The translations under genes and the position numbers were made by a program. From IMG/VR virus record IMGVR_UViG_3300010352_001202: a DNA stretch of 64,000 nucleotides; one strand, written 5' to 3'. How positions within the stretch are numbered: the first letter of the stretch is position 1; every line of letters starts with the position of its first letter. The notes beneath the pieces are model-generated. The model made no database searches, was not told the origin of the DNA, and saw only the letters and a program-made list of their open reading frames with translations. Of this stretch, positions 1 to 64,000 are shown one piece after another. Source of the DNA: a virus. Taxonomy: Duplodnaviria > Caudoviricetes.

Positions 1-1
1 T

Positions 2-124
2 AACGAAGATCATGCCAATATGATTGGCGCTGTAATTGATCCCGGTTTTTGGATGAGAAAGTTTAAGAAGGCAGACGATGATGTTGACTTCATTAAGAAT
101 ATTTTGGAGCAATCAAAGTTATGA
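2..124 (+). CDS. 3' end of a hypothetical protein (partial, runs off window start)
   Basis: Open frame NEDHANMIGAVIDPGFWMRKF...QSKL* whose TGA overlaps the next ATG (ATGA). Confidence 0.6.
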   Translation, partial: NEDHANMIGAVIDPGFWMRKFKKADDDVDFIKNILEQSKL

Positions 125-324
125 CAAAGACACACAGAAGAAAAGGTAAGGAAGTAGGATCAAAAGATCCAAAGGGTAAATGTGACATGTGTAACCATAG
201 AAAAGCTACACATTGGTTTGGTATGACAAGCGTTGCATTATGCGACGAGGAAGAGTGCGCAGAACGAAATCAGGTTAACTGGGATCGCATGATAGAAGAC
301 ATGGAAGATGAAAATGGTTATTGA
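121..324 (+). CDS. small hypothetical protein, possible Zn-binding (CxxC...CxxxxC)
   Basis: ORF track; translationally coupled to both neighbours. Confidence 0.6.
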   Translation: MTKTHRRKGKEVGSKDPKGKCDMCNHRKATHWFGMTSVALCDEEECAERNQVNWDRMIEDMEDENGY

Positions 325-520
325 TATTCTTGATTGGGATATAACTTATACTGAACTTATGCAATGGATTTCCATTACGGGTGCCGAGTTAGTTGCCATT
401 ACCGGCCTTGGTGGCTTTGGAGCATTTACCGGCTCCGTTGGTCCATGTACAAAGTACGAATTTTATAAAGAGGAAGACTTTGTAATGTTCAAACTTGCTT
501 TTCAAAAAGAAAAGAAATAA
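308..520 (+). CDS. small hypothetical protein, 'F..EED...FKL' family member
   Basis: C-terminal YEFYKEEDFVMFKLAF motif shared with five other ORFs in the window. Confidence 0.7.
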   Translation: MKMVIDILDWDITYTELMQWISITGAELVAITGLGGFGAFTGSVGPCTKYEFYKEEDFVMFKLAFQKEKK

Positions 521-595
521 CATATAAAGTAGGATATCGAGATAAACAGATATTTGATGTATCTGCTTACTACGCACCCTATATTCCGTATCCAA

Positions 596-1183
596 ATGAA
601 AAAAGTAACAACTGATGTAGATATCGATGTGTTTGGTCGGGATAAAATCCTAGAAGGATTAGAATGTATCTTTGGCCGCATCGATCGTGCTGATAACAAG
701 TACGATAAGCATAACACTGGTGTATACTTTCAGAATATTCCGCGTGATCCTGTAACTAATATTTCTACAGTCGATCACCGTATTGCCAAAGATTATGGTT
801 ATTTTAAGATTGACTTTCTTAATGTCAATATGTATGAAAATATTAGGGATGAAGAACATCTCCTAAAACTATTGAATACGGAACCACCCTGGGACTTCTT
901 CGAATATAAAGAAGTAACAGAACAACTGTTCCACCTTAGTGGTCATAGCAACTTGCTCAGCAAGTACAGACCACAGTCCGTAGAAGACTTAGCTATGATT
1001 TTGGCTATTATCCGACCAGCCAAGGCACACCTGCAGCAGCAAGGCTGGGATAAGATTAGGGATGAGGTGTGGGTTAAAACAGGCGACGAAAACTACCAGT
1101 TTAAGAGATCACATGCAATTAGCTATGCGCTAGCTATTATTGTGAATCTAAATTTACTGATAGAAGAACTATCTAAGGATTAG
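596..1183 (+). CDS. miniature DnaE-like (C-family DNA polymerase catalytic core) protein
   Basis: DVDID, KHNTGVYF, GYFKIDFLNV, LAIIRPAK and YQFKRSHAISYA correspond in order to DnaE motifs PDxDxD, HAxGVV, KFDFLGL, ALxRPG and YGFNKSHxxAYA; start refined to ATG 596. Confidence 0.85.
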   Translation: MKKVTTDVDIDVFGRDKILEGLECIFGRIDRADNKYDKHNTGVYFQNIPRDPVTNISTVDHRIAKDYGYFKIDFLNVNMYENIRDEEHLLKLLNTEPPWDFFEYKEVTEQLFHLSGHSNLLSKYRPQSVEDLAMILAIIRPAKAHLQQQGWDKIRDEVWVKTGDENYQFKRSHAISYALAIIVNLNLLIEELSKD

Positions 1184-1551
1184 TCTGTTCGTCTCACTAA
1201 GTGAATCTGACGCTTCTTAATGCGCTTCCTCATAATATTATTAAGGCTTGTTACCGAGCCGAATAATATCTCTACATCTTTATTTACAATTGTTTTCATG
1301 CAGTAACGGAATGGTTGCATCTGTCCCTGCAAGAAAATATTGATAGGTAAAAGTCTATTACTCTCCCACCACCAAGTTTCTCCGTACTCTAAAAAGAGCA
1401 CCTTCTCTTCGGGTGAGCGTATAGATTCGTAGTCATAGAAACTAATAATTTTATCATCAGAATTCTGTATAATGCCGATATACTCGTGAGTTTGGCAGCG
1501 AATTCCGCTTAGAAAGGGAAATTTTTCTTTGATTTCTTCTAGATTAATCAT
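1180..1551 (-). CDS. hypothetical phage protein
   Basis: 123-aa ORF with late box CATAAATA 7 nt upstream on the minus strand. Confidence 0.8.
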
Positions 1552-1558
1552 ACCTTGT

Positions 1559-1614
1559 TATTTATGAACTTTGGGCGGTGTCGAAACTTTTTTTGGCGCT
1601 GATAGTGATAAATA
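1559..1614. promoter_or_regulatory. divergent pair of T4-like late promoter boxes (CATAAATA minus strand 1559-1566; GATAAATA plus strand 1607-1614)
   Basis: Match to the T4 late consensus TATAAATA; same motif recurs upstream of about 20 genes. Confidence 0.7.
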
Positions 1615-1622
1615 TGAATAAT

Positions 1623-2225
1623 ATGTTCTATGTCTATGCCTATCTTCGTAAGTCCGACAATACACCCTACTATATAGGAAAGGGCAAGGAGTCTCGCGCA
1701 TACGAAAAGCATAATGTTTCTGTTCCAAATAGTAGAAATAATATAGTGTTTTTAGAGACTGGTCTTACCGAAATTGGTGCTTTTGCACTTGAACGCAGAA
1801 TGATTAAATGGTACGGACGAAAAGATTTAGGAACCGGTATTCTCCGCAATAGGACAGATGGTGGTGAAGGTAGTGCTGGTAGAATAGTTTCCATTGAATC
1901 GAAAAGGAAACAAGTGCAGACTCGGCGTGAAAACGGAAATTATGTTGTATCAGAGGAAACAAGACAAAAAATTTCCGTAAAAACATCAATATCTACAACA
2001 GGTGTAAAGAAATCTGTAGAACATTCAAAAAATATAGGTTTGGCGAAAATAGGTAATAAAAATCCTATGTTTGGTAAAACTCCTACAGCGGAACACAAAA
2101 TGAAAATTAGTCTTACAATGAGTGGTATTTCTAAGCCACAGATTTCTTGTCCACATTGTAATAAAACAGGTGGTAAACCGGTAATGGCTCGTCACCACTT
2201 TGATAACTGTAAACACAAGGAGTAA
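1623..2225 (+). mobile_element. GIY-YIG-like homing endonuclease with NUMOD3-like repeats and C-terminal Zn finger
   Basis: FYVYAYLR...PYYIGKG...[12 protein letters not shown], 'SEETRQKIS' and 'NPMFGK...EHKMKIS' repeats, CPHC...HHFDNC. Confidence 0.8.
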
Positions 2226-2230
2226 CTAAT

Positions 2231-3103
2231 GTGGATGTTACCTTTAAAAAAATATATTTGTACGATCATGTCTGGCAGCTACTTGCTGTTGGCGACACCT
2301 TTTGTCCTTGCAAGGATACAGGCCCAATGAATAATAATACTCCTTTGAAATGCCATAAGGGTATTGATAACAAACTCATCTTTAGAGCATTGGGCCCGGA
2401 CAGAGTTCCGCTTGATATTTCATGCACTCAGCAAGTGTATGCAAGAATCGTTGATCCGGATAATAGAATGGTTGTTCTTGAGAAACTATGCAGAATAGGA
2501 CCAGCTAAAGGGATTATTACCTGTGAATTAGATTCGGGCGATATTGCTTTACTTCACGCCGGTCTTTATAACTTTGTATTGATTAGAACAGAAGACTTTG
2601 TTTCTAATGTGCCCGGTTATTATGTTGAGAAGCCCTTATATAGTGACATGAATGATAATGTCGCTATGGAAATTGAAATTACAGAACAAGCATTCAAGGC
2701 ACCTAAACCTAGCATTATTATTAATCCGGAAGATTGGATTCCCGATATTATCCTTTCTACCATGACTGCACCTGCACCTTGTTTCTATACTTCCAGAATT
2801 CCTGGCGGCCGTGTTCAAAATCATATTGACTCGGTTCACTCGTTCTCTACATACACTGAAAACTTCACAGGTATTCTCGAAATTTGGGGATCGTTAGAAG
2901 AAACTCCGGATCCGTATCTAAATTCAGCACGATGGTTTAAAATTTATCCATCGTCTATGTCTAATGACATTGAATTTATTCAATATACAGGCACACAGGC
3001 ATGGACCTTCTCTGCAAACTTTATGTGGTTGAAGTTTAGATATTTCCCAAGCACAGAAGTTTTAGATCCCGGTATTATGAGAAAACTTATTGTAAGAACA
3101 TGA
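2231..3103 (+). CDS. hypothetical protein, probably virion structural (beta-rich)
   Basis: 290-aa ORF, SD AAGGAG upstream, downstream of a late box. Confidence 0.6.
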   Translation: MDVTFKKIYLYDHVWQLLAVGDTFCPCKDTGPMNNNTPLKCHKGIDNKLIFRALGPDRVPLDISCTQQVYARIVDPDNRMVVLEKLCRIGPAKGIITCELDSGDIALLHAGLYNFVLIRTEDFVSNVPGYYVEKPLYSDMNDNVAMEIEITEQAFKAPKPSIIINPEDWIPDIILSTMTAPAPCFYTSRIPGGRVQNHIDSVHSFSTYTENFTGILEIWGSLEETPDPYLNSARWFKIYPSSMSNDIEFIQYTGTQAWTFSANFMWLKFRYFPSTEVLDPGIMRKLIVRT

Positions 3104-3456
3104 AGGCAGAAGAATTTTTAATAGAATCATCTATTGATGATAATTTTGATTTTGTAATAAAACCTAAGCGGGGAATGTACGCATTTCCGAAGGGTGTGGA
3201 CCAATCTGATAAGAATAATGCAGCAGGATGGCTTGGATTATCTTTCGTTAGCCCCGGTGTATACGAAGTGGCTGATGTTTTAGTTCATCCCGAATATAAA
3301 AGGCAAGGTCTCGCAACAGCAATGTATCAGAAAATGATTGATACGGGTATTAGGCTTGTTCGCTCTAATGAGCAACGGCCCGACGGAAGCGCAATGTGGG
3401 CAGGATTTGCAAAGAAAGGTCTTGCCAGGAATAGAGAATTTGTCGGTAAAAACTAA
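3100..3456 (+). CDS. GNAT-family acetyltransferase with capsid-targeting-like N-terminus
   Basis: VADVLVHPEYKRQGLATAMY (GNAT motif A, RxxGxA); N-terminus MKAEEFLIE. Confidence 0.75.
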   Translation: MKAEEFLIESSIDDNFDFVIKPKRGMYAFPKGVDQSDKNNAAGWLGLSFVSPGVYEVADVLVHPEYKRQGLATAMYQKMIDTGIRLVRSNEQRPDGSAMWAGFAKKGLARNREFVGKN

Positions 3457-3458
3457 TA

Positions 3459-3487
3459 TTGATTTTCTGTAGAGAATCTGTTACACT
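3459..3487 (+). promoter_or_regulatory. sigma70-type promoter TTGATT-17-TACACT with extended TG
   Basis: 17-bp spacer; the ATG of primase follows 6 nt after the -10 box. Confidence 0.65.
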
Positions 3488-3493
3488 TACCGT

Positions 3494-4552
3494 ATGATCC
3501 TAGATGTCTTAAAAGACGCAATCCTTTCCAACCTTGGTACTCTTAAGCAAGCCCCTAAGGGCTGGCATAAGCGTAACTGTATGCTTTGCCACACACAAGG
3601 GCACGGCAGAGATACCCGCAACCGTTTTGGAATCCAGTTTAACCCAAACTCAATCGCACTAAATTGTTTCAATTGCGGATTCTCCGCTGGTTACACAGAA
3701 GGCGAGGAGCTATCTAAACACTTCAAGTTTTTCCTAACCCAATTACACATAGATGACAAATTCATTAAGCAAATCGAATTTGAAATCTTTAAGTCTAAAA
3801 ATAAGATTGATGCATTGCGTGAAGGCGAAAAGGTTGAGGATAAGGAAGGTAAACTCAAAAACTTGTTCCAGAAGTGGAAACCAATGGAGTTGCCCAAGGA
3901 TTCGTTACCTGTATCTCAATGGCTAGAATACGGTTTAGATAATCCCAACTTTCTAAAAGTTGTAAACTATGCACTTGATAGAAAAATATTTGATTTAGAC
4001 AACTTCTACTGGTCACCGCTACGAGAACATAATCTAAATCAAAGATTGATTATACCTTATTACTACAAAAGAAAAATTGTAGGATTTACTTCGCGACTTT
4101 GTTTCAATCCGCCCGACAAGTCTATCCCAAAATACTATCAACAATGCCCCGAAGACTTTGTCTACAATCTTGACAATCAACAAGAGTGGTCTCGTAAATA
4201 TGCACTTGTTACAGAGGGAGTTCTAGATGCCTGGGTTTTAGATGGCATAAGTATATTAGGAGAAGTAGGCCAGGCGAAGATTGATATTATCAACCGATTG
4301 CAGAAAGAAGTTATCGTATGCCCAGACGGTGACAAGAAAGGTTGGGATTTAGTTCAAATTGCAATAGATAACAACTGGGCGGTCTCGTTCCCCAAATGGA
4401 GCATGGAATTCAAAGACCCTGCAAGAGCAGCAGAAAAATACGGAAGGTTACTAACAACTCACTCTGTTATTTCTTCAGCAGTTCACGGCAAGGATAAAAT
4501 ACAATTAAAATGGAACATTGAACAAAATGACAGAGAACGAAAACGCAAGTGA
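3494..4552 (+). CDS. DNA primase (gp61-like)
   Basis: N-terminal Zn ribbon CMLC...CFNCG; TOPRIM motifs VTEGVLDA and PDGDKKG. Confidence 0.9.
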   Translation: MILDVLKDAILSNLGTLKQAPKGWHKRNCMLCHTQGHGRDTRNRFGIQFNPNSIALNCFNCGFSAGYTEGEELSKHFKFFLTQLHIDDKFIKQIEFEIFKSKNKIDALREGEKVEDKEGKLKNLFQKWKPMELPKDSLPVSQWLEYGLDNPNFLKVVNYALDRKIFDLDNFYWSPLREHNLNQRLIIPYYYKRKIVGFTSRLCFNPPDKSIPKYYQQCPEDFVYNLDNQQEWSRKYALVTEGVLDAWVLDGISILGEVGQAKIDIINRLQKEVIVCPDGDKKGWDLVQIAIDNNWAVSFPKWSMEFKDPARAAEKYGRLLTTHSVISSAVHGKDKIQLKWNIEQNDRERKRK

Positions 4553-5972
4553 AATTAATGACTATAGCAAGGACATAGAAGACTTGTTCATTAGTTTCAT
4601 GATGAGCAAGCCGGATCTGTTTGTACGATGCAAGGGTATTCTAAAGTCGCAATATTTTGATGATAAGCAAAACAGAGATACAGTTGCTTTCATTGAAGGG
4701 TATAGTGTTGACTTTTCAGAAATCCCGTCATTGCAACAAATCAGAGCAGTTACCAGAAAAGAAATAGACCTAATGGAGGTCGAGGCTGCAAAGCACGACA
4801 ATTGGTTCTTAAGAGAATTTGAAAAGTTTTGTAGGCATAAGGCACTTAGGGATGCAATTCTTGCATCGCCGGATTTGCTTGATGAGGGCAGATATGGCGA
4901 AGTTGAATCAACTATTAAGGCGGCGGTGCAAATCGCCCTGGTTAAGGACCTTGGAACAGATTATTACGCAAATCCCAAAGCACGACTTGAAGCGATTCGT
5001 GAGGGTAAGGGTCAGGTATCGACGGGCTGGAAAACAGTAGATGAAAAGCTATATGGTGGTCTAAACAAAGGTGAAATTACAATCTTTGCCGGACAATCTG
5101 GTGCTGGTAAATCTCTTTTCTTACAGAACCTTGCAGTCAACTGGGCGCAGGCAGGATTAAATGTAATTTATCTTTCACTAGAACTTAGCGAACCATTGTG
5201 TTCTATGCGTGTGGATGCAATGCACACTGGATTTGAAACTCGCGAAGTAATGCGTAACATCGATGATGTTCACATTAAGGTAAGAGCATCACAACAAAAG
5301 ACTAAAGGTAATCTGCAAGTAAAGCAATTGCCAAACGGCTGTACTTCTAATGATATTCGTGCTTATGTCAAAGAATACGAGATCTTTAAGAAGGTAAAGG
5401 TAGATGCAATTCTTGTAGACTATTTGGATCTAATGATGCCAATGTCTAAGAAGATTTCAGCAGAAAACTTATTCGTTAAGGACAAGTATGTTACTGAAGA
5501 GTTGCGTAACCTTGCAGTAGAGTTACAGGTAGTAACAGTTTCGGCTTCTCAGTTGAATCGTGGTTCTTATGAAGAAATTGAGTTTGACCCAAGCCATATT
5601 GCTGGTGGTATTTCTAAAGTTAACACAGCAGATAATGTCATCGGTATCTTTACAAGTGCTGCAATGAAAGAAGGCGGTAGATATCAAATTCAATTTATGA
5701 AGACGCGTTCTAGTTCGGGCGTAGGATCTAAGGTAGACTTATCCTTTGATAACAAATGTCTTAGAATTACTGACCTGGAAGAAGGCGACGATAATGCTAT
5801 ACAAGCAACTTCTAAGAACATCTATGAGCAATTAAAGAAGAAGAGTGTAGTAAGAGGCGGAGAAAAGGCAGAACCGAGCTCCGGAGACGCAACATCAATG
5901 ACACAGAATAGTGGAAAAGCTAATCCATTGGAAGGTGCGGCCGTGTTAAGAGCTTTTATTAAGAATAGATAG
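4527..5972 (+). CDS. replicative DNA helicase (DnaB/gp41-like)
   Basis: Walker A GQSGAGKS, SLEL, ILVDYLDL, SASQLNR, KTR; adjacent to primase. Confidence 0.95.
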   Translation: MTENENASEINDYSKDIEDLFISFMMSKPDLFVRCKGILKSQYFDDKQNRDTVAFIEGYSVDFSEIPSLQQIRAVTRKEIDLMEVEAAKHDNWFLREFEKFCRHKALRDAILASPDLLDEGRYGEVESTIKAAVQIALVKDLGTDYYANPKARLEAIREGKGQVSTGWKTVDEKLYGGLNKGEITIFAGQSGAGKSLFLQNLAVNWAQAGLNVIYLSLELSEPLCSMRVDAMHTGFETREVMRNIDDVHIKVRASQQKTKGNLQVKQLPNGCTSNDIRAYVKEYEIFKKVKVDAILVDYLDLMMPMSKKISAENLFVKDKYVTEELRNLAVELQVVTVSASQLNRGSYEEIEFDPSHIAGGISKVNTADNVIGIFTSAAMKEGGRYQIQFMKTRSSSGVGSKVDLSFDNKCLRITDLEEGDDNAIQATSKNIYEQLKKKSVVRGGEKAEPSSGDATSMTQNSGKANPLEGAAVLRAFIKNR

Positions 5973-5979
5973 ATAAATA
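5972..5979 (+). promoter_or_regulatory. late promoter box GATAAATA
   Basis: Immediately after the helicase stop, at the start of the structural block. Confidence 0.7.
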
Positions 5980-6004
5980 TGCGAAAGTAATTGGAGATAG
6001 CAAA

Positions 6005-6286
6005 TTGCCTATTAATCGCAGAAGCAGGTCTATTTTAGAAGAGATTAGCTCCTATGTTCCTCAAAAGAGCAAGGAAGATCTCATTGAGGCCAGAGCACAA
6101 CATATAATAGTTTCAGCCATCAATTTGCTTGAATCTATTGACGAATCTTTTTCACCAGCGGAAGCAGAAGCACTTAAGAAACGCTTTGTTTCCAGCATCC
6201 GTGGCTCCGACCCTAACCGATTTACCCGTATGGTTAAGAGAATTAAGGGTGGATGTGACGGAGAAGACGAATTCGATGGACACTAA
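6005..6286 (+). CDS. hypothetical protein (late)
   Basis: 93-aa ORF, SD GGAG, TTG start. Confidence 0.7.
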   Translation: MPINRRSRSILEEISSYVPQKSKEDLIEARAQHIIVSAINLLESIDESFSPAEAEALKKRFVSSIRGSDPNRFTRMVKRIKGGCDGEDEFDGH

Positions 6287-7520
6287 AGCTTTAACAAAAG
6301 ATTGGATTCAGTATTTAAAAAATAACAGAATTGTTGACCTTAAATCAGATCCGTCCGGTAAACTTAATTACAGAAGAGATGTAACTGCACAAGATTTAGA
6401 AAAATTTCTAGATATAAGCTTTCCCGAAGAAAAAGTATCAAACGCTATCAAGATGGTCCTTGCCAAGAAAGGTGCAGGCAATGGACAGTCAAAACTCCAG
6501 AACAATCCCACACAACAGCAACCCGGCTCGTCACTATCGACATGGTCTCAATCTGAAACAACACCGGGGCAACCTGTACCGCAAGGCCAGCAAAGAATAG
6601 GGTCTAGTGTTCCGCCAGCCTCCCCACAACAACCTGCAGCAAAGAAATCTAAGTATAGTAAGGATGATGCTGAAGATATCGAGTTTAGAGAACCAGGTCA
6701 GAAGAAAGGCAAGGTAAAGGAAGCAATCCGTGATAATCCCGGCGATACATTTAGCGAAGACGATGTTGAAGCAGTATTTAGGTTGTTAACTTCGCCTGGT
6801 GCAGAACAACCAAGTCAAGAAGAGCCAGCCCAGCAGGCCGAAGTATCAACAGAGCAAAAACAGGCTGCACTAAAGAAAATTAAGTATGCCATTAGAGATG
6901 TGTTGTCTCCAAAGCAGAGAAAAACATTCTGGCGCGCACTTAATGACACAAATATTTCCGAATCATTGATTACCACTGCTGATGCAAAGGCATTGCTACA
7001 AGGTGCGGCTAAACTCAGAAGCAAGCCAACACTGGGCGGAAGAATATTCAAAGGTCTGCAGAAAGATAAGATTGAGGTAAACGATCTTCAACAAGCATGG
7101 AAAGAAGCCGGTTTTCCAGATGACACTAGAGACATTGCTGCTATACTAAAGGATCAGTTTGGCTTCTCCGAAGATGAGATAGAGAAAGTATTCTCCAATG
7201 TATTTGATTCCGACGACGAAGATGAAGACAACGATAATGAGCCAGTTGCAAGTCCAGCAATTCAAGGAATGGTTGATCATATTAATGAATTAGGATTAAC
7301 CGACGAAGTCAAGAAGTTTATGGAAAAAGAATTCGGGCAGGAACTAGGGTTACAAGATAATCCAGGTATGTTCAGTAAACTAAAGAAGTTTTTTGGAAAG
7401 AAAGCAGTTGCCGAAGATGTAAGATATATCTTCACTGCAATTATCCAAGAAGAAAGAAAAGATAGATTTGCAATTTTACGACAACAGGAACAAACACACC
7501 TCGGCCGCAGCAAAAAATGA
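6276..7520 (+). CDS. hypothetical protein, probable head-internal protein
   Basis: Gln/Pro linkers and acidic tracts between helical domains; start refined to ATG 6276. Confidence 0.7.
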   Translation: MDTKALTKDWIQYLKNNRIVDLKSDPSGKLNYRRDVTAQDLEKFLDISFPEEKVSNAIKMVLAKKGAGNGQSKLQNNPTQQQPGSSLSTWSQSETTPGQPVPQGQQRIGSSVPPASPQQPAAKKSKYSKDDAEDIEFREPGQKKGKVKEAIRDNPGDTFSEDDVEAVFRLLTSPGAEQPSQEEPAQQAEVSTEQKQAALKKIKYAIRDVLSPKQRKTFWRALNDTNISESLITTADAKALLQGAAKLRSKPTLGGRIFKGLQKDKIEVNDLQQAWKEAGFPDDTRDIAAILKDQFGFSEDEIEKVFSNVFDSDDEDEDNDNEPVASPAIQGMVDHINELGLTDEVKKFMEKEFGQELGLQDNPGMFSKLKKFFGKKAVAEDVRYIFTAIIQEERKDRFAILRQQEQTHLGRSKK

Positions 7521-8911
7521 TCATAAATGAAATATCCAAAGGCATCACACACATAGAGGATCTTGGAGTTGACGAGTTTCTTAATGTTCTAATTTATCTT
7601 AATGAATACGAGATTACCGAAAAAGTAGACGGTGCTCAGATTCTATTTGGACTAGACAAAAACGGTTTATATACCTCCCGTGAAACAAAGGGCGGAGTAA
7701 GGGTATATAACCCCGGAGATTATGGTGTAAGTTTTCCAACAACTTACATGAGATCTGCACACAGACTGTTGGAAATGGTATATCCGGATCTAATGGCAGC
7801 TGGCTTAAAACCAGGTGATCAGGTCGAGGCCGAAGTATTGTACGGCGAACTTCCAAATGTTGTACCTTACTCGGAAGATAGAAGCTATCTAATCTTCTTG
7901 CGCACAACCGAGGGTGAAGTAAATATCGACCGTTTGAAAGAGAGACTTGACGGGAGATCACTAGACATAACCCAACGGACTCCAATTACAGACGACGGGC
8001 GAGATATATACACATCGGACGTAACTGTCGAGTGGATGTTCTCTCGCGCACCAAAAATTTCTATAAATGTGGAATCGTTAAGGACTGCGATTGCTCCACA
8101 TGCTGCAAAAATGACAGCCTATCTAAGGGAATCGTCCGGTATTTGCGGCCAACCTAATCATGTCATCGAAAGTATGCCTCTTAATAAAAGGCCCGAATGG
8201 TGCAGGCCGGAAGACTGGAAAGATGTAAAGGAAGAAGCCAAGGCAAAAAGGATCGAATATCAACACATCTTACGTGAAGGCCACATGGCTAAGATTAAGG
8301 AAGTCCTCCTAAATCGCATAGTTCGTAAACAGCGCAGCGAATTCGGTCCTCCTATCGAAGAAGGCGGATGGATTGAAGGTGTAGTTCTTCGACACACCGA
8401 AACCGGCAAAATGGTTAAAATTGTTGACAAGGAAGTTTTTGGTGTACTTCGCGAGTCTGCCTGGAAAGCACGCAATCAGTTAACCGAAAGTGCAAGGAGC
8501 ACAGACGGTAATTTGAGCTTTTTAGGCAATTTAAAGGTAGCACTTGCTACTTCCTTGGGTCATCCCGAGCTAGGCACGATGCAGGCAAAAAACTACCTAA
8601 GAAAAGCAGGAACTATTACTGAAGAGCGTATTGCTAATCTTTCTACAGGCATTAGACTAGATGTTGTAAAAGAATACTGGCTCAATTTACTCGAATGCCA
8701 GACTGAACTTTTAGGATCGGAATTAGATAAATATGAAGAAGAAACGTCCAGTCAAGAAGGACATGTTTGGGAAGGTATTAAGAGGAGAACTCTTGAGACA
8801 TTTGCTTCGACATTCGCACTTCTTGAAGACATGCGTTTTCGTACCAGTCAAGCGGTACAAGTAGAGGATTTGATAACAATACTTGCAGGGAAGCAGTTAG
8901 CTGATATTTGA
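7517..8911 (+). CDS. ATP-dependent ligase-superfamily (RNA-ligase-like) protein
   Basis: Motif I ITEKVDG, III VEAEVL, IV IEGVVL, V MVKIVDK. Confidence 0.7.
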   Translation: MIINEISKGITHIEDLGVDEFLNVLIYLNEYEITEKVDGAQILFGLDKNGLYTSRETKGGVRVYNPGDYGVSFPTTYMRSAHRLLEMVYPDLMAAGLKPGDQVEAEVLYGELPNVVPYSEDRSYLIFLRTTEGEVNIDRLKERLDGRSLDITQRTPITDDGRDIYTSDVTVEWMFSRAPKISINVESLRTAIAPHAAKMTAYLRESSGICGQPNHVIESMPLNKRPEWCRPEDWKDVKEEAKAKRIEYQHILREGHMAKIKEVLLNRIVRKQRSEFGPPIEEGGWIEGVVLRHTETGKMVKIVDKEVFGVLRESAWKARNQLTESARSTDGNLSFLGNLKVALATSLGHPELGTMQAKNYLRKAGTITEERIANLSTGIRLDVVKEYWLNLLECQTELLGSELDKYEEETSSQEGHVWEGIKRRTLETFASTFALLEDMRFRTSQAVQVEDLITILAGKQLADI

Positions 8912-8912
8912 C

Positions 8913-9134
8913 ATGAGACTAGATGAGATAGTAACATTAAACGATGTTTTGAAGGCAAACCAATATGTAAAATTATTGCATGCCCTAAGCACAAAGGCCG
9001 GTACAGATATCAACATAACTCGTATCAAAAATCAGGTAATTCAATCCTGGAAAAAGGGAATGAAGCATCGTAAACACTACGATGATTTACTTTCAAAAAT
9101 TGATATAAGTCTAAACGATCTTATAGACAAATGA
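8913..9134 (+). CDS. small hypothetical protein
   Basis: ORF coupled to neighbours; N-terminus MRLDEI. Confidence 0.65.
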   Translation: MRLDEIVTLNDVLKANQYVKLLHALSTKAGTDINITRIKNQVIQSWKKGMKHRKHYDDLLSKIDISLNDLIDK

Positions 9135-10009
9135 AACTAAAATACATTGCGCCGCCCGATTCAGAGGGCGGCTCTGCTGTGCCCGGATGCGGAACCATCC
9201 ATATCTCCGAAGTAAAACCTACACTTACCAAATTATCTGATGATTTGGACTTTCCCTTTGACCTAAACGAATATGTACTTGGATCAACTGGTAAGAAAGA
9301 ATACTCAGGTGATATCGATCTTGTGCTCGACGATAAGTGGTGGGGCCACGGAGTAGCAGCACTAAGAGGCGATTTGGAAAACATCTTCGGTAAGCATGCT
9401 GTGGCAAGAAACGGCAGCATGGTACACTTAAGGTACCCGATTGTGGGATATAATCCCGAATTCAAAGAGCACGGTCCGCGCACAGGATATGTCCAAGTTG
9501 ATTTTAATTTGGGAGATACCGCATGGGAGAAGTTTTATCATTACAGTCCCGGAGACGATTCCGAGTATAAAGGCGCACATAGAAATCTTGCCATTGCGGC
9601 TATTTGTGCAGTAGCAGATGTTCAAAGCTCCAGGGAAGTAGATGGATATGATAGACCCGTTGAGCAGATCAGATGGAAGTTTGGACCAAACGGATTTATT
9701 CATGTGCGTCGTGAAAGTACCAAAGAAGAACACACAGGTGTATGGAAAAGAAAACAGAATGATACGGTGCTCGAAGATCCAGTTAAGGATCCTGCCCGTA
9801 TTGCTCGGATCTTATTTCCAGTCGACGGTGTTCCGGATGACCTACATAGTCTAGAAACTATCATAAATGCTGTGGAAAGAAACTACGGGATGACAGATCA
9901 GCAACGTATCTGGAAACGCATGGCCTCTAATTTTACCGACTGGAAAGACGGTAAGAACTTTCTCTATCCTACCGAAATTAGTAAATATTTGTCGTCAAGT
10001 GATAAATAA
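9131..10009 (+). CDS. Pol-beta-superfamily nucleotidyltransferase
   Basis: LGSTGKKEYSGDIDL (hGS...DxD) and third Asp in VQVDF. Confidence 0.8.
   Translation: MKLKYIAPPDSEGGSAVPGCGTIHISEVKPTLTKLSDDLDFPFDLNEYVLGSTGKKEYSGDIDLVLDDKWWGHGVAALRGDLENIFGKHAVARNGSMVHLRYPIVGYNPEFKEHGPRTGYVQVDFNLGDTAWEKFYHYSPGDDSEYKGAHRNLAIAAICAVADVQSSREVDGYDRPVEQIRWKFGPNGFIHVRRESTKEEHTGVWKRKQNDTVLEDPVKDPARIARILFPVDGVPDDLHSLETIINAVERNYGMTDQQRIWKRMASNFTDWKDGKNFLYPTEISKYLSSSDK
10001..10008 (+). promoter_or_regulatory. late promoter box GATAAATA
   Basis: Upstream of 10057 with strong SD TAAGGAG. Confidence 0.75.
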
Positions 10010-10056
10010 GTTTATGAATAGGATAAACCTATCAAAAATTTAAGGAGTTATTCAAA

Positions 10057-10641
10057 ATGACAACAAAAGTAAATGGCGCCGCTTACTCGGGCGTATGGTT
10101 TGAAAAGAAGGTTGCTTTCGTTAAGCTTACTTTCAGCAAGGATATCGCAGCTCTTGCAGCAGCTGATTTGTTTGTTCTCGGAACAGCAACACCAGCAGGC
10201 GCAGGTACTGTAGCTTCGTCGCTTTTCGGCGTAGTCGAAAGCGCAATGGTTCAAGCTCTTAAGACACTTGAAACAAAGGCAACAGTTCTTGCAATCAGCA
10301 AGTATGATGCAACAGCATTCAGCGTTGATGTTATCCTCGGCAATGCAGAAGGTTGGTTCTCGGATGCAGCTGGCTTGATCGCTTCTGGTCTTCCAGTTCT
10401 TGGCGCACAAGCAGTTGTTACAACAGCTGGTGCAGCACCAACAAATGTACTTGGCGCTCTTGTTTCTGTTGGCCCAGCCGCAGTTACATTTGACATGGAA
10501 TTTGCATACATGGATGGCACATTGCCAATCGGTACACTAGCGAACGGTGCATTGGCACTCGGCCCTGGTGCTACATCTGGTGCAACACCAACAAACAGCC
10601 CAACTGGTACAGCTGGTTACTACCCAACACCGGGAGTTTAA
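10057..10641 (+). CDS. probable virion structural/decoration protein (paralog 1)
   Basis: Ala/Gly/Thr-rich; own late box, strong SD and terminator; N-terminus KVNG. Confidence 0.65.
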   Translation: MTTKVNGAAYSGVWFEKKVAFVKLTFSKDIAALAAADLFVLGTATPAGAGTVASSLFGVVESAMVQALKTLETKATVLAISKYDATAFSVDVILGNAEGWFSDAAGLIASGLPVLGAQAVVTTAGAAPTNVLGALVSVGPAAVTFDMEFAYMDGTLPIGTLANGALALGPGATSGATPTNSPTGTAGYYPTPGV

Positions 10642-10661
10642 TCCGAATAGGATTAGCGGCA

Positions 10662-10690
10662 GAAAAGGCGCCTTCGGGCGCTTTTTTGTT
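10662..10690 (+). terminator. Rho-independent terminator
   Basis: GCGCC-TTCG-GGCGC stem followed by T-tract. Confidence 0.9.
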
Positions 10691-10710
10691 GGCTTAAATT
10701 TCTAACTCTT

Positions 10711-10718
10711 GATAAATA
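10711..10718 (+). promoter_or_regulatory. late promoter box GATAAATA
   Basis: Between the terminator and SD AGGAG of 10743. Confidence 0.75.
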
Positions 10719-10742
10719 CTACAACTTGTAGGAGATTACAAA

Positions 10743-11279
10743 ATGGTTTTTAAAGTAAATGGTGGCATCATCAATAGTCAGACACTGACTGGTAGCCTAA
10801 GATTTTTCAAAATGACAGGCCCCTTTGCTTGGACTGTTTCTGATGGTTCAGTTAACTTGCCAGTAAAGGTTCATGGTGGTCCTGGTGCTGGTACAACATC
10901 TTATTTCGTAGTTGGCGAAGATGCTCCTGTCCCTAACAGTGCGGCAGCCATTGCCCTTGCAGAAATTAGTAAGCAATGCGATATTGTCCTAATCAGTATT
11001 CAACCTGCATTGTATGGTGCAACAACACAAATTCAATTTGCGTGCTCTGCTTCGGCATTTGGATGGGGTGCAGATACACCTCCGTATGATGTTCCTCCAG
11101 CTAATGCACCGGAAGATTTAGCAGCAGCCGCACCACAGATGCAGGCAGCAGTTCAGGCATTAGGAAATCAAACAGTTTATGTTTCCGTCGGCGCACCTAG
11201 TCAGTCGGCTATTCCTGTAACAGCGGTTGCTAACCTTGGTGCAGTAACAATTGTTGAAGTTCCGTTCAAATTAGCATAA
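10743..11279 (+). CDS. probable virion structural/decoration protein (paralog 2)
   Basis: N-terminus KVNGG...QTLTGSL. Confidence 0.65.
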   Translation: MVFKVNGGIINSQTLTGSLRFFKMTGPFAWTVSDGSVNLPVKVHGGPGAGTTSYFVVGEDAPVPNSAAAIALAEISKQCDIVLISIQPALYGATTQIQFACSASAFGWGADTPPYDVPPANAPEDLAAAAPQMQAAVQALGNQTVYVSVGAPSQSAIPVTAVANLGAVTIVEVPFKLA

Positions 11280-11295
11280 TTTATGCTATTCTAAA

Positions 11296-11324
11296 AGAAG
11301 GCACCCTATGGGTGCTTTTCTTTT
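11296..11324 (+). terminator. Rho-independent terminator
   Basis: GCACCC-TAT-GGGTGC stem followed by T-tract. Confidence 0.85.
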
Positions 11325-11345
11325 GATCAAGGATAGTGTTTTCTT

Positions 11346-11353
11346 GATAAATA
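11346..11353 (+). promoter_or_regulatory. late promoter box GATAAATA (inside a 7-bp inverted repeat)
   Basis: TTTCTTG-ATAAATA-CAAGAAA. Confidence 0.7.
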
Positions 11354-11378
11354 CAAGAAATATTCAAGGAATAGCAAT

Positions 11379-12299
11379 ATGCCAGTAAGAACAACGGGCG
11401 GTGTATTTGATGAGCAGGTGCTTACAGGCTCCTTAGCTCATTATGTCATCTGCGGCGCCGATTTTAGCGGCGCAATTAATAGTTATGGGCAACCAGTTCC
11501 TTTTTCTGCTGCCGAAATTATTTTTACGAAAATATCGGAAGGTGCATACATAAACATAATGAACCCAAACGAATGTAATCTTTCTTTTGCTCTTGAAGCA
11601 GGAAGATCTGTATGGGATGAAATTAGTTTAACAGCAATGGTTCAAGCCTTAGGACCGGATGTTGGAACAGATCATGTGGATTGTTCCGTCTGTACAGTTA
11701 AGAGAGTTCCCTATGTGTGGGGATGCGGTACAGGAGCAACATCATTTCTTGATTTAACAGATACTCCCGATACATATGTAGGCGCAGCCAATTATGTTGT
11801 AACCGTAAATCCTACAGAAACAGGACTTGTTTTTAGTCCGGTAGGTATTGTTTCAAATGCATTCTCGTTTGTTGCATCTCCATTGCAACCGACATTAACT
11901 GCCGTAGGCAATGATACTCTAACTTTAATTGCTGGTTCGAATACAATTATAACAACCAATGCACTTGCTAAGAGTGTTACAATTTCGTCGACAGCAGGAA
12001 CAGATTATATTCCTGTACCACCAGGAACAGCCCTACAAATCAGTACCAAATACTTTGTAACTGCCGCAGGAACAGTAACATTGCCTCCACTTACAGGCTC
12101 TGGATATACAGCGGGAAGATCTGTTGTTGTAACTAAGGCTATCGGGTCGACAGTTTTTATTAATGTCGGAAATATAGCAGATATTATTTCTACAGACTTA
12201 GGTAATACAAATTCAATCGAATTTGACGCCACACAAGAATGTATATTTGTAAACAATGCTGCCGGTGCCTGGGAACTCCAGATTGGTTCTGTTAACTAA
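11379..12299 (+). CDS. probable virion protein (paralog 3) with fibre-like C-terminal extension
   Basis: N-terminus RTTGG...QVLTGSL; SFLDLTDTP..Y.G repeat-like motif; DTLTLIAGSN; TVTLP...G...W beta domain. Confidence 0.65.
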   Translation: MPVRTTGGVFDEQVLTGSLAHYVICGADFSGAINSYGQPVPFSAAEIIFTKISEGAYINIMNPNECNLSFALEAGRSVWDEISLTAMVQALGPDVGTDHVDCSVCTVKRVPYVWGCGTGATSFLDLTDTPDTYVGAANYVVTVNPTETGLVFSPVGIVSNAFSFVASPLQPTLTAVGNDTLTLIAGSNTIITTNALAKSVTISSTAGTDYIPVPPGTALQISTKYFVTAAGTVTLPPLTGSGYTAGRSVVVTKAIGSTVFINVGNIADIISTDLGNTNSIEFDATQECIFVNNAAGAWELQIGSVN

Positions 12300-12335
12300 T
12301 AAAACCCTGGTAAATAGCTAAGATAAGGATAAGAA

Positions 12336-12836
12336 ATGCCAAGACAAATACACGGTGCAGCAACATCGATGCAGAATTTAACAGCAGACTTGCAATATTA
12401 TGTCTGCTATGCATCTTCGCCTGGTGCATTTACAAATCCTAATCCCAATCCTCCTCCGTCAGAAGAATTAGCAAGACTGGTTAATATTCAAGTTACAGGT
12501 AGTCCGCTAGATCAAAGCCAAAAGAATTTCGAAGTATTCCTAATGAGCATAGGATTAAGAGCAATGCCTGTTGTCCTAACTGATCCTGCTCCTGTATTAG
12601 AATTAGCAGATTACACATTAGAGCTTTCAGGTGAGGGCTTTATATGGAAATTTGCAGTAGAAAGAGGTGTTCAGTTTTATAACTTTACACCATATGGAAC
12701 ACCCGGCCCTGTTGGGCTTCTGATAGATGACCTCAATGGTGTTGTTATCCCGAGTGGTGTTAGAATTACAACAGTGACAGGTAGCCCGACGGGCTGGAAC
12801 CAGAATGTTGCCTTCTCGAGGATGGATTCGTTATGA
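12336..12836 (+). CDS. probable virion protein (paralog 4)
   Basis: N-terminus QIHGAA...QNLTADL; box GGTAAATA at 12309-12316. Confidence 0.6.
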   Translation: MPRQIHGAATSMQNLTADLQYYVCYASSPGAFTNPNPNPPPSEELARLVNIQVTGSPLDQSQKNFEVFLMSIGLRAMPVVLTDPAPVLELADYTLELSGEGFIWKFAVERGVQFYNFTPYGTPGPVGLLIDDLNGVVIPSGVRITTVTGSPTGWNQNVAFSRMDSL

Positions 12837-13615
12837 AAGAAGATAGAGTTATTAGATCGCTTATGTACGGCGATGTCGTAAAAAGAATTGCAGAAGAACG
12901 AAATATTGGGCTAACAGAGGCGCGAATGCTTCTATCCCAGATGTCTTTTACAGAATATCACAAGCAGGTAGTAGAAGCCAGTGCTGACATTACACCACCG
13001 TCTGGGAACACAATCGGACCTAATTCGGGTGGCAGCACACAAATGCAGAAAGCCAATGGGCCCACCAAAGTAAAATCTATTTGGCCCGGGCAAGGTGCTC
13101 CAGTCGAAGTAGGAATGACAGTAGGTATTAAAGATCAGAACGGGCTACCTGTTCCTGGACAAATTTCACAGGTCGATGCAGGATCTAAAGGCGTTAAGGT
13201 TAAGAATCCGTCGACAGGACAAGACGAATGGCGCAATACCGACGAATTAGAACCATTTATGGCGCAAGGCCAAGATCAGCAACAAACCATTCAACCTGGC
13301 ACACAGCCGCGTCAGCAAGGGCAGCAAGGCGCCGACCTAACACGCCTACAAGAATTAGCCGGAATTAGGGAGAATTGCAGTGCTGGTGCAACAGGATCCG
13401 GTGGAATTGCTGTCGCAGCAATGCCTATGGGCAAAATGAAGCGCAGGCAAGAAACAGACGAACAAGCTCCGCCAGTTGAATATACTCCAAAAGAGCCAGC
13501 AAAGACTATTGTCGGAGATACAAAACCAGCGCAGGCGTCGGGAAAGCTATCAGCAGATTTGGCAGCCCGCGGAAAGAAAACAGCAGCAAGGACAAATAAC
13601 GGATTTAAGAGATGA
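12833..13615 (+). CDS. hypothetical late protein with possible SH3-like domain
   Basis: VEVGMTVGI...GQISQV...VKVK...W pattern; LQELAGI motif. Confidence 0.6.
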   Translation: MKEDRVIRSLMYGDVVKRIAEERNIGLTEARMLLSQMSFTEYHKQVVEASADITPPSGNTIGPNSGGSTQMQKANGPTKVKSIWPGQGAPVEVGMTVGIKDQNGLPVPGQISQVDAGSKGVKVKNPSTGQDEWRNTDELEPFMAQGQDQQQTIQPGTQPRQQGQQGADLTRLQELAGIRENCSAGATGSGGIAVAAMPMGKMKRRQETDEQAPPVEYTPKEPAKTIVGDTKPAQASGKLSADLAARGKKTAARTNNGFKR

Positions 13616-14061
13616 GTAGAACATCCTTATTAGACAAATTAGATAGAGTAACAGATAAGGCAGCAACTGTTGCCATTTCTCGTGGCTATCCTATTCCTAT
13701 GTCTAGTAAGTCTACTATGGTAGGTGGGGTGTTTGTTACAAAGAACGATATGGGTTTATATGATATTGTTTCAATCGATAAGCATGTATTGTACGAAAAT
13801 ATATCTGTGTTTGATGTAGCAGTTATTATTGCACAAAGGTATAATGCTGGTGAGACTAGCATTATAAAACAAGTGCTGGCATTAGAAGAAAGATTTTCAA
13901 AATACCATACAGATATGATTCACTACTTACATTGTCTTAAGGGTGCGAAAAAGCGCCACGATATTGAGCGTATGGCAATCTTAGAAGATAAATTTCAAGT
14001 ATCTGAGACACTGGCCAAGAATGCACGGGATCGCATCTCCATTTTCAAGAGAGTGAAATAG
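13612..14061 (+). CDS. hypothetical protein
   Basis: 149-aa coupled ORF. Confidence 0.7.
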   Translation: MSRTSLLDKLDRVTDKAATVAISRGYPIPMSSKSTMVGGVFVTKNDMGLYDIVSIDKHVLYENISVFDVAVIIAQRYNAGETSIIKQVLALEERFSKYHTDMIHYLHCLKGAKKRHDIERMAILEDKFQVSETLAKNARDRISIFKRVK

Positions 14062-14110
14062 CCTGTATAATGATAAATACTAGAAATAAAACTTAATAGG
14101 AACGGTTTAT

Positions 14111-15529
14111 ATGCTTTTAAACGATATTGGTAAATCACCTGATGCCACTTTCAGGAGGATAAATCAGCACCTTGAAACTAATTATGGCTTTAAGATCTCC
14201 GAAAGTGTTAGCGACCAAGACTTGGTTACTATCATGGAACAAATCGAAGAAGAGATTACCGACCTAAAGATCAATGGAGACGATGCTAAAGCTTCTCCAG
14301 AAATTTCTAAGAGACTGCTTGTTTTAGAGGGAATTAGAAATCTAAGAGAATATGCAATTATGCAATTTCAATCACCCGAGCTTGAAAAAGTTGTCGGCGA
14401 TATGGTTGATTTCGTAGTTAATGATTTTAAGATTTGTGGAACCCATCACGGCGCATTTGAAGAATCTGTTAGAGATGCTATGAAGCAATACCGTTCAAGC
14501 AAATATCGCTTTCCAGATGATATTATTGAGCAACGTGTCAGACAAGGTGCGATGACAAGATTGCAGACAAAAGCTTCCCAAAGTGAAGAAGTAGGCAATC
14601 CATTAATGGCTCCTCCGATGTTTGAAGATACAGACGAAGATGTAATGCAGGATGACGATCAAATGAAAGAAACAGATTTAGAAGAAGCCGGGGGCGGCCG
14701 TGGCGATGAAGTCGACTGGGCTGGTCAAGGTTCTCATGTTCGTAGTTCTAACAGAGAATTACCTAGACAGCTAAGTACACGTGGTGCAAGTCGTGCTGCG
14801 GGCGGCGATTATGATTTCGCTATGCAGAATGATCCGAACCAAACTGATGCCGATGGTAATCCTGTAAAAATGGTTAGAGATAAGCACGGTCGCATGGTAC
14901 CAGATCCATGGGCAGCACAACAAGCAGCAAGAAAAAAAGGAATTGTAATGAAAGAGCATGCAAATTTAGTGAAGAATCTTCGCCGCCTTCTAGAAACAGA
15001 AGTCAGTCAGGCTGAAGTTATGATGGCAGCCAAGGGCTTTGCTCAAGAGTTGCAAGAAATGGTTGAAAAGATTGGTCGTTTACAAAACGAAGATCTTCCT
15101 CCTGTAACAGATCAGATGCGCGAAACATATGGTATGGAATCTGCTTCGGCATTCCAGACACAAATTTACGGCGCTCTCCAGAGCGTTATGGATGCACTAT
15201 ACACAGCTAAGGGTCAAGTCGACGACGCAGTCGGTAACATGGCTTCTACTGGTCAGTTCGATGCATCAGTTGACATGGAAAAAGATCCAGCAATGGGCGG
15301 TATGGATGGTATGGATGACACAATGGCTATGGATGCAGATGCAGGCATTGATGCCGATCTTGATAACATTGCCGGTGACATGGATGCAGAAGATGAATTT
15401 GGCAGCGCCGAAGAGGAAGAACCACTAGGTCGTTCCATGAAGACAGAGTCCTTACAGCGTAAGGTTATGGAAATGCAGAAGCTTGTTGCTAAGGCAAGAA
15501 AGCTTAAAGAAGCTAAGAAGCGTGCATGA
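14111..15529 (+). CDS. acidic coiled-coil late protein, possible prohead core/scaffold-like
   Basis: Late box GATAAATA at 14072-14079; Asp/Met-rich tracts and long helices. Confidence 0.55.
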   Translation: MLLNDIGKSPDATFRRINQHLETNYGFKISESVSDQDLVTIMEQIEEEITDLKINGDDAKASPEISKRLLVLEGIRNLREYAIMQFQSPELEKVVGDMVDFVVNDFKICGTHHGAFEESVRDAMKQYRSSKYRFPDDIIEQRVRQGAMTRLQTKASQSEEVGNPLMAPPMFEDTDEDVMQDDDQMKETDLEEAGGGRGDEVDWAGQGSHVRSSNRELPRQLSTRGASRAAGGDYDFAMQNDPNQTDADGNPVKMVRDKHGRMVPDPWAAQQAARKKGIVMKEHANLVKNLRRLLETEVSQAEVMMAAKGFAQELQEMVEKIGRLQNEDLPPVTDQMRETYGMESASAFQTQIYGALQSVMDALYTAKGQVDDAVGNMASTGQFDASVDMEKDPAMGGMDGMDDTMAMDADAGIDADLDNIAGDMDAEDEFGSAEEEEPLGRSMKTESLQRKVMEMQKLVAKARKLKEAKKRA

Positions 15530-15843
15530 GAGCCAGAGAAATCCTTCAGGAAGACTACAACGCTAACCTACAAGCAGATCTAAATAATTTACTTGTAGGT
15601 GCTAAGGGTAGTGGTGCCACCCAAATCAAAACCGAAGATCTGGTAAACCAGATGTACGGTATGGGTTATTCCGTTGATGCAAATAGTATCATGGCATTGC
15701 TAAGTCAGAACCCTCTTGTAGCTCAGGCAACTCCTATGATGATTAACTTATCTCCGCCGGAGGGCTCTGAAGCTGTCGGTTCGGGGCAAGATAGTGCAGC
15801 ACAGGTAAGTGATATGGCCCAGAGTGCCACAAAGATAGGATAA
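15526..15843 (+). CDS. hypothetical protein with capsid-targeting-like N-terminus
   Basis: MRAREILQE. Confidence 0.65.
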   Translation: MRAREILQEDYNANLQADLNNLLVGAKGSGATQIKTEDLVNQMYGMGYSVDANSIMALLSQNPLVAQATPMMINLSPPEGSEAVGSGQDSAAQVSDMAQSATKIG

Positions 15844-15849
15844 TAAGAA

Positions 15850-17022
15850 ATGTCAGATTGCTGCACACCGGGTACGGGTTTTCCAACTGCTCCACAGATG
15901 GAGCAAATTGCAACTAATCTTCCTGTAGTATGGGAAGAAATTTGCATGATTCAGCAAGCCATATTGGCTGCTTCGAGTCTATGTTCGCCTTCCGGTGGCC
16001 AGATGTGTACAACTGTTGGTGGCAACACACCGATGACATTTGTTTCTGGTTTAAGTTCAGTAACTGTAGTAAATGGTGGATCTGGCTATTTCAATGATCT
16101 CCCTGCGGTCAATTTCGTACCTCCTGTAGGATCATCACCCAGCGTTTTAGCTACAGCCAATGTGGTAACAAATGGTAGTAATATCCTAAGCATTACAATG
16201 ACAAATCCGGGTGCAGGATATCAGCCTGTCCCTGCAACAATGGCAGTAAGTTCATTAGCCGGGGTTGGTGCAGTTCTCGAGCCGTTAGTAAACGGCGCTG
16301 GCGAAATTGTTGCAATCAACATTGTTAACGGTGGATCGGGATATACAGCATTAGATACTGTCACAGCCACAAGAGCAGTATTACCTAACATCGCGTATGT
16401 TGATGCAATTTTTAAGATTACAACATTAAGTCTTACAGGTGAAATTATTGCTATTGCAATTTTAGAGCCAGGTTCGGGATATCAGAACAGTGTTACCGAA
16501 GCACAGATTGTTTCTACATTAAATCCTTTAGTAGCATATCCACTAGGTTCTGGATTCACGGGTACTGTGCTAACAGATCCACTAGGCGCAATTACACAAG
16601 TCCTTGTTGATAACATAGGCGCAGGATACGCTACTTTTCCACCTTATTTGGTGATTACTGACCCAGGAACAGGTGCAACAACATCTGTGACACTTAGCGG
16701 AACATCGGTTGCGTCAATTGCAGTAACTTCACCGGGAACTCAATACACACCTGCAGCAACAGGTATTGTTATGAATCCTTCTACAGCGGCATTGCCTAAT
16801 CCACCCGTAACATCGGCTGTTGTTACTTTGAATGTGAACACAAATACATTCGGAACCACCCCTGGATTATATTGGCAAGTTTGGGCAGGTACTGTTACAA
16901 ACAAACCAATTCAGATGCAAATGAATCAAGTATTGTCGTACTTTAAAGGTCTCGGCTATACGATTCAAATTCAATCAAACCCTGCAACAGGGTCTACTAT
17001 ACAATGGAAGATTTGCTGGTAA
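15850..17022 (+). CDS. virion structural protein with (N/E)xG(S/A)GY beta-repeats
   Basis: Repeats NGGSGY, NPGAGY, NGGSGY, EPGSGY, NIGAGY, SPGTQY. Confidence 0.65.
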   Translation: MSDCCTPGTGFPTAPQMEQIATNLPVVWEEICMIQQAILAASSLCSPSGGQMCTTVGGNTPMTFVSGLSSVTVVNGGSGYFNDLPAVNFVPPVGSSPSVLATANVVTNGSNILSITMTNPGAGYQPVPATMAVSSLAGVGAVLEPLVNGAGEIVAINIVNGGSGYTALDTVTATRAVLPNIAYVDAIFKITTLSLTGEIIAIAILEPGSGYQNSVTEAQIVSTLNPLVAYPLGSGFTGTVLTDPLGAITQVLVDNIGAGYATFPPYLVITDPGTGATTSVTLSGTSVASIAVTSPGTQYTPAATGIVMNPSTAALPNPPVTSAVVTLNVNTNTFGTTPGLYWQVWAGTVTNKPIQMQMNQVLSYFKGLGYTIQIQSNPATGSTIQWKICW

Positions 17023-17026
17023 AGTT

Positions 17027-17055
17027 TTGACTTGTGATACTCTTTATGTTACACT
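17027..17055 (+). promoter_or_regulatory. sigma70-type promoter TTGACT-17-TACACT
   Basis: Extended TG -10; ATG 17062 follows 6 nt after the -10 box. Confidence 0.75.
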
Positions 17056-17061
17056 TTGTCA

Positions 17062-17727
17062 ATGATTATACAACAGAAATTTAACTATCAGCCACTGCAA
17101 AGAATCGATACCGAAAACGGTCGTCGTTATATTGTCGATGGCGGTAGGCCGCTTCCAAGCGTAACAACAATTCTCTCTAAAACAAAAGATATGACTCACC
17201 TGCAAGAGTGGGTTGATCGCGTTGGCGAAGCTGAAGCAGAGAGAATAAAACACGAAGCAAGCGATCTAGGTAGCGGGATGCACCAAAATCTCGAGAACTA
17301 TATTCTTGGGAAAGACATGGCTGGCACCTTTATGGCCAAAGCACTCGCAAAGGTAATCATTAAGCAAGGCCTTTCCAAGGTAAGCGAAGTATGGGGCACA
17401 GAGGTTGCCTTATATACAAAAGATCTATACGCAGGTACTACTGACCTTATAGGGATTCATGATGGTATTCCGTCTATAATGGACTTTAAAAACAGTTTGC
17501 GACCCAAAGAGCGAGACTGGATCGAAGATTATTTTATGCAATTGGCGGCGTATGCACTATCTCATAATGAAATGTACGGTACAAGTATAAATCGAGGTGT
17601 TGTAATGATTGCTACTAGAGATGCTAAATATCAAGAGTTTGTAATCGAAGGTGCTGAATTTAAACATTACGAGACCATGTGGGCCAACAAAGTGTGCGCC
17701 TATTACGATCAGTACGGTATGGCATAA
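17062..17727 (+). CDS. PD-(D/E)XK exonuclease
   Basis: LPSVTTIL, G..MH..LE, E..LY...YAGTTD, IMDFK, QLAAYA. Confidence 0.85.
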   Translation: MIIQQKFNYQPLQRIDTENGRRYIVDGGRPLPSVTTILSKTKDMTHLQEWVDRVGEAEAERIKHEASDLGSGMHQNLENYILGKDMAGTFMAKALAKVIIKQGLSKVSEVWGTEVALYTKDLYAGTTDLIGIHDGIPSIMDFKNSLRPKERDWIEDYFMQLAAYALSHNEMYGTSINRGVVMIATRDAKYQEFVIEGAEFKHYETMWANKVCAYYDQYGMA

Positions 17728-17755
17728 ATAAAGCACACATCAGAAGGATAAGGTA

Positions 17756-18376
17756 ATGGCATCACCGGTAATTGTTTCAAGAATTCAGAATAGAAGAGGC
17801 ACACAGTCTCAGTTCGACTCGTTATATCCGTTTGGATATACCGGTATCGGTGGCGTAGATATAAATGTTTGGCCAAACATTTTATTACCTGGAGAAATGG
17901 CATTATGTGTGGATTCCCGCAGAGTGTTTATAGGTAATATAAATGGCGAATATGTCGAAATTCAAACAACATTAGATGGTATTCCTCCGCTAACTATAAT
18001 CTTACCACCTGCGGCAGTTTTTACTGTTATACCAGCATTAACATATGTTGCTACTCCATTCTTCAACATTGTGTACGATATTACAGACTCCATTAGCCCT
18101 GATTGGAATTCGGTAGGTGTTAATTTTTCCCGAAACGGAGAATTGCAAATTACTGCTGTAGATCCATTAACACCTATGCCGCCACCGGTATTTCCGTTCC
18201 CACCAATGACGCCCGTAACATTGACTGATACAGGCACTGAAATAAACACTTTGCTTCCGAAAGAAATAAGTTTTATGGCACAATATAATGGTTCTAATAT
18301 TGAAATTTTATACATGCACGATTTTGTCGACCCGCTGACATTAAACACAACATCAATCCACTGGCTGCCATTCTAA
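17756..18376 (+). CDS. tail/fibre-associated structural protein
   Basis: RIQNRRGT...LLPGEMALCVDSRRVFIG N-terminal fibre attachment-type motif; late box CATAAATA at 17723-17730. Confidence 0.6.
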   Translation: MASPVIVSRIQNRRGTQSQFDSLYPFGYTGIGGVDINVWPNILLPGEMALCVDSRRVFIGNINGEYVEIQTTLDGIPPLTIILPPAAVFTVIPALTYVATPFFNIVYDITDSISPDWNSVGVNFSRNGELQITAVDPLTPMPPPVFPFPPMTPVTLTDTGTEINTLLPKEISFMAQYNGSNIEILYMHDFVDPLTLNTTSIHWLPF

Positions 18377-18385
18377 GCAAATAAT

Positions 18386-18823
18386 ATGATTTGGAATTCT
18401 ATTCCTAACGAGGAGCGCCTTCGCCTCTGGAAAAAATTAAGAGAAGAACTTATTACTCTTAACCCCGAAGCACAATTAATGGAAGTTGCTAAATTTTGTG
18501 CGGCAATGCCCATTGGATCACGATCACTGGACTATTATTCTCCTGCTGATTGGCCAACACCGTGGGAAATTCTATTTCACGGATCTTTCTGTACAAGCTC
18601 TATAAGTTTGCTAATTTTCTATACACTGACAATGATACCTACTCCTAGGTATATTGAATTGCACCTAGTAGAAGATGAAGACGGTATTTATCTTATGCCG
18701 GTAGTTGATAATATATTTGTTTTAAACTACCAGCTAGGCTCGGTAAATAACTATCCTGAAATAAGCGATAACTTTAGATTGATACAGAAATACACAAAAG
18801 AACAAGTCAAAACAATCAACTAA
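18386..18823 (+). CDS. hypothetical protein
   Basis: 145-aa ORF. Confidence 0.7.
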   Translation: MIWNSIPNEERLRLWKKLREELITLNPEAQLMEVAKFCAAMPIGSRSLDYYSPADWPTPWEILFHGSFCTSSISLLIFYTLTMIPTPRYIELHLVEDEDGIYLMPVVDNIFVLNYQLGSVNNYPEISDNFRLIQKYTKEQVKTIN

Positions 18824-18875
18824 CAATAAATCAATCCGGGCATTAGTCCCGGTGTATACAAACATTGGAGATAAA

Positions 18876-20765
18876 ATGCTATACGAAACCTACATTGCAA
18901 AATCAAGATATGCACGCTACATAGACTCAAAGAAGCGCCGTGAAAACTGGGATGAGACTGTTGCTCGTTATTTTGATTTTATGGAGAATCATTTAAAGCA
19001 GAAACATAATTATATCTTAACTCCCGAGTTAAGAAACGAATTACAGAGTGCAGTCACAAACAATGAAGTTATGCCTTCTATGCGTGCTCTTATGACAGCA
19101 GGCAAGGCACTCGAAAGAGATAACACTGCTGGTTACAACTGTTCATATCTCCCAGTTGATGACCCAAAGGCTTTCGATGAAGCAATGTTTATTCTGCTAT
19201 GTGGCACTGGTGTGGGTTTCAGTGTAGAGCGTCAATACATTAGTAAGCTTCCTGAAGTTCCGGATCGTATCTATGACAGCGAATCTATTATTGTTGTTTC
19301 AGACAGTAAAGAAGGTTGGGCAAAGGCACTTCGCCAGGTTATTGCAATGTTGTATTCTGGCGAAGCTCCTCGTTGGGATGTTAGTAAGGTTCGCCCAGCA
19401 GGCGCCCGTTTAAAGGTTTTTGGCGGCCGTGCATCGGGTCCAGAACCTTTGATTGACTTATTCAAGTTTGTTATTAAGACATTTAAGAATGCACAGGGAA
19501 GAAAGCTTAACAGTATTGAATGTCACGACATTATGTGTAAGGTTGGTGAAGTGGTTGTTGTGGGTGGCGTGCGCAGATCTGCTATGATCTCCCTGTCAAA
19601 CCTTTCTGACGATCGTATGCGTAATGCTAAGAGTGGTGCATGGTGGGAAACACAAGGTCAGCGTGCCCTTGCGAATAACAGTGCATGCCACACCGAGCGC
19701 CCCGATGTGGGAATTTTCATGCAAGAATGGCTTTCTCTCTACGAATCCAAGTCCGGCGAACGCGGAATCTTTAATCGTGAAGCTGCAAAGAATATTGTAA
19801 AGAAGAGCGGTCGTCGTAATCCGGATTTTGACTTTGGTACAAATCCTTGTGCGGAAATTATCCTACGACCTTACCAGTTCTGTAATCTAACAGAAATTAT
19901 TGTCCGTGCATCTGACACACTTGAAGATCTATTGCGTAAGGCAAGAATTGCTACTATCCTCGGCACATTCCAGTCGACGCTAACACACTTCCCTTATCTA
20001 CGCAAAATTTGGCGAGATAACACCGAAGCGGAGCGTTTGCTAGGTGTGTCCATGACAGGTATCTTGGATAATCACTTCCTAAATAATCCTAACGATCCAG
20101 AATTGCCTGCTCGTTTAGAAGCACTCAAGGCAGCTACTGTTGCAGTCAATGCTGAATTTGCTGCTATTCTTGATATTCCGGTTGCCGCCGCTATTACTGC
20201 TGTAAAACCGTCTGGAACAGTTTCTCAATTAACAGATACAGCAAGTGGAATTCACCCACGCCATGCTGCCTATTACTATCGTCGTATTCGCGGTGATGTG
20301 AAAGATCCGCTAACAAGAGCAATGATGGTTGCTGGTGTCCCTAGCGAACCTGATGTTATGAAGCCTGGAAGCACAATGGTATTTACTTTCCCTAAGAAAG
20401 CTCCAGAGGGTGCAGTTCTTAGACAAGATCTTGATGCCATTAAGCACTTGAATTTATGGCTTGTTTATCAAAGACACTACTGTGAGCATAAGCCATCTGT
20501 AACTATTTCAGTATCGGAAAAAGAATGGCCAGCAGTAGGTGCATTTGTATGGGAATACTTTGATGAAATGTCGGGTGTATCATTCCTACCGTACGACGGC
20601 GGCACATATAAGCAAGCTCCTTACGAGGATTGCACTAAAGAAGAGTATGAGGCTCTATTAGCACAGATGCCTAAGTCTATTGATTGGGATGCAATTGTTG
20701 AGCTCGAGGATAATGTCGAAGGCGCACAAATGTTGGCCTGTACAGCAGGGCAATGCGAAATTTAA
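18876..20765 (+). CDS. nrdJ: class II (adenosylcobalamin-dependent) ribonucleotide reductase
   Basis: YNCSY, GGVRRSAMI, GTNPCAEI, FCNLTE, KPSGTVSQL, C-terminal CTAGQCEI; SD GGAG before ATG 18876. Confidence 0.92.
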   Translation: MLYETYIAKSRYARYIDSKKRRENWDETVARYFDFMENHLKQKHNYILTPELRNELQSAVTNNEVMPSMRALMTAGKALERDNTAGYNCSYLPVDDPKAFDEAMFILLCGTGVGFSVERQYISKLPEVPDRIYDSESIIVVSDSKEGWAKALRQVIAMLYSGEAPRWDVSKVRPAGARLKVFGGRASGPEPLIDLFKFVIKTFKNAQGRKLNSIECHDIMCKVGEVVVVGGVRRSAMISLSNLSDDRMRNAKSGAWWETQGQRALANNSACHTERPDVGIFMQEWLSLYESKSGERGIFNREAAKNIVKKSGRRNPDFDFGTNPCAEIILRPYQFCNLTEIIVRASDTLEDLLRKARIATILGTFQSTLTHFPYLRKIWRDNTEAERLLGVSMTGILDNHFLNNPNDPELPARLEALKAATVAVNAEFAAILDIPVAAAITAVKPSGTVSQLTDTASGIHPRHAAYYYRRIRGDVKDPLTRAMMVAGVPSEPDVMKPGSTMVFTFPKKAPEGAVLRQDLDAIKHLNLWLVYQRHYCEHKPSVTISVSEKEWPAVGAFVWEYFDEMSGVSFLPYDGGTYKQAPYEDCTKEEYEALLAQMPKSIDWDAIVELEDNVEGAQMLACTAGQCEI

Positions 20766-20829
20766 TGCGAATATTTGTATTCCATATACTAACCGCATAT
20801 AATAACGAAAACGCCTAAAAAGGGAACAT

Positions 20830-21138
20830 ATGTTAACACAGAAACAAAAAGAGACACCGTATGTTTGGGTCTTTAAGCTTGCAACAGGAGAAGAAATAAT
20901 TGCCAGAGTAACTGAGGAAACAGATACTCATTATCAGATTAAGGCACCGTTGCAAATGGTTATGGGCCAGCGTGGTCCACAATTCGGCCCATTTATTATG
21001 ATGGCCAATCCAGACAAGCTGAAGATTAACAAAGCTCATGTGGTAGCTGATGCGGGTCCTGTAGCAGAGTTGGAAGGGCAATATGAAAGTATTACAACTG
21101 GTATTGCTCTTCCGCAAAAAAGTTCCATAATTACCTAA
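20830..21138 (+). CDS. Sm-like fold phage protein
   Basis: FKLATGEEIIARV...IKAP pattern typical of T4-like Sm-fold proteins. Confidence 0.55.
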   Translation: MLTQKQKETPYVWVFKLATGEEIIARVTEETDTHYQIKAPLQMVMGQRGPQFGPFIMMANPDKLKINKAHVVADAGPVAELEGQYESITTGIALPQKSSIIT

Positions 21139-21157
21139 CAACACACAAGGAAATAAT

Positions 21158-21355
21158 ATGCCAACAAGATCAGCACCAAAGACGCCGTATGAAATTCGTT
21201 TAGAACTATTGCAACTCGCACAAGTAATTCTCAACGAAAAGCACAAAGCAATTGGAGTAGAGAACGGTAACAACCAGACAACTGCTCCTATTACTGAAGA
21301 AATTATTGCAGAAGCAAATAAGATGAATGCATTCATCTCTACAGCCAACCATTAA
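21158..21355 (+). CDS. small conserved-type phage protein
   Basis: KTPYEIRLELLQLA...EEIIAEA; SD AAGGA. Confidence 0.7.
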   Translation: MPTRSAPKTPYEIRLELLQLAQVILNEKHKAIGVENGNNQTTAPITEEIIAEANKMNAFISTANH

Positions 21356-21358
21356 TAT

Positions 21359-21388
21359 TTGACAGTCCGGTTAGATGCATAGTAATAT
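21359..21388 (+). promoter_or_regulatory. sigma70-type promoter TTGACA-18-TAATAT
   Basis: ATG 21395 follows 6 nt after the -10 box. Confidence 0.6.
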
Positions 21389-21394
21389 GCGTCA

Positions 21395-22189
21395 ATGCCG
21401 GATTCTCATATGTATAAACAAATCAAAAAAGTATTTAGAAGATTTAGTTCCTGGATGCATTATGATCCGCCAGGGTCAATGACATCTAAAGGATGGCGTC
21501 TCTTTGACGAGGAATATAAGAGAGTTGCTCCTATCCGACACTGGATTTCAAAAGATTTGAGACATGCAGTTGTTTATCCAATTAAGTGGAAATATCAAGC
21601 TATCACAAATTGGATTCGATATCGTACATATGATAGATATCATGTGTTGAAGACTGGGTTAGAACCCGGATATTACGAAGTTGAAAAGCTTATGCTGCAT
21701 GTCAACTTTAATATGCTTAAGGATTTTGTAGAAGACGAGCTTGCATGGAGTCGTTATCTGTGGACCGAACGCGACGAAACTGCAACATGGTGCGAAAAGC
21801 ACATGCCTTTCTATTACTTCTTCAAACCATTCAGACGGCCTGATTTAGGAATAAAACACCTGGAATGGGCATCTACCTTAGATGATCCTAACCTTCCGCC
21901 ACACGAAAGATGCGATCACCAGGCAGTTGCAGCCCGTGAGATGCTTATACTATATAAGTGGTGGGTAGAAGGTAGACCCAGCCGTAAGGAAGAAGCTATT
22001 CCTGAATATGACCACCAAGGTATGGGAATTATGGGATGCCTTGATGATGACTTCGACCAAAATGCTCCTGATTTTATTGCACACAGAGAAGCAATGGACA
22101 GGAATAGTAATCTCGAAGAAACATGGAGCAACGAAGACGAAGAAATGCTTATTCGTCTTATGAAAGTAAGAAGACAGATGTGGACTTAA
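21395..22189 (+). CDS. hypothetical protein (Trp-rich)
   Basis: 264-aa ORF. Confidence 0.75.
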   Translation: MPDSHMYKQIKKVFRRFSSWMHYDPPGSMTSKGWRLFDEEYKRVAPIRHWISKDLRHAVVYPIKWKYQAITNWIRYRTYDRYHVLKTGLEPGYYEVEKLMLHVNFNMLKDFVEDELAWSRYLWTERDETATWCEKHMPFYYFFKPFRRPDLGIKHLEWASTLDDPNLPPHERCDHQAVAAREMLILYKWWVEGRPSRKEEAIPEYDHQGMGIMGCLDDDFDQNAPDFIAHREAMDRNSNLEETWSNEDEEMLIRLMKVRRQMWT

Positions 22190-22545
22190 AGAAACAAAAT
22201 TTAGAAGCAGATTTAAAAGATGACAAGATAGTCATTACATATTGCGCTGAGAAGAATGTAGCACTTGAGTTCTATGCTGCCTTGTGTAATGTTGATTGGT
22301 ATGTCTACGAAGATAAACCCGAAGATGAACGAATAATAGACATCTTATCGGGCAATAAACCGATTCTTTGGTCCTGTTCCTGGCGCTATGCTGGTGGTAT
22401 CATTGCTGATATCAGGAACAACAACTATAATATGAGTGAAACCTACATGGACTTTTACTGTGGAGGTAACGAGGGGTATGTATCCCCATTAGTTCAAGAA
22501 TGCTTAGAGAGAATGGGTTGGAGACCCATAACATATAATGTCTAG
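22180..22545 (+). CDS. hypothetical protein
   Basis: WSCSWRYAGGIIADIR...YMDFYC; GTG start overlapping the upstream gene. Confidence 0.7.
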   Translation: MDLKKQNLEADLKDDKIVITYCAEKNVALEFYAALCNVDWYVYEDKPEDERIIDILSGNKPILWSCSWRYAGGIIADIRNNNYNMSETYMDFYCGGNEGYVSPLVQECLERMGWRPITYNV

Positions 22546-23299
22546 TTTATCAAATCATGTCAGAGATAATTTTGCAGGGATGTTAGTATTCGCCGATGTT
22601 CACGGCGATATCGAATCCTTGATGCGTGCCTACCACTATGCAGAATCGCACGATTACTTCTTCGCATCTCTCGGTGATTTGGTTGACCGTAGCTCTTTTC
22701 CATTCGAGACAGTTAAAAAGATGCACGAGGTTGTAAAAGCTGGTAAGGGTGCATTCACAATCGGTAACCACGATGATAAATTCCATAGACTCGGTAAGGG
22801 TGCTAAGGTAAGTCTCTCTGTGGATGCACGCAGGACATTAGCGGATGTTGGCCCCGAAAGGCATGACGAATTTATGCAGTTGTATGCCGATCTCATGGAT
22901 ACGCCGAACTACTCTGCTTACTTCCATAAGTTCGATGATATCACATTGGTGCATGCTGCCAGTCATCCGTGCATGTGGGAGGATACTGACCGATTTGGAA
23001 ATACAGCCAAGTCGCGAGCCTTATACGGCGAAACCAACGGAGACAAATACCCCGATGGATACCCCGTGAGGTTGTACAGTTGGATAGACGAAGTACCGAT
23101 GGGGGAAACGGTTATAGTTGGACATGATAGATGTCCCATCTTCAATGTTCCTATAACTTCCCCAATGGTGAAGTTAAACAAGAACGGCGGTAAGGTAATC
23201 TTCTTAGACACCGGCGGTGGCAAGGGTGGATTCTTATCTGGGGCAGTTGTGCTCCACGATAAGAAGTTTAAGGTTGATAGATTTGTGGAGTTCAAATGA
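22538..23299 (+). CDS. calcineurin-like metallophosphoesterase, Pnkp-phosphatase-like
   Basis: DVHGD, GDLVDR, GNHDDK, ALYGETNG...GYPVRL..W, VGH, LDTG. Confidence 0.85.
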   Translation: MSSLSNHVRDNFAGMLVFADVHGDIESLMRAYHYAESHDYFFASLGDLVDRSSFPFETVKKMHEVVKAGKGAFTIGNHDDKFHRLGKGAKVSLSVDARRTLADVGPERHDEFMQLYADLMDTPNYSAYFHKFDDITLVHAASHPCMWEDTDRFGNTAKSRALYGETNGDKYPDGYPVRLYSWIDEVPMGETVIVGHDRCPIFNVPITSPMVKLNKNGGKVIFLDTGGGKGGFLSGAVVLHDKKFKVDRFVEFK

Positions 23300-23640
23300 A
23301 ACATAAGTACGAAGTAACTGATAGTAGCACAATCAACTCACTGGAGTATGATTTCGAGAAGGCAAAGCTTGTCATTGAGTTTAAAGCCGGCAGCAAATAT
23401 ATCTATTCTGCTGTTCCCGAAGATGTGGCCAGGGAACTGTTCCTTGCCGAATCCAAGGGTAAGCATTTTGCTGCACATATCAAGGACAAGTTTGTTACCG
23501 AGAAGGTCGGTGCTACGCTAAACAAGCCTGCTGCATGGAAAGCTCCTAAGGCAGTACCAGCAGCACCTGTTAAGGCGTATCCTGCACCTAAAGCACAACC
23601 TGCGGCATATTGGCCGTTTCCATTAGGTAACAAGCCATAA
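23296..23640 (+). CDS. KTSC-domain protein with Pro/Ala/Lys tail
   Basis: SSTINSLEYD...LVIEFK.G..Y.Y..VP......L..AESKGKHF...IK. Confidence 0.85.
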   Translation: MKHKYEVTDSSTINSLEYDFEKAKLVIEFKAGSKYIYSAVPEDVARELFLAESKGKHFAAHIKDKFVTEKVGATLNKPAAWKAPKAVPAAPVKAYPAPKAQPAAYWPFPLGNKP

Positions 23641-24107
23641 TGGGCGATGTGGTAATTGGAGTTACTGCCGGTAGCTTCGACCTAACCCACGCCGGCCATT
23701 ACTTGATGTTTGAAGAATGCAAAGGTCAGTGCGATTACCTTATCGTTCTATTGCAAACCAATCCGCATCTTGATAGACCTGATAAGAATACTCCTGTACA
23801 AAGTACACATGAGAGGTACTTACAGGTTCGGGCTTGCAAATATATCGACGAGGTAATTGTTTACGAGACTGAGGCAGACCTGTATAATTTACTTTGCTCA
23901 ATTAAATTTGACAAGAGATTTATTGGTTCAGACTGGGAAGGTAAACCCTACACAGGGCATAATATTCCCGGTATGAATTCGAAGGTAGTCTTTAATTCAC
24001 GGAATCACGGATTTTCAACATCAGGTCTTAGAAAAAGAGTTTACGAGGCAGAAAATGCAAAACACACCAACACCGAAAAATGTCCCACCTCCGGTACCAA
24101 TCCCTGA
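23640..24107 (+). CDS. cytidylyltransferase (TagD-like, HxGH)
   Basis: GSFDLTHAGH, ERYLQV..CKYIDEV, GSDW, R.HGFSTSGLR. Confidence 0.85.
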   Translation: MGDVVIGVTAGSFDLTHAGHYLMFEECKGQCDYLIVLLQTNPHLDRPDKNTPVQSTHERYLQVRACKYIDEVIVYETEADLYNLLCSIKFDKRFIGSDWEGKPYTGHNIPGMNSKVVFNSRNHGFSTSGLRKRVYEAENAKHTNTEKCPTSGTNP

Positions 24108-24204
24108 GGAAGATTTCGACGACTATCTTGAATGGACTCCCGAGGAAGAGGAAGCATTCCTAAGCATCCTCGACGAATCCGAAGATAGCAGGAGCGACAA
24201 GTGA
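24055..24204 (+). CDS. 49-aa acidic microprotein (below ORF-track cutoff)
   Basis: MQNTPTPKNVPPPVPIPEEDFDDYLEWTPEEEEAFLSILDESEDSRSDK*; SD GAGG; stop overlaps next GTG (GTGA). Confidence 0.6.
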   Translation: MQNTPTPKNVPPPVPIPEEDFDDYLEWTPEEEEAFLSILDESEDSRSDK

Positions 24205-24476
24205 GATTTATTCAGTTTGCCAAATGGTGGCGGAGACAGCGCGACACTGCCGGAAAAGTGCTGACTCTTGTTATCAGTTGGTTATTCATCAGCCTAGCAA
24301 CAATGCCGTTTATCGGTGTCGGCGGGCTGGCTCTTTTCCTGGGCGGTCTGCTTGCCGGTGCAATTCTTTATCTGCTCGGTAGCATGATTATGGCAGGATG
24401 GGAAGCCTGGAAAGAATTTTCCGCGACACATCCTACATCGCAGGAGTTACTCGTCCGCAAATTGCGTGGCGATTGA
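24201..24476 (+). CDS. small two-TM membrane protein
   Basis: Two hydrophobic segments. Confidence 0.7.
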   Translation: MRFIQFAKWWRRQRDTAGKVLTLVISWLFISLATMPFIGVGGLALFLGGLLAGAILYLLGSMIMAGWEAWKEFSATHPTSQELLVRKLRGD

Positions 24477-24514
24477 CCTAAAAGTGGCCGATAGTTTATA
24501 CTAAAGGCTAAATA
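24473..24514 (+). promoter_or_regulatory. sigma70-type promoter TTGACC-18-TATACT plus late-like box GCTAAATA
   Basis: Upstream of the NAD salvage cluster. Confidence 0.55.
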
Positions 24515-24562
24515 CAAACGCAGAGACAGACTCTGCACTTCAACATTATTTGGGAGCCAAAT

Positions 24563-25618
24563 ATGACAAAACGATACAAGCGTGTCGTCCTCATCGGACG
24601 ATTTCAATGCCCACACAACGGGCACCTAGCCAACTTCCTTCAAGCACTGAATATTGCCGACAAGGTGATTATTCTCGTGGGTAGTTCCTACCAGCCCCGC
24701 ACTCCGAAAAATCCTTTCAGGTACGCCGAACGCAGTGAAATGATCACTGATGCAATTCTTGCCGTTCGTCCGGATGCTGACTTCGAGGTATATCCGTTGC
24801 GTGATTACAAGTATAGCAACAACGACTGGATTTCCGCAGTTCAGGAACGAGTAAAGCGCGACAGTCCTGATGTCGAAGATAAAGACATCGCCATCATGGG
24901 ATATGATAAGGACGATACGAGTTGGTACAACCACGCATTTCCGGAATGGGACTTTGTTCCGCTGAATGGATTTGTTGAACATGGTTCTAAACCCATCGAT
25001 GCAACAAAGGTTCGCGAACTGTACTTCGAAGGTCACCTGGACTATATTCAAAGCACAATTCCGAAAACCACATTTGAATACTTGAAAGAATTCAGGAAGA
25101 CCGAATTCTACAATGCTCTTGTGGATGAATTTGTGTTCTATAGGGATTACCACAAGAAGTGGGAACCCGCACCCTTTACGCCGACTTTCCAGACTGTGGA
25201 TGCTGTGGTTATCCAAGGCGGTCACATTCTGCTCATCCAGCGTGGCCATTCGCCTGGTAAGGGATTGTGGGCACTGCCCGGGGGCTTCCTGAACCCACGC
25301 GAAACTCTTGAAGAAGGTTGCGTCCGTGAACTAATGGAAGAAACCAAGATCAAGGTTCCGGAAATTGTTCTTCGCAAGGCAATGACTTATTCCAAGCGAT
25401 TTGATCATCCGGATCGCGATCTTCGCGGTCGTACCATCACCGAAGCATTCCTATTTGAACTTACGGGTGGCGACGGTAAGCTTCCGCGAGTTAAGGGAGC
25501 CGATGATGCAAAGGTCGCAAAATGGTTTAAGCTTGCCGAAATTGATGATATGGAAGAACTCATCTATGGAGATCATAAGCATATCATCGATACGCTGAAA
25601 GCACGAGCAAGAAAATGA
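24563..25618 (+). CDS. nadM: bifunctional NMN adenylyltransferase / Nudix ADP-ribose hydrolase
   Basis: IGRFQCPHNGH, KNPF...ER, ATKVRE; Nudix box PGGFLNPRETLEEGCVRELMEET; GADDA. Confidence 0.93.
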   Translation: MTKRYKRVVLIGRFQCPHNGHLANFLQALNIADKVIILVGSSYQPRTPKNPFRYAERSEMITDAILAVRPDADFEVYPLRDYKYSNNDWISAVQERVKRDSPDVEDKDIAIMGYDKDDTSWYNHAFPEWDFVPLNGFVEHGSKPIDATKVRELYFEGHLDYIQSTIPKTTFEYLKEFRKTEFYNALVDEFVFYRDYHKKWEPAPFTPTFQTVDAVVIQGGHILLIQRGHSPGKGLWALPGGFLNPRETLEEGCVRELMEETKIKVPEIVLRKAMTYSKRFDHPDRDLRGRTITEAFLFELTGGDGKLPRVKGADDAKVAKWFKLAEIDDMEELIYGDHKHIIDTLKARARK

Positions 25619-25848
25619 CCGTATATGTTCGATACCAGATCAACGGAAGGCTTCAAAGATACATGCTTTCCTACTGGCTAGAACAAAGCGGAATAAAGGA
25701 AGTTGATTACTTCGAAGGCGGGTGGATGGATAATCAAGTACAATCTATTCACCCACATCTGAAGTTTGAAACAGAAGAGGATGCCACTGCATTTATTTTG
25801 GTACACGGTGGCACCTGTAGTAAAGAATTACCAAAAAAAGGCGAATAA
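25615..25848 (+). CDS. small hypothetical protein, 'F..EED' family member
   Basis: LKFETEEDATAFIL. Confidence 0.7.
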   Translation: MTVYVRYQINGRLQRYMLSYWLEQSGIKEVDYFEGGWMDNQVQSIHPHLKFETEEDATAFILVHGGTCSKELPKKGE

Positions 25849-25858
25849 GGAGTTTATT

Positions 25859-26209
25859 ATGCCCTGCAGAGACTTTTATGACGATCATCCGGAAGCATAC
25901 TTTCGCGATGTTACAGAACCCGCACTTAAGAAGCAAATCAGTTTTGCCGAAAGTGCATTATGTGCGGCACTTCGCGCACTAGAACATGTCGATGGTTTAG
26001 TGCAAACTGTGACACCAAAGACAGGTGAGTTTTATGACTGGCTGAATTATAGTGAAGCCGGCATTACCAAAAAGGAACTTATTACCTGGCATAAGGCTCA
26101 CAAGGTGCTGGATAAAGCTCATCGAGAAAAAGCCAGGCAGGAAAAGGTTAAGCAAGATGCCCTTAATAAATTAAACGATGAGGAAAAGCGTGCTCTTGGC
26201 TTAAAATGA
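25859..26209 (+). CDS. hypothetical protein
   Basis: MPCRD start with SD TAAGGAG; C-terminal ALNKLNDEEKRALGL. Confidence 0.75.
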   Translation: MPCRDFYDDHPEAYFRDVTEPALKKQISFAESALCAALRALEHVDGLVQTVTPKTGEFYDWLNYSEAGITKKELITWHKAHKVLDKAHREKARQEKVKQDALNKLNDEEKRALGLK

Positions 26210-26457
26210 TCATATTTGAATTTTCTGAGGTATTAGTGGCATCGGGAAAGGTCCCTGGAGCAATTTGCCAGGTGACCGGCCGGGTTCCAGAAGTGGGTGA
26301 ACTTAAATATTTTCAATTTGCTGAAAGAGTGTATACACTCGATGGAACAACAGCGAAGATGGCGAAGAATAGATTTACTGGACAACTCGAGGATTTCGAG
26401 TTGACAAGGGAAGATGTGGTGGCCTTGGTTTTGAAGGCTATCCCGTTGAAGTCCTAA
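26206..26457 (+). CDS. hypothetical protein
   Basis: 83-aa coupled ORF. Confidence 0.65.
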   Translation: MIIFEFSEVLVASGKVPGAICQVTGRVPEVGELKYFQFAERVYTLDGTTAKMAKNRFTGQLEDFELTREDVVALVLKAIPLKS

Positions 26458-26492
26458 CATGGAGTTAGGCAACAGTTGATAAGGAGTTTATC

Positions 26493-27875
26493 ATGAAATT
26501 TGCAAAAAACATTATTCTCAATAGCGATAGTTACAAGTACAGTCAATGGGTGCAATACCCTGCCGGAACGGAGTATGTTTACTCATACATCGAATCCAGA
26601 GGCGGAAAATACGACAAGCTGGTATTCCTAGGCCTGCAAGCCTTCCTGCGCGAATATCTGACCACACCGGTCACTCGCGCAATGGTTGATCAGGCTGAGG
26701 CAATCATGAAAGTTCACGGCGAGCCCTTTAACCGCGAAGGTTGGGATTACATCGTGAAAGAACATGGTGGTATACTGCCTGTTGAAATCAAGTCGGTGGA
26801 TGAAGGCTCGGTAATGTATTTAAAGAATGTGCTGGTGTCGATTGTGAATACCGACCCCAAGTGCTTCTGGCTTACAAGCTTCTTGGAAACTGCATTGCTT
26901 CGTGCAATCTGGTATCCTACTACGGTTGCCAGCAACAGCTACAAGAGTAAAGAAATCATCCTTGAATTCTTGAACCGCAATGGCGATCCTTCGCTTATTG
27001 ACTTCAAGTTGCACGACTTTGGCGCTCGTGGAGTATCGAGCCTGGAAAGTGCTGCATTGGGTGGTATGGCGCACTTGGTAAACTTCCTGGGCACAGACAC
27101 CGTGTCTGGTATCCTAGCAGCTATGGAATATTACGACGCAGAAGTTTGCGGCTTTAGTATTCCTGCCATGGAACACAGCACAGTTACAAGCTGGGGCCGT
27201 GAACATGAGGTGGATGCGTATCGCAATATGCTGAAGATTTACGGCAAACCCGGCATGCCGGTCGCGTTTGTTAGCGACAGCTACGACATCTACGAAGCCT
27301 GCAAGAAGTGGGGAACAGAGCTGAAGCAAGAAGTTATTGACAGCGGTGCGGTAGTTGTTGTCCGTCCGGACAGTGGCGATCCAGTGCAAGTTGTAAATGA
27401 CTGCTTGAAGATCCTTGACAAATATTACGGACATACCGTTAACGAGAAGGGCTTCCGAGTCCTGAACAATGTTCGCATTATCCAGGGTGATGGTATTGAT
27501 CATGTTATGATTCGTGCTATCCTGACAGTAATGGAACTAAATGGTTACAGTGCCGACAATGTTGCATTTGGACAAGGCGGTGCATTGCTCCAGCAAGTTA
27601 ACCGCGATACTCTTGAGTTTGCGATGAAGTGCTCGGCAGCAGTGATTGCTGGACAGTGGGTTGATGTATACAAGGATCCTATTACTTCTTCTGCCAAGAA
27701 GAGTAAGAAAGGTCGCTTGATGCTTGTGCGTGATGCCGATGGTAAGTTTGTTACCAAGAGGCTTGAGTACAACACAGAGGTAGACCTTCTGAAGACTCGC
27801 TGGATCAACGGTAAGTTCTGCAACCAGACTACATTCGACCAGGTTCGTGCCAGAGCTAAGGAGGGCGTTCACTAA
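26493..27875 (+). CDS. nadV: nicotinamide phosphoribosyltransferase
   Basis: SDSYKYS, LHDFGARG, HLVNFLGTD, IPAMEHS, VSDSYD, RPDSGDP, IIQGDG, KKSKKG. Confidence 0.95.
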   Translation: MKFAKNIILNSDSYKYSQWVQYPAGTEYVYSYIESRGGKYDKLVFLGLQAFLREYLTTPVTRAMVDQAEAIMKVHGEPFNREGWDYIVKEHGGILPVEIKSVDEGSVMYLKNVLVSIVNTDPKCFWLTSFLETALLRAIWYPTTVASNSYKSKEIILEFLNRNGDPSLIDFKLHDFGARGVSSLESAALGGMAHLVNFLGTDTVSGILAAMEYYDAEVCGFSIPAMEHSTVTSWGREHEVDAYRNMLKIYGKPGMPVAFVSDSYDIYEACKKWGTELKQEVIDSGAVVVVRPDSGDPVQVVNDCLKILDKYYGHTVNEKGFRVLNNVRIIQGDGIDHVMIRAILTVMELNGYSADNVAFGQGGALLQQVNRDTLEFAMKCSAAVIAGQWVDVYKDPITSSAKKSKKGRLMLVRDADGKFVTKRLEYNTEVDLLKTRWINGKFCNQTTFDQVRARAKEGVH

Positions 27876-27901
27876 ATAAGCACATACTTAATGAGGTGAA
27901 C

Positions 27902-29008
27902 ATGACAACAAAAATCGCAGTTTTAGGTGCAGGTCAAATTGGTAGAGCAGTATACAAGATTTTAACCGATCTTAGGGAAAACGATACTAGTGGACTGTAC
28001 AGCGATAATGAAGTATTTGTTGTCGACTCTAGCGAAGAGAATATTTCAAAGTTGGTATATGGTTCACACTATGTGATGAACCTTACCGACGGAGATGTAT
28101 CAGAGTTAACCAGCTTGCTGGTGGAACAAGGGGTGACGCATGTCATAAATGCGTTGCCCTTTTTCTTGAATGAAAAGGTGGCGTCTGCAGCCGTCAAAGC
28201 AAAGTGTGCCTATATCGATTTCACTGAAGACGATGTAATGGCAGATCGTGTACAAAAATTGTATGAAGGTACAGGTTTAACCTGCGCTGTAAAGTGCGGG
28301 TTGGCACCAGGCTTCATCAACTATGTTGGTTACAACCTAGTTGGCAGAATAGATATACCTGACTCACTTTTGGTAAGTGTTGGTGCTCTGCCCCGTACAG
28401 TTTCGTATCCGTTCACTCATCCTGAACAGTCGTATAACCTAACCTGGAGTGTTGATGGGTTGGTTAACGAGTACATTCGTCCATGCCGTGTAAGAAAGGA
28501 CGGTAAGGAAATGGAGATTCAGGCGTTAGATGGATTGTCCAAGGTGGTTATTGACGGATCGGAGTATGAAGCAGCCTATACTTCTGGTGGTGTTGGAAGT
28601 CTGGTCCGTGACCTTGCATATGTTCCTAATGTTCATTATATGACATTGCGTTATCCAGGTCATTACAAATATGTCAGATCCGTTGTTCATGAAACACACG
28701 GTGACTTTGAGAAGATGAAGAAAATCTTTCTTTCTAAATTCCCTACAACAGATGACGATGTAATTGTTGTTTATTCCAATGCTCTTGGAACAAATAAAGA
28801 CGGCACACTTGTCCGTAGAAGTTATTCCGACAAATTCTACGGTGTCGATGGCTTGACCGCAATTCAATCCACGACAGCAGGTTCCGGTGTCGCTATTCTC
28901 GAACTAATGCTTGACGGAAAACTATCCGGAACAGTAAATCACACAGATGTTGACTTAAATTCTTTCACCAATACTATCGCTTTTAAGACATATTACAAGT
29001 CTAGGTAA
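27902..29008 (+). CDS. saccharopine dehydrogenase-family NAD(P)-dependent oxidoreductase
   Basis: VLGAGQIG Rossmann motif, INALPF, CGLAPG, TWSVDGLVNEY, TLRYPGH; SD GAGGTG. Confidence 0.85.
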   Translation: MTTKIAVLGAGQIGRAVYKILTDLRENDTSGLYSDNEVFVVDSSEENISKLVYGSHYVMNLTDGDVSELTSLLVEQGVTHVINALPFFLNEKVASAAVKAKCAYIDFTEDDVMADRVQKLYEGTGLTCAVKCGLAPGFINYVGYNLVGRIDIPDSLLVSVGALPRTVSYPFTHPEQSYNLTWSVDGLVNEYIRPCRVRKDGKEMEIQALDGLSKVVIDGSEYEAAYTSGGVGSLVRDLAYVPNVHYMTLRYPGHYKYVRSVVHETHGDFEKMKKIFLSKFPTTDDDVIVVYSNALGTNKDGTLVRRSYSDKFYGVDGLTAIQSTTAGSGVAILELMLDGKLSGTVNHTDVDLNSFTNTIAFKTYYKSR

Positions 29009-29040
29009 TAAGTATTCTAACTGTACTTTAGTCTGATATT

Positions 29041-29048
29041 GATAAATA
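29041..29048 (+). promoter_or_regulatory. late promoter box GATAAATA within nested inverted repeats
   Basis: CTGTACTT(29021)...GATATT-GATA-AATATC...AAGTACAG(29061). Confidence 0.65.
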
Positions 29049-29105
29049 TCCATAAGTACAGATACAGAAGACTGAAACCAACCAGAGCATAGCAGGAGAG
29101 AATTA

Positions 29106-31046
29106 ATGTCTGATCTTTTTAAAGCATTGACCGAAGAGCAAAATGCATTTCGCCAAGAAGTTTACACAGTTAAGGAATATTTAGAATTGTGTAAAACCGA
29201 TAATATGTGCTATGCTTCAGCAGCAGAGCGGATGTTAACAGCAATTGGCGAACCCGAATTAGTAAATACCCACACAGATCCGCGCCTAAGCCGGATTTTC
29301 TATAACAGAACCATCAAGCGTTATCCAGCGTTCAACGACTTCTACGGTATGGAAGAAGCAATCGAACGCATTGTTGGATACTTCAAACACTCTGCACAGG
29401 GATTGGAAGAAAAGAAACAAATCCTTTATTTGCTAGGACCAGTCGGTGGCGGTAAGAGTTCGCTTGCAGAAAGATTGAAAGAATTAATTCAAGAGTGCCC
29501 AATTTATGTGCTTGCCGATAAAGACGGGCACATGAGTCCTGTGTTCGAAACACCATTAGGTCTATTCGGTAAGAATGAGTTTGGTGCTATCCTTGAAAAA
29601 GAATACAATATTCCACGCCGCTATCTAACAGATGTAATGAGCCCGTGGGCCGTAAAGCGCCTTAAGGAATATGGCGGAGATAAGACTAAATTCATGGTTG
29701 TTAAGGTATATCCTAGCAAGCTCGAACAACTAGGTGTCATTAAAACTGAACCAGGCGATGATAACAATCAAGACATTAGTAACTTGGTTGGTAAGACAAA
29801 TATTCGCATGCTGGAACACTTTGACCAGAACGATCCAGATAGTTATTCGTTCTCCGGAGCATTGTGCCGTGGCAATCAGGGTGTTGTTGAGTTTGTTGAA
29901 ATGTTTAAGGCACCTATTAAGATGCTTCACCCGTTGCTTACAGCTACACAAGAAGGAAACTATGTAGGAACCGAAGGCATTAGTGCTATTCCGTTCAATG
30001 GTGTTGTTCTTGCTCACAGTAATGAAAGCGAATGGCAAACATTCAAGAACAATAAGACAAACGAAGCGTTTATCGACCGTGTCTATGTTGTTAAGGTTCC
30101 GTATTGCTTGCGTATCACAGACGAACAAAACATCTACTCTAAGATGTTAGAGAACTCGAGCCTGTCTAAGGCACCGTGTGCTACAGAGACATTGAATATT
30201 TTGTCCAAATTCTGTGTACTAACACGCCTTGCAGAGCATGAGAACTCAAATGCCTTCAGCAAGATGAGAGTTTACGACGGCGAAGCCATTAAGGATAGTG
30301 ATCCTAAGGCAAAGAGCTTACAAGAATATAGAGACGCAGCAGGTGTTGACGAAGGCATGAGCGGTATTAGCACTCGTTTTGCATTCAAGATTCTATCAAA
30401 GACATTCAACTTTGATCCTAACGAAATTTCTGCAGATCCGGTACATTTAATGTTTGTACTTGAAGAAGCTATTAAGCAGGAGCAATTTGGCGAAGATAAG
30501 CAAGAAAAGTACATTAACTTCATCAAAGAATTCCTAGCACCTAAGTATTCTGAGCAATTAGGTACAGAAATCCAAAAGGCATACCTCGAAAGCTACAGCG
30601 ACTATGGTCAGAACCTGTTTAATCGCTATGTTGAGTATGCAGATGCATGGATTCAGGAGATTGACTACAAAGATCCCGATACAGGCAACTTGTTTGATAG
30701 AAATATCCTAAATAAAGAGCTTGAAAAGATTGAAAAGCCTGCCGGTATTGCAAATCCTAAGGATTTCAGAAACGAAGTTGTCAACTTTGTTATTAGAGCA
30801 ACAGCTAAGAACAAGGGAAATATGGTTAAGTGGACATCTTATGAGAAATTACGCGAAGTAATTGAAAAGAAGATGTTTGCTAGCACCGAAGAACTACTTC
30901 CTATTATTAGTTTCAGTGCAAAGAGCAGCACCGACGATCAAAAGAAGCACGACGAATTTGTAAAGAGAATGATGGAGAAGGGTTATACCGAAAAACAAGT
31001 AAAGAGGCTTGTCGAATGGTATATGAGAACCCAGAAGAGCTCATAA
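29106..31046 (+). CDS. prkA: PrkA/YeaG AAA+ protein (annotated serine kinase)
   Basis: FYGMEEAIERIVGYF, LLGPVGGGKSSLAE, KTEPGDDNNQDIS, EFVEMFKAPIKMLHPLLTATQE, EGMSGISTRF. Confidence 0.95.
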   Translation: MSDLFKALTEEQNAFRQEVYTVKEYLELCKTDNMCYASAAERMLTAIGEPELVNTHTDPRLSRIFYNRTIKRYPAFNDFYGMEEAIERIVGYFKHSAQGLEEKKQILYLLGPVGGGKSSLAERLKELIQECPIYVLADKDGHMSPVFETPLGLFGKNEFGAILEKEYNIPRRYLTDVMSPWAVKRLKEYGGDKTKFMVVKVYPSKLEQLGVIKTEPGDDNNQDISNLVGKTNIRMLEHFDQNDPDSYSFSGALCRGNQGVVEFVEMFKAPIKMLHPLLTATQEGNYVGTEGISAIPFNGVVLAHSNESEWQTFKNNKTNEAFIDRVYVVKVPYCLRITDEQNIYSKMLENSSLSKAPCATETLNILSKFCVLTRLAEHENSNAFSKMRVYDGEAIKDSDPKAKSLQEYRDAAGVDEGMSGISTRFAFKILSKTFNFDPNEISADPVHLMFVLEEAIKQEQFGEDKQEKYINFIKEFLAPKYSEQLGTEIQKAYLESYSDYGQNLFNRYVEYADAWIQEIDYKDPDTGNLFDRNILNKELEKIEKPAGIANPKDFRNEVVNFVIRATAKNKGNMVKWTSYEKLREVIEKKMFASTEELLPIISFSAKSSTDDQKKHDEFVKRMMEKGYTEKQVKRLVEWYMRTQKSS

Positions 31047-31058
31047 GGATAACACCTA

Positions 31059-32330
31059 ATGAGCAACTATACTATCATTGATAGAAGAGTTAACCCAAAG
31101 GGTAAGAATCTTTCGAATAGACAAAGATTCTTACACCGTACTAGAGAATGGGTTAAACAAAAGGTTCGTGAAAAGAGTGTAAACCGAAACATAACATCTA
31201 CAGACGGAGAATCAATCTCCGTTTCTCAGGATGATATTGCTGAACCTGTATTTGATTATAATCGCAAGGTAGGAGACTGGGATAGGGTATTACCTGGTAA
31301 TAAGGAATACATATCGGGCGATAAAATCAAGCGCGGCGAAGGTGGCTCGGGCAGAGGTAAAAGTGCCAGCGATAGTGGTGACGGCGAAGATGATTTTACC
31401 TTTACTATTTCTAAAGAAGAGTATCTAGATATACTTTTTGAAGATTTAGAACTACCCGATCTGGTAAAACAAAGCGAAACCGCAGCAGTTACCTTCGCAA
31501 GAAAGAGAACCGGCTTCTCAACATCGGGCTCTCCTAACAATCTTGATCTAGAACGCAGTTTTAGAAATGCATTGGGTAGAAGAATTGCACTAGCTTTCCC
31601 TATTGATCGAAAAATCAAAGCAAAAGAAGAAGAATTACTTACTGCCGCCGATGCAGAGAAGTTAATTATCGAAGCAGAGCTTGCCTTACTCCGTTCTAGA
31701 CGCGCCGCGGTAACATTCATTGATCAAATGGATGTTAGATACAAGAGATTTTCTAAAACACCTGTACCTAATTGCCAGGCAGTTGTTTTTTGCCTCATGG
31801 ATGTATCGGGAAGTATGGGAGAAAAGGAAAAAGAGACAGCTAAACGCTTTTTCTTATTGCTTTATTTGTTCTTACTTAGAAAATATCAAAAAGTTGAGAT
31901 TGTTTTCGTTAGGCATACTACAGATGCATCTGAATGTACAGAGGAAGAGTTCTTCTACGGTAAAGAAACTGGCGGAACAATGGTTAGTACAGGTGTAAAG
32001 GAAGTAAACAGCATTATTCAGCAGAGATATCCACTTGATGCATGGAATGTTTATTGTGTTCAAGCTTCAGATGGCGATAACTTTGATCACGATAATGCTT
32101 CATTGAAAGATGAATTAGAACTTCTAATACCTAAATGCCAGTATTATGTCTATAATGAAGTTCTGCAGGATAGAGCATATGGCAGCAGTAGCGAAACAAA
32201 TGTATTAACCGTAATGAAAGCATTGGCTGAAGAATATTCTAATTTGTCTATTGTGAATATTGGATCAGTTGAAAATGTTGTGCCAACATTTAGAAAAATA
32301 TTTACAAAGAAACCCAAAGATGCAAAATAA
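31059..32330 (+). CDS. yeaH: YeaH/YhbH (DUF444) vWA protein
   Basis: IIDRR.N.KGK...NRQRF, FEDLELP, MDVSGSM (MIDAS), ETGGT.VS, QASDGDN. Confidence 0.93.
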   Translation: MSNYTIIDRRVNPKGKNLSNRQRFLHRTREWVKQKVREKSVNRNITSTDGESISVSQDDIAEPVFDYNRKVGDWDRVLPGNKEYISGDKIKRGEGGSGRGKSASDSGDGEDDFTFTISKEEYLDILFEDLELPDLVKQSETAAVTFARKRTGFSTSGSPNNLDLERSFRNALGRRIALAFPIDRKIKAKEEELLTAADAEKLIIEAELALLRSRRAAVTFIDQMDVRYKRFSKTPVPNCQAVVFCLMDVSGSMGEKEKETAKRFFLLLYLFLLRKYQKVEIVFVRHTTDASECTEEEFFYGKETGGTMVSTGVKEVNSIIQQRYPLDAWNVYCVQASDGDNFDHDNASLKDELELLIPKCQYYVYNEVLQDRAYGSSSETNVLTVMKALAEEYSNLSIVNIGSVENVVPTFRKIFTKKPKDAK

Positions 32331-33783
32331 ATATTTGTTTGAAGGGTCCGAATGGGACTTTAATCTCGTGGATAGAACAATGAAGGAGCTAGATAAAATA
32401 GCTCCCGAATTAAAGCTCGATATTTATCCTAACCAACTAGAAGTTATTACAAGCGAACAGATGCTCGATGCTTATGCCAGCGTTGGACTTCCGGTTATGT
32501 ATAAACACTGGAGTTTCGGTAAACAATTCTCATACGAGAGCGATATGTACCGTAAAGGCAAGCGTGGCCTAGCGTACGAGATGGTCCTAAATACAAATCC
32601 TTGCATTAATTTCCTTATGGAGGAAAATACAGCAACAACACAGGTACTTGTATTGGCTCACGCTGGATACGGGCATAATCATGTGTTTAAGAATAACTAT
32701 ATGTTCAAGCAATGGACAGATGCTAGTAGCATTGTTGATTATCTTATCTTTGCTAAGAATTTCATTGCCGAATGTGAAGAAAAGTATGGTGCAGATGAGG
32801 TTGAAAAGACTTTAGATGCAGCACATGCCTTAATGAATCACGGAGTCGACAGATATCGTAGACCTTCCAAGCTAAGTCTCGATAAAGAAAGAGAAAAGCA
32901 AGAAGAACGAAAGAAATATCTGCAAGAGCAGGTAAATGAGTTGTGGAGAACTATTCCGACCACTAAGGCAAAGCCTGTTGAGGATACAAAATTTCTAAAA
33001 GAACCAGAAGAAAACATTCTTTACTTCTTAGAAAAGAAATCCCCTAAATTAAAGAACTGGCAGAGAGAAATTCTTCGCGTAGTTAGAAAGATTGCACAGT
33101 ATTTTGAACCACAAAGATGCACAAAGGTGCTCAATGAAGGATGGGCAAGCTTCACACACTATTACATGATGAATAGACTTTACGATAAGGGTCTACTATC
33201 TGAGGGTGCAATGCTTGAATTCCTTCAATTGCACACAAATGTTCTGTATCAACCAGATTTTGATAGTAAGTATTACAACGGAATGAATCCTTACTACTTA
33301 GGATTTGAAATCTTCAATGATATTCGCCGCATTTGCGAAAATCCTACCGCAGAAGACGAGGAATATTTTCCAGATCTAATGGGTGTTAATTGGGTTGACG
33401 CATGTATTGATGCTGTAGCAAATTACAGAGACGAAAGCTTTATTAGACAGTTCCTTAGCCCGCACCTGTGCAGAAAAATGGGTTTATTCTTGCTAAATGA
33501 CGACAACAAGAGTGATTACCTTGTAAAAGCTATTCATGACGAGCGCGGATTTAAACAAATAAGAAAATCTCTTGCCGATAATTATCTAACAGAGAACTAT
33601 ATGCCTAAAATCGAAGTGGTCGATGTTGATCATTACGGTACACGAAAGCTAACACTCATGTATTACAAGGTAGGTAATAGGGAATTGTCTCCCCAATCAA
33701 AGAATGTTATCAAACACATTGAAAATTTGTGGGGATTTCCTGTAGAGCTTGTTGATCAGGATATGAAACAGTACAAAGTTTAA
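32320..33783 (+). CDS. spoVR: SpoVR/YcgB family protein
   Basis: YPNQLEVITSEQMLDAY...GLP..Y.HWSFGK, GLAYE, HAGYGHNHVFKNN, NEGWASF, NPY.LGF. Confidence 0.93.
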   Translation: MQNKYLFEGSEWDFNLVDRTMKELDKIAPELKLDIYPNQLEVITSEQMLDAYASVGLPVMYKHWSFGKQFSYESDMYRKGKRGLAYEMVLNTNPCINFLMEENTATTQVLVLAHAGYGHNHVFKNNYMFKQWTDASSIVDYLIFAKNFIAECEEKYGADEVEKTLDAAHALMNHGVDRYRRPSKLSLDKEREKQEERKKYLQEQVNELWRTIPTTKAKPVEDTKFLKEPEENILYFLEKKSPKLKNWQREILRVVRKIAQYFEPQRCTKVLNEGWASFTHYYMMNRLYDKGLLSEGAMLEFLQLHTNVLYQPDFDSKYYNGMNPYYLGFEIFNDIRRICENPTAEDEEYFPDLMGVNWVDACIDAVANYRDESFIRQFLSPHLCRKMGLFLLNDDNKSDYLVKAIHDERGFKQIRKSLADNYLTENYMPKIEVVDVDHYGTRKLTLMYYKVGNRELSPQSKNVIKHIENLWGFPVELVDQDMKQYKV

Positions 33784-33806
33784 GGGCCCCGTAGGGCCCT
33801 TTTTTA
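33782..33806. terminator. terminator between convergent genes
   Basis: AAGGGCCC-CGTA-GGGCCCTT followed by T-run. Confidence 0.8.
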
Positions 33807-35135
33807 TATTCCTGCAAATATTCTAAACTGACGCGGCGGTAAGCCGTGTTTCTTTACATAGTATTCAAACGCCCATTTAACACCATGCTCCGCAATGGTG
33901 TCCTGAACAAGTTGGCTAAATGTCGCAGCACTAGAGCCTTGCATTGAACTTTTTGGTGCTTTGGCAAGTTTCTGTGGATCACCGACATGAGGGCCTTGAT
34001 ATACTTCGTCGAGCATAGGAGCCAATAGTTCAGCAAGCTTTTCTTCGTAAGCCCTGTTACTGTTGGGGCCGGATCTGTCACCGGTTTTTGTTCTAATTTT
34101 CTGATCTGCTCTGTTAGAGCCCTCGACATCCTTATTTAATCGATATAGGGAAGCTTTCTTTGTGCGATCAGGTGACTTTACCTTTTGCTTATAGCTTTTC
34201 ATGGTATCGACACTCAATTCGTTTAGCTCTTGCTCTTTTACAATTTCGTCAAGCATCTTTTCATAGCTTACATCTTGTGCAGGGGCACAGCGATTGATAC
34301 CGCCCATAGAACCCTCACCAAATCTGTCGCGATATGTATTTTGTTTCATGCCACGCGGTGTTCCTATAACGCTATTACCTTCGCCCGATAGTAAAAGATC
34401 GTACATTAGTTTGATAATCGCCATTGGCCTAGTCATTCCGTCGATCTTATCATAGAAATAAGCAATCTTTTCAGGCTTCATTCTTCTTGCAGCCTTTCCT
34501 TTTATTAGAACTTTGGCTTGAGCTTGCAAAGTTGGTAGATCTCTAATTGTTTCTAATCTCTTGATATCGTCTACTGTGAAATTATCATTAGAACCGTCAT
34601 TTGGCCCTTCCTTGACATGCTTCTTAGCATCATTTGCAAATTGCTTCTTGGTTGCTTGCACAATTCCGTGGAATCTCTTATTGCCACGAGCGGTATCACC
34701 TGCCTTATCGGCAGCCCTTGCATCAGCACCAGCAGCAGTTTTGTACTGTGCAAGCTTTTCGGTCGAAACTTCCATAATGTCTTCATCTTCGTCGGCAAGT
34801 TTTTCAACAACAATAACATTGCTTACAGGAGTCTTCATTAAGCGTCCATCGCCCACCCTAAAAAGAACTTCTGCATATCCTGCGCGATTTTGCCCGATAC
34901 TTTCAACCTTACCTTCCATCTGCATCTTCTTTGTGCGAATAGTATCGCCTGGTTTAGGAGTATCTGACTCGTCTTCTTCCATTTTCTTAGAAGTTTTCAT
35001 CCATTCGTCGTAGTTGAACGGTTGTTTTTGGTAGTCAGGATTAGTAGGCGGCTTATTTAGTGGAGGTGCATTCTTTCTCCACGGAGTTTCCCTACGGTCT
35101 CTGTTATCATCACTTTCGAACTGGGCTGAATTCAT
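33804..35135 (-). CDS. probable head-internal protein with repeated E(V/L)S...(L/M)..YK motifs
   Basis: EVSTEKLAQYKTAA and ELSVDTMKSYKQKV; SH3-like segment; minus-strand late box GATAAATA at 35158-35165. Confidence 0.7.
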   Translation of the reverse strand: MNSAQFESDDNRDRRETPWRKNAPPLNKPPTNPDYQKQPFNYDEWMKTSKKMEEDESDTPKPGDTIRTKKMQMEGKVESIGQNRAGYAEVLFRVGDGRLMKTPVSNVIVVEKLADEDEDIMEVSTEKLAQYKTAAGADARAADKAGDTARGNKRFHGIVQATKKQFANDAKKHVKEGPNDGSNDNFTVDDIKRLETIRDLPTLQAQAKVLIKGKAARRMKPEKIAYFYDKIDGMTRPMAIIKLMYDLLLSGEGNSVIGTPRGMKQNTYRDRFGEGSMGGINRCAPAQDVSYEKMLDEIVKEQELNELSVDTMKSYKQKVKSPDRTKKASLYRLNKDVEGSNRADQKIRTKTGDRSGPNSNRAYEEKLAELLAPMLDEVYQGPHVGDPQKLAKAPKSSMQGSSAATFSQLVQDTIAEHGVKWAFEYYVKKHGLPPRQFRIFAGI

Positions 35136-35171
35136 GTCAAAATCCTTTTCTTTAGACTATTTATCCATTAT

Positions 35172-35200
35172 TTGACAAAACCGTTAACATTGTATATAAT
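35172..35200 (+). promoter_or_regulatory. perfect sigma70 consensus promoter TTGACA-17-TATAAT
   Basis: Exact consensus; a late-like GCTAAATA follows at 35215-35222. Confidence 0.85.
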
Positions 35201-35269
35201 GGTAATGTTGCTGGGCTAAATAATTAGCCTGTTGGTATATCCAACTAGGGCAATTTAGGAGAAAGAAAG

Positions 35270-35809
35270 ATGCTTACAGCAAAACTTCTCCTTGTATATC
35301 TTTTGAGCACAGCAGGCGCCATTGATTTAGGCGTTGACACATCAACAATAGACCCTTCCGAAGCATATTGCTTGGCAGAGAATATTTACTATGAAGCGAG
35401 AAGTGAAAGTATACAAGGTCAATTTGCAGTTGCTTCTGTTACCCTAAATCGTGTAAATGATTCACGATTCCCAAATACTATCTGTAGGGTGGTTAAACAA
35501 ACAGCCACATCGAGGATTAGTAAGAAGATTGTCTGCGCTTTTTCATGGTATTGCGAGAATGACAAACGGGGTAAAGAAATACCTGTTCGAAACAAGGACG
35601 GATCCGTTAACCAAAAGGTGGTTGACCAGTTTCAGGTAGCGAGTATCGTAGCAATTAAGGTACTCAGCGGAGAAGTCAAGGATAACACACACGGGGCGAC
35701 CCATTTTCATAACCCGACTGCTAGTCAACCTGGCTGGACATCGGAATTAAAGAAAACAATGAGAGTGGGAAACCACGATTTTTACAGACTACCTCCTGTA
35801 AGGGAGTAA
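35270..35809 (+). CDS. cell wall hydrolase (SleB/Hydrolase_2)
   Basis: CLAENIYYEARSE, AVASVTLNRV...FPNTIC.VV.Q, AFSW, GATHFH, GNHDFY; N-terminal signal-like segment. Confidence 0.9.
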   Translation: MLTAKLLLVYLLSTAGAIDLGVDTSTIDPSEAYCLAENIYYEARSESIQGQFAVASVTLNRVNDSRFPNTICRVVKQTATSRISKKIVCAFSWYCENDKRGKEIPVRNKDGSVNQKVVDQFQVASIVAIKVLSGEVKDNTHGATHFHNPTASQPGWTSELKKTMRVGNHDFYRLPPVRE

Positions 35810-35814
35810 AATGG

Positions 35815-35836
35815 GCGGGGCTTCGGCCCCGTTTTA
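35815..35836 (+). terminator. Rho-independent terminator
   Basis: CGGGGC-TTCG-GCCCCG followed by TTTT. Confidence 0.85.
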
Positions 35837-35837
35837 T

Positions 35838-36098
35838 ATGGTAAATCCAAATCACAATTGGCGGAACGATCCGGGAATTTCTTCTGTAGTAGAATATAAG
35901 AAGAGATTTGCATTCACACCGGTTAAATGTTCCGATGGGACACGCATTTGGTGGGAACCCTATTACGAAAAGTTTCTTACATGGTCTGCAGGGCATGGCA
36001 GAGTATTTAACGATGACGACGAATACGGTCACAGGGAATCTGTGGAGTATATTACTGAGGCAGATTACATAATCAGGAAGTTGTCCGAAACACTTTGA
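35838..36098 (+). CDS. hypothetical protein
   Basis: FAFTPVKCSDG.RIWW..YY; start refined past the terminator. Confidence 0.65.
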   Translation: MVNPNHNWRNDPGISSVVEYKKRFAFTPVKCSDGTRIWWEPYYEKFLTWSAGHGRVFNDDDEYGHRESVEYITEADYIIRKLSETL

Positions 36099-36123
36099 CA
36101 TTCTTATAACTACAGCGTAAAAT
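36095..36123 (+). promoter_or_regulatory. sigma70-type promoter TTGACA-17-TAAAAT
   Basis: Upstream of thyA. Confidence 0.75.
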
Positions 36124-36146
36124 CGTTTCGTAGTTAAGGGGTGTAC

Positions 36147-37013
36147 ATGCAAAATTTCGTTGATTTATTACAAGATATTCTACAGAATGGTGTAGACAAG
36201 TCAGACAGGACAGGAATCGGCTCACGCGCCGTATTCGGCCGTCAACTTCGCTGGGATCTAAGCGAAGGGTTTCCAATTTTAACAACTCGTAAGGTTCCGT
36301 TGCGCATAGCTTTTGAAGAGACTATGTTCTTTCTTCGCGGCCATACACAAACAAAGTTGCTAGAAGAAAAGAAAATTAATATCTGGAAGGGTAATACCTC
36401 TAGAGAGTTTCTAGATAATCGCGGACTAAATTATTTGCCCGAAGGAGATATGGGTAAAGGGTACGGATATCAATGGAGACACTGGGAATCGCCGGATCGT
36501 CTGTATGCAGGTAAGACAAATGAAATAGATCAAATTAAAGATCTATTAGAAGGCATTAGAAAAGATCCATTTGGTAGACGGCATGTTGTTACTGGCTGGA
36601 ACCCGGGGCAATTGCACGAAATGGCATTACCGCCATGCCACATGTTACATATGTATTCGGTTGATCCATTAGGCAAACTGCATACTTCATTTGTAATGCG
36701 TAGTAACGATGTTCCTTTTGGATTACCGTTCAATATTATGAGTTATGCACTTCTAAATCATATTTTTGCAAAACACCTGGGACTTATCCCGGGAGATTTA
36801 ATTTATATGGGTCATGATGTTCATATCTATCAGAATCAAATGGATATGGTTAAGGAACAGCTCACAAGAACTCCTAAAGCATTGCCTACACTCAATATTA
36901 AGAAAGATTTACCTACGCTAGAGGCCATTATGGATCTGCAATGGGAAGATGTTGAACTGATTGGATATGATCCACATCCTGATATCGCTAACAAGCCGGA
37001 GATGGCAAAATGA
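36147..37013 (+). CDS. thyA: thymidylate synthase
   Basis: DRTGIG, FPILTT, YGYQWR, MALPPCH, RSNDVPFGLPFNI..Y, DVHIY. Confidence 0.95.
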   Translation: MQNFVDLLQDILQNGVDKSDRTGIGSRAVFGRQLRWDLSEGFPILTTRKVPLRIAFEETMFFLRGHTQTKLLEEKKINIWKGNTSREFLDNRGLNYLPEGDMGKGYGYQWRHWESPDRLYAGKTNEIDQIKDLLEGIRKDPFGRRHVVTGWNPGQLHEMALPPCHMLHMYSVDPLGKLHTSFVMRSNDVPFGLPFNIMSYALLNHIFAKHLGLIPGDLIYMGHDVHIYQNQMDMVKEQLTRTPKALPTLNIKKDLPTLEAIMDLQWEDVELIGYDPHPDIANKPEMAK

Positions 37014-37330
37014 TCACAATGTCAAACGACCAAATTCTAAAAATTGCACTTCTTGATAAGTTGTTTGGCTCCGTAGATGTTACTACCCTGAAGGAATTTA
37101 CCGAATCTGAACAGGTTGTGGCAAAGCTAAAGGGCATAGATCAAAATCCAGAAATTTTTATGCATCTTATTAGAGAACACGATATGCTGACTCTGGATCT
37201 TGCAACCACAAAGGCCGATTTGGCGTCTCTAAAGGGAGATTTCTCGACATTGTTGAAAGCGTTGAACATGACTGTATTCAGCTATAGTCAGGATATGAAC
37301 AATTTAAAGCAAAAGCACAATGTCTATTAA
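37010..37330 (+). CDS. hypothetical coiled-coil protein
   Basis: 106-aa coupled ORF. Confidence 0.65.
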   Translation: MITMSNDQILKIALLDKLFGSVDVTTLKEFTESEQVVAKLKGIDQNPEIFMHLIREHDMLTLDLATTKADLASLKGDFSTLLKALNMTVFSYSQDMNNLKQKHNVY

Positions 37331-37405
37331 GCAGCGGATAAATACTTGTGTCACACAACGGTGACAACTTTTCAAAACTAATATCCGCTTAAGGAAGGAT
37401 TCAAA

Positions 37406-38086
37406 ATGTCATACAATAAAACCAAATGCGACCCCGAATTGGGTCAACAAGTTCATGCTCACCTCGTAAAGATGGGAGTAGAAACCCCGATGGGCGAAGA
37501 GCTCTTCGAAGATAGAAAAACTAAGATTGAAGAAATCGAAATTCATTTCGGTCAAATTATGAAAATCTTAGGACTTGATTTAACTGACGATAGCCTAATC
37601 GAAACACCAAAGCGTGTTGCCAAGATGTATGTAAACGAAATTTTCTGGGGTCTCGATTACGATGCATTCCCGAAATGTACAGCAGTCGACAACAAAATGT
37701 CTTATGACGAGATGGTTGTCGAAAGAAATGTAAATGTACAATCAAATTGCGAACACCACTTCGTTGTTATCGACGGGCTTGCCACAGTCGCTTATATTCC
37801 AAATAAGAAAGTCTTAGGATTATCTAAGATCAACCGCATCGTTGAATATTTCAGCAAGCGTCCGCAGATCCAGGAAAGACTTACAGAACAAATCTACCAT
37901 GCACTCCAGCATATCCTTGACACAGACAATATCGGTGTCGTAATCCATGCACAGCATTTCTGTGTAAAGAGCAGAGGTGTCGAAGATACAGGTTCCAGTA
38001 CAATCACTAGTAAACTAGGCGGTGTGTTTAAGACCGACCCCAATGTTCGTACCGAATTTATGAGGTTAGTGTCTGTAAAGGAATAA
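37406..38086 (+). CDS. folE: GTP cyclohydrolase I
   Basis: [44 protein letters not shown]. Confidence 0.95.
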
Positions 38087-38088
38087 TA

Positions 38089-38448
38089 ATGGACCAAGTC
38101 GACACATTTAACAGATTGAAAAGAATTCCCTTTTCGGAAATGGCTGAAAAAATAGATATACGAAATTTTGCTGCACCAATTGCACCTGTATACAAGCTAG
38201 GGCAATTGACTGTAGAATCTTCACAATACTATAATAGAGAATTGACCATACATTATTGGAGAATAAAAACATTCGAAGATAATGGCTGGACTTTTGAAGA
38301 TTTTATGCTAGAGTCCGAAAAGAAAGCTATCAAAGAGCAGATAGCTGAATTTAATACTGAAAATCAGATACCGCAAGCATTAATTGATAGGGCTAAAGTA
38401 TTCTTTCCTAATGTTAAATTTGTCCACGCAAGTGTAGAATTGGAGTAA
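38089..38448 (+). CDS. hypothetical protein
   Basis: 119-aa ORF between folE and queD. Confidence 0.65.
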   Translation: MDQVDTFNRLKRIPFSEMAEKIDIRNFAAPIAPVYKLGQLTVESSQYYNRELTIHYWRIKTFEDNGWTFEDFMLESEKKAIKEQIAEFNTENQIPQALIDRAKVFFPNVKFVHASVELE

Positions 38449-38450
38449 TC

Positions 38451-38900
38451 ATGGGAAAATTTGTATCAACAAAAACATATAGTTCCGAAAGAGGATATGC
38501 AGTTGCTTATCGTCAGTGGCGTGCAGAAAGCCATTGCCGTCTAATCCACGGTTATGCATTAAGCTTCTATCTAGAGTTTGAATCTGAAACTGTAGATGTA
38601 AGAAACTGGGTTGTAGACTTCGGATCATTGAAATCATTCAAGGATTTCCTCGATGACACATTCGATCATACAATGCTAGTTGCGCAGGATGATCCCGAGT
38701 TTAAGACATTCGAAATGCTTCACGAAAAGAAGCTTTGCAAGATGGTTGTAGTTGAGCGAACCGGGTGCGAAGGATTAAGTAAGTTCTTGCATGAATATGT
38801 AAACGAGATTTGGCTGCCCGAAAACGGCTATTCTGGTGTCCACTGCAGGAAAGTAGTTGTATCCGAAACACCCGCTAACTCTGCGTGGTACGAAGGCTGA
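38451..38900 (+). CDS. queD: 6-carboxy-tetrahydropterin synthase / PTPS family
   Basis: HCRLIHGY, WVVDFGSLK, FDH, SETPANSAWY. Confidence 0.85.
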   Translation: MGKFVSTKTYSSERGYAVAYRQWRAESHCRLIHGYALSFYLEFESETVDVRNWVVDFGSLKSFKDFLDDTFDHTMLVAQDDPEFKTFEMLHEKKLCKMVVVERTGCEGLSKFLHEYVNEIWLPENGYSGVHCRKVVVSETPANSAWYEG

Positions 38901-38901
38901 T

Positions 38902-39165
38902 ATGGCTGTAACAGAAGTTCGCGGAGTACACGGAATTGTAGGTTATCTACACGAAGTTGAATGCAATGAGCCTCATAGCATTCTTATCTTTCAATTACCG
39001 AGAGAAACAAAATTCTTGAGCGATACTTATGTTAAGGGGGCAATGGATTCTGTCACAAAATCCTTGCCCGCTGGCAGGACTGCTTTAATCATCGGCTGTG
39101 ATGTAAATGTATATGAATTGGCAGAAGCCGATGCTATAATACTAAAGCTAAAAGGCCTCGTCTGA
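38902..39165 (+). CDS. hypothetical protein
   Basis: Start refined to ATG 38902. Confidence 0.6.
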   Translation: MAVTEVRGVHGIVGYLHEVECNEPHSILIFQLPRETKFLSDTYVKGAMDSVTKSLPAGRTALIIGCDVNVYELAEADAIILKLKGLV

Positions 39166-39183
39166 AAATCAGGTAAATAATAG

Positions 39184-40974
39184 ATGATATTCGCACTGCT
39201 AACTTTATTAGCAGCCTTAGCATTGGCTGCTGTCGCTGGATGGTTTTCTATTGTAGGATTTATGGCAATTTATGCCGGAGCTCCTATGTATGCCCTCATC
39301 ATGGGTGTGGTCACAGAGTGTGCCAAGCTGGTAACAACCAGTTGGGTTTACCGAAACTGGGAACATGCTGGGTGGCGATTAAAAGGACCACTCATTTATT
39401 TCACCCTAGCCCTAATGACTGCCACCAGCATTGGGGTTTTTGGCTTTTTATCAAAGGCACACTTAGAACAAGGTGCTGGCACAATTGATAATTCAGCTAA
39501 GATCGAACAACTTCAGTATCAAATTGAGCGAGAGAAAGCAACAATCACTGATAATGAAAAGCTTACAAAGCAATTAGATGATACTGTTAATTCGTTATTA
39601 GGAAAAGATAGAGCTGACCGTGCTTTGTCGGTAAGAAAGAGCCAGGCCGCTCAACGCACCCAGTTGCGTAATGATACAGCAGAAGCACAAAAGAGAATTG
39701 ACGGCATAAATGCTGAAAAGTTCAAACTCGAATCCGAAGTTAGAAAGCAACAATTGGATGTAGGTCCAATTCGGTACATTGCTGAATTATTTTACGGCGC
39801 TACCAATGACACAGGTAAGAATATAGAGACTGCTGTTCGAATCTTTACCTTACTTCTTGTGTCGACACTTGACCCTCTTGCTGTTATATTGTTAGTTGCG
39901 GCAAATCACACATTAATGCGGTTACGGAATGAGAAAGACACGAAAACCCAAAAAGAAGAGCCTGCTAGACAAGCTGGACATGACAACATTCCCGAAACTG
40001 ACACGCCAGACAGCCAAGCATTTGTTGAAGGCCCAATCATACTTCCGGACTTTGGTTTTAAAGACACCGACAATGCGGCGAATAATAGCGCACCAAGCAC
40101 AGAGACATCCAAAACCGAGATACATGTTCCGTTACCTCAGGAAACTGTGGGATTACTAGATGAGATTGAAGAAGTCATTGAGGAAAAGGTTAGAGATATT
40201 CCAGTCGAAACATTACCACATACAATCGTGGTGGCCGACCCGCCTGCGAATGATTCGTTATATGAAGACTCCGAAGAATCAACCGCCCCCGAGGCCGATC
40301 CGGAACCGAGGTTACAAGACGAAGAGGTAATCGATGAAGAAGAACTCGGTATGGTACCGACTACAATACAGGAAGAAGATATTCAGGATATTTTGGCACC
40401 AACCCTCAATTGTGAGGATCCGGAAGAAGAAATTAATATTACAACCTCACCGAAAGTTCCCAAGATACAAAGTGAAGGCAATGTAAATGAGATTGAAGCG
40501 TCAGTATTGGAGAAATTTCAACCAAAAATTACAACGACACCTATTGCCGGCGCAATTTCGCCTATACCTACAAGTGTTATCAGGCCGCAAACCGCAATCA
40601 GCACTGAGATCGAAGAAATTCCCTCGTTATCGACACCTAAGATAAAAGAAGTCCCGGATGCAAAACAACCATGGGCACAGAATGAAGCTATCCTAAGAGA
40701 AATATTAGGTGCAAGACCACATTTTATTCCACAAAAAGTAAATGAAGAAGAAAAGCCTGCAATTGTTCACCCATCCGAAACCGGCAAGACGGATTCCGAG
40801 ATTGAGACCGGGATCCAGATTGAAGAAGAAGCTAAAGAAATACATACCGAAGCACCGGGAACAGATAAAGGTTCGGATGACGCGTCGAGCAATCGCAATG
40901 AAGGCACTTTTCGGGTCGCCGATAATAAGTATCCTAAAGCATTGAGCTGGTTATCCGAATTTAAGAGGGCATAA
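39184..40974 (+). CDS. membrane protein with coiled coil and long acidic low-complexity tail
   Basis: Three N-terminal TMs, coiled coil, VGPIRYIAE, TM with DPLAV, Glu/Pro-rich tail; box GGTAAATA 4 nt upstream. Confidence 0.75.
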   Translation: MIFALLTLLAALALAAVAGWFSIVGFMAIYAGAPMYALIMGVVTECAKLVTTSWVYRNWEHAGWRLKGPLIYFTLALMTATSIGVFGFLSKAHLEQGAGTIDNSAKIEQLQYQIEREKATITDNEKLTKQLDDTVNSLLGKDRADRALSVRKSQAAQRTQLRNDTAEAQKRIDGINAEKFKLESEVRKQQLDVGPIRYIAELFYGATNDTGKNIETAVRIFTLLLVSTLDPLAVILLVAANHTLMRLRNEKDTKTQKEEPARQAGHDNIPETDTPDSQAFVEGPIILPDFGFKDTDNAANNSAPSTETSKTEIHVPLPQETVGLLDEIEEVIEEKVRDIPVETLPHTIVVADPPANDSLYEDSEESTAPEADPEPRLQDEEVIDEEELGMVPTTIQEEDIQDILAPTLNCEDPEEEINITTSPKVPKIQSEGNVNEIEASVLEKFQPKITTTPIAGAISPIPTSVIRPQTAISTEIEEIPSLSTPKIKEVPDAKQPWAQNEAILREILGARPHFIPQKVNEEEKPAIVHPSETGKTDSEIETGIQIEEEAKEIHTEAPGTDKGSDDASSNRNEGTFRVADNKYPKALSWLSEFKRA

Positions 40975-40975
40975 C

Positions 40976-42205
40976 ATGAGTGAAAACGAAGACAGCGGCA
41001 TTAAGAAACTAATACATTGTTCTTTTTGCAATAAGAGTCGCAATCAAGTTGAACAAATGGTGGAAGGTCCCGAAATAGGTGGTAAGAATATATACATCTG
41101 CAACGAGTGTGTTGATGTCTCTTATAATATTCTTCATACTGAAGAAAAACTACCTAAAAAGAGAAAAGAAAAGATACCGACCCCTGAGCAAATTAAAGCA
41201 CATCTCGACGAATACATTATCGGACAGGATTCTGCTAAGATTGCTATTTCAGTAGCAGTCTATAATCATTACAAGCGTATCAATAACACAGCAAAGACCG
41301 AGATTGAAAAATCTAATTTACTTATGGTTGGTTCATCCGGCAGTGGTAAGACTTTAACTGTTAAGACCATAGCTACTTTATTCGATCTTCCTTATGTTAT
41401 TGCTGATGCAACATCGTTAACTGAAGCAGGGTATGTCGGCGAAGATGTAGAAAATCTTATTAAGCGTCTCATACAGAACGCCGATGATGATTTGGAAAAA
41501 GCAAGTAGGGGAATTATCTTCATCGACGAAATAGATAAGAAAAGTCGTCGCAGCGAATCTGCTACTGTAGGTAGAGATGTCTCCGGAGAAGGTGTTCAGC
41601 AAGCTCTGTTAAAACTCATTGAAGGGACAGTCATTAAGGTCGAAGATGGTTATGAAGAACCAGTTGATTTTGATACAAAAGATGTTCTCTTTATTTGCAG
41701 CGGTGCATTTGTTGGTTTAGATGAGGTTATTAGAAAGAATCGTTCTAAAGCCGGCATCGGAATTGGTGCAACACTAACAACAAAGGTTCCGTTTTCGCAG
41801 ACAGCCAAGTTAGCTACTCCAGAAGACTTTATCAAGTATGGACTAATTCCGGAATTTGTAGGTCGTCATCCTGTTACTGTTGTTTTTGATGATTTAACAC
41901 CTGAAATGATGTTACGAATTCTAAAAGAACCTAAGAATAGTATTGTTAGCCAGTTTAAAGCTCTATTTAAATATGAAGGCGTTACTTTAGAGTTCGATGA
42001 TAAATACCTACTGAATGTAGCAGAAGAATGTCTGAAGCAAAAAGTCGGAGCAAGAGGGCTTCGATCGATTATGGAGAGAGATCTCCAGGCAACACAGTTT
42101 ATTCTGCCGAGATTAGCAAAGGAAGGCGTCAACAAGATTTTTGTTGACGAACAAGGTAAGACTAAACATGTATACAAGGCAAAGAAACGAGCAAACAATG
42201 AGTAA
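40976..42205 (+). CDS. clpX: ATP-dependent Clp protease ATP-binding subunit
   Basis: C4 Zn domain CSFC...CNEC, GSSGSGKT, AGYVGED, IFIDEIDK, RDVSGEGVQQALLK, GARGLR. Confidence 0.95.
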   Translation: MSENEDSGIKKLIHCSFCNKSRNQVEQMVEGPEIGGKNIYICNECVDVSYNILHTEEKLPKKRKEKIPTPEQIKAHLDEYIIGQDSAKIAISVAVYNHYKRINNTAKTEIEKSNLLMVGSSGSGKTLTVKTIATLFDLPYVIADATSLTEAGYVGEDVENLIKRLIQNADDDLEKASRGIIFIDEIDKKSRRSESATVGRDVSGEGVQQALLKLIEGTVIKVEDGYEEPVDFDTKDVLFICSGAFVGLDEVIRKNRSKAGIGIGATLTTKVPFSQTAKLATPEDFIKYGLIPEFVGRHPVTVVFDDLTPEMMLRILKEPKNSIVSQFKALFKYEGVTLEFDDKYLLNVAEECLKQKVGARGLRSIMERDLQATQFILPRLAKEGVNKIFVDEQGKTKHVYKAKKRANNE

Positions 42206-42461
42206 TCACGGAAGATACGGCGAAAAGAGACATAGGGGCTTAACTGTAGAAGTCAGAAACGACGATCTCGGAAGAGCATTGCGTACTTGGTCTAAGAAAG
42301 TTCAGGATTCTGGACTGCTAAAGGAAGTAAAAGACCGAATGGCTTACGAAAAGCCTGCTGTTGAAAGACAAAGACTCAAGAAACAAGCTCGTAAGCGTTG
42401 GGAACGCACAGTCGAAGAGATGATCGAGACTGGTCGTTGGCATAAAGACCGTCCTTATTAA
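42198..42461 (+). CDS. rpsU: 30S ribosomal protein bS21
   Basis: V.VRNDDLGRALR...KKV...GLLKEVK.R..YEKP..ER..K..ARKR. Confidence 0.88.
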   Translation: MSNHGRYGEKRHRGLTVEVRNDDLGRALRTWSKKVQDSGLLKEVKDRMAYEKPAVERQRLKKQARKRWERTVEEMIETGRWHKDRPY

Positions 42462-42487
42462 TCTAGAGCAACAAAACCGGTTATACT

Positions 42488-42523
42488 AAAAGGCTTGACA
42501 ACTCAAGCCTTTTCCTTTATAGT
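42488..42523 (+). promoter_or_regulatory. terminator-like hairpin that contains the -35 of promoter TTGACA-17-TATAGT
   Basis: AAAAGGCTTGA-CAAC-TCAAGCCTTTT; -35 at 42495-42500, -10 at 42518-42523. Confidence 0.75.
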
Positions 42524-42565
42524 GTCTATTGTACTGAAAGTACACACAACCTAAAGGAAAACACA

Positions 42566-43741
42566 ATGAAGAAGAGTCTTCTTGCCCTAGCGGCAATGCT
42601 ATGTATGGGGGCGTCCTACGCTACCGTCACAACTAGCACAGCAGTTGCCGGTGCCGCCGCAGGTGCGGTGTCTACATCAGGTGCTACTGCCGGTGCCGCC
42701 GTAACAGGTTCCGGCAATAGCAACGCAACCGGTGGTGCTGTCGTCGGTTCTGGTAACAGTTCCAACGACAATCGTTCGTCTGCAACCGGTGGTTCGGTTG
42801 GAAATGTTGCCGGTGGCGCTGCAACCAACACCAACAACATTGGTACTGCCAGTGGTTCCAATTCGCGTTCATTGAGCCCGGAAGCAAACGCCAATAGCAC
42901 CAACCTGAACACCAACGCTAACACAAGCGTTAACACCAATACTGCTGCACAAGGTCAGCAACAAGGTCAGATGCAAGGTCAGATGCAAGGTATTGCTGGT
43001 TCTGGTAACAGCACCAACAGCAACACTGTCCAAGGCAGTACACAATCGCAAACTTCCACTTCGGGTGTAAGCGGTTCTGGTAACAGCACCATTGCTGATG
43101 GCGCAGTTCGCAACAGCAACACCGTTACTGGCACCAATACCATTGCTGATGGCGCAGTTCGCAACACTGTTTCGACGGGTTCGCAGACTGTAACCACAAC
43201 TGGTACGGTCGGTGATGTGGCTGGTGGTTCTTCTACCGCTACTATCGCATCCGGCGCGGTGAGCAACAGTCTCACAAATGGTTCGGCTACTTCTGGTAAC
43301 ACCCAGAACATCACGCTGAACACTTTCGACCCTAACTCTGCTGCAACAACCAGAGCCCTGGGCGACACCGAAATTAGCGTGGCACAAATCAATGCTGCCG
43401 CAGCTAAGGAAGTTGCTGCTATCAATGCACAAGCATTGAAGGATGCAGCCAACCAGAAGATCCGCAATACTCCGTCTGTCAACGGTCCTCCGCTGACTTC
43501 CAGCAACGACACCTGCATGGGTTCGGCATCTGGTTCGGTGAACTTGCCTGGATTTGGTTTGGGCGTTGGTAAGACCTACACGGATACAAACTGTGTGCGT
43601 CTGAAGAACAGCCGTGAACTCTGGAACATGGGCATGAAGGCTGCTGCTCTTGCGCTGATGTGCAAGGACGAGGAAAATCGCGAAGCACTTGAAGTGACTG
43701 GCTATACCTGCCCGGTTGCTGCTGCTAAGAAGGCCGAGTAA
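42566..43741 (+). CDS. secreted low-complexity Ser/Thr/Gly/Asn-repeat protein with Cys-containing C-terminal domain
   Basis: Signal peptide MKKSLLALAAMLCMGASYA; GSGNS x4, QGQ repeats; C-terminal DTCMGS...CVRLKNSREL...LMC. Confidence 0.8.
   Translation: MKKSLLALAAMLCMGASYATVTTSTAVAGAAAGAVSTSGATAGAAVTGSGNSNATGGAVVGSGNSSNDNRSSATGGSVGNVAGGAATNTNNIGTASGSNSRSLSPEANANSTNLNTNANTSVNTNTAAQGQQQGQMQGQMQGIAGSGNSTNSNTVQGSTQSQTSTSGVSGSGNSTIADGAVRNSNTVTGTNTIADGAVRNTVSTGSQTVTTTGTVGDVAGGSSTATIASGAVSNSLTNGSATSGNTQNITLNTFDPNSAATTRALGDTEISVAQINAAAAKEVAAINAQALKDAANQKIRNTPSVNGPPLTSSNDTCMGSASGSVNLPGFGLGVGKTYTDTNCVRLKNSRELWNMGMKAAALALMCKDEENREALEVTGYTCPVAAAKKAE
43088..43166 (+). repeat. 28-bp exact direct repeat, 51-bp period (TIADGAVRN x2)
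   Basis: ACCATTGCTGATGGCGCAGTTCGCAACA at 43088-43115 and 43139-43166. Confidence 0.9.
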
Positions 43742-43753
43742 AGGAGACACGCC

Positions 43754-44203
43754 ATGAGAAATCTAATCATCATGGCGGCTCTGGCAGTTTCTACAACTGC
43801 TTTTGCTGCCGAAGTAAATCTTGGTAAGGCAGTGCTTGGTTCTGGTACACCTGTTTACAATGCATCTGGCGTTGAAAATGCTGTAATCGTGGATAATGCG
43901 AAGGTTGAGAACAACATCTTTCATGTTCCACAATACATGCCCAATCACCCAACTGCTGCTACTATCTATCCGCGTGTAATGGAAGTTCCTTGCACAAAGG
44001 AAGGTGAAAAACTGAAGTGTGCCAGCTACAATTGGACACCTGCAATGGGCCGTGGTGAATATTTGTTCATTACACCTAAGGTAGCTGAGGCTCCCAAGCC
44101 GGTTGCTATCCCTGTGCCGATGGTAGTGACTATCACTAAGGAAGTTCCGGGCCCTGTCCGCGAAGTCTTTATTGAAGTACCTGCGAAGAAGAAAGGCGAG
44201 TAA
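43754..44203 (+). CDS. secreted hypothetical protein
   Basis: Signal peptide ending AFA; SD AAGGAG. Confidence 0.8.
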   Translation: MRNLIIMAALAVSTTAFAAEVNLGKAVLGSGTPVYNASGVENAVIVDNAKVENNIFHVPQYMPNHPTAATIYPRVMEVPCTKEGEKLKCASYNWTPAMGRGEYLFITPKVAEAPKPVAIPVPMVVTITKEVPGPVREVFIEVPAKKKGE

Positions 44204-44214
44204 TATCGCAACAC

Positions 44215-44240
44215 AGAAGGCCGGATGATCCGGCCTTCTT
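44215..44240 (+). terminator. hairpin terminator
   Basis: AGAAGGCCGGA-TGA-TCCGGCCTTCT. Confidence 0.7.
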
Positions 44241-44241
44241 C

Positions 44242-44616
44242 ATGGATAAAAATATGTCAGTTATCGTATCTATTGCATTAGCCACTATCTGCTTTACCTA
44301 CAACGGTACAGAGGAGTGTCATCCGGCACTTTTAGGCAAAAATATACCTACTCCTGTTGGTGAATTCACAATGCGCAAGCGTATTACAAAGGACCCTGGA
44401 TACGGAGGCGATGTTTTACAGTTCCATGAGAACGATCATATGGTGTTTGCCATCCACCGTGTCTGGCTACTGAAGCCAGAACAAAGAAGAATGGACCGAT
44501 TAAGAAGTAAAAATGTAAATGATAGGTTTATTAGTTCGGGTTGTATCAATCTCGAGCCCGTTGTTTACGACAAATTAATGGATTGTTGCTCCAGTGAGCA
44601 GTTAATTATCAAATAG
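44242..44616 (+). CDS. L,D-transpeptidase-like (YkuD fold) protein
   Basis: LLGKNIPTPVGEF, FAIHRV...ISSGCIN (H...SxGC). Confidence 0.75.
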   Translation: MDKNMSVIVSIALATICFTYNGTEECHPALLGKNIPTPVGEFTMRKRITKDPGYGGDVLQFHENDHMVFAIHRVWLLKPEQRRMDRLRSKNVNDRFISSGCINLEPVVYDKLMDCCSSEQLIIK

Positions 44617-44619
44617 ACA

Positions 44620-44654
44620 GATAAATATGTGTAATCAAGGAGATTACACATATG
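44620..44654 (+). promoter_or_regulatory. late box overlapped by a 12-bp hairpin that sequesters the RBS and start codon
   Basis: GATAAATA at 44620-44627; ATATGTGTAATC-AAGGA-GATTACACATAT at 44625-44653. Confidence 0.8.
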
Positions 44655-45614
44655 AAAAAAGCATTATTGGTTGGTATCAATTATGTAGGCACAGGACATG
44701 AATTAAAGGGATGTATCAATGACTCCCATAACATGCATAACTTCCTTGCCGCTCGCGGATTTACAGATATTAAGATGCTGCAAGAAGAGGCAGCAACCAC
44801 AGATGGTATCAAAGCAGGATTAGAATGGCTAACATCGGGCGTAACTCCTGGTGATGTTATTGTTTTCCACTATAGTGGACATGGTTCTCAATTACCAAGC
44901 TCAACAGAAGCAGATGGATTTGAAGAAATTATTTGTCCAGTTGATTTAAACTGGATGGATAAGGTAATCACTGATGATACACTTAGACAAGCATTCAATA
45001 AGGTACCAAACGGCGTAAACACCACTGTTATTTTAGATTGCTGCCACTCAGGCACAATGTTGGATCAGACTGAAAGTCTAAATGCAACAAAAACTATGGT
45101 AGAAGCACCGAAGGTTGCTAAAAAAGTAAAAGGTGCTCGTTATTTGAAACCACCAGCAAAGGTTGCCAACAAATTAAAGACAAGATCTCTTGTTGATTGG
45201 AGAGCAAGCCGCGATGTTAATGAAAGTGCATTGCTTATTGCAGGTTGCCATGCCGACCAAACATCGGCCGATGCAGTTATAAACGGTTCTCCACAGGGTG
45301 CAGCAACAGCAGCATTATTAAGATCAGCCATGGCAAATCCTGGCATTTCTTATAAACAGCTTGTAACAGAAATGTGCGATTTCATGGTTGCTGGAAAATA
45401 TACACAGGTTCCGGAATTAGATGGTTCTCCGAGATTGTACGACGAAGTTTTTATTGAGCCATTTAAGGTATCTGTTCCTGTTACGCCAGTGGAGCCTGTT
45501 GTTACACCAACAGAATCCGTAACACCACCTGCAGATTCGGGTAAAAAGAACAATTTGGCCATAATAGGTGGAGTAATTTTGGCGATTCTTGTTCTTATTT
45601 TGATGTTCAGCTAA
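44652..45614 (+). CDS. metacaspase (peptidase C14) with C-terminal TM anchor
   Basis: KKALLVGINY...LKGCIND, FHYSGHG, ILDCCHSG, GC..DQTSADA; hydrophobic C-terminus. Confidence 0.9.
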   Translation: MKKALLVGINYVGTGHELKGCINDSHNMHNFLAARGFTDIKMLQEEAATTDGIKAGLEWLTSGVTPGDVIVFHYSGHGSQLPSSTEADGFEEIICPVDLNWMDKVITDDTLRQAFNKVPNGVNTTVILDCCHSGTMLDQTESLNATKTMVEAPKVAKKVKGARYLKPPAKVANKLKTRSLVDWRASRDVNESALLIAGCHADQTSADAVINGSPQGAATAALLRSAMANPGISYKQLVTEMCDFMVAGKYTQVPELDGSPRLYDEVFIEPFKVSVPVTPVEPVVTPTESVTPPADSGKKNNLAIIGGVILAILVLILMFS

Positions 45615-45622
45615 AATACAGA

Positions 45623-45716
45623 GATAAATAAATTTGCAAAGTGCCCATGGTGGGGCTTTGCAATTTAGCGGTAAGATACCGCAATTTTTGACTTGCTACA
45701 AAAGGAGTACATTATG
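45623..45716 (+). promoter_or_regulatory. late box followed by ROSE-like RNA thermometer leader
   Basis: Two hairpins, then CTTGCT positioned to pair with SD AGGAG, upstream of an sHSP gene. Confidence 0.65.
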
Positions 45717-46142
45717 TCAAGACACGACTTCAGCCGCCTCTTCGATCAGCTCGAGGCACTCAGCGTAGGATTTGGACCCGTCTTTAGGGATCTACAAAGC
45801 CCTACATCAAATTATCCCCCACACAATATCGTCTTTATAAATGATGGCAAGTTTCATCTCGAGCTCGCAGTTGCTGGTTTCAAGAAAGACGAAGTTACAA
45901 TGGAAGAGCACCAAGGATTGCTCACCATTAAGGGGGATAAAAAGCCGAACCTCGACGAAGTTGTAGAAGGGATGCCTACATACCAGTACCGTGGTATTGC
46001 ATCTCGTTCGTTCTCAAAGAGCTTCCGCATTGCGGAATACTTTGAAGTTAGCGACGCAACCATGGAAGATGGTATTTTGAAGGTTACATTCGTTAAGAAT
46101 GTGCCGGAAGAAGCCAAGCCTAAGCTAATCGCCATTAAGTGA
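45714..46142 (+). CDS. small heat shock protein (Hsp20/IbpA-like)
   Basis: NYPPHNI, LELAVAGF, YRGIASRSF...F, A.MEDGIL, PEEAKPKLIAI. Confidence 0.92.
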   Translation: MSRHDFSRLFDQLEALSVGFGPVFRDLQSPTSNYPPHNIVFINDGKFHLELAVAGFKKDEVTMEEHQGLLTIKGDKKPNLDEVVEGMPTYQYRGIASRSFSKSFRIAEYFEVSDATMEDGILKVTFVKNVPEEAKPKLIAIK

Positions 46143-46146
46143 TTTA

Positions 46147-46194
46147 TTGACGAGGGGCCCCGGGTCGTGTAAAATATTAACTACACACCCGGGG
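46147..46194 (+). promoter_or_regulatory. sigma70-type promoter TTGACG-17-TAAAAT inside an inverted repeat covering the SD
   Basis: CCCCGGGT(C)GTGTA ... TACACACCCGGGG. Confidence 0.7.
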
Positions 46195-46203
46195 ATTTAG
46201 AAA

Positions 46204-46512
46204 ATGCCAACAGAAATCGAAGTCATTGAAAAAATTGACGAGACAATCAAAGTACAGATTCCTAAGATGTACAAAGTCTTGTTGCACAACGACGACAAGA
46301 CAACCTTCGATTTTGTTATCATGGTTCTTGTGCAGATTTTCCACAAATCTGTTGAAGATGCCATCGAGGTTACGAAGGCAATTCATGTTAGCGGGCAAGG
46401 AGTTGCTGGCGCACCGTATACGCACGAAGTGGCGCAGGAAAAGACGATGGAGACAATCAACTTTTCCAGAGCTAATGGTTTCCCATTAACTGCTACATTC
46501 GAAGAACTATAA
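46204..46512 (+). CDS. clpS: N-degron adaptor ClpS
   Basis: PKMYKVLLHNDDKTTFDFV..VL..IF, IH..G.GVAG, YT.EVA..K, FPL. Confidence 0.9.
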   Translation: MPTEIEVIEKIDETIKVQIPKMYKVLLHNDDKTTFDFVIMVLVQIFHKSVEDAIEVTKAIHVSGQGVAGAPYTHEVAQEKTMETINFSRANGFPLTATFEEL

Positions 46513-46547
46513 AAACCATAAATATCTCGTAGAGATACGGGAAATCA

Positions 46548-47588
46548 ATGTCAACAACTATAATTCCAATAAAAGCATTTCTAGGAAAATATTACTCAGA
46601 ACTACTTTATTCAGCATCCCAGGACAAGTATAAAAACACTGGGTTAGATAATTTCTTTGAGCAGCGTTTCTATATTCAGAATAACAAAGTTCAAATGATA
46701 ATTGATCCCGGATTGACGGGAATGGTAGTGAGTATCTGCGGAAATGAGATTCACATTAGTAAGGAATTTTACGATCATCCGAATGTAGTGGTCTCAAATT
46801 CCTTAGAGAATAGCAATCAGGTTACAAACCCTCGTAACTTGTATAATCCGGAGACATTCTCCACACTGGCGTATCTTGTATGCCAGAATCATACTACCTT
46901 CCAAATTATAGGTGAGATTGACGAGCCTATCTATGTTCGATATAAATCGGATTTTGAGACATTCTACAATTCTGTTGTGGTATTTAATATATCCAACGAT
47001 GTCGAGGTAGAGATTGTAGAGGAAATAGAAAGTTTCAGTGCGCTGAATGCAGTAACCAATTACATACTGTATCCAAGTGCTAAACTAAATCTTTCAACCT
47101 TCTACGAGAATCACCGTTCTGCTATTTCCTTTTGCTATAGAAATATTATTGTTCAGGATAATGCATCCTTTAACCATATTTTGTTTGGCAAGGGTTCATC
47201 AAACGCAATCGACGAGAATAGAATACGCTGTGGCAGCGGAGCAGCATCTGAATTACTAGGTGTTGTTAATTCAAGTGGGCAGCATTTTCATTCTATCTTG
47301 TATGTCGAGCCGAGTGCTCCGGATTACAAGATTTCTGTAAACTACAGGGATATTTTAGAAAGAAAATCCGATGTTAGTTTCTTCCCTGTTATTACAGGAC
47401 AAACACCGACAGGCGATGCCGCATCAATCGAGGTCTCGAATATCTCATTAGATGATATTCCTGCCGATAAGGTAGAATCAGAAATAAAGCAGTACATTGC
47501 TGATATTGTAGAAAGAGCAACGCTTGCGAGAATGGTTGGTGTAGAACGGTTCTACAATAATAAATCAAAGTTTCTACATTTTCCATAA
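46548..47588 (+). CDS. SufD/SufB-like beta-helix protein (divergent)
   Basis: F..LAY, EPIYV, VEVEIVEE, NAVTNY.L...AKL pattern of the SufBD core; late box CATAAATA at 46517. Confidence 0.55.
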   Translation: MSTTIIPIKAFLGKYYSELLYSASQDKYKNTGLDNFFEQRFYIQNNKVQMIIDPGLTGMVVSICGNEIHISKEFYDHPNVVVSNSLENSNQVTNPRNLYNPETFSTLAYLVCQNHTTFQIIGEIDEPIYVRYKSDFETFYNSVVVFNISNDVEVEIVEEIESFSALNAVTNYILYPSAKLNLSTFYENHRSAISFCYRNIIVQDNASFNHILFGKGSSNAIDENRIRCGSGAASELLGVVNSSGQHFHSILYVEPSAPDYKISVNYRDILERKSDVSFFPVITGQTPTGDAASIEVSNISLDDIPADKVESEIKQYIADIVERATLARMVGVERFYNNKSKFLHFP

Positions 47589-47635
47589 ATACTTTAGAGT
47601 TTTCTTTTGTTAATTTAATGCGAGGTTAAAATAAA

Positions 47636-47962
47636 ATGTTCAAAATTACAGATCTTCTTTCACTTGGCACAGAGTATACTGTCGCAGATACAAAAGGAAA
47701 CATTCTAGACTCGATACAGGTAATCCCGCATACCGAAATCTTAGAAGCAGCATTAGGCCCATACACTGATGACTTCGGCGGATATGCAAATTACCTTGAA
47801 AAATCAATTGCTGTATTGTCCGGATTTGATGAGATTGATTACAGCAAGGTTTACTGGTACGCAACGGAAGACGAAGAAGTCATTCTAGCCGATATTATCG
47901 AATATGCTGTTAAGAACGGATACGATAAAATCATCCTCGAACATCTTGAACCTACTGAGTAA
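47636..47962 (+). CDS. acidic hypothetical protein
   Basis: 108-aa ORF, SD GAGGT, late box CATAAATA at 47584. Confidence 0.7.
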   Translation: MFKITDLLSLGTEYTVADTKGNILDSIQVIPHTEILEAALGPYTDDFGGYANYLEKSIAVLSGFDEIDYSKVYWYATEDEEVILADIIEYAVKNGYDKIILEHLEPTE

Positions 47963-47974
47963 ATCAGTTATACT
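47946..47974 (+). promoter_or_regulatory. sigma70-type promoter TTGAAC-17-TATACT
   Basis: Predicted +1 coincides with the first base of the tRNA-like element. Confidence 0.6.
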
Positions 47975-47980
47975 TATAGA

Positions 47981-48119
47981 GCCCTATTAGCTCAGAAAAA
48001 CGAACAGCCTCTAGACACAAGGTGGCGCCGCCGGCTCAATGTCGTTCTAGTTACATTTAGAGCACCCGTTTGATAAGCGGAAGGTCGGTGGTTTGAAGTG
48101 TTACATCATGGGGGCACCA
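47981..48119 (+). tRNA. atypical tRNA-Ile(GAT)-like RNA with a 66-nt D-loop and altered T-arm
   Basis: GCCCTAT-TA-GCTC...GAGC-A-CCCGT-TTGATAA-GCGGA-AGGTC-GGTGG-TTTGAAG...ATGGGGGC-ACCA. Confidence 0.6.
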
Positions 48120-48124
48120 ATTTT

Positions 48125-48313
48125 ATGGAACAAGAATCATTCATTTGTGTTTGGATAGGCGAAGGCGAAGGTTGCCGCCATCCTTCGATGTATGGTAAAT
48201 CCTATTGTGAGGTACACTATGATAGAATGTACCTCACAATGCCACCCGAGATGGCAAATTATATCTTAGAAAAAGAGCTCAAAGCTACCATTGACAACAA
48301 TGACAAGCCATAA
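48125..48313 (+). CDS. small Cys/His Zn-binding protein (GcrA C-terminal-like spacing)
   Basis: CVWIG....C......G.SYC..H...Y. Confidence 0.6.
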   Translation: MEQESFICVWIGEGEGCRHPSMYGKSYCEVHYDRMYLTMPPEMANYILEKELKATIDNNDKP

Positions 48314-48319
48314 TATAAT
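48291..48319 (+). promoter_or_regulatory. perfect sigma70 consensus promoter TTGACA-17-TATAAT
   Basis: Upstream of DNA ligase. Confidence 0.85.
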
Positions 48320-48339
48320 AGTGGCAACAAAGGACACAC

Positions 48340-49710
48340 ATGAGCATTCTGAAGATTCTGGAAGACATCGGCTCCGACACCAAGCGCGGGCACAAGCTTG
48401 CACTCATCGAGCAGCATAAAAGCAATAAACAATTTATGCAGGTGGTGAAGCTTGCACTGGATCCATATGTCAACTTCTATATCAGAAAAATCCCCGACCA
48501 TACATTCCGATTCCTCAGCGGATCCGATGACAGTCACAAGACCCTCGACTGGGCACTGGCTGAACTTGACAAGTTGTCGTCTAGACAACTCACTGGCAAC
48601 GCAGGTATTGAGCATCTTAGCCGTATTCTGTCTGAGCTTGATAGTGATGACGCCACTGTTATTAAGCGGATTATTGGTAAAGATCTGCGCTGTGGCATGG
48701 CGGACGGTATCGTCAATGCTGTCGTAGAAGGATTTATCCCTAGCTACCCGTGTTTGCTTGCTCGTCCTTACGATGCGAAAAACATCAAGAACATTACCTA
48801 TCCTGCGTACAGCCAATTGAAGGCAGACGGCCTCCGTGCAAACGGCATTGTTGAAGGCACCAAGGTTACTTTGTGTGGTCGTAGCGGTCGTGAAATCGAC
48901 ATGCTCGGACACATGGAACCTGAGCTGATTGAACTTGCTCAGCAATTTTCCTACCATTGCGTTTTCGACGGCGAATTCGTTGTTGTCGACCAAAACGGTA
49001 AGGTCATTGATAGAAAGACCGGCAACGGCATTATCAACAAGGCAATCAAGGGCACTATTTCCGACGAGGAAGCACGCCAAATTCGTTTCCAGCTGTGGGA
49101 TGTCATTCCCTTGGAAGAATTTAAGAAGGGTGTTTCCAAGCAAAAGTACAAAGACCGCTTTGAAGCACTTATCAAGGCAGTAAACGCTGTACAAAAGACC
49201 GGCGAGGATGCACTTGCGGAAAAACTGAAGGGACACACCGGTAAGTTCTGGGTTATTCCTTACCGCATTGTCAATAATCTGGAAGAAGGTGAAGCTCACT
49301 TCCAGGAATTGCTGGGTCTGGGATACGAAGGTACCATCCTGAAGAATTACTGTGCTCTCTGGGAAGATTCGCGCAGTAAGCACCTGGTGAAGATGAAAGC
49401 TGAGAAAGACTGTGATCTTGAAATCACTGGCTATAATCCCGGCACTGGTAAGTTTGAGGATATGGTTGGTAGCTTGCAAATGGCAAGCAGTGATAGATTG
49501 GTTGAAGTATCTATTAGCGGCTTCTCGGATGATTTGCGCCAGTGGATTACCGACAACATTGATGATTTGATTGGCACAATTGCTGCTGTCACTTATAATG
49601 AGCGCATCAAGAGTAGAGACAGGCCGAATGTAGATTCCCTGTTCCTGCCGCGATTTGCAGAATTCAGGACTGATAAGACTGTTGCTAACTCAAGTAAGGA
49701 AATCAAGTAA
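48340..49710 (+). CDS. ATP-dependent DNA ligase (gp30-like)
   Basis: QLKADGLR (motif I), FDGE, LWD, YEGTILK, VKMKAE, OB domain SLFLPRF. Confidence 0.95.
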   Translation: MSILKILEDIGSDTKRGHKLALIEQHKSNKQFMQVVKLALDPYVNFYIRKIPDHTFRFLSGSDDSHKTLDWALAELDKLSSRQLTGNAGIEHLSRILSELDSDDATVIKRIIGKDLRCGMADGIVNAVVEGFIPSYPCLLARPYDAKNIKNITYPAYSQLKADGLRANGIVEGTKVTLCGRSGREIDMLGHMEPELIELAQQFSYHCVFDGEFVVVDQNGKVIDRKTGNGIINKAIKGTISDEEARQIRFQLWDVIPLEEFKKGVSKQKYKDRFEALIKAVNAVQKTGEDALAEKLKGHTGKFWVIPYRIVNNLEEGEAHFQELLGLGYEGTILKNYCALWEDSRSKHLVKMKAEKDCDLEITGYNPGTGKFEDMVGSLQMASSDRLVEVSISGFSDDLRQWITDNIDDLIGTIAAVTYNERIKSRDRPNVDSLFLPRFAEFRTDKTVANSSKEIK

Positions 49711-49859
49711 TGGAAAAGTTTGGAGCTATTGTATTAGGCATTTTCTTTGTATGTATGTTTGGTGGCCTTGCCCTTGAGCAACATCAGAAAAACGAATGCC
49801 GCATAGAAGCAATCAAGGCAAATAAGTCTGCTGACGATATTGCAAGAATTTGTAAGTAA
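49710..49859 (+). CDS. 49-aa membrane-anchored microprotein (below ORF-track cutoff)
   Basis: MEKFGAIVLGIFFVCMFGGLALEQHQKNECRIEAIKANKSADDIARICK*; TAATG coupling, SD TAAGGA. Confidence 0.7.
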   Translation: MEKFGAIVLGIFFVCMFGGLALEQHQKNECRIEAIKANKSADDIARICK

Positions 49860-49894
49860 CTGGTAGCACTGTGCTATCAGCACAGGAGTTTATC

Positions 49895-50530
49895 ATGTTT
49901 ACTAAATATCCGAGAACATTCCATCTCCCTTGGAGTCCCGGATTTACCGATGACGACAAGGTCCTAACGGACCTTTCGTGTTTTGTTGGTAAGCGTGTTA
50001 TCGGCACCAAGAAAATGGATGGCGAAAACACTACCGGATACAGCAACGGGTATGTCCATGCTCGTAGTATTGACAGTCGTGGCGGTGTAGACAGGGACTG
50101 GGTCAAGCAGTTGTGGGCAGGTATAGCACACAATATGCCCGAAAACTGGCGAATTTGCGGTGAGAACCTTTGGGCTCGTCACTCGATTGCTTACGCAGAC
50201 CTGCCGTCGTATTTTATGGCATTTTCCATTTGGGACGAGACAAACATTTGCCTAGGTTGGGATGATTCTGTTCAGTATTTTGACTTGTTAGGTATTGAGC
50301 ATGTTCCTGTCATCTATGATGACATCTGGGATGAGGCAAAAATCCGCAAGTTACACGAAGGATTGTCTCCTACTGACGATGAGGGTTTTGTTATTCGCCT
50401 TGCAGGTAGCTTCCATTACGATGATTTTGGAAAAAGTGTTGCAAAATATGTTCGTAAAGGACATGTGCAGACCGGCAGCATTCACTGGCGTCATCAATCA
50501 ATTGTTCAAAACGGTCTCGTAGATAAATAA
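49895..50530 (+). CDS. RNA ligase family protein
   Basis: KYPRTFHLPWSPG, TKKMDGEN, ICGEN, EGFVIR, AKYVR. Confidence 0.85.
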   Translation: MFTKYPRTFHLPWSPGFTDDDKVLTDLSCFVGKRVIGTKKMDGENTTGYSNGYVHARSIDSRGGVDRDWVKQLWAGIAHNMPENWRICGENLWARHSIAYADLPSYFMAFSIWDETNICLGWDDSVQYFDLLGIEHVPVIYDDIWDEAKIRKLHEGLSPTDDEGFVIRLAGSFHYDDFGKSVAKYVRKGHVQTGSIHWRHQSIVQNGLVDK

Positions 50531-50533
50531 TTG

Positions 50534-51385
50534 ATGATTGTTTACATACTTTCAGATCTCGGTATCCCGTTTTATGTGGGTAAAGGCTCATCGAAAGATA
50601 GAGCCTATTCTCATGAGAAATATGCCATAACAAATAGTGTGGAAGATCTTGGGTATGGTTTATTGAAAGACTATAATCCAAGGAAAACTCGAAAGATTAG
50701 AAAAATACTTAGAGAAAATCGCTGTATTGAATATAATATTATTGAATGTGATACCGAATCGACTGCATTTGATTTAGAGATTGAATTAATCAAGAAATAT
50801 GGACGCAAAGGCATTGATAAAGACGGGATACTAACAAATATTCATCCGGGTGGGACAGGTGGAGATGTTTATTCTACCTTATCGGAAATAAGAAAGATAG
50901 AGATGATGGCAAAGCGTCGTAGGACTTTGGATAATCTTCCAGACGAAGTAAAAGAAGAAAGAAGTAGAAATAGATCTATATTGACTAAACAGATGATGGA
51001 TAATATGTCTGAGAAGCAAAGAAAAGAACGATCAGATAAGATATCAAAAAGTCGTGTCGGAGTAAAATTAGGACCGTCTCCAAAGAGGGGTAAACCTGCT
51101 ACCGGTGGAAATGCAAAAGGCACGAGGCAAGCTTGGAATAAAGATATAGATAAAAATTCTAAATTAGCAATAAATCATAGACAGAAATGCAGAGAATATC
51201 AAGAAAATATAGATCCAGAGGAAAAAGGAAGAACGCCTTATAAATTGATTTCCCCGGCTGGTGATATTGTAGAAGGTAAGAATCCGAGATTATTAATGGA
51301 AAAATACAATCTTGGGCAGAGAGTTATGGATTTGATTACAGGAAAGAAAGATCAATATAAAGGATGGAGAAGATATCATGGGTGA
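50534..51385 (+). mobile_element. GIY-YIG-like homing endonuclease
   Basis: VYIL...PFYVGKG...RA..H, E.ELIKKYGR, LTN..PGG.GG; basic helical C-terminal region; late box at 50522-50529. Confidence 0.75.
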
Positions 51386-51830
51386 AGCCAAAATTAGAAA
51401 AAAAGAAATTGAAATGCTAAAATCTCGTAGTAAAGGATTGGAGTTAGCTAATCTAAATTCGACACCCGAGGAACTCGAGACAAAACTGACAGAAATCGGA
51501 TCGGGCGTAGTAAGAAACATAACTCATCCGTTCGGGGATTATATAAAGAATGGTCTACCAGCAGCAGAAACGAGAAATAACAGGTGCTATGACTTAACAA
51601 GATGGCTAAAATCTCAGATTCCGGGCACAACTTGGGCGAGTTGGCAATGCAATGTAATCGACGGTGAAGTTCGTATGACAAAATATGCCGATAATATCAG
51701 ATCAGGTCATTCATGGATAGAATTTATCGATGGAGAAAATGAATTTTGTTTTGATGTTGTACAAGCTATCACGGCTGAGAAGAATGATTATTATAGAGCC
51801 TTTGATATCACGAATGCTAAGGTAGTGTAA
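51378..51830 (+). CDS. hypothetical protein (possible transglutaminase-like C...H...D arrangement)
   Basis: RCYD...GHSWIE...CFD. Confidence 0.55.
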   Translation: MGEAKIRKKEIEMLKSRSKGLELANLNSTPEELETKLTEIGSGVVRNITHPFGDYIKNGLPAAETRNNRCYDLTRWLKSQIPGTTWASWQCNVIDGEVRMTKYADNIRSGHSWIEFIDGENEFCFDVVQAITAEKNDYYRAFDITNAKVV

Positions 51831-51856
51831 TCCATTTTAAGATTATGTTACGCCAC

Positions 51857-51881
51857 AAAAGGCACTCCGGTGCCTTTTTTA
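51857..51881. terminator. Rho-independent terminator (symmetric A/T flanks)
   Basis: AAAAGGCAC-TCCG-GTGCCTTTT. Confidence 0.85.
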
Positions 51882-51939
51882 ATGGCCGTAAAGACCGTAG
51901 ACCTTGATAAATAAGTACATTGAATAGTCGAGGCTTTTG

Positions 51940-54900
51940 ATGTCTGAAATGAGAAAACTGTTAAAGATTATGGAGAGCGTCCCGCCTGTTATTGCCAATG
52001 TACCGGCAAATAAAGGATTTGAAAGGGATGCTACCGTAGTCATAAATCCAAGAGCCGGAGGCGGCGTTGGTAGATTCATGGAGTTTACAACCGAAGATAG
52101 CGCAATGATCGATATCAAGGGTGTAGCAAGGGAATTTGCAAAGGATGATTTTTCCATGCCCGAAAGGGATCTGCAAAACGGCAATGATTGGTTTCATATG
52201 TCCGTTCAGCCAGAGTCAATGGGAACATCCAACGATAAGCCAGAGTTCCGTCCAGGCGACATGGTAAAGATTGCAGATGTATATGGAACTGTTATCGGAC
52301 CAGGCTTCGGTACATTTATTGGATACGGAACTACAGGCGAGGATTGCATTGTCCTCTTTGACGGAAAACAAATTGTTGTTCCTGTTGAGAATGTAGCTTC
52401 TGTATTAGAACAAGATGCGAAAGATAATTTTGACGAAATGGATAACGATGGCAATTTATCGCCCATGTCCTTTGGATCAGAAAATGTAAAAATTGAACAG
52501 CCAGCAAATGGCGGTATGACTTCGAAGGAGCCAGCAATGGATCAAAGAGACGAATTTTCAAGTTGGATGAAATCAGTTGAGGAGGCTCTTACAGTTGATG
52601 AAGATAGTCTTATCACAGAAAACCCACCAGAGGCGAACCAATGTGGATGCGGACGCTGGAGTTGCCAGACATGCTTCCCAGAACCCGATGCACAGGAACC
52701 TGTCGATGGATTAGGCCTAGGCGACCCAATGGGTGCAGTTGTAGTTGGTGGCAATGATTTTGCTCCGATGGACGAATTGCCAGCCGATGAAATGGAATTT
52801 GAAGTTGGCATGGAAGAGGACGATGACGCAGTTGCAGCATTCAAGGCAAATGGCGGCCAAGTCCAGCAACTTCCATACATGAATCGTCCTCGTAATCCTG
52901 GATCATCTTTTGGTTCGAAGCACATTGGTTCTGCCACAGGTCAAGGAAATAGATCACAACAGCGTGGCGCTGGAGCTAATGTTGCAGTTGGTCAAACTCC
53001 ATCAACAAAGCCGGTTGTCGGTGAAGACGAAATGGAAATGGATCAAGTTGCTGAGAAGCCAAAGTCTGGAAGAGGCGTAAAGCTAGGTGATATTGTTCAA
53101 AACACAACAGTAGTTCCAACCGGCGGTCAACAGTCGCCTATGACAAATGGCGGCGATAATTTAGACGAAGGCCCGGATGATATGGATTTTGATCCAGATT
53201 ACGATGCCCAAGAAGAACTAGAAATGGGCTCGCCGTTGTCCCGCCAAGATGCCCGTGACGAAATGGAGCAAATTGATCCCGACGAAGCAATGGACATGAT
53301 CTCAGTTATCAAGTACATGCAAGACATGGGTTTAAGCAATTCACAAAGACCGTATTCCGAGCAAGAACTTGCCGGAATGAATGCTCCACAATTGCGTAAG
53401 GTACATCAAGAAGTTACCGGCGATATGGATGAAGCTGCAAAGCCCACAAAGACAAGAAGCACATCGCACTTAGATGACATCGACGATATTCTAAATCCTG
53501 CACAAAGCCACCCAATTGCAAATATTGATGAGCCAGCAGGCATGGACGACGAGCCAGAGCAAGGCGGAATGGGTGCCCTTCCAAGAGCAGGTGCAGATGC
53601 AACACGCAGAGCAACAGCAGGAATGACTCCTTCTGACACAATGCGTGATTATATGAATCGTATCAACCCAGAAGCAGGTGCAGGCGAGCCAGACTTAGAT
53701 CCTACAGCACAGAATGCGGTAGCAGTTAGAACAGCTACAGATGTTCCAGCAGTAATTAGCAATGCTATGCAGGCATCGGGAGTACAGACACCAAACTGGC
53801 ATAGCGTTAGCGATTTGCCAGGTTTCGGCCAACGCAATATTCGTGGTATGGGTCGCAATGTATTCAGCATGTTTACTTCTACTCCACTTGAAGATTTGTT
53901 GACAATTGCCAATGTGGACGGACAAGGTCCTAATACAGATGCAGAAATGCGTGCTGTAGCAGGATGGCTAAGAGACAATGCTCAAGACTTAGGAAAGGTA
54001 GAATTGAGCCATGGACAAGCTATCCCTGGTTATAAGCCAGATGTCAAGGAATACTCCATTAATGGAGTTAGATTCCATGTTGTTAGAGATCCAATGGGAC
54101 AATACATTTATGCTTATCCTGATGCCGATGCAAGAACACCAAATATTGCCGGTGGCGGCGCAGGACAAGGTCAGCTACCGGGAGGAAATGTGCCTAGACT
54201 ACGCGAAGAAATTGCACATTTGATTCTAAAACCTACACTAATGGAAAGAATCAAATGGGACGAGGAAATCAGGGAAATCTTCAAGCAGGTTGCCCTTACT
54301 GAATCTGTAAATGAAGAAATCATTGATGAAAGTACATTGAGCAGAACACTTGGTAAGAGACCCGGCGGGCAAAATCTTGTTAAGTGGATGCACAGAAGGC
54401 ATAAACTCAGTAATGACGCCGGTCTAACACCAGCATCGTTCAATGAAAGATTGTTCTGGAAACAATTCAAGAGTGGTCCAGATAACTTTGTTATTGTTTC
54501 TGCTGAAAACGGTGTCGCAGGTATTAAGCCAGACGAAAAGTTTATTAAGAATCGTACAGCAGAATTCCAGAAGAAGGGAAAGACATATAATCCAGGTGGC
54601 GATAGCACATTGCCTTACCAGATTGTTGCTTTCACTGATGACGGCCAACAGATTAATCCAGAGTTGCTAAGAGCACCTGCAGAGGATGGTGAGGATTATA
54701 GAGATCCTACTGATCCAACAACTATGCGTGCTAGAATGGGTAAGCACAATGGTAAGGATATTCAAAATCCTACAAATGTGTTTAACCTACTTGCAGATCA
54801 AATCGGTCCACTAAAGACAGTTTGGATTAGCGGATACGAAAATGAGAAGGATGCCCCGGCCGGACCGGGTTCTGTCGAACGTGATAAGATGAGCAAGCGT

Positions 54901-55323
54901 GCTGACATGAAGAAGGGTGCAACACTAGATCCACAACAAGGTGTTCAGCAAATCTTTAAGCGTGTTCGTCCAGTTCTTAAGAAGCTTGCCGACCAAGCAT
55001 ACAGCCAGATTACCAGATCTGCGCAGCGTGCAATGAACGGCGGTAACTTAGAAGGCGCACAGAAGATTATGGGCAGCGGCGTTAAGCTAAAGCAATTCCT
55101 TGTAAGTCTAGATACAGGCAAGGATATCAATATCGATACAGGATACGGTTCCCCAACACAAGCGTTTTCAAAGGCTATTGTTAAGTCTATTGAAAAAGCA
55201 TCTGGTGGCCCACAGGGTTCAGATGAATTCAACCACTGGTTAGAAAATGCTGCTAAGGGTAATGCTACAGCATTGAAGCCAGTTCTTGACGGACTAAGAG
55301 ATACACTCGTTGCATTGACATAA
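51940..55323 (+). CDS. large multidomain late protein, probable head-internal/ejected protein
   Basis: Late box GATAAATA at 51906; N-terminus MSEMRKLLKIMES; SH3-like segments; acidic linkers ending in xxE. Confidence 0.7.
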   Translation: MSEMRKLLKIMESVPPVIANVPANKGFERDATVVINPRAGGGVGRFMEFTTEDSAMIDIKGVAREFAKDDFSMPERDLQNGNDWFHMSVQPESMGTSNDKPEFRPGDMVKIADVYGTVIGPGFGTFIGYGTTGEDCIVLFDGKQIVVPVENVASVLEQDAKDNFDEMDNDGNLSPMSFGSENVKIEQPANGGMTSKEPAMDQRDEFSSWMKSVEEALTVDEDSLITENPPEANQCGCGRWSCQTCFPEPDAQEPVDGLGLGDPMGAVVVGGNDFAPMDELPADEMEFEVGMEEDDDAVAAFKANGGQVQQLPYMNRPRNPGSSFGSKHIGSATGQGNRSQQRGAGANVAVGQTPSTKPVVGEDEMEMDQVAEKPKSGRGVKLGDIVQNTTVVPTGGQQSPMTNGGDNLDEGPDDMDFDPDYDAQEELEMGSPLSRQDARDEMEQIDPDEAMDMISVIKYMQDMGLSNSQRPYSEQELAGMNAPQLRKVHQEVTGDMDEAAKPTKTRSTSHLDDIDDILNPAQSHPIANIDEPAGMDDEPEQGGMGALPRAGADATRRATAGMTPSDTMRDYMNRINPEAGAGEPDLDPTAQNAVAVRTATDVPAVISNAMQASGVQTPNWHSVSDLPGFGQRNIRGMGRNVFSMFTSTPLEDLLTIANVDGQGPNTDAEMRAVAGWLRDNAQDLGKVELSHGQAIPGYKPDVKEYSINGVRFHVVRDPMGQYIYAYPDADARTPNIAGGGAGQGQLPGGNVPRLREEIAHLILKPTLMERIKWDEEIREIFKQVALTESVNEEIIDESTLSRTLGKRPGGQNLVKWMHRRHKLSNDAGLTPASFNERLFWKQFKSGPDNFVIVSAENGVAGIKPDEKFIKNRTAEFQKKGKTYNPGGDSTLPYQIVAFTDDGQQINPELLRAPAEDGEDYRDPTDPTTMRARMGKHNGKDIQNPTNVFNLLADQIGPLKTVWISGYENEKDAPAGPGSVERDKMSKRADMKKGATLDPQQGVQQIFKRVRPVLKKLADQAYSQITRSAQRAMNGGNLEGAQKIMGSGVKLKQFLVSLDTGKDINIDTGYGSPTQAFSKAIVKSIEKASGGPQGSDEFNHWLENAAKGNATALKPVLDGLRDTLVALT

Positions 55324-56771
55324 TGGATCGTTTAGACTTACTCATTGAAGCAATATTGATGGAAGCTGCTACCCTAACAAAGGGTAGTCAGCGCGTCATG
55401 AACAATAAAGCTATGGTTGCAGATCTTGCCGATGCAATACGCGATGATGCAAGAACAAATCCGCCCGCTTTTCCACCTAATGCAGCAAGGACATTTCAAA
55501 AGGCACCAGATGAGCAACTTGCACAATGGTTCTTAGAAAATATTGATAATATCGAGCGCGAAGGGTACGAAGGAACAATTTATTCCCGTGACGGCGTAAA
55601 CAGCGAATGGATTGCAAGACGCTATATTGCAGGAAGTCATAGCTGGGAAGACTTAACTGGTGTTATGAATATGAACATGCGCGATTTCTATATCTTAAAG
55701 AATAGAAATATGCTCGATGCAAACCATACAGATATTCCAAAGTTTAATAGTGTACGCGATATCGGTCATTACATGACTACACATTATAAAGATAAGTTAG
55801 ATAAGGTTAGAGATGCAGCTAAGAATGCAGCCAGAAATAAAATGGCCAAGAGCATCAAACTTATCGATAACGATGATTATCGCGTATATACAACACTTAA
55901 CCGTGCTGCAGGATGTTTGCTTGGGTTAGGTACACAATGGTGTACAGCCAATTCAACTTCGGATACTTGGTATCACAAGTATAGTGATAGAGCTATGCTA
56001 TTTCAGATGTTTCCTTATGCAAAACAGCAAGATAAGGAAGGTAAGTTTATCAATGTAAAAGACGAAGACGGTAAGAAAGAACTTAGCGATACAGAAAAGT
56101 TTCAATTCGATGCTGGCACCCCTGCTTTTATGAATGCAACTGATCAACCTGCTCCTGCCGCAGCAATTGCAAAGAAATTTCCTTATCTTTATACAGACCT
56201 TGCGAAAGCACTAAAAGCAAATAAAGAAAAAATGTCACAAGCCTTTAAAGATATGTCGGGAGATCCAACTTTACAAGCAAAGGATTATAAGATAAAGACT
56301 TACGAAATAGATGACGAGATTAAGAAATTAGAAGTATTCCTAAATAAGGGATATTTTACAGACGAAGTTCGCCCAAAATCTAAAGCCGAAGCTGAAGCTG
56401 AGCAGGGCGCAGAACAACCACAGGCACAGGCACCACAACAGCCACAGCTCGGCAATGAACAACCACAAGGAAATCCTCAAATGGAAAATGTAGATAAAGA
56501 TGTAGCAGCAATGCTCGCAAGTTTAAAGAAATACGACAAGTTAGTAGAATCAGCTGCACCTGTTCTAGGTATGGTTACACTGGGCGAAAAGAAGGGAGAT
56601 CTCCCACCTTGGCTCAAAGACAAAGATGCTAAGAAAGATGAGCCAGAAGCAAAAGACGACGCCAAGGAAGAAGAAAAGGAAAAAGTCGACGAAGCTACTG
56701 ACACAGCCGATCAAGAAGTGCTTGCATGGATGAAGCGTTTCTCTAAATTAGGTGATATGAAGGGCTATTAA
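55323..56771 (+). CDS. late protein with GxGTxWC (PcfJ-like) domain
   Basis: AAGCLLGLGTQWCTA....WY..Y....LF; acidic tail. Confidence 0.65.
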   Translation: MDRLDLLIEAILMEAATLTKGSQRVMNNKAMVADLADAIRDDARTNPPAFPPNAARTFQKAPDEQLAQWFLENIDNIEREGYEGTIYSRDGVNSEWIARRYIAGSHSWEDLTGVMNMNMRDFYILKNRNMLDANHTDIPKFNSVRDIGHYMTTHYKDKLDKVRDAAKNAARNKMAKSIKLIDNDDYRVYTTLNRAAGCLLGLGTQWCTANSTSDTWYHKYSDRAMLFQMFPYAKQQDKEGKFINVKDEDGKKELSDTEKFQFDAGTPAFMNATDQPAPAAAIAKKFPYLYTDLAKALKANKEKMSQAFKDMSGDPTLQAKDYKIKTYEIDDEIKKLEVFLNKGYFTDEVRPKSKAEAEAEQGAEQPQAQAPQQPQLGNEQPQGNPQMENVDKDVAAMLASLKKYDKLVESAAPVLGMVTLGEKKGDLPPWLKDKDAKKDEPEAKDDAKEEEKEKVDEATDTADQEVLAWMKRFSKLGDMKGY

Positions 56772-56793
56772 TCCTTTATTGTTATCCGAAAAT

Positions 56794-56839
56794 TTGACTC
56801 TCCAGTAAGTAAGTGTTACACTTATATTTACTGGAGAGT
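56794..56839 (+). promoter_or_regulatory. sigma70-type promoter TTGACT-17-TACACT inside a long inverted repeat covering the SD
   Basis: ACTCTCCAGTAA(56797-808)...TTACTGGAGAGT(56828-839), with inner TAAGTGT/ACACTTA. Confidence 0.8.
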
Positions 56840-56844
56840 TTCTT

Positions 56845-57621
56845 ATGTCACATAGAGAAGATTTTTTACAGAGTTGTCTTGTATTGGATACAGAGACTAA
56901 CTCCGATGATTATAAAATTGCCGAAATTATTGAATCAGGATTTGTAATCCGCGACAATAATGATTGGACAATTTTCCAAGAGCTGCACGATACCATCGAG
57001 CGCCCTATTCCCCCGAAAGTACAGTCTATTTGTTATATTACGCCAGCGATGGTTGTAGATAAGCCTACATTCATAGATTCGAAAGATACATTTCAAGAAG
57101 TTGTAAACGGATATTCCACAGGGTATCTAGTAGCACATAATCACTTCTACGATATGCGTGTTTTAGAAAGACACGGCATTGATACATCAAAGCATAACTG
57201 GATTTGCACATGGAGAATGGCTAAAAAGCTATTCAGCGATAATCCGGAGATTGCAGAAACAAATCTCCCATATCTTCGTTTCGCATTAGAACTCGATGTT
57301 CCTATCGAAATGCGTTGCCATCGCGCCGGCAATGATTCCTATATGACGGCAAAGCTCTTAGAAGTATTTGTTACTTTCATGGAGCAAATGGATATTATCG
57401 ATAGGGATCAGCCTTATGGTCCGCAGATTATGGCCTGGGCCTCTGCACCTATTATCTACGAACGCATGCCGTTCGGTAAGCACAAGGGCGAGCTAATGAC
57501 TGACATTCCGCACGGTTACTGGGAATGGGGTATGAAGAACACAGATTGGTTTAACGAAGAAGCCGATAACTATGATCCCGATTTCGCTGCAAGTGTACAC
57601 AAGGCACTCGGTATTGACTGA
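56845..57621 (+). CDS. DEDDh 3'-5' exonuclease (ExoX-like)
   Basis: LDTET, VAHN..YD, WICT...AK, HRAGND, C-terminal MPFGKHKG. Confidence 0.9.
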   Translation: MSHREDFLQSCLVLDTETNSDDYKIAEIIESGFVIRDNNDWTIFQELHDTIERPIPPKVQSICYITPAMVVDKPTFIDSKDTFQEVVNGYSTGYLVAHNHFYDMRVLERHGIDTSKHNWICTWRMAKKLFSDNPEIAETNLPYLRFALELDVPIEMRCHRAGNDSYMTAKLLEVFVTFMEQMDIIDRDQPYGPQIMAWASAPIIYERMPFGKHKGELMTDIPHGYWEWGMKNTDWFNEEADNYDPDFAASVHKALGID

Positions 57622-57917
57622 TGTTTGGAATTGAAAAACCCACTGGTGAGATAATGTGTCATGCTATCTCAGATGCCGATAGCACCAGATTTCATTCATT
57701 TGTTGCGTGGAAACAATTACACGAATCTGTGGGTTTTACACATACTGGTAGAGCATATTCTCCATTTATAGCAGAGCACCAGTTGCTTGCAGAAGTAAGA
57801 ATGCGTAAACTAAATATAATCTATAAAGGTGCCCTAAAGGTTAGGGAATTTACCGAAGAAGAAATATACGATATTACCATTCTAAAACTTAAAAATGTAC
57901 GGGATCAAACGACATGA
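57621..57917 (+). CDS. hypothetical protein
   Basis: Coupled ORF. Confidence 0.6.
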   Translation: MFGIEKPTGEIMCHAISDADSTRFHSFVAWKQLHESVGFTHTGRAYSPFIAEHQLLAEVRMRKLNIIYKGALKVREFTEEEIYDITILKLKNVRDQTT

Positions 57918-58122
57918 TGCTATAATGTGCCGAGTTGGAGATAAATTCCAATTCCGCAGGCGCGAGCGTGTTCGTAGTCCCATAATGGTAGAATCAGCTA
58001 CAGAAATAGATAATCTGCTACAGCAATGTATGGTAGCATTTGGATTGTATGATTTGGTTGTATTTGAATTTACAAAAGAACAAGAAGCCGAATTTCTTAT
58101 AAGGAAACTACAGGGTCATTGA
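57895..58122 (+). CDS. hypothetical protein (resembles the upstream neighbour)
   Basis: MFGIEK/MYGIKR N-termini, IMC, and EFT.E...(L/R)KL C-termini shared. Confidence 0.6.
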   Translation: MYGIKRHDAIMCRVGDKFQFRRRERVRSPIMVESATEIDNLLQQCMVAFGLYDLVVFEFTKEQEAEFLIRKLQGH

Positions 58123-58505
58123 CCGTTATTATTACGGGCACCATCCATAGTTTGTGATGCAATCATTCTTGTTGCATTAGGTTCGTATCGCTGAACCTTG
58201 TGGTTGTATGGCAATCCAGCTGCTGCTAGTGCATAATTAAGACCGCGGTATCCCGGTGATTGTAGCTTACCTTCTTTGGGTGCATTGGTAAACTCTGGTT
58301 GTGGCTTGGTAACTGGTTTTGTAAACACAGGAACTACTTCTTCGCTAAACCATTGTTTAAAGTGCTCTTCATAATATTCTTTATTCAGGTTTTTGTATTT
58401 CACATCTTCCGGATTATAGAATTTGTCGGCTTCTTGACTTGCTTCTTTGTAAAAGCGAGCAACAACATCGGTAGCACTTTCATTAATAATGTCTTTGAGT
58501 TTCAT
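58116..58505 (-). CDS. late protein with capsid-targeting-like N-terminus
   Basis: MKLKDIINES; minus-strand GATAAATA (58511-58518) 5 nt upstream. Confidence 0.75.
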   Translation of the reverse strand: MKLKDIINESATDVVARFYKEASQEADKFYNPEDVKYKNLNKEYYEEHFKQWFSEEVVPVFTKPVTKPQPEFTNAPKEGKLQSPGYRGLNYALAAAGLPYNHKVQRYEPNATRMIASQTMDGARNNNGQ

Positions 58506-58522
58506 AGCACTATTTATCAACA

Positions 58523-58750
58523 ATGATTAGATATGATATAAAAATCCCCCGTGATCCGCACTGGGACGGTTTGTGGGAAGAAATTGAAAAGAATGAAAAA
58601 GTAACATTCCCGTATGATATAGATGCCTACCTAAAGAAATATAAAGGTAAGGTATATATGGATCCGGGGTTCAAAGAACTCACTGTTATAAAAGGCATAG
58701 AGTTCAGAACCGAAGAAGATTTAACATATTTCAAATTAAAATTTAACTAA
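58523..58750 (+). CDS. small hypothetical protein, 'F..EED' family member
   Basis: IEFRTEEDLTYFKLKF. Confidence 0.7.
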   Translation: MIRYDIKIPRDPHWDGLWEEIEKNEKVTFPYDIDAYLKKYKGKVYMDPGFKELTVIKGIEFRTEEDLTYFKLKFN

Positions 58751-58759
58751 GGAAAGCAA

Positions 58760-59356
58760 ATGAGAAACGCACTGATTCCGATCGTAGTAGAACAAACCGC
58801 ACGCGGAGAACGCTCGTACGATCTATATTCACGCATGATGAAAGAACGAGTTGTGTTCTTCACCGGCGAAGTTGAAACCAATATGTGTAATGTGATGATT
58901 GCACAATTACTGTTCCTGGAAGCAGAAAATCCGGAACAACCCATCAACATGTACATAAATAGTCCGGGAGGCAGTGTTTATGATGGTTTAGGCGTGTATG
59001 ATGTCATGCAGTATATCAAGTGCCCTGTGGCAACTTATGTTACTGGAATGGCAGCTAGCATGGGTAGCTTTATTGCTCAAGCAGGTGCGCCGGGTATGCG
59101 TTATCTTCTACCTCGCGCCATTACAATGATTCACCAGCCTTCATCGGGAACACGCGGTAAGGTTTCGGACATGGAAATTGACTTGATCGAAAGTTTGCGT
59201 ATCAAGAAGGAAATGACCGAACTCTATGTGAAACATAATTCGAAGGGAGTTCAGTACGAGAGATTTGTTGAGTTGATGGATAGAGATAAGTGGCTCACCG
59301 CCCCTCAAGCTCTTGAACTTGGCCTTGCAGATCATATCGTCGAAAAGAGAGCATGA
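58760..59356 (+). CDS. clpP: ATP-dependent Clp protease proteolytic subunit
   Basis: [24 protein letters not shown] (Ser), MIHQP (His), MDRD (Asp). Confidence 0.96.
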
Positions 59357-59673
59357 TAACAGTAACAGATAAAGCAAAAGAAAAGATTGTCGATGTACTA
59401 ATCGGGGAAAAAATGCCTTATCTCCGATTTGGCCTCCAAGGCGGCGGATGTAACGGATTTCAGTATTACTTTGCCCCATCAGATGAAAAAGATGAGGATG
59501 ATACTGAATTACCGTTGTCTGACGGATATACACTTATTGTGGATGCAATGAGTATGATGTATCTGGAAGAAGCTGAGATCGATTATAAGAAAGATATCAT
59601 GGGCGAGACTTTTGTTTTCAATAATCCAAACACAAAAACAAGTTGCGGTTGTGGTAGCAGCGTAGGCTTCTAA
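59353..59673 (+). CDS. A-type Fe-S carrier (IscA/ErpA/HesB)
   Basis: [16 protein letters not shown]...SCGCGSS. Confidence 0.92.
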
Positions 59674-60407
59674 TGGAAGACCTCGAGCAGCCATCTAAAA
59701 CATTACTCAGTCTCGAAGGGGTTCGTGGAATTTACGAATACTTGCTGGGCTGGGCCTTAAATGTTCCGTTGCAGTTTATATGTTCCAAAGGCGATAATCA
59801 TCCTGTTATGATTATTCCGGGCCTCGGTGGCGCAGACGGCTCAACCCATTACATTCGTAATTTCTTAACAAACATTAATTACGAAACACATCCTTGGGGA
59901 TTGGGAAGAAACTTTGGGCCTCGTGACGGTTTAGATACATTACTAAACAAACTTGCCGATCGTGTACGCGATATCTCAGAACAATCGGGCGGTAAAGAAG
60001 TTAGCCTAATAGGCTGGAGTTTAGGCGGTATCTATGCACGGGAAATTGCCAAGATTGCCCCAGAATCTGTAAGGCAGGTAATTACACTGGGTACACCCTT
60101 CAAGGGAGATGCCGCAGGTACCAACGCTACATTTTTATACGAAATGTTAAGTAAGGATAAGAGCCACCGTAATCCACAAATTTTGAAAAGAGTAGGTGAA
60201 GTTCCGCCGGTTCCGTTTACTTCCTTATACAGCAAATCCGATGGTGTAGTCCATTGGCAATGCTCGCTTGAGGAAGAAGGGCAATTTTCTGAAAATATCG
60301 AAGTTCCCGGTGCAAGTCATTTAGGATTAGGGCACAATCCAATATCCATGTATGTAATAGCTGATAGGCTAACGCAAACAAAAGATACCTGGAAACCGTA
60401 CAAATAA
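59673..60407 (+). CDS. alpha/beta hydrolase (esterase/lipase-like)
   Basis: IIPGLGG, GWSLGG nucleophile elbow, SDGVV, SHLG. Confidence 0.88.
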   Translation: MEDLEQPSKTLLSLEGVRGIYEYLLGWALNVPLQFICSKGDNHPVMIIPGLGGADGSTHYIRNFLTNINYETHPWGLGRNFGPRDGLDTLLNKLADRVRDISEQSGGKEVSLIGWSLGGIYAREIAKIAPESVRQVITLGTPFKGDAAGTNATFLYEMLSKDKSHRNPQILKRVGEVPPVPFTSLYSKSDGVVHWQCSLEEEGQFSENIEVPGASHLGLGHNPISMYVIADRLTQTKDTWKPYK

Positions 60408-60430
60408 GAAACCGCCGCAAGGCGGTTTTC
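60408..60430 (+). terminator. Rho-independent terminator
   Basis: AAACCGCC-GCAA-GGCGGTTT. Confidence 0.85.
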
Positions 60431-60431
60431 G

Positions 60432-60476
60432 TATTGTGTCAATAAAAATTGACACAATATAAGTTTGTGTTATAAT
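60432..60476 (+). promoter_or_regulatory. sigma70-type promoter TTGACA-16-TATAAT with a palindrome over the -35
   Basis: TATTGTGTCAAT-AAAA-ATTGACACAATA. Confidence 0.7.
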
Positions 60477-60503
60477 ACATTAATAAATTAGGGGAGATCG
60501 TTT

Positions 60504-60737
60504 ATGTCTGATAATAATACATATGTACCTATGAACGAGCTTATTCGTGAAAAGGAAAAATCCTGGACATTTACGCATATAAACTTGCCATATGCTGAAA
60601 TTGCTAAGAAGGGAATTGTAATTTGGTGCGTAGAAAATCTAGAAGGTAGATGGACTATGCTAGGTGGTAATAAATTCGGATTTGAAGACGGTACTGACGC
60701 AACTATGTTCAGAATGCAATTTGGACTGGGAATTTAG
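60504..60737 (+). CDS. small hypothetical protein, 'F..EED' family member
   Basis: WCVENLEGRW...FGFEDGTDATMFRMQF. Confidence 0.75.
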   Translation: MSDNNTYVPMNELIREKEKSWTFTHINLPYAEIAKKGIVIWCVENLEGRWTMLGGNKFGFEDGTDATMFRMQFGLGI

Positions 60738-60776
60738 CGTGGTATAAATAGTTTATCACACAAACGGGAGAATACC

Positions 60777-60974
60777 ATGTACGATAATGCAGAACTGAAC
60801 GAAAGACTAGTTATTATCAAGCATTCAAATCTTGATGATGCAGTAATCCTTGATGAAAATTACAAGCATCTTATGAGAGAAACTCCGAACCCAGAAGAAC
60901 AACAACAATTATTAGTCCTGCACAGGATTGTCGAGCGCAGGGTTAAGGAACTTTCACAAACACATAATGCTTAA
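60777..60974 (+). CDS. small hypothetical late protein
   Basis: Exact T4 late consensus TATAAATA at 60743-60750; SD GGGAG. Confidence 0.7.
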   Translation: MYDNAELNERLVIIKHSNLDDAVILDENYKHLMRETPNPEEQQQLLVLHRIVERRVKELSQTHNA

Positions 60975-62109
60975 TATTGCAAGAAATATCTATTTAGCCT
61001 GGAACACAACAAACCAAAAATTTGAATTACCTGAGGTAGAAGTAATACCAATCGGAGACTCGGCAAACGAGAAGCGGAAAGGTGCCTCTGCGACAAAGAA
61101 GTATGTAAATCTGCGTGAATTTGAAAATCGACCATTGCCCGGATTCGCACTACATAAGACCGATCGTAAAAATTGGGGATCAATCGATCAAACTTGGCTG
61201 GTCATTGATCCCCGCGGATTCCTAGTTAGAATCACAAACGATAATCTAGAACAGATCTTACATGTAACAGGAATTACAGAAGGGCTGATTCAAGAAAAGT
61301 GTATCTGGGCACGCAAAGATACACAGACAAAGACGATGTTGATTCCCGTAAGTTCTGCAAAATATGCAGAAGCAGTTTCGAATACAGAATTACTCGAAGG
61401 CAAGGTAAACATCAAGGATGTGCAAATCGGCGATGAAGTATTATTACAGAATCAGCTAAAAGGCACATACATGGGTGTTGTATCTCTATATGGCCCAATG
61501 AATGATTATTCTACAACATGCGTATATAAGCCGCAGGTCTATCTAAGGCGCCAGGTTGTTAAGATTTCCCCGGGAAAATATCACTATCAAACCGATGTGA
61601 AAATCCTAAAGGTTCTTAAGAAGGCAGCAACACCGCTAACACGGGAAGACTCAGTTGAAGAAATGAGTAAAGATATTGCCGGCGGCGCCGCGTACTTTAC
61701 CAGCAGTTCAAATATGAACGGTCGATATTATTCTATTCGCGGAGTTATATCTGCTGTATCGACCAACGCTGTTCCTAAGGTGTCAATGACATTTGAAGAA
61801 GTAGATAAAGTTGAAGCAGAAGCATTGTTTAATCTAGGAACGGTAAATAGCGACATTGGAAGACTATTATTAGTTGACAAGAGTGATAATAAATTCTTAG
61901 TTGATTATCCGTATTCGTTTAACAGCACGAAGACAACTTCAATACATGGCTTTGATGTATCGAGACTAACTCCGTGTACATTAGACAAGACTGAAATGAT
62001 TAAGCTAGATTATAAGCGACAAGCTTATTTTCCAGGTGTTCAGACACTTGACAATTTTGCGAAATTCTATAAAATAGTCAAACATGTAAAGGACAAGTCC
62101 TACATTTGA
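60967..62109 (+). CDS. hypothetical protein
   Basis: FEN.PLPGF, W.VIDPRGF.V.IT..NL, G.IQEKCIW. Confidence 0.75.
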   Translation: MLNIARNIYLAWNTTNQKFELPEVEVIPIGDSANEKRKGASATKKYVNLREFENRPLPGFALHKTDRKNWGSIDQTWLVIDPRGFLVRITNDNLEQILHVTGITEGLIQEKCIWARKDTQTKTMLIPVSSAKYAEAVSNTELLEGKVNIKDVQIGDEVLLQNQLKGTYMGVVSLYGPMNDYSTTCVYKPQVYLRRQVVKISPGKYHYQTDVKILKVLKKAATPLTREDSVEEMSKDIAGGAAYFTSSSNMNGRYYSIRGVISAVSTNAVPKVSMTFEEVDKVEAEALFNLGTVNSDIGRLLLVDKSDNKFLVDYPYSFNSTKTTSIHGFDVSRLTPCTLDKTEMIKLDYKRQAYFPGVQTLDNFAKFYKIVKHVKDKSYI

Positions 62110-62121
62110 CTAAGGATAGAA

Positions 62122-62532
62122 ATGACAAAAAATATCGATCTAAAAAAGTATGCACAATTTGTTGATGGCGTAACAGCCCAGCCAAGCAAGGAACTTCAGG
62201 CTCTTATTAGCCGAATGCAAGAGCTAGAAGCACAGGGCGCTAATGTTCCCCGCTTGCTTACAGCAGGCATTGGAATGCCTGGCGAATCTGGAGAGTTCAG
62301 CGAATTGGTAAAGAAGATTGTATTCCATGGTAAGGCATACGACGAAGAAAATATTACCAAACTGAAGAAGGAATTAGGCGATGTCGCTTGGTATTGGACT
62401 CAAGCTTGTCTTGCTCTTGATATCGACCCTAACAGTATTATTGCTGAAAATGTGGCTAAGTTAGAGGCACGCTACCCGGGTGGTAAGTTTTCTGTGTGGC
62501 ATGCAGAAAACAGGCAAGAGGGTGATGTCTGA
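62122..62532 (+). CDS. MazG-like nucleotide pyrophosphohydrolase
   Basis: GESGEFSELVKK...KKELGDVAWY...NVAKLEARYP. Confidence 0.88.
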   Translation: MTKNIDLKKYAQFVDGVTAQPSKELQALISRMQELEAQGANVPRLLTAGIGMPGESGEFSELVKKIVFHGKAYDEENITKLKKELGDVAWYWTQACLALDIDPNSIIAENVAKLEARYPGGKFSVWHAENRQEGDV

Positions 62533-63052
62533 TTTTAGAAAAATAATGTTGCCCATGATTCGGAGAATACTTCCGAGTCTTGTGGCACAGGAAATTATGA
62601 GCGTTCAGCCCATGACCGCATCAACAGGGAAACTATTTAAAATGGGATTAGGGCCGCCAGTTTGTACCTTATGCATGATTATAGGTACTCTTAACAATGA
62701 AGATAAGGGGCACCCCTGGCGTTGCCACAACTGTGGTGATTTTAAATTACCGGGGCACTTGTGGTCGTATACTGAAGATTTGCAACAATATATCCAGAAT
62801 AGAACTACATTGTATAAGGGTAGAAAAATTATGGAATCTAAAAAACTTCTACCTCATTCAGTAATAAAATCCTTCATGTTTGTTGGCAGCAATTTAGAGC
62901 CTAACGAACGGTATAGAGCATGGCTAGAAGAACATATTGGAAAACAAGGCGAAGCGTGGAACTGGGACATAAAATCAGTAACTGCTAACTTACTTGAAGT
63001 TTCTTTTGAACAGGAAGAGGATGCAGTCCTCTTCAGATTATCATGTCAGTAA
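62525..63052 (+). CDS. fusion: gp23 Gol-like peptide + Zn ribbon + 'F..EED' domain
   Basis: MIRRILPSLVAQEIMSVQPMTASTG; CTLC...CHNC; WLEEHIG...FEQEEDAVLFRL. Confidence 0.75.
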   Translation: MSDFRKIMLPMIRRILPSLVAQEIMSVQPMTASTGKLFKMGLGPPVCTLCMIIGTLNNEDKGHPWRCHNCGDFKLPGHLWSYTEDLQQYIQNRTTLYKGRKIMESKKLLPHSVIKSFMFVGSNLEPNERYRAWLEEHIGKQGEAWNWDIKSVTANLLEVSFEQEEDAVLFRLSCQ

Positions 63053-63077
63053 CAAAAGCATATGTTGATGCAATGGA

Positions 63078-63320
63078 ATGGTTATGGGTGTAAACTTCTT
63101 AGGATCTAAACCTCTCCATCCTCAATTAGGCGATGTCTATGTAGATCAAAATACCTACCGTAGTTATATATGGGAAGGCAATCAATGGGTGGCTTTTTCA
63201 ACTGCCGAACCTGCTCAAGCACTTATTCCTACGGAAGAAGAACTTAATAAGCATCCTGCACTGAAACAGGCGTGGGAAGAATATATGGTTATTAAAAGGT
63301 TAATAGGCAGTGGAAAATAA
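63078..63320 (+). CDS. hypothetical protein
   Basis: GDVYVD...YIWEG.QW; HPALKQAWEEY. Confidence 0.65.
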   Translation: MVMGVNFLGSKPLHPQLGDVYVDQNTYRSYIWEGNQWVAFSTAEPAQALIPTEEELNKHPALKQAWEEYMVIKRLIGSGK

Positions 63321-63489
63321 TAAATAGGAAAAAGTCGAAGGCTGGTTTCTAATACCTTCGAAGGAAGAACAAACACTCTTGATTCTGCAAGGTAAATGCC
63401 CGCATAATAAAGCATGGTACGAGGACGGGCATTCGCATAACTCCACTGCCTATAAATGTAGTATGTGTCGTGAGATTAAATTCTGGTAA
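63310..63489 (+). pseudogene. small Zn-finger ORF interrupted by an in-frame TAG at codon 6
   Basis: GTG GAA AAT AAT AAA TAG GAA AAA GTC...CPH...HSH...CSMC...FW TAA; fills the gap between neighbours exactly. Confidence 0.4.
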
Positions 63490-63779
63490 TGGAATTCAAA
63501 ACAATAGTTCAGCATTGGAGATATGAAGACGGTTGGAGGGAAATTCCAACCATTCTTCGCGACAAATACGACGGGCGGGAAAAAGAATTTGATGAAGCTT
63601 TAGTAGGATGGCATTGCTGGGTCTATCCAGCAAATGATAAAGATTTTGCTCGCTGGATGAAAAAGAATATGAAAGGGAAGTACGAATGTGACTTCCGATT
63701 TAACTCGGGAGACCCAATGTTCACCGTCCTAATAAAAGATGATCAAGACGCTACCTTATTTAAATTAACCTGGATGTAA
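63489..63779 (+). CDS. small hypothetical protein, 'F..EED' family member
   Basis: WMKKNM...IKDDQDATLFKLTW. Confidence 0.75.
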   Translation: MEFKTIVQHWRYEDGWREIPTILRDKYDGREKEFDEALVGWHCWVYPANDKDFARWMKKNMKGKYECDFRFNSGDPMFTVLIKDDQDATLFKLTWM

Positions 63780-63780
63780 T

Positions 63781-64000
63781 ATGAAAGAGCTAATTAGAAG
63801 ACTTATTAATTGGGCGCACAGTGGCGGCCAGGATGTAATTATCGGAGAACCCGTTCGTGGAAACTATAATCACACGAAAGTAAGAGAGAGTGTGGACATT
63901 GAAGATAACAGGTCTCTGAACTTCCGTGTATATAATGCATCGGGTGGAAAAATTGTACAGATGAGTTCGTACGATGCACGCACTGATAGGATGACTAATA
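63781..64000 (+). CDS. hypothetical protein (partial, runs off window end)
   Basis: MKELIRRLINWA...LNFRVYNASGGKIVQ... open to the end of the window. Confidence 0.65.
   Translation, partial: MKELIRRLINWAHSGGQDVIIGEPVRGNYNHTKVRESVDIEDNRSLNFRVYNASGGKIVQMSSYDARTDRMTN

Follow-up and report, generated by a model that had tools for sequence, protein, structure and literature searches.

A conserved operon encoding a ligase-like protein and a Pol-beta-superfamily nucleotidyltransferase in an uncultured giant phage, with the two proteins fused in related phages

In bacterial LigD, which joins an NHEJ ligase to a polymerase domain, the polymerase adds ribonucleotides and the ligase prefers a nick with a 3'-ribonucleotide. 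PgVPolX of the giant Phaeocystis globosa virus 16T is a fusion of a PolX polymerase with a ligase, and in vitro it both fills and seals gaps (PMC5537341). RlaP nucleotidyltransferases adjoining RNA ligases are a described theme of jumbo phages (PMC7824862), and in vitro RlaP adds one or two NMPs to RNA 3' ends (bioRxiv 10.64898/2025.12.29.696909). The window analysed here is the whole 64,000-nucleotide stretch of virus record IMGVR_UViG_3300010352_001202 (Duplodnaviria; Caudoviricetes). Its source is an uncultured giant phage with a conserved operon for a ligase-like protein (LIG) and a nucleotidyltransferase (NT), which are fused in related phages. The initial annotation knew of no characterised function for this pair, which holds for the exact combination, with PgVPolX, Pol X plus ligase of African swine fever virus (ASFV), and RlaP plus Rnl as close functional precedents. 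In the literature we found no paper naming the homologues in phages PA5oct or Atu_ph07, nor one on PolX in jumbo phages. The operon and its motifs are as follows:

5973..5980, plus strand: promoter-like motif GATAAATA, 32 nt 5' of the o6005 start
6005..6286, plus strand: o6005, 93 aa, first gene of the operon
6276..7520, plus strand: o6276, about 414 aa, low-complexity, acidic and Gln/Pro-rich in translation
7517..8911, plus strand: LIG, comprising a nucleotidyltransferase domain, an insert and a C-terminal domain, the latter two helical (from PF09414, fold and motifs)
8727..8734, plus strand: internal copy of GATAAATA within LIG, 186 nt 5' of the small ORF
8913..9134, plus strand: small ORF for a basic helical protein of 73 aa, translationally coupled to NT
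9131..10009, plus strand: NT, 292 aa, with a family-X-like palm, a C-terminal subdomain and about 50 extra C-terminal helical residues (from its model and fold comparisons)
10002..10009, plus strand: next copy of GATAAATA, overlapping the NT stop and conserved 53-58 nt 5' of o10057 homologues

LIG, the small ORF and NT were tightly packed, as the initial annotation had described, with junctions that were either 4-base overlaps or a 1-base gap. The ORF of o6276 was listed from 6129, with the ATG at 6276 as its likely start; homologues with 30-45% identity occupied the equivalent position of related loci, and o6005 was kept 3' of DnaB in all related loci and in PA5oct, Phosso and Atu_ph07. Pfam searches returned no match for either o6005 or o6276. 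The annotation had proposed checking whether the neighbourhood was conserved, and in gene neighbourhoods drawn from IMG/VR loci the order primase, DnaB, o6005, o6276, LIG, small ORF, NT was seen in ~24 of 29 related viral contigs and was shared by PA5oct, Atu_ph07 and Phosso. NT occurred without an adjoining LIG in five loci (L010, L017, L028, L030 and L034), suggesting that it can also act alone or with another ligase. The genes had earlier been placed between structural-type genes, a description that fitted only part of the downstream side, where o14111 alone matched a PHROG 'virion structural protein', whereas the upstream genes were the replication genes primase and DnaB; a 'virion block' label for the region is weakly supported. 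LIG and NT are extra to a standard DNA ligase (48340-49710) and a PF09414 RNA ligase of 219 aa (49871-50530) in the same phage, both of which the annotation had already listed.

The motif at 5973..5980 is likely the start of the transcription unit, and almost every related locus had it 28-36 nt 5' of its o6005 homologue; no such motif lay directly 5' of LIG, the small ORF or NT. Of 24 loci, 17 had the internal copy (8727 in the window) at the equivalent position, where it coincided with conserved Asp-Lys-Tyr codons, making it a possible internal promoter or a possible by-product of those codons. The copy at 10002..10009 signals where the next unit (o10057) starts. The recurring form of the motif was [G/C/T]ATAAATA, which is T4-late-like and is also found ahead of metabolic genes, GTP cyclohydrolase among them. 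Of the 'late boxes' reported from the initial reading, the conserved motif before o6005 and the internal copy were present as sequences, but their form differs from the T4 box. The exact T4 late box TATAAATA had a single copy in the window, rarer than the chance expectation.

The covalent nucleotidyltransferase motifs I, III, IV and V attributed earlier to LIG were all present, including EKVDG at residues 35-39, EGVVL at 287-291 and VKIVDK at 300-305. Motif I (E35-K36-x-D38-G39) did not vary among 44 close and 8 distant relatives, and E104/E106, E287-G288-x-V290 and K301 of motifs III, IV and V were invariant or nearly so. Even relatives with only 24-30% identity kept K36, D38, G39, E106, E287, G288 and K301 without exception. 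In the AlphaFold model (pLDDT 91.8), a helical insert at ~185-269 and an all-helical C-terminus at 305-463 were present, with no beta-barrel and no OB fold, confirming the long insert and the OB-less C-terminus anticipated from the sequence. LIG matched PF09414 at E 4.8e-5 and 24 bits, under the Pfam gathering cut-off of 27, and 29 of 44 family members matched the same model at E <0.01 (best 1.6e-6). Its nucleotidyltransferase fold was nearest in VIA to nick-sealing RNA ligases, led by NgrRnl (Rnl5; Z 10.2, rmsd 3.5 Å, 192 residues) and followed by REL1 (Z 9.0), T4 Rnl2 (Z 9.0) and Rnl1 (Z 8.8), so that RNA ligases scored Z 8-10 against at most 7.4 for DNA ligases. On this modelled fold, LIG is a putative divergent RNA-ligase-type adenylyltransferase, a relative of PF09414 rather than a scored member.

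NT retained the GS-x8-DID signature and third Asp noted previously, with G51-S52, D61-I62-D63 and D124 invariant among 86 divergent relatives. Its model (pLDDT 92.1) gave Foldseek matches of which the top 50 were all pol lambda or pol beta, and in VIA it aligned with pol lambda over 169 residues (model 19-243) at Z 9.2 and rmsd 3.2 Å; such values (Z 8-10) are middling, and the tool warns that they can reflect common arrangements. A VIA-wide search placed PolX proteins in all top 8 positions, among them ASFV Pol X (Z 7.6, rmsd 3.5 Å, 155 of 176 residues), and viral PolX proteins were the nearest named viral folds. With the pol beta palm-thumb, 163 of 194 residues aligned. Family X polymerases matched over both subdomains, whereas CD-NTases and other NTases aligned with the palm alone (~90 residues). 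Since the region aligned with the PolX palm and thumb begins at about residue 19-22, there is no room for the 8-kDa and helix-hairpin-helix DNA-binding subdomains, which are absent from NT. At the sequence level, NT matched no Pfam or PHROG family, PolX models PF14792 (palm) and PF14791 (thumb) included; the thumb model was matched by one of the 86 relatives (E 0.0089), and the sole weak match of the NT family profile against the PDB was to the GS/DxD segment of pol lambda (E 0.17). PDB sequence searches with single proteins and family profiles gave nothing significant, and LIG, the small ORF and NT were all without a PHROG match. The NT family comprised 998 clusters at 50% identity and was almost wholly viral. 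Judged by its model, NT is most likely a minimal polymerase-X-like enzyme ('mini-PolX') of the Pol-beta superfamily. The earlier view of LIG and NT as two real enzymes of their respective superfamilies was thus borne out by predicted folds and invariant catalytic residues. Tandem ~255-aa genes 3' of the Atu_ph07 homologue were considered as NTase paralogues and belonged to a different family.

The small ORF protein, with 70% mean column identity, remained beside NT in two loci without LIG (L010 and L017), was fused to the NT N-terminus in one cluster (P0245), and is represented in PA5oct by gp230, directly 5' of gp231. A complex prediction for NT and the small protein gave no answer (score 0.00, without controls), and counts neither for nor against binding.

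Full-length LIG and NT occurred in one chain, ligase then NT, in ten independent 50%-identity clusters, several of which were found on 2-11 contigs from independent assemblies; together with the conserved adjacency, these natural fusions support the proposal that the two form a two-enzyme module. In a further six clusters, NT was fused in the reverse order to DUF6267. LIG and DUF6267 have N-terminal HxEDL and K-x-DG (K-W-DG) motifs in common, aligned over that region at E 6.6e-4 by hhalign, and 21 of the 30 nearest Atlas feature neighbours of LIG carried DUF6267, while hmmscan of LIG against PF19782 gave no match at E <=0.1. We find from these comparisons that DUF6267 is a candidate ligase-like family. 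An hhalign comparison of the NT profile with DUF6267 gave nothing, and the Atlas structural hint linking those two therefore probably comes from fused proteins. The DUF6267 ligase-like domain was also repeatedly fused to, or adjoining, PF01467 cytidylyltransferase-like domains, and a standalone PF01467 gene, encoding 155 aa, is located in the window at 23640-24107.

We favour, by a modest degree, a reading of the o6005-o6276-LIG-small ORF-NT operon as a two-step fill-and-seal nucleic-acid repair unit. NT, probably assisted by the small basic protein, would extend a 3'-OH at a duplex gap or break by one or a few nucleotides; LIG, as an ATP-dependent RNA-ligase-type enzyme, would self-adenylate on Lys36, pass the AMP to a 5'-phosphate and then seal the nick. 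The predicted folds, catalytic residues, conserved linkage and natural fusions are established here, and for LIG and NT we infer the reaction order, the substrate and the biological setting. As substrate we prefer phage DNA with breaks or gaps, perhaps filled with ribonucleotides by analogy with LigD, whose ribonucleotide preference would make sense of an RNA-ligase-type sealer paired with a PolX-type filler. Among the roles listed in the initial annotation, end repair is the one favoured by adjacency, fusions and folds. Against fill-and-seal repair stand the middling folds, the lack of a PolX Pfam match, the missing DNA-binding subdomains of NT and the five loci where NT has no LIG beside it. 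Searches of two complete relatives turned up neither main family of AP endonuclease, so that no base-excision pathway complete in itself is apparent, and simple fill-and-seal repair leaves the recurrent fusion of ligase-like and cytidylyltransferase-like domains unexplained.

A live alternative, though in our estimation an unlikely one, is that the pair counters host ribonucleases by repairing RNA (tRNA), with NT restoring lost 3' nucleotides and LIG rejoining the halves, as an analogue of RlaP plus RNA ligase. LIG is RNA-ligase-type in both Pfam and fold, with a helical non-OB C-terminal domain, and the jumbo-phage association of RlaP with RNA ligases and its addition of one or two NMPs to RNA 3' ends offer a parallel. 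PF10127 RlaP was found in neither the phage's own record nor five related records, so NT could take the RlaP role in this clade; however, none of 43 NT family members matched PF10127 at E <=1, and the second subdomain of NT resembles that of a template-reading PolX and not the helical domain reported in RlaP. Such a function would also be added to RtcB in two complete relatives and a standard small Rnl in the phage itself, no convincing polynucleotide kinase was found that would make the 5'-phosphate ends, and the gene is placed among replication genes.

A rather improbable scenario has the virion carry the small protein and NT, either alone or together with LIG, and inject them so that they can work on the incoming genome, for instance by mending nicks and gaps or modifying ends before host nucleases act; such delivery is compatible with fill-and-seal repair, to which it adds a place and a time. 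In PA5oct, gp230 and gp231 are annotated, with several neighbours, as detected by ESI-MS/MS in virion preparations, and a conserved T4-late-like motif heads the operon. Those preparations did not, however, yield the ligase homologue gp228, and the motif, as noted above, also precedes metabolic genes. As ribonucleotide reductase and '7 virion-unrelated enzymes' are listed in the same data, detection is no proof of packaging, and the 'packaged' label of the initial annotation is weakly supported, by this detection of the small ORF and NT homologues. A bolder scheme, which we consider quite doubtful, combines delivery with fill-and-seal repair: giant T4-like phages would possess LigD-analogous break repair, in which a mini-PolX, a basic clamp-like subunit and an RNA-ligase-type enzyme sealing 3'-ribonucleotide nicks, partly virion-borne, would repair the genome as it enters and weaken host defences based on nicking or cutting.

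That the domains instead make or attach a nucleotide group (an end modification, a cap-like structure or a small molecule) with a cytidylyltransferase-like partner is very improbable, since the repeated association of DUF6267 with PF01467 and the standalone PF01467 gene are set against the lack of a known pathway of this kind combining these folds, the palm-only matches of CD-NTases, alarmone synthetases and similar enzymes, which likewise left the suggested nucleotide-signal synthesis or protein NMPylation without support, and the KxDG-lysine chemistry and PolX-like second subdomain typical of polynucleotide enzymes.

If correct, fill-and-seal repair would assign two widespread 'hypotheticals' of phages a function open to testing, and would extend the theme of PolX-plus-ligase repair from giant eukaryotic viruses to phages. 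The large, almost wholly viral NT family lies outside Pfam and PHROG models, LIG provides a link to DUF6267, which is a core gene in T4-like cyanophages, and the two proteins offer polymerase and ligase scaffolds of very small size to study. All three genes are present in PA5oct, which can be cultivated, making a direct test feasible.

Compared with known systems, the operon resembles several in part. DUF6267 (PF19782), the T4-like cyanophage core cluster T4-GC 71, has HxEDL and K-x-DG motifs like LIG and joins NT in six clusters, but in cyanophage Syn1 it is situated 3' of the replicative helicase with no NT homologue nearby. RlaP (PF10127) with RNA ligase, a pair of bacteria and phages, has a linked Pol-beta-superfamily NTase and the same add-then-seal logic; RlaP is by description an NTase plus helical domain, whereas NT has a PolX-like second subdomain and no PF10127 match. 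LigD likewise holds a polymerase and an ATP ligase within one repair unit, though its polymerase has the archaeo-eukaryotic primase fold rather than that of Pol-beta, and its ligase has an OB domain. ASFV Pol X is, like NT over the 155 aligned residues, a minimal PolX of palm and C-terminal subdomain only, also without the 8-kDa and helix-hairpin-helix subdomains, but the two have no detectable sequence similarity, and NT carries inserts as well as helices that extend its C-terminus. The OB domain that LIG lacks is present in the ASFV ligase, which is a DNA ligase, and ASFV encodes an AP endonuclease, unlike the two complete relatives of the window phage in which we searched for one. PgVPolX has a full Pol-beta-like core with lyase activity, where NT is reduced to palm and thumb, and is a single protein with PolX preceding an NAD+-dependent DNA-ligase domain, in contrast to the ATP- and RNA-ligase-type LIG that precedes NT as a separate gene in the window. 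The LIG-NT fusions of related phages share with PgVPolX the joining of a viral PolX-type filler to a ligase within a single chain.

The window came from an uncultured giant T4-like phage, represented by a 184 kb record that is about 48% complete; close relatives have complete genomes of 369 and 385 kb. The genes from primase to NT, a nucleotidyltransferase, were all on the plus strand, and the ligase-like gene, the small ORF and NT were packed tightly, overlapping by 4 bases or lying 1 base apart:

3494-4552, + strand, primase
4518-5972, + strand, DnaB helicase
6005-6286, + strand, o6005
6276-7520 (likely), + strand, low-complexity acidic protein (o6276)
7517-8911, + strand, ligase-like protein (LIG), 464 aa
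8913-9134, + strand, small basic protein (small ORF), 73 aa
9131-10009, + strand, NT, 292 aa

The o6276 protein was fast-evolving, Gln/Pro-rich, acidic and of low complexity, and was always situated between o6005 and LIG; in phage PA5oct, two MS-detected proteins occupy its position. A promoter-like motif, [G/C/T]ATAAATA, was found 32 nt upstream of o6005, with another copy at the NT stop ahead of the next gene; its position was kept in nearly all related loci. As no copy lay directly upstream of LIG, the small ORF or NT in the related loci compared, the five genes from o6005 to NT look like one transcription unit. An internal copy at 8727 was found in 17 of 24 loci, but overlies conserved Asp-Lys-Tyr codons. 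The late boxes of the initial annotation were partly borne out: the motif ahead of o6005 is conserved, but the exact T4 late box was not enriched in the window and the motif also occurred upstream of metabolic genes. 'Late' expression of the operon would be plausible. At 62480-63052, a 190-aa ORF matched the T4 Gp23 major-capsid model over positions 1-40 only (E 4.6e-11); the record has another short Gp23-like fragment elsewhere, with a TGA in it.

LIG had a single, sub-threshold Pfam match, to RNA_ligase PF09414 (E 4.8e-5; 24 bits, cut-off 27), a model matched at E < 0.01 by 29 of 44 LIG homologues. Residues K36, D38 and G39 (motif I), E106, E287-G288-x-V290 and K301 were invariant, extending to proteins of PA5oct, Phosso and Atu_ph07 with 24-30% identity. 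In its AlphaFold model (pLDDT 91.8), the nucleotidyltransferase core was accompanied by an insert of helices and by a C-terminal domain that is helical throughout; an OB barrel was absent. By VIA-align, RNA ligases that seal nicks were the nearest to the core (NgrRnl, Z 10.2, rmsd 3.5 A over 192 residues; REL1, 9.0; T4 Rnl2, 9.0; T4 Rnl1, 8.8), with DNA ligases at 7.4 or below; Foldseek gave weak E-values, yet all top matches were RNA ligases. Part of the insert or C-terminal domain seems dispensable, since the homologue in complete relative G002 (L013, 4696-5762; about 355 aa, 44% identity) was about 100 aa shorter.

Neither NT nor its 43 close and 86 divergent homologues had a Pfam, PHROG or PDB sequence match. 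Across an 86-sequence alignment G51, D61, D63 and D124 were invariant, and S52, G54, K55, G60, Q122, G148 and R151 nearly so. Matches to the NT model (pLDDT 92.1) were confined to family X polymerases: the Foldseek top 50 were pol lambda or pol beta throughout (best E 5.4e-5), and in an independent structure search of 48,161 chains all top 8 were PolX (Thermus PolX, TdT, pol beta, Leishmania pol beta, pol lambda and ASFV Pol X), aligned over 155-173 residues at Z 7.6-8.3 and covering model residues about 10-245. A second comparison with pol lambda gave Z 9.2 (rmsd 3.2 A, 169 residues). Against viral models, phage homologues ranked first, followed by NCLDV PolX proteins. The sole PDB match of a diverse NT-family profile was the GS...DxD segment of pol lambda (E 0.17, not significant alone). 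The best description of NT is a 'mini-PolX' of palm plus thumb, resembling ASFV Pol X but with extra C-terminal helices; because the Z values were middling and the PolX Pfam models gave no match, we do not count it among the scored members of family X. TUTases, CD-NTases, MenT1 and poly(A) polymerases aligned over only about 90 palm residues, and the nucleotide-signalling role initially suggested thus finds no support.

The comparison covered 35 loci, of which IMG/VR supplied 32 and PA5oct, Atu_ph07 and Phosso the others. The order primase, DnaB, o6005, o6276, LIG, small ORF, NT, o10057 (the following ORF) onward was kept, and LIG adjoined NT in about 24 of the 29 loci with sufficient upstream sequence. 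NT occurred without an adjacent LIG in five (L010, L017, L028, L030 and L034); the small ORF remained with NT in L010 and L017, preceded it in the more distant L031 and L033, and in PA5oct its homologue gp230 lies immediately ahead of the NT homologue gp231. In one relative (L021, 2735-6001), about 3.3 kb with four ORFs, the last a weak radical-SAM match (E 1.5e-4), was inserted between small ORF and NT. In Atu_ph07 (L002, 91-7378), the NT homologue was directly followed by about nine tandem genes, paralogous to one another, each coding for about 255 aa and unrelated to NT or LIG. An NT-family profile search over 1.84 billion representatives (threshold E 1e-3) returned 998 clusters, the best 148 of which included ten full LIG-NT fusions (643-791 aa), one small-ORF-NT fusion (P0245), two tandem NT-NT proteins and six NT-DUF6267 fusions, some also with a cytidylyltransferase-like domain. 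Assembly error was ruled out as the source of the LIG-NT fusions, because several recurred on 2-11 contigs each from independent assemblies. The three-gene observation is real and far beyond chance, and the 'extra two-enzyme module' was rightly named; the window's standard DNA ligase, and its RNA ligase of 219 aa (PF09414), were confirmed elsewhere in the window.

DUF6267 (PF19782), T4-like cyanophage gene cluster T4-GC 71, is a core gene, annotated as 'hypothetical', in T4-like cyanophages and in pelagiphages. The DUF6267 part of profile-search cluster P0292 aligned to the LIG N-terminus through common HxEDL and K-x-DG motifs (hhalign E 6.6e-4), and the protein of Prochlorococcus phage Syn1 had the same motifs (HLEDE, K-W-DG). 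DUF6267 was carried by 21 of the 30 nearest LIG feature neighbours in Atlas, where structural neighbours included DUF6267 fusions to cytidylyltransferase. In Syn1 (L044, 4974-6730) the gene follows gp41 helicase, as LIG follows DnaB, and precedes a 'cytidyltransferase'. DUF6267 looks like an unrecognised ligase-like family, and the NT family is therefore paired repeatedly with ligase-like domains, whichever of the two comes first. The window also encoded a standalone 155-aa cytidylyltransferase-like protein (23640-24107; PF01467, E 2e-12), directly ahead of nadM (24563-25618). In other phages this domain occurs fused to DUF6267 or to NT, and in Syn1 it adjoins DUF6267; it is a possible third partner in the module.

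The module had also been proposed to be packaged, which our results do not support. In PA5oct, the small-ORF and NT homologues and several neighbours are annotated as ESI-MS/MS-detected, unlike the ligase homologue. Packaging of the small-ORF and NT products is possible rather than established, because the same tag is borne by ribonucleotide reductase and the PA5oct study put '7 virion-unrelated enzymes' in its tally of 93 proteins.

Enzymes that adjoin, are transcribed together and fuse repeatedly normally share one pathway, and NT and LIG probably do so too. NT would contribute 3'-end extension, with a PolX-type second subdomain that in known enzymes reads the templating base, and LIG 5'-adenylylation and sealing; most simply, a gap would be filled or a broken end extended, then sealed. 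Among the functions initially suggested, end repair is favoured. The analysis establishes the folds, the catalytic residues and the linkage, from which the order of reactions, the substrate and the role are deduced. The substrate may be DNA, given that the second subdomain is PolX-like, that the genes sit among replication genes, that no clear polynucleotide kinase was found, and that RNA repair is already covered by the small Rnl of the window phage and by full RtcB RNA ligase in both complete relatives (L040 in G002, L041 in G001; E 1e-125 to 1e-130). RNA is suggested by the RNA-ligase character of LIG, by the absence from the clade of RlaP (PF10127), found in neither G001 nor G002, and by the absence from both of AP endonucleases of the PF01261 or PF03372 families. 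By analogy, a ribonucleotide patch of the kind reportedly made by LigD would reconcile these points.

New here are the link to DUF6267 with its setting in cyanophages, the fusion of the small ORF to NT, LIG loss with NT kept, the RtcB-present, RlaP-absent, AP-endonuclease-absent inventory of complete relatives, and the conserved promoter-like motif. LIG and NT form a new, uncharacterised version of a known polymerase-plus-ligase repair theme. Their proposed logic is shared by LigD, by ASFV Pol X and the ligase of that virus, by RlaP paired with RNA ligases (PMC7824862; bioRxiv 10.64898/2025.12.29.696909), and by the PolX-ligase fusion of Phaeocystis globosa virus (PgVPolX), for which filling followed by sealing has been demonstrated experimentally (PMC5537341).

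Follow-up and report, generated by a model that had tools for sequence, protein, structure and literature searches.

The major capsid protein (MCP) is the trigger of a number of bacterial defences, among them Lit, CapRel, Avs7/8/10 and Dsr1; phages can hardly change this protein, hence its use as a defence trigger. Lit is the U49 protease of the e14 exclusion system. Cleavage by Lit is licensed by Gol, a 29-residue region of the T4 capsid protein gp23 that binds domains II/III of EF-Tu; no other part of gp23 is as well conserved (PMC3014915). EF-Tu also serves as structural partner for Avs7, which senses the MCP, according to a 2026 preprint that lists further MCP sensors and describes the Avs-type ones as reading the folded protein by its shape (bioRxiv 10.64898/2026.01.04.697583).

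Other contacts have been described for the same end of gp23. PMC3012670 cites Snyder and Tarkowski (2005) for the observation that proteins fused to the N-terminus of gp23 are directed to GroEL. Residues 66-105 of T4 gp23 are disordered, lie inside the unexpanded head and probably contact the scaffold there, and mutations that bypass gp31 fall at T4 residues 292, 306 and 307 in the spine helix and at residue 455 in the P-domain sheet (PMC9546572). GroEL and the prohead scaffold were both absent from the partners considered in the initial annotation of the locus described here.

This locus lies in a stretch of viral DNA of 64,000 nucleotides, hereafter the window, which corresponds to the minus strand of G000:81546-145545, a 184,470-bp IMG/VR record with a CheckV completeness of 48%. 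A protein identical to the one studied here is also encoded on a 388,165-bp contig, and complete relatives with terminal repeats measure 363-385 kb, so the source is a jumbo phage, as yet uncultured, whose genome measures about 360-390 kb and whose capsid protein is of the T4 type (Gp23 family). The target is an ORF of 175 codons plus stop (P0001) that starts MSDFRKIM, with the sequence given in the initial annotation. Its ATG overlaps the stop codon of a MazG gene (ATGTCTGA), to which the target is translationally coupled. The start codon is a predicted one, and one homologue (P0007) is called from M40. The features of the locus are:

62122-62532, + strand: MazG-like pyrophosphatase (Pfam and PHROG), the conserved upstream neighbour in synteny
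62525-63052, + strand: target ORF, 175 aa, from the ORF call, with homologues at 42-78% identity
62528-62644, + strand: N-terminal tail, residues 2-40, recognized by Pfam, PDB alignment, clade-MCP identity, pLDDT and dN/dS
62645-62764, + strand: zinc ribbon, residues 41-80, recognized by invariant alignment columns, a pLDDT of 88-92 and short strands
62840-63049, + strand: small beta-alpha-beta-beta-alpha domain, residues 106-175, with a pLDDT of 81-97

The initial annotation had proposed that this ORF begins with a homologue of the Gol region, and profile searches bear the proposal out. Tail residues 2-40 hit the Pfam Gp23 profile (PF07068) over its positions 2-40, out of 376, with an E value of 4e-10 and 40.1 bits, where the curated cut-off is 24.4 bits, and PHROG 138 'major head protein' matches the same tail residues with an E value of 3.6e-8. 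In a phmmer alignment to PDB chains 6uzc and 5vf3, residues 8-40 of the tail align without gaps to T4 gp23 95-127, with 14/33 residues identical; the 13/29 gapless identities claimed earlier for the stretch at 62543-62629 are correct, and the T4 sequence used in that comparison agrees with the PDB alignment and with an alignment of clade MCP and T4 gp23. Identity to the MCPs of the phage's own clade is higher than identity to T4, reaching 56% over clade MCP residues 59-90 when the MCPs of the complete relatives G006, G007 and G008 serve as reference. These true clade MCPs are 390 aa long and 96-100% mutually identical, and MCP identity across 286 IMG/VR relatives is 79-100%. A complete HK97 fold, which spans about 350-520 aa with its P and A domains, is absent from the target, where the MCP match stops at residue 40. 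The match is confined to the Gol region, as had been claimed, and the remainder of the protein contains four invariant cysteines and the small domain. G000 itself is without a full MCP and holds three MCP fragments only.

Conservation upstream of the target ATG raised two candidates, a MazG frameshift and a longer protein, and both were rejected: the conservation is explained by the conserved MazG C-terminus read in the other frame, and it is also present at loci that lack the MCP-derived segment (hereafter the module). A word-based search for longer proteins that share the tail returned a single match, one unrelated MCP (P0014).

The fusion of the capsid fragment to a zinc ribbon and a small, putatively paralogous domain, also part of the initial annotation, holds as well, the likeness to the window's other small domains residing in a terminal motif. 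AlphaFold2, given a 40-sequence alignment, produced a model with a mean pLDDT of 79.7 in which residues 1-40 are unstructured (pLDDT 40-56) and residues 41-175 are confidently folded (pLDDT 81-97), comprising the zinc ribbon, a helix at 84-98 and, at 106-175, a beta-alpha-beta-beta-alpha domain. Because residues 1-40 have no structure in the model and residues 41-175 do, the capsid segment is predicted to hang as a flexible tail from the N-terminus of a small, folded carrier. The zinc ribbon starts at an invariant M40-G-L-G-P-P, its cysteines C47, C50, C67 and C70 (CxxC...CxxC) are invariant in 13 homologues, and its pLDDT is about 90; searches of Pfam and of the PDB by phmmer gave no significant named family for it. 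The C-terminal domain carries the motif PNxxYRxWLEExxGxQGxxWNW...LxVxF..EDAxLFRL, and a domain homologous to it (the PNxHYRPWLEEHxGKQG family) occurs at more than 60 metagenome loci. The putative relationship of the target to the window's small-domain ORFs at 308-520, 60504-60737 and 63489-63779 is one of the terminal motif ...EDAxLF(K/R/E)LxW only. The carrier belongs to no Pfam or PHROG family, its fold has no Foldseek match at E below 1 and the ESM Atlas shows no named neighbour for it, while VIA-align returned generic ferredoxin/RRM/ACT-like matches only, with Z up to 6.3.

The target sits in a syntenic block found in dozens of contigs, which comprises an alpha/beta-hydrolase, a small domain, two ORFs, MazG, the target, an 80-aa ORF and a small domain. 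The slot after MazG is variable, with the module present at 16/37 distinct syntenic loci on three carrier types:

module with zinc ribbon and PNxxYR domain: 3/37 loci
module with PNxxYR domain only: 7/37 loci
module with a different domain ending AFxLxW: 6/37 loci
no module, MazG being followed by a bare carrier, by an unrelated small gene or at once by the next conserved gene: 21/37 loci

Elsewhere the module is found on other carriers at other loci (L147 in G008, L244 in G013) and also without any carrier (L243 in G011, L140 in G009), where the MCP N-terminus and a tag of the acidic helix/KAPPKPK kind stand ahead of it. Among the complete or near-complete genomes it is present in G008, G011 and G013, in each of which it occurs at loci beyond the MazG slot, and absent from G006 and G007; its presence or absence varies among phages whose MCPs are 96-100% identical. 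In all, the module rides on at least five different carriers or on none, and some orthologues (L019, L007, L024, L023) have a tail that is shortened or lost.

Residues 1-45 were then compared by phmmer with 1.84 billion representative proteins (E up to 1e-3), and the best 150 matches were classified:

MCP-length proteins: 8 of the 150 matches listed
small proteins in which the module is followed by at least 35 non-MCP residues: 40 of the 150 matches listed
resembling MCP through to their end, probably MCPs cut off where a contig stops: 63 of the 150 matches listed
ending within 25 residues after VQP: 29 of the 150 matches listed
without VQP: 10 of the 150 matches listed

The small proteins (103-217 aa) add at least 40 further clusters at 50% identity. 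Among the matches listed, 31/40 of them have the module at the extreme N-terminus, with the propeptide lost and the Gol-like core only. Homology in these 31 extends from about K-I/V-x-L-P to F-x-M, and since these limits equal T4 about 94-127, the module boundaries coincide with the Gol region. More mini-proteins could be included in the 63 matches that are MCP-like to the end. The members sampled are metagenomic 'hypothetical proteins', and in 50,697 deposited phage genomes, searched with three tblastn queries, only MCP genes were found, at one place per record, and no carriers. The design, an MCP segment mounted on small accessory proteins, appears undescribed.

Several relatives carry more of the MCP than the target does. 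In L136, MCP residues 2-84 stand ahead of a different carrier (46% identity, E 9e-20), and L097 and L127 carry MCP residues 8-93. In these proteins, as in L243 and L140, the MCP N-terminus is retained from residue 2 or 8 onwards, propeptide region included, and beside them the target tail looks like a trimmed version, an L136-type fusion from which the propeptide part was deleted. All of the fragments have features in common that the MCP does not have, namely F-R/Q-K-I before the core and A-Q in place of A-N, which argues for a single origin followed by shuffling and against repeated capture.

Three signals bear on when the target is expressed:

60408-60429, + strand: intrinsic terminator, heading the operon that contains the target, just before its promoter
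60449-60476, + strand: extended -10 sigma-70 promoter, a perfect 12/12 match, at the start of the target operon
62048-62075, + strand: sigma-70-like promoter TTGACA-16-TAAAAT, an 11/12 match, about 70 nt before MazG

The pre-MazG promoter is present at 34/44 related loci but lies inside conserved codons of the upstream gene, and on account of this overlap its conservation was dropped as independent evidence. Across the genome, 23 sigma-70 promoters close to consensus lie on the coding strand versus 2 antisense, and shuffles lead one to expect 2.2. The classical early gene rIIA has two of them upstream. A weaker sigma-70-like site is found ahead of the tail-sheath gene as well, which counts against a firm timing. 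The T4-type late promoter TATAAATA was rejected as a used signal, having 1 copy in the window versus 4.6 expected. From these promoter patterns, early expression of the target operon is likely.

We propose that the tail is a short linear motif that would imitate unassembled or nascent MCP. Such a motif would bind whatever meets this MCP segment before its burial in the capsid, and the partners known from T4 are EF-Tu domains II-III and GroEL; in T4 it is the complex with EF-Tu that the Lit protease senses. The tail may thus engage a host surveillance factor that recognizes the unmutable capsid epitope, and the carrier would make the resulting complex non-productive, a blocking role at which we arrive purely by inference. 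Since carrier-less versions exist, the MCP piece itself would be the active part. These versions favor mimicry, as do the variable carriers, the indel polymorphism and the probable early expression, which are typical of conflict genes. The two partners described for this part of gp23 in T4 and the clade's Cpn10-like co-chaperonin, which comes without Cpn60, also speak for it. We lean towards mimicry of unassembled MCP as the general function suggested by these comparisons. The explanation taken as a whole, a two-part accessory protein with an MCP-mimic tail on a folded carrier, is in our view about evenly balanced, and the anti-defence version, in which a host surveillance factor is baited and the carrier renders the complex non-productive, is the one we favor within it, but tentatively.

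Some considerations run counter to a bait. An early, plain copy of the Lit trigger should fire the defence and not block it, so the carrier would need to have a blocking function. The abundance of EF-Tu is too great for its titration, and a linear peptide would not decoy Avs-type sensors, because these recognize the folded shape of the MCP. Moreover, the propeptide-bearing relatives L136, L097 and L243 fit a signal for capsid or scaffold targeting at least as well.

Such a signal is the core of the next explanation, in which the MCP N-terminal segment directs its carrier to the scaffolding core, the prohead interior or GroEL and the carrier is packaged or chaperoned cargo. With its conserved N-terminal module and small cargo that varies greatly within a hypervariable slot, the arrangement is reminiscent of the internal-protein loci of T4 (PMC3012670), and L136, L097/L127, L243 and L140 retain the MCP N-terminus with its propeptide region. 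The disordered T4 gp23 residues inside the unexpanded head, with their probable scaffold contact (PMC9546572), and the routing of gp23 N-terminal fusions to GroEL (PMC3012670) speak for it as well. The clade is also equipped with a co-chaperonin: a Cpn10-like protein is encoded in 5/5 genomes tested, and Cpn60 was found in none of these 5. The clade's MCP, like that of T4, probably folds on host GroEL. Against routing, however, the target and 31/40 of the other carriers among the matches listed have no propeptide and keep the Gol-like core only, and L243, L140 and a 77-aa gene described below consist of MCP pieces with no cargo to deliver. In addition, the operon promoters are of the sigma-70 type and probably early, and the fragments from the spine helix and the C-terminal strand of the MCP are not natural targeting signals. 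We therefore rate routing as rather unlikely, and behind mimicry of the unassembled MCP.

The spine-helix and C-terminal-strand pieces are the sister fragments of the module. Fragment 2 is the 77-aa ORF at G000:43285-43500, outside the window, which matches MCP 147-205. A second capsid fragment had been reported within the window at 517-615, and this one is real, with its match to the Gp23 profile at 523-591 (fragment 3):

308-520, + strand: small-domain ORF, 70 aa, ending ...EEDFVMFKLAFQKEKK, which precedes fragment 3
523-591, + strand: fragment 3, in frame 1, matching Gp23 profile positions 303-325 and clade MCP 316-335, a strand of the P-domain that corresponds to T4 436-455

Fragment 3 lacks a start codon and follows immediately on the small-domain ORF, in the -1 frame; in L145 (G010) and L246 (G011) the small domain and the fragment-3 MCP motif form one continuous ORF. 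A GIY-YIG homing endonuclease gene at window positions 1578-2225 adjoins fragment 3. The sister mini-genes (L002, L150, L148, L145, L246) are like the target in that one conserved MCP P-domain element is mounted on a small tag or carrier, and they share the acidic-helix/KAPPKPK tag with the carrier-less N-motif versions L243 and L140. Unlike the target, they carry spine helix or C-terminal strand segments and lie at other loci. With the module on many carriers and two sister fragment types, the target takes its place in a set of capsid-segment display proteins, as the initial annotation had supposed. The segments are also not random in position: MCP 59-90, 147-205 and 316-335 are the only ones to occur as fragments in G000, and the same three were found again in relatives.

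This restriction to three segments is the main attraction of a further explanation, in which the fragments insert into folding MCP or pair with each other, so that assembly of the phage's own capsid or that of a co-infecting relative is delayed or poisoned, or carriers are joined. In the MCP-T4 alignment the fragments map to T4 95-127, 252-310 and 436-455, and a fragment search of G000 and its relatives found no A-domain fragment; from the HK97 topology, we infer that the fragments are three sequence-distant pieces (first strand; return strand with spine helix; C-terminal strand) that would jointly build the P-domain. The T4 gp31-bypass sites at 292, 306, 307 and 455 (PMC9546572) add to this picture, as does the fact that the fragments conserve the positions conserved in the MCP (P, IR, P, A, I, VQPM). 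These three segments happen to be the best conserved parts of the MCP and hence the easiest to detect, which weakens the argument. Furthermore, the fragment types do not strictly co-occur, as G006 has types 2 and 3 without the N-motif, G013 has the N-motif only and G007 has none, and with clade MCPs 79-100% identical a poison would hit the phage's own MCP too. An effect on assembly consequently appears improbable.

Whatever its partner, the module appears to be maintained as a peptide. Over a 26-codon core in 15 carriers, mean pS is 0.74 (saturated) versus a mean pN of 0.26, and dN/dS is 0.06-0.16 where estimable. Mean pairwise identity is 0.52 in the core versus 0.59 in the folded C-terminal domain, so that the two are conserved to a similar degree. 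Positions shared by 80% or more of the fragments (P, I-R, P, A, I, V-Q-P-M) coincide with those that MCPs conserve, and the indels in the 13-sequence alignment of homologues are all in frame. Gene conversion with the MCP gene was considered and ruled out, as nucleotide identity between L147 and the MCP gene in its own genome (G008) is only 59%, with a pS of 0.86, showing that the likeness of the tail is kept at the peptide level. The capsid peptide is, by these substitution patterns, under purifying selection, in agreement with the initial annotation. A non-functional relic, that is, a piece of the MCP gene moved by recombination or in a homing-endonuclease cassette and in frame by chance, would suit the homing endonucleases active in this genome (the GIY-YIG gene beside fragment 3 being one), the missing start codon of fragment 3 in the window and the tails shortened or lost in L019, L007, L024 and L023, but is largely refuted for the N-terminal module by the selection data and hardly credible given saturated synonymous sites with little non-synonymous change, in-frame indels throughout, retention of the module on several unrelated carriers at several loci and in at least 40 independent clusters, and no DNA similarity to the resident MCP of G008 beyond the peptide's need.

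The tail is evidently a copy, diverged and under selection, of that linear segment of the phage's own MCP which is conserved best, made up of the end of the N-arm and the first P-domain strand. We regard it as firm, as far as sequence can establish it, that the module is MCP-derived, translated (from a predicted start), selected, portable and accessory, and that it forms a predicted disordered tail.

As for mimicry of the MCP, which we prefer, an accessory and selected copy of the Lit-triggering segment that varies among near-identical phages suggests that these phages mimic their own MCP and do not rely on escape mutation. It is possible, if speculative, that giant phages possess a widespread, uncatalogued class of 'capsid-epitope display' proteins that are made early and neutralize immunity to the nascent capsid, as exerted by Lit-like or EF-Tu-assisted sensors. 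If this is true, mimicking a trigger would be a counter-defence of general use, and the proteins would offer a direct handle on the 25-year-old question of Gol conservation and EF-Tu contact in all hosts. A 40-residue peptide on a small soluble carrier would also be a reagent with which to test for a general Gol-EF-Tu interaction of T4-type capsid proteins, which has long been proposed. Should the tail turn out instead to address its carrier to GroEL, EF-Tu or the prohead, engineering would gain a natural tag for the routing of proteins.

Compared with Gol, Lit and EF-Tu in T4, the module is a homologous Gp23-type segment whose limits in at least 40 carriers are roughly those of the 29-residue Gol region, and both would be linear peptides able to act outside the folded capsid protein. 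The difference is that Gol is part of the full-length MCP and a liability to the phage, whereas here the segment is a separate, selected and portable module. We know of no description of natural fusions that join the GroEL-targeting gp23 region to other domains. The likeness to the GroEL-targeting gp23 N-terminus and gp31 is that an N-terminal part from the same family redirects the proteins fused to it, and the clade's counterpart of the gp31 co-chaperonin of T4 is the Cpn10-like protein, with no Cpn60.

The internal proteins of T4 (IPI-III and their relatives), of which IPI is an anti-restriction protein, are alike in having a short conserved N-terminal address, diverse small cargo and a hypervariable locus, which here is the slot downstream of MazG. 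No (L/I)-x-E cleavage site was found ahead of the module in the target protein. The T4 capsid-targeting sequence is about 10 residues long, unrelated to the MCP and cut by the prohead protease at an (L/I)-x-E site; the target tail, in contrast, is MCP-derived, about 40 residues long and free of a propeptide.

Near the start of the window, a capsid motif follows a small-domain ORF.

Window 308-591: small-domain ORF (308-520), then capsid C-terminal motif

The capsid C-terminal motif (…VGYRDKQIFDVSAYYAPYIPY) lies in the -1 frame behind the ORF, and an A-rich run (CAAAAAGAAAAGAAATAA) spans the junction. In two relatives, G010 (locus L145) and G011 (L246), small domain and motif form a single uninterrupted ORF, which leaves three origins for the break in the window: it is programmed as a -1 shift, arose by a frameshift mutation or comes from misassembly. 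Two further genes lie nearby.

Window 554-1183: stand-alone DNA polymerase III alpha-like piece, 209 aa (PHROG 11778, E 1e-64)
Window 1578-2225: GIY-YIG homing-endonuclease-like gene

The two adjoin in the window, and the same pair flanks the capsid C-terminal strand piece (fragment 3) in G011, suggesting that the polymerase gene is split and accompanied by a mobile element.

Capsid fragments also occur in mini-genes elsewhere in the phage genome (G000) and its relatives.

G000:43285-43500, outside the window (locus L002 1525-1758, minus strand): capsid-fragment mini-gene

Depending on the genome, a 392-aa glycosyltransferase-like gene is preceded by a different mini-gene (L002, L243, L140, L148, L150), containing the spine helix, the N-motif or the C-terminal strand. 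All mini-genes at this locus share an acidic helix and a K-A-P-P-K-P tag (…EEIIRRLKAPPKPK…), and they make up a second display design, one that lacks a globular carrier.

The carrier's C-terminal domain also occurs in a large separate family of 125-140 aa (metagenome loci L025-L095; …LWWRFMPGV…ADPNDHYRPWLEEHVGKQGWDWNW…RLTIKIR…), for which no Pfam or PHROG entry was found. The target itself matches positions 96-127 of PHROG 12830, a 'major head protein' family whose 128-position profile stops exactly at the GVQPM motif; the family may be made up of N-terminal pieces of capsid proteins, or of the first exons of capsid genes that are split.

Window 60449-60476: predicted near-consensus sigma-70 promoter, one of a genome-wide set

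Such predicted promoters are enriched tenfold genome-wide, and nearly all are on the coding strand (23, with 2 on the other). This jumbo phage evidently uses host RNA polymerase for many genes, rIIA among them.

G000:76894-77040, ~4.5 kb past the window end: Cpn10/GroES-like co-chaperonin gene

No Cpn60 was found in the five genomes tested for the co-chaperonin. The Cpn10/GroES-like gene, an analogue of gp31, is kept in all five and sits a few kb from the MazG-target block.
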